A stretch of 63,380 nt of DNA, filler included, from Hausera hauseri (Eukaryota), in the NCBI GenBank assembly GCA_046269625.1. It is 11 parts of 11 records of this genome, joined end to end, with 100 filler letters (N's around TTAATTAATTAA, not from the genome) between each part and the next. Parts side by side here need not be neighbours in the genome. Positions count along the whole stretch, not along the records: positions 24,065 to 28,383 come from JBJURY010637664.1; 10 more parts are not named here. One strand, written 5' to 3'. A program made the translations under genes and the position numbers. How positions within the stretch are numbered: the first letter of the stretch is position 1; each line of letters opens with the position of its first letter. Under the pieces are notes generated by a model. The model was not told the DNA's origin. It did no database searches and saw only the letters and a list, made by a program, of their open reading frames with translations. Shown in pieces: positions 1 to 63,380 of this stretch.

Positions 1-12822: not shown

Positions 12823-13178
12823 TCAAACTAAAATCTTACGACGACGACGTTTGCTTATAGCTGATGAACTCGATGATGCTCTACGACGTTTTATCAAGCC
12901 ACTGCCAGCGAACTGTTTTTGACTGATTCAACGATTCCCGGTGCAGCGCTTTTTATTTCTGACAAGGCATGTTCTTCAATGATGTTCTTCAACTTGTTTT
13001 AATATAGTACGTCCTGCGCTGTTTTTGCTGCCACGGCTCCAATATGCTTCAACACCGGAAATGCTAAACGTGCCAATGTACGCAACCATCCAGATCCGTA
13101 CTGTTTACCAACGAAGTACGGCTGTTCAACACCCTGCTGCGGTTTACTGTAAATGGAAACGATTTCGCAATAAATCAT
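12823..13178 (-). pseudogene. Small virion protein with amphipathic helix and Arg-rich tail (adintovirus cupiennin-like), absent from the ORF track
   Basis: Hand translation: MIYCEIVSIYSKPQQGVEQPYFVGKQYGSGWLRTLARLAFPVLKHIGAVAAKTAQDVLY*...KQFAGSGLIKRRRASSSSSAISKRRRRKILV. Lies between penton and MCP and is conserved in copy 2. Confidence 0.75.
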
Positions 13179-13194
13179 ATTGCTGTTGTTGTTC

Positions 13195-14251
13195 TTAGAT
13201 TCGACGGAAATTAAGAGTTAGACTGGTTGTGGTACCGTACGGAAAATCAATAAGGTAGCCCGCGTCACATTGGATATTCACTTTAACATTGTTTATAGAT
13301 GTGGATGCCACAGGTAGGTACACTGGATTATCGCGCTTGACAGTGACATTGTCGTAAGCAGTATATTTGCTGCTTTCCGGATAAATAGGACATAGTAGTA
13401 GTACACGTACTCCACCGACCAAAATCGGTTCGGTGACATTCACGAAAATGTATATTTGATTTAGTCTCGTTTTCAGTTCAAGTTTAAGTGTTGCAACATG
13501 CTCCGCCAAAGATGTTCAAACCGCTGTTTTTCGAAACCTAATAACATGGCCAAAGCTTTGTCCAATGAAATGTCGACAATATCCTTAGCTAGTTGAAATT
13601 TAATCAACCAACTTGCATCTGACTCGAAAACTTTAAATATCGCCTTATATTTTTGATTTGAAGAAAAGTGTTGACATAGATGTTCTATAAATTCGCAATA
13701 GACATTGTCTCCAATTGATGCGTATGACGTTGACACCCTTTTTGTTGTATTGGTAAATTTCACCGTTGGCTGGTAATATTTGGGACTTAATCTTGTATCA
13801 ACTACATATTCACTTTAATATTTGTACCTTTGTACTCTGTATTTTTAAATCCAAATTTCTGCGCTATCTCAGAGGACTGAGTTGTAACAGTAAATTCAAA
13901 ATCTGCCACAAAATCTAAGTTTTGATCTGTAATAAAACACCGATTCTGCCGTGTAAGCCGTAATTTGTTTCGGTCGTGCAAATGCCCGATTCTCCAACTG
14001 TTATTTTATTGTTAGTAAGTGTCAGAAAACAAGAATGTGTTTTGGTTTCAGTAACAGTCTTGTTGTACGTTATTTTCATACTACCTTTAAATGTTACCAG
14101 TGCGTAGGGAAAGTTAAATTCAATCAGTGCAACCTCCCATTGTCCAGATAAATCATAAAGGATTGTTCTAATCTACAACGTATTCAATGGCGAAATTGTT
14201 CGGACGAGTCGTCGGACAACTGTTGCTTGGCAACACCATGTAAATACACAT
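13195..14251 (-). pseudogene. Polinton minor capsid protein (penton, PX), paralog A
   Basis: N-terminal MCIYMVLPSNSC...DLSGQWEVALIEFNFP and C-terminal IYIFVNVTEPILVGG...NPVYLPV...NIQCDAGYLIDF...LTLNFRR are typical Polinton penton termini. Several frameshifts. Confidence 0.8.
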
Positions 14252-14290
14252 AATCTCGATGATGGTGATGATGATGACGCAGTTTGTTTA

Positions 14291-14821
14291 TTATCGATAT
14301 TGACGACGTCGAAAATGTAACGTCAAATTTGTCGTTGAACCAAACAGACATTTAATGGGTTCCAAAAATTCATCAAGCATATACACGGAAATACTGTGCA
14401 CAATATTGTGAGATAATGATAAGTACATAGGTCTGAACGTAATAACGCGAACATTTTCACCCAATGTTTTGTACTTGTCAGAATCCAGTTCGATAGAAGC
14501 CAGCAGTTGTTTACGTTCTCCACCAATGAGTTGGGATTCGGTTAAGTCCGTTAAAATATTGATTCGCTGAAATGCTCCATAAATTGTGGTTTGCATTTGG
14601 CAACAATAGATCGGTCAACAATGTTTTGATAGAATTCCGGTTTTGAAAAACCCAGATTCCGAGCCAATAATTCATCAAAGGCAAAATATGTAAAATTGGC
14701 ATGTAGTATAATCCAAATATGACCATCTGCGTTTATTTCACATATCTTTACGGCTAATGTAGCCGTTTTCTTGACGTACTCACACAATTCCAGTTCCGTT
14801 TCCATTAATAAATCGTGTGGT
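14291..14821 (-). pseudogene. Polinton minor capsid protein (penton), paralog B, 5'-truncated at contig edge
   Basis: INILTDLTESQLIGGERKQLLASI...RPMYLSL...ISVYMLDEFLEPI...NLTLHFRR, preceded in another frame by FDELLARNLGF. Confidence 0.78.
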
Positions 14822-14949
14822 NNNNNNNNNNNNNNNNNNNNNNNNNNNNNNNNNNNNNNNNNNNNTTAATTAATTAANNNNNNNNNNNNNNNNNNNNNNN
14901 NNNNNNNNNNNNNNNNNNNNNAAAATGGCATAAAATCAATTTATTTGTC

Positions 14950-15828
14950 TTAAATTACAATTTTTGTAATAACCAGTACCGTATTAAAACAACATACACA
15001 CAATAAACTATTTTCCAAAAACGGACCACATTTCTCAACGAAAAGGGCATAGTACAAGTTTATACTGCTTTCGTCTGCCGATTTTGCGTCTTTCTTACGT
15101 TCATTGCACCATTGGGCTAAATTGTTCAAAAGCGGAGGTTTACAATCGTCCGGCTGTGCAGTTCTGGCTAACCACTGTATTTTCTCATCATCTCTGTCGT
15201 CGTGGTCTTTTTCATTATTTAGTAGTATTTTCGTCATTTGTCTATGGATGATAATATCTGGATACCGTCGAATAGGTGACGTGAAATGCGTATACAACGG
15301 CACATTCAGTGCAAAATGAGAACAGTTGAAAAGGCTGTCTTCACTACTCTCGCAATCATCACAGAAATAAATGGCGAGTTGCATTGATTTGCTGTAAATG
15401 TTCAAAATTGATAAATAATTCGGATCGGTTTTGTCGAATACACTTAATATTTTCTGGAAATCATCAGTTGCACTAGTGTCTAATTGAATATCAGACCAAC
15501 CCATGGATTTGAGTTGTATGTTGATATCTTCAACAGCTTTTATAGTAGGACTCGGGTGACATCGAAGAAAAGTTGTTTTTGGCAAATGTTTGTGGATATA
15601 TTCTGCAACAGACATGTTTGCCCGTAACATCCATTCCTCAATCATATGATTGCTAGCAGATAACGTATAGGTTTTATAGCCGAGTGGAGAATCTCTCTCA
15701 TCATTTAATATAAAGCCTATTTTAGGCTTATTAATCCAAAGAGCTCCGGAATTAAATCTATTTTCTCTCATTGATGAAGCAAGCTTCAGTTTAGGCGCAG
15801 AATTAATCTCTTCTGTTTCTGCAGACAC
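14950..15828 (-). CDS. dis3l2: DIS3-like exonuclease 2 (RNase II/RNB domain), internal exon or fragment
   Basis: RF.SGAL, SNHMIEEWMLRANMSVA, LRCHPSP, MQLAIYFC, HFALNVPLYTHFTSPIRRYPDIIIHR, WCNERK and YYALFVEKCGP. Candidate acceptor (tctgcag, ~15819) and donor (gtatgt, ~14996) bracket the homology. Confidence 0.88.
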   Translation of the reverse strand: MSAETEEINSAPKLKLASSMRENRFNSGALWINKPKIGFILNDERDSPLGYKTYTLSASNHMIEEWMLRANMSVAEYIHKHLPKTTFLRCHPSPTIKAVEDINIQLKSMGWSDIQLDTSATDDFQKILSVFDKTDPNYLSILNIYSKSMQLAIYFCDDCESSEDSLFNCSHFALNVPLYTHFTSPIRRYPDIIIHRQMTKILLNNEKDHDDRDDEKIQWLARTAQPDDCKPPLLNNLAQWCNERKKDAKSADESSINLYYALFVEKCGPFLENSLLCVCCFNTVLVITKIVI

Positions 15829-16024
15829 AACAACAATGAGAATTGTTGCAAAGGATATTACGGTCTTTGGTTCAGCATGTTTGGCCTTATTACAAGAACT
15901 TGGTCTTTTTCATATTAATGTCAAAAAATTGTTATTTTTATCAAAAACCGCTTGATGTGCCTCTAATTAATTGAGATAAATGCGTTTTGTAAAACCACAA
16001 TGTAACAAGAAAACATCGAACGCC

Positions 16025-16531
16025 TTACCAAGAACACCAACTACAGTGGCAAGTGAGACCGAGTGGATGTGGTGGAACAAGTTCGAATTTCTGTTTATCA
16101 GAGAGTTTAGGGCATAATTTATTTTCTTCTAATTGTAAAGGGTCATTGTAAGGCGTTTGGACTATATGTTCGAGATTAATATCTTTGAGTATCAATTCGG
16201 TAATTTGAATTCCGAGTTGTTCCACGAGTTTCAGATGTTTCGATCGCAATGTCAACGAATACTCTTGACTAACATTATACATTTTTATGCAGATCTTTTC
16301 AACACTTTCTCGGATTAATTCTTGAATATGAGGCTGGCAAACCCGCTTCAGATTTACTAGCGTCTCAACGAAATCGTCAAACGTATGATAGTCCTCATTC
16401 CTGATCCATCTCAATGTATCATCAGCGTTATGTTTGATTATTTTCCGACAAGGTGGACTAGCATTTCGTCGCTCAACCAAATCTTTGACGGACTCCGCAT
16501 ATCGAATCAATTGGCTTTTAGCAGCATTCAA
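16025..16531 (-). CDS. 168-codon ORF whose N-terminal ~70 aa resemble the Hsp70 C-terminal helical lid; candidate ORF3 of the gypsy element
   Basis: AKSQLIRYAESVKDLVE...KIIKHNADDTLRWI...DDFVETLVNLKRVCQPHIQEL aligns by eye with Hsp70 AKNALESYAFNMKSAVE...KVLDKCQEVISWL...[21 protein letters not shown]. The start is TTG; a splice-acceptor-like site lies at 16679. Confidence 0.6.
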   Translation of the reverse strand: MNAAKSQLIRYAESVKDLVERRNASPPCRKIIKHNADDTLRWIRNEDYHTFDDFVETLVNLKRVCQPHIQELIRESVEKICIKMYNVSQEYSLTLRSKHLKLVEQLGIQITELILKDINLEHIVQTPYNDPLQLEENKLCPKLSDKQKFELVPPHPLGLTCHCSWCSW

Positions 16532-16781
16532 ATATTTCAGTTTTCAAGGCAGAAAATCGGGGCCTGTCTATGCGCCCGACGCGCCGGCAGCGGAAAACCC
16601 GGCCGTGCCCAACCGAATGGGCCGGAGGGCGACGATCGACGCGGGCACCACATGACCCCACCCGTGGCAAAGTTGAAGCTATAAAGAATAAAAGAGAGAA
16701 AAAACGCAAAACGAAAAGTGTTTGTGTTACTTGCGCCTAGTGTGTATAAGGCGTTGAATACCTTCGACTGATTTCTCCCTA

Positions 16782-19700
16782 CTATATTGGCTGAATGTGA
16801 CTCTGCGTGTTGTGTATTTGTGCAGTGTGTTTGTTTGCAGAGATTGAAGTTGGGAAAAAATTGGTAGATTTTGGTGTAGGTAATGTGTTGTGCGAAGATG
16901 AGCCAGAATAAAGAGAAGAAGAAGACAAAAAAGGAAGAGGGATTGCTGAAGACGGATGGTTAAAGGTGTTAAGAAGAGTGTTAGAAGAGGAAGGAATGAT
17001 GAAAGGTGTAGTGACGGATAAAGGAAGAGATGAAAGAGTTGGAGTAGAGACTGGAGTTGTGTTGAGTGAAAGAGTGGAAAAAGAAGATGACACAGAAGGA
17101 GTGGTAGCGATAGGAAGAGTGGTAGGGATAGAAGAAGAATGTGTAGAAAATGATGAAGCAAGACTAGGCGCAGAAGAGGGAGGTGAAAATTGTGTAGCAA
17201 TAGATGTAGTGATAGCAAGAAGTTGAGGAGTAAAAAAGGAGGTTGACGTGTTGCTTGGTAAAGTGTCTTCGAAAAAGAAAGCGGCATTTAAGTTGGTAAT
17301 GTGTACTGTGAAGTCTTTGCCTTCCTTGGAGATGGTGGCGTTATACGAGTGTAGCTGTAACAGTTTGTAGGGCCCCAGGTACCGTGGCTGGAAACCGCAA
17401 GGAGCTTGATTCTTCACCCATACGAATTTAACCGTATACAAATCTTCGGGTAAGTATGTATTGTCTTTGTGAAGTATCCTGCAGAACGAATCTTTACTGA
17501 CCTCAACGAAGTGATTTTGCGCCGCCCGTATCGTCTCATCTGTGGGAGTGTCATCTAGGGTGGTTAGTTTGAACAATGATTGAAGAGGAGCTTCGAATAA
17601 GGCTTCAGTAGGTGAGCATCCTGTAGAAGTGGACGGAGTATTCCGCCAGCCGAGCAGAACAAACGGAAGATGATTCGTCAAACTACTGTTAGAATCTGCT
17701 AAAATTCTTAGTGAAGTTTTCAATGTTCGGTGGAAACGAATAGAAGGCCATTCGATTGTGGATGATAAGGCGTAGTATGTACGTTGTGGATCCCCAGTCG
17801 GTTAACAAGGGATTTGAGCAGGTTGCATTCAAACTGTGGACCATGATCCGTGATGATGAAGCGAGGTAATCCAAACCTGCTAATCCATGTACGAATGAAA
17901 ACGTCAGCTATGGTGTTTGTATTTGTGCTCCGCAGAGGGATGACTTCTGGCCATCGCGAGGAACGGTCCATCGTGGTAAGGATGAATTGGTGACAGTTGT
18001 CTGGAGGAAGAGGTCTATCGATGTCGATATGCACGGACTCGAAACGCGATATGCAGGGAAAGTGGAATAGTCGTGGCTTTAAATGCTTAGTTGTTTTGTA
18101 TTGTTGGCAAGCCACGCACTCCTTAACCCATGCCTGCACATCAGAGCGCATTGACGGCCATCTTACTTGTCGATGAAGTAGACAAAAATTGGCTTTAGCA
18201 CCAGAATGGTGTAGTGAATGTACGTGGTAAAATGCTTGCCTTTGCAATGAAGGTGCTAGAATTATTACTGAATGGCCTGGTTTGGAGGTGTTTAAGGCCA
18301 CGCCGTCAACGATTGTGCAAGATTTAAAAGACTTAAGCATGTCTTGAGGTGGTTGGTTCTGTTGAAGTTGTTCTTGCGCAAAAATCGGATGAAAGGAAAT
18401 CGAACTAACCGACCTAGATAAAAAATCATCAACCAAATTGTTAACTCCGTTAGTATGTTTAATATCGAAGTTAAATGTCGATAAATATGATATTTGTTGT
18501 TCTTGGCGTGTGAAAGGGTGTTTCGTGGCCATAATGTTAAGTAAAGGCTTGTGATCTGTTTGTAGAGTGAAATGACGAGCGACAAGTAGGTGGGAAAAAT
18601 GCTTTAAAGCGAGAACGATGGTCAATAGTTCTCGATCAAATGTGGAATAACTGGTTCCAGATGCTATTAGCTTGCGAGAGAAAAATTCTAATGGTTGGTT
18701 TTCTTCATTGTGGATTTGGTGGAGCACGGCGCCTACAGCAGTGGTTGACGCGTCCGTAGTATGGATGAGTTCTGCATCAGGCTTGGGAAAGGCTAGAATA
18801 TCTATGGTTTTGACGCCTTCGCGTAGCTTATCGAATTTGTCAACCAATTTAGGTGTCCACTGGATTGGCTGATGTTTTTTGCCGCCGCTTAGGTGTGCGA
18901 ATGGTTCTGTCAATTCCGAGCAATGTGGTACATATTTATGTACAAAGTGTAGTGTGCCAAGAAAGCTACGCATTTCGGTGGTCGTACGTGGCAACTGGAT
19001 GTTTTTAAGACCTTCGACTTGGTCTGATTAGGGAGAATGACCGTCTGGTGTAATAATATGGCCTAAAGGTTAATGCGTTTTTTGAAAAATTGGCATTTGT
19101 CAAAATTGACTTGGAGATTATGGTTGTTGAGACGTTGAAATATTGCGCGAAGGTGTTCTTCGTGTTATTTGGCCGAAGATGAAACGACTAAAATATCGTC
19201 GATATGAGGGTGTGCTAACGGGAAATCGTAGAGAATTGAATCGATGTGCCACTGAAAAGTTTGTGCGACATTCCGCAAACCGAATGGCATAAATAGATAT
19301 TTGTAGAGGCCAAAATGAGTAGTTACTGCGGTTTTTTCAATGTCTTCGAGTGCCACCGGTAATTGATAGTATGCTTTAGCCAGATCAATGGTTGAATAAA
19401 TGGTGGTTGAATTAAGGCGACGCAAGACATCCTTGATCAGTGGTAAAGGATATGCGTCCATGATAGTCAAGTTATTAAGCTGTCGGTAGTCACCGCATGG
19501 TCTAAAAGTACCATCCTTTTTTGTACAACATGTAACGTTGATGACCAAGGAGATTTGGAACGGCGTACTATGCCGGAACGTTCCAGTTCAAGAAATTCGA
19601 CTTCTGCAGCCTGTCTACGACGAGGTTACAGAGGCCGTACTTTTTGGCGTATTGGACGTTGGTGCTGTGTTACTACGTGGTGTAAAGTGCTGTTGGTGGG

Positions 19701-20609
19701 ACTAAAAGTACGATCTTTTTAAGTACATGATTTGTTCACGAATTGCTGTAACGTTGTAGGTAGCTGTGAGAAATTCGTTGAAAGTGGTTAAACGTTTTGA
19801 GTAGTAGCGGATGCATTTTGTTAGTCGTTTGGTGATGTGACATTAAGTGGTATTTGGTGTAAGATGGTCGAATTGAAGATGGTGTTTGATGAAGTATTGT
19901 CGTGGAATGAATCAGCTATGGTGGCAGTACCACAATTATCGACATCACACCTCAATCGTATAGCAGTGTTATTATTTAAAAATTTACGAATTGCGTTATC
20001 ATTATGGAAATTAGAATTAGTTATTGATTTTATTAAGACTGACCTCCGCATTCCGGTCGACTGCGCGGTAGTCGAAACGCTACTAAAATGTCCAGAAATG
20101 TCGCCAACGGTGTTGTTCCTCAAACATTGCTGACTGCAGTCAACCAGTAAGTTGTAGTGTGAGAGAAAGTCAGATCCCTGGATTGCCGACTGGACGTTAG
20201 CTACTGTGAACGTCCAGTGGAAAGGTGAAAGAAAATTCGGCAGAGTGAAAGATAGTTTAGTCGTGCCAGAAATGTGCAGCGGTCGACCTGAAGCAGTGTA
20301 TAAGTGTTTGATCTTGAATGGAGTATTTTGTGCGGAAAAAGTTGATGTTAGTAAAGAAATTTCTGCAGCTGTATCGATGAGAAAGTCAATAGATCGTGTT
20401 GAAGGAGCAGTGATTGAAGCCTTTAGAGTAAAAACTGCAAAAGAGACGTGTCGGGGTGCAGAATGTGAAGCAGTGCATTTGCCAGAGTTTTCTGTGACCT
20501 CTGGCGGCGAACTTAGTTTTTTTGAAAAGATGAACTGGGACGACTGTGAGAAGTGAAGGCAGTACGTCCGTCGTTCGTATTGGATTTGAAGGTGTAGCCG
20601 GGGATACAT
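16782..20609 (-). pseudogene. pol: Gypsy pol: aspartic protease, reverse transcriptase, RNase H, integrase, Ser/Thr-rich tail
   Basis: FLIDTAAEISLL (PR); RPCGDYRQLN, IDLAKAYYQ, MPFGLRN, HIDDILV (RT); TDAS, YSTFDRELL, TDHKPL (RH); HSLHHSG...CVAC, VHIDI, TDHGPQF, YHPQSNG, PRYLGPYK (IN). Frameshifts and stops throughout. Confidence 0.93.
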
Positions 20610-21597
20610 TTACGTGCTTGATTTTTGAATCTTGCATGGTAAATGCAAACAACGGTGTCCGAGGAAAAAATCTTGTCATAAAATTGGCACCCCAGGCAGC
20701 ACTTCTAAGTATTAGTGTTGAATCTGCTGTGGTAATAGCAGATCAACGAACGCGCAGGCAATGGTGAGCGGTTTCGTGACGCAGAACGGGTGCGATCAGC
20801 GGCAAAACCCCCTCGGAAGGACAGAGACAATTCGTTCAATTTATTATTAATGTTGTTGATTGTTGCATGTAATGCAATGTTTTCAGCACGTATGATTAAG
20901 TTGTTGTTCTATAGATGTATTATCGTTAGCGGCAACTGCTGCTGCTAAAACGACTGGTGGAGAATTTACGTGTAGGACATCGTGTGTCCTATCGGTTAAT
21001 TCGGCCAATTTTTCAAGCGGCGTGGAGTCTCCCACCACGGTAAAGAGGGCACGGATTTGGATAGGTAGCGCATTAAGAAAATAGTGGCGCAGAAGATCTG
21101 GGTTGTGCTTCTTAGTGACGCCGACAGTACTTAAGTGAGCTAACGAGGTGCGTAGGAAGTCACTGGGTTTTTGTGTCCCCATTGCGTTTTCATTGAAGAA
21201 ACGTTGCATTATTGAATCAACTGATGGTTCTGTGTTTTAAGACAGCGTCGAATAATTGGGCATAAGGGTCAGAGTGTTGAAAGATGTCCACTAAGTTATG
21301 GATTGAGGCTTTTATGGAGTTTGGGAGAAGATTAAGTAGGTTATGGGCTTTGGGTAACGAATCTGTGATACCGTTAGACTGTAACCAGAGTTGATGGTAG
21401 TGGAGCCACGTTTTGATGGACTTTTCATTATCTATAAAGTAGTCAGTGCAATGTGGAGAAGTATGGATATGATTTTTGTTTAAAGAATTTGTGTCGGTTG
21501 AAGTAGGTGGATAATTTGGTCTGGTGTTGTAGAGAATGGGTATTGTCTTTTTTGTGGTGGTTATATCCATGGTGTCAATAGTTGGCGAAGTGTTCAT
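20570..21597 (-). pseudogene. gag: Gypsy gag (CsRn1 type)
   Basis: DPYAQLFDAVL, MGTQKPSDFLR, YFLNALPIQIR, LEKLAELTD. Hand translation near 20590-20650 gives CIYHARFKNQARKCIPGY, a C-x2-H-x9-C-x3-C (CHCC) knuckle with the last Cys mutated. Confidence 0.85.
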
Positions 21598-21967
21598 GCT
21601 ACCACGGATACGGAGATGTATTTTGAAGCAAGCGTGATTTGAAAAAGGTAAAGTTTCGTTGAGATGTATGATAGTACCGTGGTGGCTGAAATAAAAGTCA
21701 GAAGAACCAAGCAAGGAAGAAATGCAGGTCTGAAGGGTGGGAATGTGTAGATGAGTTGTATTGAGGGTATAGATGTGTATATTGTTAAAAAAGAAAATGG
21801 AAGTAGGAGCAGTGGTGCATCTGGGGGCGCGATGTGGAGTCGACGCCAAAGGCGCTGTCCGATCTACCGGAGCAGGGTTGGCGGTCGGGACCTCCGCCTC
21901 GACGTGGCGGGCGGCAAAATGCGGGATGGCCGAGTTTCCCCTCAAAAGTTGTTCTCCAACGTGCCAG

Positions 21968-22214
21968 TGGGAAAACCTCTTTTAGAAAATACTGTCAAAG
22001 AAATTACAGAGGGAATTAGTGGGAGTAATCTCGACTTTTCGAGTTTTTGAGTCTATAATATCAACATATTCTTTTTTCAAAAGAGACTGCAACTGTAGAT
22101 GGCGAGGAAGGTGGACGTGATGGTCGAGTGAGAGATGTTTTTTGAGAGTTTATATAAAGAGAAGTAAATGATTGAGATGCTGCTGTTGACAGACCCAGTA
22201 CAGTTTCTATTACA
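21968..22214 (-). repeat. Possible 5' LTR of the CsRn1-like element
   Basis: Minus strand begins TGTAAT, contains TATATAAA, ends ...CCCA followed by C-TGG. There is no second copy to confirm it and the PBS matches no tRNA I can name. Confidence 0.3.
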
Positions 22215-22871
22215 GTGGAATTTCCAATCTGACATTAAACGGCGACTTTATGGACTAGACGATTATGCAAACGTAGAGTAGTTTCAAAACCGCCTTTACG
22301 ATCATACGAACGATGTGGTGCCCACATTGTCGCACTCAAAAATAACATTATATTAATATGTATATGTATATATATGTATATGTATATATATATATTAGGT
22401 ATTGATTGAAAAATTGAATTAAGATTATACATAATTTGCATCTGTAGTTTTTCTCTAAATACGTTTTCCTGTTTATGTCGTTCATAATTCCGCCATATTT
22501 GGTGCAATGCAGTTAGATACTGAAATTCACTTAATCCATGTTGGATTTAACTTGTGACTATCTCGTCATCTAATTAGAGTTGTAAACGATCATACGAACG
22601 ACCTTCAGGTACAGCGGCGGAAGTATATTGATCAGCTTTTAACAGCATATAAAGATATTTGAAATCAGTAAGTTTGGTAGTAAAGCGTGTTTCAACAATC
22701 GTGTTAACAGGTGTGACCGACTTAACAGATACTCGATCACGGTAATATAAAATAGTCTGACAAATGGTACTGTATATATCGATTAATTGTCACACCAGAC
22801 GGACTTTTCGCGGGTGGATTGCTACCATCATCAGTCATGTCAATGAACTGAATCTTTTTTATTGGAACTTC

Positions 22872-23715
22872 GATGACATCACAAGGTGGTAACTGTCGAC
22901 CATCAATTTCCAGTGGTGTTTTCAACTTGCAAATTCCATCTGCGTGACAATTCTTGTGCTTTGTCGCCCTTCGATAACCAATCGCAAAATGCGGGAATAT
23001 CGTCAAGTCTTTCTCGAGGTTCTCGTTTCATTACACCTGATAATCCCTTCTGAAGATCCATATTTGACTTTTCTTGATCTGAAAATCCACAGAGAAAGCA
23101 TAATTCTCCTGGAATATTTAATGTTATGTCTTTATCTCCGTCTTTTGTAGATGCCTTTTCTTCCTCCGTTTGAGGTTTTCGTGGGCCGCGTCGAATTGTT
23201 GGCTTCTTTGTTTTTGTTAAAACTAATGGCTAATCCTTAGCCTGCAATCGAATATTGTATCTTTCTTTAAAATATTCGCCAAAGGTCATTGTTCGACCAC
23301 TGATGTCAAACTTTTCATCGATACTCATTTCTTTAATATCACTTATCCGATAAGTTTTACTATTATGTTTAGTTATTACGTCTCGTCCTATTAATTGGTC
23401 AATATTACGTCTATCGTATACTTTAAGCACAGAGTTATCATTCAATACTCGATTTATTCGTTCAATGTACATCGTCATTATAATGTCCCCGTTGGGTTTC
23501 GTGCCTCTTAGCAAATTTGTCGAAAAACCATCGGGAACCTTGAAGTTGTTCATTTCGAAAAACGTTGATCCAATATTCTTTGAAACACCACCACGACTTG
23601 TATTTGTCGACAAAAAGTAACCTTTTCCTATTTTGTCTTGGCCTAAACATATATGAAGGTTATTCATAAGTACATTTATCATTTTATAATATTCCTCAAT
23701 TTCGGGTAATTCGTA
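22872..23715 (-). pseudogene. piwi: PIWI-clade Argonaute fragment (L1-PAZ-L2), disrupted
   Basis: LIGRDVITKHNSKTYRISDI...TFGEYFKERYNIRLQAKD*PLV, then by hand LNIPGELCFLCGFSDQEKSNMDLQKGLSGVMKREPRERL...RWNLQV...PLEIDGRQLPP. In-frame TAG at 23230 plus frameshifts; MID and PIWI domains absent. Confidence 0.88.
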
Positions 23716-24840
23716 ATTTACAACATTGTATTGAGTAATATTTCGTTTGTAGTAATCAGCTTTTTTAGAAATTTTTTAATATCAAGAAATCGCTTGTTTT
23801 TAGTCCATTTTAATCTTCTTAAGACCATCACACTGGTATATTCTACAGCTCTAAATTCCCTTGGTTTAAAACCTAATACAGAGAAAACCATAATTATATT
23901 CATTGAACTATAGACGTAGTGCCGTCATATAGTTTCAAGAAAAATAAAAATTTAAATATATAAANNNNNNNNNNNNNNNNNNNNNNNNNNNNNNNNNNNN
24001 NNNNNNNNTTAATTAATTAANNNNNNNNNNNNNNNNNNNNNNNNNNNNNNNNNNNNNNNNNNNNTGTTCTGTGGCTTTTTGACTTGTTTTTTGAACTGTT
24101 TCGGTTTGGATTGTTATTTTTTAATGCGGTTTTCGAATTTGCTTAGGTGGATTCTTGCTCTTCAAGCTCATTTTTGACTTTTACTTTTTGGGATTTTTGT
24201 TGATTGGGGAAATGGTTATTTCTTTCACAGGTTTCAAATTCAAAAAGGTCAGTTTGGGATTTTGATCGATTTTTTGATTCAGATTTTTTGGGTAATTAAG
24301 AGATCCTAACACCGTTAATTCTAACCTCGGTGGTTGCAACTGGTTTGTCAATTAACTATCTTACTTCCCCATTTTGGTACAGTTCATTATTTATGCAATT
24401 GGCATTTTCCGTTTCCTGACTCCTAACTGGCGGCTGTATTTCTTTTTTTCTGAAAGTCTGTATCTCATGGATTCTTGAGATTGTTGATTGTATTTCGTTT
24501 GTTCTAGGTATTCTAGGTGAATAAATTATTCCATGGTCGTCGATCGCTGAACGACAATATGGGACAGATGTTCTTTTCGTTTGGAACACCTTACGCAATA
24601 TACCTTAATGTTTTGTTCCCTCATAGGGATCCTCAAGGCTGAACGGTTTTCTATAGATATCAGTTTGATTTGAACTCATAGATTGTTTCTCACAGTCTTC
24701 ATATATAGGTGTAGTTGGCGGTAATATTGGTACCGGTGGTTTCATAACGGAATAGTTTTTATTTTCTTTTTATCCGGGAGACAGCGTCTCCTCCCTTAGG
24801 CTCGTCATCATTAGAATCATTTCTTCGCATTTTTATGCTT

Positions 24841-26326
24841 CTAAACTTCCATTTGTAATAAAATATGTTTCCTTTTACGTTTCCGATAGTGAGAACCAAG
24901 ATGTCGTTCAACATCCGCTTCCCATCTACTTTCTTCGTAAGCTTTTAAGAATTTACCAAATGGTGTGATAATAGTCGTTAAAATTTTACACGAAAATCGT
25001 GTTAGGGTGAATATCTAATATCCTTTTACGATCGCTTGAATTACTGCTTTAACCAGTTGAATTAAGAAATAAGTTTCTAAAAATCCAGATCCGGCTTGTT
25101 CAAGGATTAAAAATCTTCCCAAAATTTTATACAAGATTTCTGTAGTCACTCTTTGATAATGGTTAACGCCAACTAGTGATTCTCATTTCGCCTGGTAACG
25201 AGTATCCTCTAATATTGTATGTATAGTTAGGTTTAGTTCATGTGTACGCTGACGTGAGAAAAAAAGAAATTGTCTAAATCCTTCAACTTCTTTTGGTCTG
25301 TAAATACCTTTGGCTGCGGTGTCTTGAAATTTATCATCAGTTATTCCTTTTACTAAGTTCGTTCCTGTTAGCTTTATGGATGGAGTGATTATATCTCCGT
25401 TTGGTAGACTTATCTAATCAGTTTCGCTACGCCTAAACATAGGTTCTTATAGACTCGTTTTACAATCCTTCAAAATTGATGGTTGAGTTGAGTTTGCCAG
25501 TAAAAATCCTCAATTCGTATATCTTGAGTCTCAATCATGAATGTTTTGGCATTTATTTCTATTTCAGCTACAAAAAATTCTTCATAGTTAGCAGCATACA
25601 TTACCACATCGCATCGTGTGAGTACGTCCTTTATCACAAATTTTAGTCCATGAGTATCAGAAATTAGTATAGTAGGTGTAGGTTGTTCAGATACGTCGTC
25701 TCGTGTTTTCGAGTTAGAATCTATACTATTTAAATAACGTTTTCCTGTGGTTTCATTAAACTTTGGTTCTTTAATTTTAATAAAATTTCAGTCGGTCTTG
25801 GCCGGAAGTTCCCAAATTAGTACTGAACTTCTAAAAGCATAAGTGTCGCCTTGTATGTGTCACTTTTGGTTTTCAGTGTAAAGCATAGAAACTCTATGAA
25901 ACATCACGTTTTGTGTTCGCATCTCGGTTTCATAGAAGTTTACAACCACTATATTTTATTCTATTCCTTTCCAGCATCATATTCTGCACCGTTACAGTGT
26001 CCGTTGTACATATCTAGTTTTCCTGCTGCTACTTTAAATGCTCTAATTATTTTTCCTTGCTGCATTTCAAGTTCCATGCAATCCAATTGTAGTCTACCTG
26101 CTTCTCTAGCTTGCTTACAATGCTGGCGTTCCAAGTTCATTCGAATTGGTGGGGTCGTTGGCTTAATTATCGATGACTGTCCGTGCATTATAACACAATG
26201 GAAAATACTGCGGGATCGTGACAACATGCATTCTATTGCATCTAATGAGACTAACTCTCGCAGTTGATACAGTATGTAGTTTTTCACTTTTGTTTCTAAT
26301 TTATGCGCTCTTGCATTTTCGCACAT
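24841..26326 (-). pseudogene. Chuvirus-like (Monjiviricetes) fusion glycoprotein, decayed endogenous copy
   Basis: Ordered motifs: LYQ...IECMLSRSRSIFHCVIMHGQSS...C; AAGKLDMYNGHCNGAEY; LIWE; LKFVIKDVLTRCDVVMYAANYEEFFV; AAKGIYRPKEVEGFRQFL; TM region KILGRFLILEQAGSGFLETYFLIQLVKAVIQAIVKGY. Several stops, frameshifts and an apparent internal deletion. Confidence 0.78.
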
Positions 26327-26535
26327 TTATAAATCCATTAATAAATAATTTTGGCCAATTTTAAATTTGTCGCAGTCTCATATCGTCAGAGCTCCCATTT
26401 GCCTTATTAACATCATCACAGTTAGGAAGTTAATTAGCCAGTTGGACTCGTTTACTCCTACGATGTCTTCGAGCCTACTATTACTATTGATAGAGGAGGG
26501 CCTATTTTGAAGTTCTTCTTTTCAAATATTTTGGA

Positions 26536-28383
26536 AGTAGTGCGAAAATGGAGGTTTTTCCTCACCCACACCCGGGGGTGCCGAATCGATATTGCACATG
26601 TGCCAATCGATAGTGCACACTGTGCACTATCGATCGGTAGCGTGCTAGGCAACGGTACCGCTAGGCACTGTTGCAATGCACATTTTTGCAGTTTTGACAA
26701 ATTGATCGATGAATAGTGTAGTATTAATTAAATCGATCGGGACAAAGTGCTAATCGATAAAGCACATCGAGGCGCATCGATTGGTGCACAGTGCAGATGT
26801 GCAAAAATTAATAATATAAGATTTCCGATAAATCTAAAATCACTGATCGGCACTCGGCACCGGATGCAATCGGTAGCACACATGACGGGCTATGTGAATG
26901 TGCAGTTAGAATTTAAATCGATTGATTGGTTTTCGAATAATTCGCAAGTGTGGCAGAACCGCCACATGCCTTTCCGGTATTAATTTTAAATCAATAATAT
27001 CACTATGGCACATATACTGGCGGGTGCAGTACTTGATGTAGTATCGTTCATTGCGATATTCGAGTGCGGTGTGCACTTGGATACGGTTGCCAGGGCACTT
27101 TTTACTTTTCACACTTTTGCAGTTGTGCAGCGTATTTTGATGGAATTGATCGGGGTCAAGTGCAGGTGAATAGAGCACATCGAGATGCACCTTGATATAT
27201 TGCGTGCAGTGCAAAAACATGTGTGCAAGTGTGCAAAAATTAATAATATCGAATTTCCGATATTTCCAATATGGAAGATTAGCACTCGGCACAGGGTGCA
27301 TTCGAACACAAACACCGTGTAGTATATAAATGTGCAGTAAGAATTTAAATTTATCGATTAGTTATCGATTAATGTCGATTCAAAGTGCAAATCGGCTATA
27401 TTTTCAACATGTTTTCAAGTGCTAAGTAAGCAGAATTTGATCCAACATTGAGCGGGGACAGATAGGAAATGGATTATGGAGAATTCGAATCTGTACTTGA
27501 AAGTTCGAAATTTGAAGATTTTCCAACTCGAATATCGAAGTTCGAACTATTCGAAAAATCTAACAGGAGAAATCGATTTATCGTATTCGAAAACCCCTAC
27601 GTGCATAAAAAGTATTCCATAAAAATGTACTATATAGGCATAAAATCAATATTTTGAATTAAGAAAATGTGCATTTGAAGCGCAATGAAGCGGAAATCGA
27701 TAAATCTAATAGCGGGCCTGGATAGGAAGTTATGTATGCCGAATTGGAATATGGCATCAGGTATTCGAAATTGAGCTTACAAGTCGAATACTTGGCTATA
27801 CGAACTCGAATATTCGGTCAAGCATGCATTATTCGAAGAATCTAATGACGGCATTCGATTATCCATGGTCGAAAACCTATATTGCAATCACGATTAGTGC
27901 GGTACAATGCAATGCAGTGTATAAAATCAAGGTTTTTCAAATATTATAAAAGTTCTTGTTAAATTCAAAGTCATTATTATATTGATTAAGCAATTGAGTT
28001 GAGTTTGAAGGTGAAGCACATTGAAATCGGTAAATCTTTAAGTGCACATGGGTAGGAAAGCATATATGGCGAATCCGATTCTGGTGTCAGATGATCGAAA
28101 ACATTATTCGAACTCGAATAAATATCGATTTGAACTTGAATAATCGGTGAAGCATGCATTATTCAAAGAATCTGATAGTTTTAATCGATTTCCCCTGGTC
28201 GAAAACCTATATTGCAATCACGATTAGTGCGGTGCAATGCAATGCAGTGTATAAAATCAAGGTTTTTCAAATATGCTAAAAGTTCTTGCTAAATTCAAAG
28301 TCATTCTTATATTGATTAAGCAATTGAGTTGAGTTTGAAGGTGAAGCACATTGAAATCGGTAAATCTTTAAGTGCACATGGGT
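26536..28383 (+). mobile_element. Terminus of a TGCAC-rich repeat family beginning AGTAGT (candidate Polinton-type terminal inverted repeat or non-autonomous derivative)
   Basis: agtagtgcgaaaatg...atcgatattgcacatgtgccaatcgatagtgcacac is homologous in inverse orientation to 53590-53897. Homology ends at AGTAGT in both copies. Confidence 0.55.
27460..28383. repeat. Tandem subrepeats of ~260-330 bp
   Basis: 27820-28053 is near-identical to 28150-28383 (period 330). More diverged units start near 27460 and 27720 (gataggaa...gaatt.gaat). Confidence 0.85.
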
Positions 28384-28899
28384 NNNNNNNNNNNNNNNNN
28401 NNNNNNNNNNNNNNNNNNNNNNNNNNNTTAATTAATTAANNNNNNNNNNNNNNNNNNNNNNNNNNNNNNNNNNNNNNNNNNNNGACCGAAACGGATCTTT
28501 TAAGATGTGAATAGATTCCTAAATCAGATAATATGTAAATGCTGAACCCTGTCAAATGGCTCGAGACAGTGTGAGTAGAGCATTAAAACACCATTTTTTT
28601 ATGATTATAACATACGTGATTATAACAATATGAACTGGTGATATGAGTAGTAAGCTACTCGCATTTCGAGTCTCATTTCTAGCGCTAATATAGGGGCGAT
28701 AGCAAAATATGGGGGCGCAGGCCGGCGCAAGATGGCGCCTGTCAGGTACCCAGAAAGGGGAGACAACTTTTGTATTTTTTTTAATTTTTTTTTTAGGTAA
28801 GAGGGTGTTTTTTATGCAACGACAGCAAATTCTTGTCCTCCGGGGGCTACCGTTTTCTTCTTCTTCTTCTTCTTCTTTGTGTTGTAAGCCGTGACAATG

Positions 28900-30065
28900 G
28901 TGGGTATCGTCAGCAGGTCGCCTTGTTATATGAATCTGTAATATTATAGGTGATTTGTATATTTTGTACGAGGTGGGGGAAGGTTTTCGGGGTGTCATCA
29001 GCAGGTGGATACCTCGGTAGTAGGAGGAGATAATGTTTTCTTATGTATTAATATAGGTATTTTGTATATATTGTTATGTAATTATTGATAAGAGTGGTGT
29101 CGTCAGCAGGTTGGTTAGGTGGATACCCGGGTAGTAAGGGAGACTATTTATTCGTATACAATAGTAATTGATATAATAGTCATATTAGTAAGTATTTATA
29201 AGGGGTTCTCGGGGTTCCTCTTTGGGGTGTCGTCAGCAGATGTGCACCCGGATAGTATGGAGAGATATCTTTTGATGACATCATCTTGATGGCGTAATAT
29301 TTGTTTATGTACTTAGATGTTATTATGCACCAGCATCTGACTTTTGATGACGGCATTTTTGATGATGCAATATATTTTATGTACTTAATTCCACCATTAT
29401 CATTCTTGTGATGTCGTCGAATTTAGATGACGTAGGATACAGGTAATTGGGTTTTACAAGCGGCGGTATGTTATGTCTAGGTATCATCATCATTCTCAGC
29501 TGGGGGTCCGCTATAGGTCGCTGGTGACGTAGCTTCGTACGAATTTCAGATGTGTCCGGAGGGTCTTTTGATATTGTCTTGTTCAAGGTTGGGGTAGATC
29601 TCAACGTGTAGCCGACAATGGTGCTGGTCTTGGTTTGCCCTTGTTCTCCCAAGGGTTGGGGTGTCGTCACAAGGTTACCCGTCGTAGTAGATATCCGGGT
29701 GTTAGGGGTGGGTCATCTGTTGTCTGTCTTGTCCATGTTGTTGTTGAGAGGTGAGTTGTCCAAGCAAGTGTGTCTTCTGATCTTGTATTACCCAAAGTCT
29801 GGGGTTCAATCTCATTGTGTAATGAGATAAGTGTGCTGGTCTTGGTTTGCCCTTGTTTCCAAAGGGTTGGGGCTTGTCCATGGTTGTTAAGGAGTGGGTA
29901 TTCGGGGGTAGGTAGTGGGGGTGTCAGCAGAACGGTAGTAGACACCTGGGTGTTGGGTGTTGGGTATTCTGTTTCCTATGATTGCTGAGGTCTTCTAGAC
30001 TAATAGTAGGTAGTGGGGTGTCGTCGGAAGCTTGCCCGATGTAGTAGATACCCGGGTGTTGGCAG
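28900..30065. repeat. Seven irregularly spaced copies of a GGGGTGTCGTCAGCAG...GATACCCGGGT motif
   Basis: Copies near 28902, 28989, 29095, 29224, 29658, 29918 and 30015. Also a duplicated gtgctggtcttggtttgcccttgtt at 29621 and 29833. Confidence 0.75.
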
Positions 30066-32099
30066 TGTGTCTTGCCCAAGGTAGTGTTTAGGTGCGCTCA
30101 GAAGAGATGCGTGTAAGACTGGTGGGGGTAGTGAGAAATAATAGTAACAAACATGTAGTGACACTCATAAAAAAACAGGCAGATTTACATATAAAAATTT
30201 AATTTACATTTTTTTTACAATTTTAAGAATGGCGACGCCCGACATACTTTTGGTGGCGGTTCTTTTGACTCATCGTCGTCGCTGTCGTCATCTTCCGAAG
30301 TCATCGTTGATGACTATAATTTCATCTTCTGATTCACTGAACATATTTGGAAACATGGCTGTATCTGAAGACTGTGATGAGGACGACAATATTTGGGAGA
30401 AATGAGGCAAGGCTGGCGGTGATGTTGTATGCATTGTAGTTGTTTGGACAGTAATTCGGCCATTTCGTTTTGGCTTAGCGTCTTCATCATCACCAGGTGG
30501 ATGTGTGCTATAGCTATGTCTTCAAATGTCTCGGAGTTTAGGCAAGTGTGGGCCAGCTGGTTTGCCTGATCTTCTAGGCACCCCTCACGGAATTCTGGGG
30601 TCAAAGGAGGGCTTCCCATATTTTATTTGTCATGGCTTATTTAAAGTTCATGCTATCTGTGGAAGAGAAAGAAGAAGAAATAGGCGTTAATGTATAAATG
30701 TACAGGGAATACACATATCAAACCTATTTTACTAGCCCCCATACCTCATTGCATCGCTCGCTAATAATCGAAACAACACCATTTTCAATATCGAGTTCAA
30801 AACAAGGTCCCAACACGCATCTTGGGTATCGTTATTTATGCGTCCCTAAGAATACATAAGAACGAATAAGGGCATGTCCAGAGTGCGGACAATCCATACA
30901 ACATTTGTAGTCGCTGCACAATCCTCACTTCTGTGCCCTTTTTGGTACGGAAAGTTGCAACTTTCTTTTTACAAAATCAAAGAAGGACAAGCTGCCCGAG
31001 TAATAAGACAACAAAGAAATTCAGAGAAATATTATTCTTACCCAAAATTATTTGAGCCAACACCGTTCCTTCCTCTTTGTCGAAGTCCGACGACATGCTT
31101 GACCGCAGCGAACGCCGTTAGTTTCTCCTTGTCGCTGTCGCGACCCGTTGACAAGGGTCGCCGTTCGTATGTTACCAAAGTCGGTAAACTTTTGTCTCCA
31201 CAAACATGATACTGTTTAAAAAGTCCCATCTAGCAAGACACCTAATGCTATACAGCTGTCACATACGACCAGACATCTGATGATGGTCCCCTCGGTCAAG
31301 GCACATAATAATGCTTAATAAGACCCTTCACCAGCTCCCATGACACGTCACCCGATGATGCTTGCTAATACCTCTAACAAGACACACGATGATGATGGTA
31401 ATGTTGACTGATAGTCGAAAAAGAAGAAGTGGAAACACGTCCACCAAGTAAACATTTCGTTTCTATGACCAGTGTGTTATTTGCATCAGCGCTGACTTGG
31501 CAGCACATTGTTAGAAATATTGAAACACACAAATAACACTACATTACTTCAGCAAAACATGTCCTTCAATAATGCATTCTTTCAGTTTACCAAAAACAAA
31601 CGCTCTTAATCTGTTACTTTTACAAAAAAGACCTGTCTCTTCATGTGACTAAGTGAAATCACACAGTTCTACCAGGCAACATTTTTTTTCACTTCAGTTT
31701 TACACGTTATAATAACATTTTCTCCAAAGCTTTCGTCATCGGATTACAGATTCACTAGGCTCACAACACGTTAGACACATACAATGGTCTGAAGTTACTT
31801 ATCTCCATGTGAACTGCATATCGACCTTAAGGGTCGATCTTGTGTTTTTTTCTGTCGAAGGATGAAAAACCCACGTGACAAAAAGAAATGAAAAATGAAT
31901 TAGAAATAAAAAATTATAGCAAAAAATCAGAAAAAAATGACCGACCTGAATGCCCGACTTGAAAGCCCAACCTGAGGACTACAGTTAAACACTTCAGTTT
32001 ATGTACAGTTTGTCTTCGGGCGTAAGTGCCTGTGATTGTGTCTACAACCTCGAATAAAATTTAAGGTATGTGATGCTAGCAACACACGACACCAGCGGA

Positions 32100-32410
32100 A
32101 CCCACGGCTGAGGATAAGATTATATAAAATAAGATCATAATTTAACCGAGGTTGAGAAATAGGTAGCATTGCCTGTTTATATTAGGGGTAGATTTTTCCC
32201 AGAATTTTTTCTCGGACAGCGGCCGTTAGGTCTACTTTTTTTCGATTTCCAACTGCCAAGGGATTTTTAAGGTGCACGACAATGTACACGGACATCCGAT
32301 CTCACTACCCAGAGATTAGGGAAATTTATTGCTAGAAGATTCAGGAGAAACAAATCCCAAGTGCTTCCACCAGGATTCGAACCCCGTAACTCTAGCACTA
32401 GAGGCGAAAG
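32100..32410 (-). mobile_element. tRNA-derived SINE (head partly truncated)
   Basis: Minus strand ctctagtgctagagttacggGGTTCGAATCCtggtggaagca (B box/T arm) followed by a SINE-like body (gtcgtgcaccttaaaaatccc). Not a complete tRNA; the 3' boundary is approximate. Confidence 0.55.
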
Positions 32411-34249
32411 AAAGAACAAATTTCCAATGTTTTCACCTAATTTGAAATATTTAATTATATTACTTAAATTAAGGAATAGTTTACCTCTGTACTAGTCTGG
32501 TCTAAAGTTCTTGAAGGAAATAGTGACTACGTAGCTCCTATGGAGCCGCATAGAAACAACACTTTCGCCTCATGATAATTTTTAAACGCGGCAAGAATGC
32601 GAATTTCATATCCGTTCGTCGGAACTTTGACCTGTAACCATTTCTCAAGCTGCTAACATTTGAATCGACTATCTGCGGTAAATTTTCAAAAGAAACACGT
32701 CACGAGAATGCCGATAATCATAATAATACCCACTCCCCCACTCCAGCTATGTTAGCGCCCTAACGTTGGGATACAGGGGGGGGGGGGGCAAGTTCTAACA
32801 AAGGATAACAGCAATGTTTTTTTTTTCCTTTTGAAATGGAGAGCTGCTGGCTGTAAGATTCTCATCGTTTACAAGATTTTTTAATTTCGTTTTTTAAATT
32901 TAAATTTTTTTCTTTTTGTCAGCATTGCTAAATTTGTGAACGTGGAGGCCCCGCCACTGAATCTACTGGAACTAGCATCACACAGTTCCTATATATATGT
33001 TGCTCTTCCAATTCCAATAACCACAAGATATGTTCTCGCTCTTCATCCCAGTAACTCACTGGCTATGAGGCTTTGTGCTTTTCCTGCACATATACGTTCT
33101 TCCGTTACAAGTTCTCACACATCGCATTCATTCTCCTTATATAAACATTATTACTTCACTCTGCATCATGTGATCAACCAAACCAAGTTGACAAGGCTTA
33201 CCAGTGGCGCGTGGTAGGTGGCCAACTCTCGCGGCTAGTCTGAGATTGCGCTCCTAATCAGTGGACCATTACAACTCTCATAGTCCATTCCACAAGTCCA
33301 GTCAAACCGAAATAAATGTCTAGATGAGCAATACTTTTTTTTAACAAGTTGTAGTTTCACCATAATGAAGCACACGTGTATTCTTGCGTAATNNNNNNNN
33401 NNNNNNNNNNNNNNNNNNNNNNNNNNNNNNNNNNNNTTAATTAATTAANNNNNNNNNNNNNNNNNNNNNNNNNNNNNNNNNNNNNNNNNNNNCCCCTGAG
33501 AATGAATGAAATTGAAATAGCTGCTACATTCCATGTACAACACCGGGCTCTGCGGTGTTGCAGCCTGTCATACTATATCAAAATGGCCACAGCGGTGCAG
33601 AACCCTCTCAAATCGTGAGTACATGGCGCCTCCTCGGCGCTCGCGCTCCTCTCCGTGTTTGTGCATGCTGTCAGTGTTTAGCTCGGGCGCATGAAATTCC
33701 CCGATAATTCATCAGGATGAGGAGGATTTGGTCCGAGGACGCGGAATGCACGGAGCGGAGCCCTGATGTAATGTCAGGGGGGAGGCAGGAGAAAAGTTCC
33801 CCGGTACAGCCGGTGGTTTCAGGGATGGAGGGGCTTTCTGTGCGCTCCGGTTCCCCCGCGCGCGCGCCTTCAGCAGCGTGCGGAGCAGCAGGGATCTGGA
33901 GGAATGCTGGAGGTGGATGGATGGATGCGGGTGACCCGGCACGTCCCCTGACGGCGCGGCCGGCCAAGGATCTCGGAGCAAGCCGGGGGCTGAGGTGGCG
34001 GGCTGGTGGCTTCACAGCAGGTTTATCTGGACCCAGAGAGGGGGGTGGAGGAATAAAATGAACCCACCAAGCAGTTTAAAAGTGAACATCTGGCTGGATT
34101 TTATAAACATTTCTGCAAGTGCAAACCATAAGGAACACCCGGAGCATGTAACATCTGCCTCCCAGAAAGACAACACAATGTTGTTCAAACTTGTTCTAAA
34201 ATAAAAAAATAAAAAATAAAATAAAATAAAAAAAAAATAAAAAAATAAA

Positions 34250-37200
34250 AAATAAGTAAATAAAATAAAAAGTTTGATCTTTAAATACTACCGCAAAGCC
34301 AGAAAATGTTTCGTGTTGCATAAATTGCAAGCTCGGTAGTTTCAAAAGTTTTGTTTCTTTTGGTTCAGGTTTAATGGGTATTAAAGTCTGTTTTTAGTAT
34401 TTAACACAATTATTTTGAGTTTTATCTTAATTATGATATCTTAAAATTATATTGCAAATACATTGCAATGGGGACACTGCTCATTGAATCAATTATTTTG
34501 TCCAATGGGCTGTTATTTCTTTCATAGTGGAGTACCATACATATTGTAATAGATTGAAAATTAATCATTTAATTACAAAATTAGAAATTATGTTACATTG
34601 CAATTTCAATTGCAGAAAATTTTCCTGTAAAAGAGCTTCAAATTGGAATTCATATTATTATTCACTGGGTTTAAGTTCTGTCTAAAGTTCCCAAAACATT
34701 TATTTTTGATTTTAATGGTAATTTTGTTATTTTTAATTTATATTGCATAACGTTGCAAGGTTAAGCTGAGCTCATGAAATTTGGATTTGGGAGTCTATTT
34801 TATAATTTTAGAACAATTTTTAATTGCATAAGATTTCTTTTTGTGTACTTGCAAGAGAGAGAGAGAAAGAGATAGAGAGATGAAACGAAAAACTTTTCTC
34901 ATTACTTTTTATTTAACTGCACGATGCAAAATTTTTACGATCAAATTAATGTTTCTACAAATGTCATCTACATTATATGTCTATATGCTATAGGAAAATA
35001 TTTCTATTTAAGAATATGATTTGAATGTTATAAACCTACATTGCTTGTAAGACATTCATCAAATTTGAATTTATTCACATTACAAAGGCGTACTGTTATT
35101 TTCATCTTTGCAAAGCTCTTAGTTCAAAAGTTGTTTACCCAGCGGTAAAAGAACTTATAGAGTATATTTTCGACATTGGTTATTGAATATAAATGTACCA
35201 TCTGAGTATCTCTCATCCTGGTTCAGAATACATCTTAGCTCAGTGGGTCTTAGTAGTAGTTGTGAGACCTTCTATGGGCTTTTATTATATTGGAATTCCA
35301 CACACGATAAGGGAATTATAGCCATCAATTTTTCTAACGACATTGTTTTCATCCTATCTCGTTGCAACATAAATTGCCAGAGAGCAACACTTAGGAATTA
35401 TTATTTCCTTTGGGCTTCGTGAGTTATGACTTCAGTGCTGTGGAATTAGATGTCATTTGACAATCATGATGTGCCTTCCCCATCGGCTTTTGTCGGTTGT
35501 CCGTATGACAGCACACAAAGCAATAAAGAAAGTGTTTACTGGCTGTTCTAACAGCTTTGCATATTGCAATTGCATGCGTAACACTTTAAAGTGGTTTCTC
35601 CATTCATATTTGTATACCGGAGTAGCATACAAAGCTGCCTGAAGAGGAAATACCAGGTAGCTATCACGCTGCTCTCGATGACATAACAAAGCAAAATTCC
35701 TCCTGTTGACGCATTCCAGGAGTTTCGCTTCTCTTCACTTGTTATAATGTTTTAAATCTGCTTCATTCTCGGAACTCCGCCGAGTGGCAATACTGCCAAA
35801 CTGAAGTCTCGGATTTCACATTTTCAAGTTTATGCCCCATTGGCAGTTGCCATTTTTATATTTTGCTTTATATTTACTTGTTCACAGTACATAGGTATTT
35901 GCAGATATCATACCTCAGTGGAAGGACAGTAAATAACTTTGATTTGCAAAACTTCAGGCAAACACATGTATTGGACCTTCGGTTACTCCCATTTATAACC
36001 AAATTTCTTGCAAAGATAGTTGCAATATTACTTTTGATGTGGACGTTACAAAATTTGAGGAATGTCAGTTATATTTTCATGGGTTACAAATATAAAATTC
36101 TTATTATAAGCGCACCTGACTCCATTGCAGAAGGTTAGGTCTTTCAGGTCTCGAGAATGTAAGCAAGCTTACCTTCTCTTTCTCGGGATTCACCATATGC
36201 ACCCCCCCCTAAGGGCATTCCCTCGTTTGGTGCCCGGGGGAGGTGATGCTCCGAATGAGGAAATGCCATAGCAGGCAGTTACCCGCTGACCTTTACTCTG
36301 AACACAGGGCTTTGTGCCCTGCTCTGCTGGCCAGAGGCCGGCAGGTTGTTCACTCTCTCTTTAGCGTCTCTCTCTCATTAACGTTTTATCTTAATAATGT
36401 TTATCTAATTACTGAAGATCATTTAAATTGTGCAAACTAGTGAACAATCGAATAAAGTGATAATTGAAGAATATTTTTATTTAAACCAAACTAGGTTTAA
36501 GGTTTCATGTGTGTGCGTCAGTGCCGGCTTTAATACCTTTGAGGGCATCAGGCCGCCGGCTTGAAGCAGAGTGTCTTATTAGAGGCAGTTGTCTATTAGG
36601 GGAGTCGCCCCCCCGGGGGCGTTGCAAGTGGTTGATCCCTTCATAGTGACACGAACATCCAACCTTCCGATGTAGAGTTAGGAAAAGCATATTAGCAGAA
36701 GTTATTTAATTTCATATGTAAACGTAAGAAGAAATTGAAAGAGAGAGAGAGAGTGTGTCTTTTCAACGTAAGAATAAACACAGAGAGAGAGAGAAAGATG
36801 AAAAAGTAAGGACAAAGATAGAGAGAGAGAGAGAGAGAGAGAAGAGATAAATCACATTTTAAGCCTATCTCGCCGCACACACACACACTCCCGTTTTGAG
36901 GTTTGAAGTTTGAAAAAAAAAAAAAAGGAAAGAAACAAATCATGAAGGAAAACCATACGCCCTGAAAAACAACAACAAAAGTTTTTTTTCGAAAAAGGAA
37001 AAAAAAAAAAAAAAGGTGTAAGAGGACTCATTGCCCCGTTTTCGAGATGTGAATTGGGGGGTTGCAACCTTCCCCACTTTTGAGGTTTAACGAAGAGAAA
37101 GAAATGAATAAACGGAGAATAAAAAGATAATCAAACGAGATTATGAGATATAGAAAAGAAAGAAAATAAATATTTAACAAATAACAATGAAGTTTCACCA

Positions 37201-38596
37201 GTTTCAATTGAAAGTGTTTTTTAGATTATTAAAAGTGAATTATTGGTATTAATATTATTATTGTTTTTATTATTATTATTATTATTATTTACCATTTGCT
37301 TAAAGTGATTCGTTTTCTTAAAAACTGTTTTTTTTGTGAATTGATAGTACCTTTTGCAGTGTAAAAATTTTATAAGCCTATGTTGCAAATTGAAATTCAA
37401 TTTATATAGCAATTAGCGTAATACATTGTATGTTTTTAATTACTGCGGCTAATAAAGTGAAAAAAAAGTGTAAATATTAAGTGCACAGTTATGATTGCAA
37501 TTGCAAATGATGTTGCAAATTTTGAAAGAGTTGATATCTCTTAAACATTTCAATTTTCTTTAATTATAATTTACTTTAAGGTTGTTTTATGCAAGTATGG
37601 ATAAATTTGGACACTAATTGAATATGTTTACTTTGTAGTTGCAAGATTGCAACTTTACGTTTATTATCAATTGTGAGTTTTGCAATAACCAGAAGTGTTA
37701 TTTTTTATTTTGTGCGATATATTAACACAAAAGGACGTAATTACATAAGATTAATTTATATCCGACATTGCGATTTCAATTTGTTGCAAATGACTTTGCA
37801 ATTGCATACATTTTTAAGGGTTTTACTAAATAGGTAGTATTATTGACTTTTGTTCTTCGCATTCGAGGGTTATCAAAATAATTTTATACATGGTATTTCC
37901 TTGAGGAGTTGGGAATGCAATTTGCACAAATGTTGCAAAGCTGTTATCTTAATTATACAGTTGTAAATATTTAATACATTAGATTGTATTACTTGATTAC
38001 AATGTAGAATTGTTCTTAATGAGAAAAAAAATGTAAAAGTTTGCTCTTTAAATATTATTGCAAAGTCAAAATATAGTTTATGTTGCAATACTGCAAGTTT
38101 CCAAAATTTTTCATATAATATATGGAAATGTTTTTATTTTATTCCAAAATTATTATGGTCAGCGCACTAGTATAACAAACATGAATTTTTTTATGCAAAG
38201 TGCTGCAAAATGATTGCAACATTGAAAATGTGATTTCTTAAAATTGCTTGACTTGGTAAATTATTAATATTGATGTCATTTTTTAAATTACTAGTTACCA
38301 TAAATTAATTTCAAATAGGTAAAATTAGTTATTGCATTAGGATTTGCAACATTGCAAACTTGGTTACCTTAGTACATAAAGTTACCTTATCTGGGTACAA
38401 TACACAGTTGTCGCTGCAGATATGAATATCTCAAACAAATAAAAAGGAAAATAATAATAAAAAAATAAATAAATAAATAAAAATAAGTAAATAAAATAAA
38501 AAGTTTGATCTTTAAATACTAATGCAAAGTCAGAAAATGTTTCGTGTTGCATAAATTGCAAGCTCGGTAGTTTCAGAAGTTTTTTTTTGGTTCAGG
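34250..38596. repeat. AT-rich ~4.2-kb unit bounded by a ~120-bp direct repeat, rich in TTGCAA
   Basis: aaataagtaaataaaataaaaagtttgatctttaaatact...gcaagctcggtagtttca...ttggttcagg occurs at ~34250-34368 and ~38480-38596 (contig end). Confidence 0.75.
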
Positions 38597-38842
38597 NNNN
38601 NNNNNNNNNNNNNNNNNNNNNNNNNNNNNNNNNNNNNNNNTTAATTAATTAANNNNNNNNNNNNNNNNNNNNNNNNNNNNNNNNNNNNNNNNNNNNTTCC
38701 GTTGTTAGCAATCTTCGAACGATTTCGTCATCTCTGGCTTTCCTGCCTTTCAACTGATAAAGTTTCGTTGTTCCTTTTGGTCTGCCACGGTTTCTTTTAT
38801 CCGCTTGAGTTTGTTCTGATATGGGAATGTTTACCCCCGTTT

Positions 38843-39150
38843 CTATTTTTGAGCCTCATGCTGATGTTCGATTTCCTGTGTTTCTTTTTGCCCAATATCA
38901 GTAACAATTTCGTCAATTATTTCTTGTTCAGACTGTTTATAAGTAACACACACAGGGTTGTATCGGTTTTCCCAGATACCTAGTTCATATAAAGTTTCGT
39001 AATCCAACAGAGTGCGTCCATAAAAATACAACTCTACTTCTCCTCGAGGCTGAACAATCCCATTGATATTATATTTCAATGTCATTATCGTGTCTAATTA
39101 CTTCATTCTTAGAACATGGAAATCTGGGTTATACTGTTGTAGCGTAACCA
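38843..39150 (-). pseudogene. Ubiquitin-like domain downstream of gag
   Basis: VLRMK*LDTIMTLKYNINGIVQPRGEVELYFYGRTLLDYETLYELGI aligns by eye with ubiquitin DTIENVKAKI...[25 protein letters not shown]. No C-terminal di-Gly. Confidence 0.62.
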
Positions 39151-39267
39151 TTACTTTAGGGTTTTCTCCGACTATTTTCACTCTATCCGCACATTGATAA
39201 ATTATGTATCGTACGATATTCTGATATGGGCTTGTACCCTCAGCATACATTAACAGCAAAAATCCAA

Positions 39268-40863
39268 TTAATTAGCAAATTGTTGATGGCTGATTGTTTG
39301 CGATAGTAGCATAGACAGATCTTGCCTAAACCGAGTACCATCGATTAGTTCTTGGTTGGCATAGCTGGATATTTTCCGAACTATTTCTACGCCATCCTGA
39401 TCTAAGTCCACAGATGAAGACTCATAACTTGGGGATTTTTCCTTTATTTTCTTTCTCCTTATTCTTTTTATGTTCTCCTTAAGTTTACTTTCTTCACGCG
39501 ATTCACTTTTTTCACTTTCACTTCCAGAAGGTAAATTAAGTTCCGGAGTCTTCAATTCTTCTTCTTGTATCAAAGGTTTATCCTTTTTCTTAACCCTATT
39601 CTTTTCAACATCCGATTCTGATGCAGAAGTCTTTTTAGGTCTACCAACCGGAGCTATAATAGCATCTTCACTCAACATTTTGTGTCTTTTTTCACAGACC
39701 TGCTGTTCTTTTAATTCGAGGTGTAACTGTTTTAATTCGGCTATCTTATCCTCCTCATCTAACGTATTGGTCTTACTTTCTTTTAATTTTGATCTAATCA
39801 TTTGTTGAAGTTTCTCTATTGTCTCTTCGGGCTCTGTGTCTGTAGTTTCATGCTCATTATCTGTGTCGGATATATTACCGACTATATCAACATTCTTTTT
39901 CTTTTGATTTGATTGTCTTTGGTTGGGACAGGAGCGAGCCATATGTCCATATTTTTGGCATGCAAAACACAAGGGCTGCCCATCTTGGTTAACTGGAGGC
40001 TTTTTCATCGCAGACTTCTGAGGTTGGTTCTGCCAATTATTCTGAGATGGTTTTTGCCATGTAACTTTCTTTTGAGACGGTTGCTCTAGTTGATTTTGAT
40101 ACTTTTTGGGCGATTTTTGAAAATTTTGAAAATTTTTCTTTTGAAAAATTTTCGTCTTTTTATCATCAATATTCTTAGAAGGCCTCTTTACGTTTTCGAG
40201 CCTTTCAAAATTTATCTCAATCTTTCTTGCCTTAGAAACAGCTTCTTTATATGTTCCTGGATCAGCGACAGTAATATAATTTTGAATTTCTTTATTGACT
40301 CCATAGCAAAATTGAGCCAAGAGGGCATCTTCCCTTATATCACCATCTGTATAAGCTCTCTGAGCTAACTTCTGAAGGGCACATGCATATTCTTGCACGG
40401 TTTCGCCTTTTCTTTGACGCCTTCTATTGAATTCTCCAATTCGACCCTTTTCTGACGGGTCTACTAAGAGCCTTTCCTCAAGAGCGTCCTTAAGACTAGC
40501 CCAATCAGCTTTATCCTCTTCGTCATTTATTTGAGTATAAGCACTAAGTGCTATACCCTTGAGGTGTAAAGGGAGCCGCTTCATCCTCAGCTCATCAGTC
40601 CAATTGAAACTTTCTGAGTACATTTCGTACTGCATAATAAACTCACTGTAGTTCTGATCCGGTTTGGCTTCATATTTATCCATAGGTAGCACCACTGTTC
40701 CATTTGGGTTACTGCCCAAACTGGGTCCCAATCCTGAGGACATTTCAAGATTCTGTTCTGCTATTTGAGGATGAGAATCTCTGTCTGATTCGGAACTACT
40801 CCTTGCCGAATCAGTACGTGAAATTGTATTAGCGTTAGTCCTACTTCGGGTACTATACGCCAG
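39268..40863 (-). CDS. gag: Retrotransposon Gag with CCHC zinc knuckle and long charged C-terminal extension
   Basis: LPLHLKGIALSAY, RRQRKGETVQEYACALQKLA, QFCYGV, CFACQKYGHMARSC. The frame stays open 40 codons upstream of ATG 40743, to a CTG at 40863 (LAYSTRSR). Confidence 0.9.
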   Translation of the reverse strand: MAYSTRSRTNANTISRTDSARSSSESDRDSHPQIAEQNLEMSSGLGPSLGSNPNGTVVLPMDKYEAKPDQNYSEFIMQYEMYSESFNWTDELRMKRLPLHLKGIALSAYTQINDEEDKADWASLKDALEERLLVDPSEKGRIGEFNRRRQRKGETVQEYACALQKLAQRAYTDGDIREDALLAQFCYGVNKEIQNYITVADPGTYKEAVSKARKIEINFERLENVKRPSKNIDDKKTKIFQKKNFQNFQKSPKKYQNQLEQPSQKKVTWQKPSQNNWQNQPQKSAMKKPPVNQDGQPLCFACQKYGHMARSCPNQRQSNQKKKNVDIVGNISDTDNEHETTDTEPEETIEKLQQMIRSKLKESKTNTLDEEDKIAELKQLHLELKEQQVCEKRHKMLSEDAIIAPVGRPKKTSASESDVEKNRVKKKDKPLIQEEELKTPELNLPSGSESEKSESREESKLKENIKRIRRKKIKEKSPSYESSSVDLDQDGVEIVRKISSYANQELIDGTRFRQDLSMLLSQTISHQQFAN

Positions 40864-40869
40864 TGTGCC

Positions 40870-40887
40870 TCCTCACTCGGGACACCA
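40870..40887 (-). promoter_or_regulatory. Primer-binding site (TGGTGTCCCGAGTGAGGA; resembles a tRNA-Leu-type PBS)
   Basis: Begins TGG one nt after the LTR's terminal CA. Similar to the tRNA-Leu PBS TGGTGTCAGAAGTGGGA. Confidence 0.7.
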
Positions 40888-40888
40888 G

Positions 40889-41583
40889 TGATAAGATTGT
40901 GAGTTAAAGGGTAGCTTGGGTATTTAACTCCCAAACTTATACTACTAAACTGACTTTAAAATAAGTCTTGAGTCTTTTTACTCAAGACCAAAAGTACTAT
41001 ATTCAATCTTAAAAGCAGCCTGTGGGGTCTGCTTGACTTTTAAATAACCTTATTGTGGGTTCGGTCAGGAGGTACACTGGCCAAACTAACCCTTATTTTT
41101 ATCAAGTTAAAAGTATACCTGATGATTACGTATCAGGTAGAAAAATTGTAATTTTGGGTGTTCTCTTTTATTAATCTACTTAACAAACTTCTTTAAATAC
41201 GTATTAAATTACAAAAGAATTTTATAAATAAGTTTTAATAATATCTACAATACAACTTTACAAAAATACAAAACTTACAAGAATCAATCATGCTCGAAGA
41301 CATTCAAAAATTTGTGCGAGCGACATATAAATTTGGTGGCGTATATATACTATTTCGAAGTCATAAAAAAATTCCAAATAAATCATTCCGAATTGTGGAA
41401 AATTACCACGAAATCACGCGAAGAATAATAAAATTACAAAGTTTAAGATTATATAATAATCACATTAAGCAAGTCACACGGTTCAAATAAAACAATTCAA
41501 GGTTTAAAGTTTCAACAATTAAATCAGTTCAGAAAGTTTAAAGTTTCGACAATTGACGAAAGTTTCGAAATCAAGTTTCGACA
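40889..41583 (-). repeat. Long terminal repeat (~695 bp)
   Basis: Minus strand TGTCGAAAC...TTATCA (TG...CA), preceded by a purine tract and followed by the PBS. TATA-like tatatata at ~41345 and AATAAA at ~41170. Confidence 0.8.
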
Positions 41584-44054
41584 CCTCCCTTGCCGGATAA
41601 AGCCGTCCTCGGCTTTAATAAGAAGACTTTTGTGGAACCATCTTCACGTTTGTAGCGAACTGCATCTATATCGAGCCATTCACCATCTTTTATTTTTCTT
41701 TTGAGGGTTATTGTATTTTTCTTCATCTTTTTACTTTTCATAAGATCTATTATATCAATGTTCTCATTAGTATCAAGATTTTCTTGAAAAGTCAATTGGC
41801 TAGATGTTGATGGAATGGGTTCTAGTTGAATAGATAATTCTTTGATATGCGTCTCTTGGATAGGCGCTTGTTGAATGAGCGTCTCTTGGGTAGACGCTTG
41901 TTGAATGGGCACCTTTTGAATAGGCGCTTCTTCCATAGAAGTATCTGTGTCTAGGTGTTCAAGTTCTTTTTGATATTTGGGAATAGACTAATATATTTTT
42001 AAGATAGTCAACGCTTTGTATTTGCTTCTCTGTGGATAATTTTTATTATTTTGAGTTCGAATTTGTTTCACGGTTCTTTCACCTTTTAAGTTTATTAATT
42101 GATTATAGAATAGATCTCTCATACCTTGTAAGTTCCCATAATCGCAAGGTATGACACGAGTAATTATATCATATAGGTTAAATCCTATAATTACTTTTCC
42201 CGTTATAAATTTTCTAACTGTACACGCAGCCAGATAAGGATCCATTTGTCCAATTAAATCTAATTCTTTTAAGCCAGTAATATGGCTATTATAATTATCA
42301 ATTTTATCTCTGGGGCAAACTTTCTTATCGAGTAAGATTTTTGCATTCAGATCCATAAGAGTGACCTCGATTAAACTGACGTCTTTCTTTCTAATAGGAT
42401 CCATCAAATATGCCGTATTTACGGCTATTATTATTAGATCGTCTTTAGATGTAACCGGGAATCTAAGGAAGGGGATCCCTTCTCGTATTTTCTGTTCCTT
42501 TGGTATTGGGGTAGAATATTGCGGGAGATCATATTCGGGACGAAATACTGTTTCTTTTCGCATGACCTCTATATGTATCACTGGAGATGGTCCATAATAG
42601 GTTCGAAGGGTAATTGTAACGTTTTTATAAAATGCGAATCTAAACAAATTGTAGGCATAGGTGTTAGATCCATTGTGTCAATAATATTGGTTGAATTAGC
42701 TCTACTTCTTAATTGAATTGTCTGTTTGAGGACTGAAATATAAACAGCTAGAGCTTTTTCACCAATGTCTATAAGGTCTGACAAATTTGTTGATGTGTTT
42801 GATAGCTTTATGATTAAGCTACTTCTTGGGGTTACCGAATGTCCTTTTAAATTATTAGGGATCAGTGATGTCTTGGATAATAGATAAAGTCTTTGTTGAC
42901 TGTGGCTGATAGGTTGGAAAAGGAATTGTAATAGAAACTGTTTGGTCGCTAAATCTTTTCTGCACCTTCTTTATATATAAAAAAATCATTAATAGCGGCC
43001 AAAATAAATTGGATATATATATTTCTTTATTCATTGAATGTTTATGTTGAAAGTAGGTCGCCAAGAATTTAGCGGCCTCATCCTGTATGTGTGTACATAG
43101 ACACAGGATTGTGTCTTTTAACGGTCGTGTACGCCGTTTAGAATCGGTTTGCTCATGCGCTTGCCGGTTTTCATTGATTAACTGTTTAAAATTAACAGTC
43201 TTTGAGGTTATTTCATCATTCATGGGAGGCGCGCCTAAATCGTCTATAGAATCACCCTGGGAATCTTCCCTTAATAATTTTAATTGGTTTATTATTTCTT
43301 TTGTTTTTCGTTGCCGCCGTCTTATTTTTGAACAATAAACTATTGGAGGGATAAGTAGGCCTAATTTTACTAATAAAGCGCTTAATGCAATCACTATCCA
43401 AAAATATTTATCAGTATTTGTGTTATATTTTAGTGTGGTGGTTTCTTTAGTAAATTTTGTGGTTGACATAGTTATTTGTTTTAGAGTTTTTCCCAGCGAT
43501 AATTTATTTGTATATTTCTTCCTTCGTCCAATTCTGTTATAATAACTTTATAATTAGTATTGGCCCTCAGGGACACACAAGCCGACGTTGGCTCTTCTGG
43601 AGTTATAATTCCTTCGCCGATCATTTTGTTATAAAGAAAACATTCAAACTTTACATTGGTACTTTGCAGGTTGGATACAGTGATAATCAGAGAATATGAT
43701 GTCGGCTGTACTATTATATCTAAATCTTTTACAATTTTGGAACGAATTTCAAATGATGGACTGGTTATTATACTTCGTGTTGATAATATTGTTTTTGTTG
43801 AAGCAATCGTTGTTGTCACTTGAAAACTTTCCATTATTTCAGGTCCATCTGACCATGTTGACCAGGTATATCCGTTAGTCGTTGTTCGATAATATATTTG
43901 ATATTGCCGATTAAATGGGAAAGGACAACAGAAGTACGGATTCTGATAACTCATTTTACATTTTATAATATCAGTTCTATTTTGAATCCAATATTCTATA
44001 GTACGATATTCAGTTATTGGGACTTCTGTTTCAGCCGTTACGCATGGCCCACTT
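41571..44054 (-). pseudogene. Env-position accessory ORF: FN3(WSxWS)-FN3-Thr-rich stalk-TM-cytoplasmic region-inactive DEDDh (REX4/ISG20-like) exonuclease fold-short repeats
   Basis: Five abutting ORFs (43481-43954, 42855-43469, 42578-42784, 41988-42647, 41571-41936) join through three frameshifts and one in-frame TAG. Motifs: YQIYYRTTTNGYTWSTWS; LRANTNYKVII; TM YFWIVIALSALLVKLGLLIPPIVYC followed by KIRRRQRK; IAVNTAY...EVTLMD...LLDKKVCP...NYNSHITGLK...GKVIIGFNL. Confidence 0.7.
41584..41594 (-). promoter_or_regulatory. Polypurine tract
   Basis: GGCAAGGGAGG immediately precedes the LTR's TG. Confidence 0.7.
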
Positions 44055-45420
44055 NNNNNNNNNNNNNNNNNNNNNNNNNNNNNNNNNNNNNNNNNNNNTT
44101 AATTAATTAANNNNNNNNNNNNNNNNNNNNNNNNNNNNNNNNNNNNNNNNNNNNAATAATAGAGCAAATGATTGTTCAGATTATTAATAATATAAATGAG
44201 TAGTAGTGCAAATGATTGTTCAGATGAGTAATGACAATGAATAATACAGTACAAATGATTTTAACTTCTTAAAATGAGTGTGAAATTTTATAATTTTATT
44301 AGTCAAACTGTAAAATATTTATTTTTTGTCAATTTTTGTATTGCTTATTCAAAAAAACGTCTAAATTATTTTTTTCCCTGACGCTTTTAGTTTGAAGTTG
44401 AACTGCTGAAGATGCCACACATACACACAGTGCTGTACACATCACTGCTTGTAAGAGGGAATAGTTTTTATTAGATTCTGGATAAATGGTATAAATGTAG
44501 AAGTTTTCCACGTGTAGTGGACTTAAAATTAGTGCCAACCAATTTAGCGGAACCTAATCAGTTCGCTAATGGCTTCCAAAGTTAACAAAAAGGCAACTAG
44601 CGATTAGCAGTTTAGCGGAACTGTTTCCACCCTAACTTTACATCAACAATTATGTCATCTGGATATAATTAAACTACTTTAACAAACATCTACAGACAAA
44701 AGAGGGACTCTTAACTGTATTTTGTTTTACTGTGATGAGATTTAAGATTTTGTTTAATTTAATCATTATACGAAAGTTGACTTTTGAAGATTTTTAATTT
44801 TATTACTGTGCATAAATTTGTTGTTTACATATATTTGTAGTAAACTTTTAACTTTTAAACAGAATATCATATAGATCGAATGAATATTTGGTACTTGTGT
44901 ATGTTCAATATACTAATTCAATATTTTGTACTTTTATTATTTATATATACCATGAATATAGTATTAATATAATACTAAAATGAGATGAAAGTGTATTTTC
45001 AAATGAATCTCAAATACTTTACATCATTTTGTTGACTTAAGCACCAAATGAACTAATTTTATTATAACTATATATAGAGTTAAGCAAACTTTTTCTTTAT
45101 CTAATTTATTTGTAACGCGAATGTTCTGAAGTTCCTCGTATTATGTACAATATGCTATATAGATTTCTATACTATTTTTAAAATTCAATCATCATTTGTG
45201 AACACTACAAGCATCCGTTATATCTCTCAACTCTTTCCAGGATGTCTGGAATTTGTTTGCAGAATAAAGCTGAACATATCCAAAAGTACTTTATCGTTAT
45301 ATTTAATTTATTAATATTTATATTTCTGAGGACATTATAAAATCGTACGAGTTCCAAAGGTTCTTCCCTTCTTTCGGTTTTCTACTACTCTTTACAATTT
45401 GATATAACTTCTTGTTTACA

Positions 45421-47385
45421 ATTTTACAGACTTTTCGTCACAACAATTTCTAAATATTTAAGATTCAAATTATCTCACAGCATTCAAATCGAAATATTCA
45501 GTCGTGTATTCATTAAAATTAGTAAAAATATCTTGAGCAGTTTCTGGTCGTAAACAACCAAATAAAACCATTTTACAGACTTTTCATCACAACAATTTCT
45601 AAAAATTTAAGAATCAAATTATCGTAGCATTCAAAGCGAAATATTCAGAAATATTACCGGCCATAATAGATCTAAAATAATAAGGGGGTTTTGGCTTTCT
45701 CAGCAACACACCCCCACCTCCCGGTAAACTCTGCACTTGTACATATGTTCCTTTCGAGTTATATAAAGCTCCGTTTTGTGTAAGTGCCGAGTTTACATGG
45801 GGAATACGAAACAAGTGCGTCAAAATTTACCATAGTAAAATTAGATCTGAAAATATACCTGGGCAACACACCAGCACATAAGGATCACTCGTTCGCAAAA
45901 AGCTCACTGTATTGTACTTTTCCGAATATTTCTTTCAAAAACATTGGTAACCGAAATCTACCGAAAAACATTCGTTATTATCTAAACATTCCTTCTGGCA
46001 ATTTTCCAAACTAATTTGTCTTTCATCTCCAATATTAAATCCGTAAACTCCAATTACGTTCTGTTGGATTTTTCGGCAAATATTTTCTCATATTATTATT
46101 TAACATTATTTTTTGGACCTCTTTAATTATTTGTTATAAAAAGCCCTCAGATTTACAGTAAAATTCGTTTCCTTGTTAGCTGAATAACAAAAACGATTGT
46201 TTCATTTACTTGTATTTATTAGTGCAATTTGGTTTTATTTGGTTGTTTACGACCAGAAACTGCTGAAGGTATGCGACAAGAAACTAAGTGAGATTCAGGA
46301 TTTAGATCCGCCGACTTTGCCGAGCAGTCTTCTTTAATTCGTGTTTTTGACTGATGATTGCCAATAATGGACCAAAATTAATTTCAAAAAAATATAAAAT
46401 TCTGATTAAGTTGTATTATGACGTTACTGATTTAATGGATAAACGAAACTTGTTTGTTTTTTGACTGAATCAATATTATAAGTGCGAAATCAAAGTAGTA
46501 AGATTATTGTACTGATCAACAATGTAGTTACTTAGGGTTTCTTTATTAAGTTCAATCGGACGTAGTGGCTATGTATCAAAATATTTTATGCCAACGTACT
46601 TTGTGCATTAAAATTTGAAATTGGAAACTTGTCGTAATTATCGTTATGTAACAATTTAACAATAAATGAGAATTTCATATAATGTTTTTATGTAGGCGTC
46701 AGTTTGAGTGGCACAAAAGTTTTGGATAATTCCTTCTTGTCAAAGATTTGGAGAAAATACTTCTGAAAAGTATTGCTTGTTTGTATTAGACTGTTAGATG
46801 GTTGGAGTATATTATCTCACCTCGAACATTCCAGGTGACGACCATGGATTCAGTAGTCAGAATGAATCAGTACCCTATTGTTAAATACCACATATAACAT
46901 AGTTAAACATTACTATATATACGGAAAGTATTTGAGTTTATGAAAATTACTTTCAAGGAACAGTACATATTGTCAGTCAGGGTTTTACAAATTCTACAAG
47001 TACAAAATCTTATGTTCAGTAATAATAAAGAAAAAAATCAAATAAAGCTAAGATTATGCAATATGAGCTTTTAAATCTTACATCATTTTGCACTTCTTCA
47101 ATTTCTCCCACAACATGCAGAGTAATTTTGAAATTTCATAAAATGCTCGTTTCTGTTTTCAACCAATATTTTACTAATGTCGGATTGCCAATTGATCATT
47201 CAAGTTATGTCAAAGTACAATGTATTCGTCTAATTATCAGTTACATCACTAATATTTCTTTCTATACAAATATTAACTTTACACATTCGATTTGAATGCT
47301 GTAAGATAATTTGATTCTTAATTTTTTTCCAGAAATTATTGTGACCAAAAGTATGTAAAATGGTTTTATTTGGTTGTTTACGACC
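45421..47385. repeat. Nested inverted and direct repeats (MITE/DNA-transposon-like)
   Basis: gcagtttctggtcgtaaacaaccaaataaaacca (~45537-45571) is inverted at ~46230-46264 and again, longer, at ~47290-47385. 45421-45500 directly duplicates ~45571-45648. Confidence 0.7.
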
Positions 47386-47701
47386 CATTATAATGGGCTC
47401 AGGACGCTATTATGCAATATGTGTAGATGATATTTTCATTCACCAGTAACCATTCAGATAATTTCAATTTATTCATTACGAACTGCACGTCATGAGTCAC
47501 CACAGCAGACAATGAGTATTAAAAAAGGAATTCCGTAAATAATTAATTGTGGCATATACTCATAAATTTACAATCATAATGACTAATCAATACGTATGTA
47601 CACCAGTGCAATGTGTTCTAACAAACTTGTTTTATTTTTCATTTAAAAACCGATACATTACGAATTCGGTACTAACTAATAACTGGTAAACTGACAAATA
47701 G

Positions 47702-48120
<419 letters not shown>

Positions 48121-48220
48121 NNNNNNNNNNNNNNNNNNNNNNNNNNNNNNNNNNNNNNNNNNNNTTAATTAATTAANNNNNNNNNNNNNNNNNNNNNNNN
48201 NNNNNNNNNNNNNNNNNNNN

Positions 48221-48531
48221 TGGAAATAGTCTAGAAAAAGTCTGGAATTTGGATTTGGCATATGAGTATAAAACCTGTTATCAGTAAGATCGGAAAAAGA
48301 CAAGCATCTTTGATTGGCCATGTTTTAAGAAGAGAAGGCCTGGAGGACTTGGTCACCACAGGCAAAATACCAGGAAATAGAAGTAGTGGACAACAGAGAA
48401 TGAAGTGCCTGGATGGTTTGCTTGAATGGCTCGGAAGTAAGTCAGTAGCAGAGATGATTGTCGACACCAATAGTCACAAGAGATGGAGATCCATGATGAC
48501 ATGCGCTTCACAGAGTGGCACCTGATGATGA
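48221..48531 (+). mobile_element. RTE-clade non-LTR retrotransposon 3' end
   Basis: KRQASLIGHVLRREGLEDLVTTGKIPGNRSSGQQRMKCLDGL...RWRSM is the RTE ORF C-terminal pattern, ending in a (TGA)n tail. Confidence 0.85.
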
Positions 48532-49149
48532 CACTTTCCATATATGACATTTTCTCTAAAAGACAAGCGCACATTATGTGAAAAATACGTGCATTTTCTA
48601 TAAAAGACATGTGCGCTTAACATAAAAGACACGTACGCCTCTACAACATCCACTTACACATCTTTAAAAGACAGGTACACTTTTAAAACATGTATGTACA
48701 CTTTCTATAAAATACAGCTTCAATAAAATACAGATACACTTTCTATGAAAGGTATGAGAAGATCTATACACAAAATGCGTATATGTGTAAAAGACATGAG
48801 TTTGAATGAAACGATATTTGAAATGTGTCACTGTAAATACCGGCAACTATTTCGACTGGAGCTTGCCGGCCATTGACAGACGTGGAGCCAACTTCATGTG
48901 AGGTTTTCGGCATGTTCGTCCTTCCACGGGTAACACGCGCACTCCTGGGGCCGAACTGTGACGTAACTGGTGCTTTTCTTTTATCCAATCTCCCAGATTC
49001 GTTAGGACGCGCTCCTGCTCAAAATGTCGCAATATTGAAGGAATAGATAATGTAAGACGAAATAACTGAGATATGTTTACAATTTTCGAAGACACTGGTT
49101 CCCAACTATTTTCCAGTTGTGACCCCTTTTTACAATTGCAAAGTGGGGC

Positions 49150-49533
49150 ATTGAGACGAAGACCGCTTCGCGATCCTTGTAAGGGCCAGGACTAACATAC
49201 TGGGCAAGATCTTTCACCAATTCCTCGCAGTGTGCCCTGGAAACAGAAGCAATTCTTGCCGACTATGGAAGTATCGCCATGGTCCCTCGCAGTAGTGGAG
49301 CCGTGATGGAGACTGTCAAGCCAACATTATCGCCCCGGGACGGAAGGCGAACTCTGCGAATCTCCGCGAAGGTGGGACCCATGCTCCAATATGGGGAACG
49401 GAATGCCATCAAAGTTTTCACAAAACCACTCCTGTAGTCCTTTTTAGGACTAGGGCCCTTACCCAGGGCCCATCACAAGGGCTTAGCTCGACGATGGGGA
49501 GATCGACATCCATCCATCCATCCATCCATCCAT
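49150..49533 (+). mobile_element. Putative short non-autonomous retroposon ending in (ATCC)n
   Basis: GC-richer block in AT-rich DNA that terminates in catccatccatccatccatccatc. No coding signal; the 5' boundary is approximate. Confidence 0.35.
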
Positions 49534-63224: not shown

Positions 63225-63380
63225 CACTATTTCCTTTTTGGATCGCTGAAACTAATTCAAGTGGTCCCTGTGCTGGTTATAAAATTGTTCAGTTGATTCC
63301 AACAACTATAGAACAACCGGGACAAACATGGGCCCGTTTACCGTGCACCGTCGTGGCTCCATAATACTGCTCCATTACAC

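Follow-up and report, generated by a model that had tools for sequence, protein, structure and literature searches.

We identified the fossil of a chuvirus/herpes-gB-type (class III) glycoprotein gene at ~24841-26452 (minus strand) in the window, the 63,380-nucleotide stretch of DNA from the Hausera hauseri assembly GCA_046269625.1 that we analysed. It is very probably a dead env copy of gB/chuvirus type, internally deleted, from a multicopy Ty3/gypsy LTR retroelement of a free-living flatworm (probably a triclad). The window consists of 11 pieces with 100-nt N/TTAATTAATTAA/N linkers between them, and the adjacency of the pieces is artificial; since they are unlinked, genes elsewhere in the window are not neighbours of the env fossil, and anything off its own piece (24065-28383, 4319 nt) is evidence on the assembly, not on the neighbourhood of the fossil. 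The features of this piece are as follows:

24065..24311 (no strand): very high-copy host repeat, downstream boundary; summed depth ~1e5-2.6e5
24308..24340 (minus strand): probable start of a retroviral-type aspartic protease; weak, cut off before the catalytic motif
24341..24840 (minus strand): decayed coding-like linker after env, followed through chained contigs ~85% alike; its length is within the env-to-protease range of the relatives
24841..25464 (minus strand): C-terminal part of the env pseudogene in the third frame, with 2 stops; it covers the end of the ectodomain, a transmembrane region (~25083-25020), and the tail
25395..25964 (minus strand): env pseudogene, middle ectodomain; second frame, at least 3 stops; an internal deletion of ~100-120 residues follows
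25979..26452 (minus strand): env pseudogene, N-terminal part, with a signal-peptide-like stretch and the ectodomain start; 2 in-frame stops
26525..28383 (no strand): very high-copy host repeats, upstream boundary; 330-nt and ~430-nt units, depth 1e5-5e5

A decayed gene for a class III-type glycoprotein

The initial annotation had called a Monjiviricetes/chuvirus-type fusion glycoprotein, and profile matches to Pfam family PF24664 (Monjiviricetes_fusion; curated cut-off 27 bits) bear this out beyond chance. The 121-aa ORF alone scored 28.7 bits (E 4e-7); together with its upstream part, with stops read as X, it scored 35.9 bits, from model position 6; and the C-terminal frame scored 46 bits (E 2.6e-12). 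A profile built from 10 intact env relatives gave three colinear matches: the N part (model 6-158 at 26434-25979, 81.6 bits), the middle (model 164-365 at 25964-25395, 52.6 bits), and the C part (model 447-654 at 25464-24835, 98.5 bits). The N-terminal part (25979..26452) is further defined by PF24664 (model 6-158, E 2.8e-9), by tblastn of relative P0007, which aligns from 26452, and by a hydropathy peak at 26443; the C-terminal part (24841..25464) is defined by PF24664 (model 471-601), 14 phmmer hits, and a hydropathy peak at 25083. The middle part (25395..25964) has no Pfam match on its own, and is placed by the relatives' profile (E 6e-18). The features of the class are present: a signal peptide-like stretch (peak 26443), a cysteine-rich ectodomain, and a C-terminal transmembrane segment (peak 25083).

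Five motifs quoted in the initial annotation are all present on the minus strand and in the order given there, but they lie in three frames, which reading through stops alone cannot join. The frame changes at two places, near 25970 and around 25410-25460; at least seven stops interrupt the gene (2+3+2 across the three pieces used), and ~100-120 residues are missing in a central deletion; because of these stops, frameshifts, and the deletion, this copy cannot encode a working protein. The extent proposed earlier also had to be revised at both counts: the gene begins ~125 nt further upstream than 26326, with the signal-peptide-like stretch near 26452-26400 (tblastn and hydropathy), and it is not near-full-length, with 450 of 605 reference positions covered and a central gap that takes 4 of the 14 conserved cysteine columns (seven others are kept, and three are lost).

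Relatives of the fossil are retroelement polyproteins

We utilized phmmer to compare the C-terminal 190 residues with a library of 1.84 billion representative proteins, which yielded 14 hits, all 14 matching PF24664. An aspartic protease follows env in 10 of the 14 (in one below the Pfam cut-off), three also have RT and RNase H, two also have an integrase, and three are short env-only fragments; in one, relative P0005, there is a weak Bcl-2 match just before env. The pol domains of the relatives match RVT_1, RT_RNaseH, Integrase_H2C2, and rve, a BEL-type family not being among them, and in those that are intact, env forms a segment of a single long polyprotein and is preceded by an internal signal peptide. 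For example, a single ORF of 3426 aa in locus L001 encodes env-PR-RT-RH-IN, and an exonuclease ORF (PF00929 match) comes after it. A gag with a CCHC knuckle is found ahead of env in P0012 and, by sequence, also in P0002 and P0009. From these relatives, the order of the element behind the fossil would most likely be gag-env-protease-RT-RNase H-integrase. The initial annotation had offered either an endogenous chuvirus-like element or the env of a flatworm retroelement, and had cited capture by arthropod BEL/Pao elements: the flatworm retroelement reading is well supported, the nearest proteins being retroelement polyproteins, and the carrier looks like a Ty3/gypsy element that has its env placed after gag and before the protease, not like the BEL/Pao type.

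Some relatives have further peculiarities. In L001 (2-12107), P0007, P0012, and P0018, pol holds additional transmembrane segments and several aspartic-protease domains in tandem, and P0018 (4844 aa) has an ankyrin match. P0002 (HBK71150.1), a Gag-Env-Pol polyprotein of 2627 aa, is deposited as part of a Flavobacteriaceae metagenome-assembled genome; it most likely stems from a mis-binned animal contig.

A second search, from P0005, added three polyprotein-like envs and two stand-alone glycoproteins at 24% identity; the latter were used as arthropod chu-type references, since one of them clusters with a Culex pipiens protein. The fold comparison was run on P0005, not on the fossil: the predicted model (pLDDT 65.3, pTM 0.36, low global confidence) matched chuvirus-like glycoproteins (E 4e-38) and, in the PDB, herpesvirus gB chains (E 4e-12, with TM-scores of only 0.15-0.23). 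Other searches returned little: a word-indexed protein search with the C-terminal env piece gave none of 282 candidates, where the full phmmer search succeeded; scans of viral contigs upheld no candidate stretch, of 4 in one scan and 89 in another; and a metagenome scan confirmed 1 of 197 candidates.

Affinity of the env

For pairwise comparison by blastp we used 15 relatives, 12 polyprotein-type envs (for P0020-P0022 the label is our own) and 3 arthropod chu-type glycoproteins, with no named chuvirus glycoprotein in the set; it was partly picked by likeness to the query, and the phmmer ranking was against the whole library. The N-terminal and middle pieces each matched all 12 polyprotein-type envs and the C-terminal piece matched 10 of them (the other two are truncated), while none of the three env pieces matched any of the 3 arthropod chu-type glycoproteins at E<=10. 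Identities to the polyprotein-type envs versus the arthropod chu-type proteins were 24-31% versus 20% for the N-terminal piece, 16-26% versus 8-10% for the middle, and 19-28% versus 16-17% for the C-terminal piece. Judged by eye, the motif that follows the last retained cysteine resembles the A/T-N-Y type of the six S. mediterranea envs, not the T-[ED]-H-P form that insect and chu-type proteins have at this place. The best identity to any database relative is ~26%, over 442 columns, and because it is only this high, the env of the fossil probably forms a separate family.

In a 16-row tree the fossil lies on a long branch (1.94), and an AU test did not reject its grouping with the three near-identical arthropod chu-type rows (p 0.244); one branch with 100/100 reflects the near-identity of these three rows, and is not counted as support.

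Copy number and flanks

The contig evidence comes from two public runs that contain the stretch, compared at 80% likeness; depths are summed contig depths, not copy numbers, and the better run, X1, may be the source sample and is not independent. RNA runs were absent from those listed as containing the stretch, which says nothing about expression. In X1, near-identical env contigs have depth 8-17, the depth over the element between the repeats is 460-25000, and 10-111 distinct contigs have other letters at the listed sites inside env. Several long contigs are ~85% alike, and diverged env contigs are found in both runs. The env family is multicopy, not a single insertion.

The 4.3-kb piece, bounded by repeats, has no gag, RT, or integrase, and nine frame translations covering it gave no chuviral N- or L-like Pfam family; an Rfam search of 24065-28383 gave no match. 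The upstream repeat reaches ~26525, leaving ~25 open codons without an in-frame Met before the signal stretch, which would fit an internal signal peptide in a polyprotein. One upstream repeat unit is also present at 53637-53846, on another piece, and the repeat end (26525-26640) is formed by a palindrome and a C/G-rich hairpin-like tip.

The coding-like sequence that had been noted downstream is present, at 24312-24840, but none of its three frames has a Pfam match. A series of overlapping related contigs, ~85% alike, leads from the end of env to 24312, where both runs stop matching. In nine relatives the distance between env and protease is 131-391 residues, and the spacing in the fossil fits this range. 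We also checked the piece for the residues found ahead of the protease active site in the relatives: 24308..24340 was the best of 8568 sites, with 4 of 200 shuffles as high, in a post hoc comparison, and a full protease HMM did not detect the start (73 of 100 shuffles scored as high). A protease start downstream of env, interrupted by the high-copy repeat, is probable, if weakly so, on these residues. Visual inspection also suggested a CCHC-like motif near 24600-24550, which was dropped because it had no Pfam support.

Host and other pieces of the window

The flatworm host assumed at the outset is likely a planarian, judging from a PIWI fragment (PAZ) at 23230-23775 (minus strand) on another piece: it shares 66% identity with S. 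mediterranea PIWI2 and 65% with a D. japonica Piwi, and five of its six hits are named triclad proteins. We infer that the env piece comes from the same animal as the PIWI piece. Next to this fragment, which is of planarian PIWI-1/2 type, lie a gypsy pol of the ordinary, env-less kind (17610-19700) and an ORF with an RNB domain (14950-15909). The best hits of a GAPDH (47702-48120) are animal-type and resolve no phylum.

Two features on a separate piece, unlinked to the fossil, resemble parts of the relatives:

39268..40872 (minus strand): gag with CCHC knuckle (tblastn of P0009 residues 44-253, E 7.5e-19; PF00098)
41988..42677 (minus strand): exonuclease ORF (tblastn of L001 ORF2, which follows pol in L001, E 2e-7)

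This gag is related to the Gag of P0009, a Gag-Env-protease relative. Since gag and exonuclease occur on one piece (38697-44054), the same element class is present in the assembly. The order on the minus strand of this piece is transmembrane/fibronectin-like ORFs (by eye), the exonuclease ORF, ~700 nt of non-coding sequence, and the gag with CCHC knuckle, which looks like the 3′ end of one L001-like element and then the gag of the next, in a tandem junction or a collapsed repeat.

Elsewhere, of the pieces at 11633-14072, 56611-59080, and 59182-63380, two share 2.5 kb at 85% identity, and the last (59182-63380) has decayed DNA-polymerase-like ORFs; the ORFs of the sharing pieces and of the last piece, which have no Pfam match, resemble Polinton/Maverick parts. 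The first 11 kb or so of the window (1-11000) is a degenerate TTCG/TTCT-type microsatellite, yielding long spurious ORFs.

Alternative origins

An endogenous viral element, in which host retroelements reverse-transcribed the mRNA of a jingchuvirus-like glycoprotein and the integrated copy was duplicated later, would account for the match to PF24664 and for the AU test, which leaves the arthropod chu-type grouping standing, and flatworms are hosts of jingchuviruses (PMC9241645). We nevertheless consider it very unlikely: the closest proteins are retroelement polyproteins, the nine frame translations hold no N- or L-like Pfam match, the flanks are repeats and linker, and many diverged copies run on into the downstream linker; moreover, jingchuviruses are described in the same source from parasitic Neodermata only, with none in the free-living species it covers. 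Much the same slight chance is left for the env of some other mobile element (BEL/Pao, a Polinton/Maverick fusogen, or a fragment carried by the flanking repeat). One upstream repeat unit does recur on a piece with Polinton-like ORFs (a label we assume, with no Pfam match), but this sharing makes no link to that piece, because the repeat is extremely abundant and many of its copies pass into other sequence at 26584. Mosquito BEL/Pao elements with chuviral glycoproteins do exist (PMC7642597), but the pol domains of the fossil's relatives are of the RVT_1, RT_RNaseH, Integrase_H2C2, and rve families, with none of BEL type listed. Troyka elements were rejected as carrier, as no envelope is encoded in the elements described (PMC12440569).

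Since the window's pieces are unlinked, this one could in principle come from a contaminant or prey animal (an arthropod or other) instead of a flatworm. That is scarcely credible given that its repeats are hugely abundant in X1 (maybe the source sample), alongside near-identical env contigs of depth 8-17, that one repeat is common to another piece of the window, and that the env is unlike arthropod chu-type proteins. We leave a small chance, jointly, to two further readings. In one, triclads would have captured a jingchuvirus-type fusogen separately and at a deep level, with the env family branching between arthropod chuvirus glycoproteins and known Gag-Env-Pol envs; in the other, the family would be the amplified remains of a jingchuvirus, not yet described, that infected free-living flatworms. 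Either, if true, would bear on the direction in which the fusogen moved, from RNA viruses to retroelements or the reverse.

Under the preferred reading, as a Ty3/gypsy env, signal peptidase and the protease of the element would free a membrane-anchored, trimeric class III fusogen from the polyprotein; the fusogen would coat budding particles, enabling entry into other cells and thus spread from cell to cell; and RT and integrase would make new genomic copies. The fossil copy would have been inserted that way, and would then have decayed, its flanks being lost to high-copy repeats.

Comparison with known systems

The novelty implied by the initial annotation lacks support, such elements being already published for S. 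mediterranea, Prostheceraeus, and Macrostomum: GAG-ENV-POL gypsy errantiviruses with an HSV/gB-type ENV are described in Platyhelminthes (Chary and Hayashi, eLife, PMC13524379). Nine are listed there, namely Smed_errantivirus_1-6 (S. mediterranea, up to 215 copies), Pcro_1-2 (Prostheceraeus), and Mlig_2 (Macrostomum), and the tables there also give ENV-POL hits from Dugesia japonica and Girardia tigrina. As described, these elements share with the family of the fossil a gB/chuvirus-type env, a multicopy state, a free-living flatworm host, and an env upstream of pol (for the fossil, from its relatives), and their ectodomains appear, by eye, closer to the fossil than insect env does; in contrast to them, the fossil copy is decayed and deleted, and has neither gag nor pol.

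Similarly, in the giant planarian gypsy element Burro/GYPSM1, a Bcl-2-like domain precedes env and the protease follows it, all in frame, and D. japonica is reported to contain fragments of this element that are decaying (Arkhipova and Yushenova, 2019, PMC6431247). This layout (Bcl-2-like, env, and protease in one polyprotein) resembles that of P0005, with its weak Bcl-2 match before env. The description there relates the Burro env by homology to gypsy Env and to fusion proteins of mononegaviruses; it may therefore belong to another class of fusogen than the fossil. In the strict sense described, Burro is >30 kb, with Bcl-2, BIR, ankyrin, and MATH domains and long LTRs; the fossil's 4.3-kb piece has none of these accessory domains or LTRs.

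The mosquito BEL/Pao element Anakin carries a chuviral glycoprotein (PMC7642597). This protein and the Chuviridae/Monjiviricetes glycoproteins belong to the same Pfam family (PF24664) as the fossil family and may share its predicted class III fold, whereas the fossil is far from arthropod chu-type proteins (0 of 3 matched), and its carrier looks like Ty3/gypsy.

Significance

The phenomenon is already in print, and the present copy is a dead fragment, a fairly ordinary genomic fossil. With it, the env-bearing gypsy elements of planarians gain a divergent family, and it makes clear that a Monjiviricetes_fusion match in an invertebrate genome should not be classed as an endogenous chuvirus by default. 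The long branch of this env family could help to date the exchange of fusogens between RNA viruses and retroelements.
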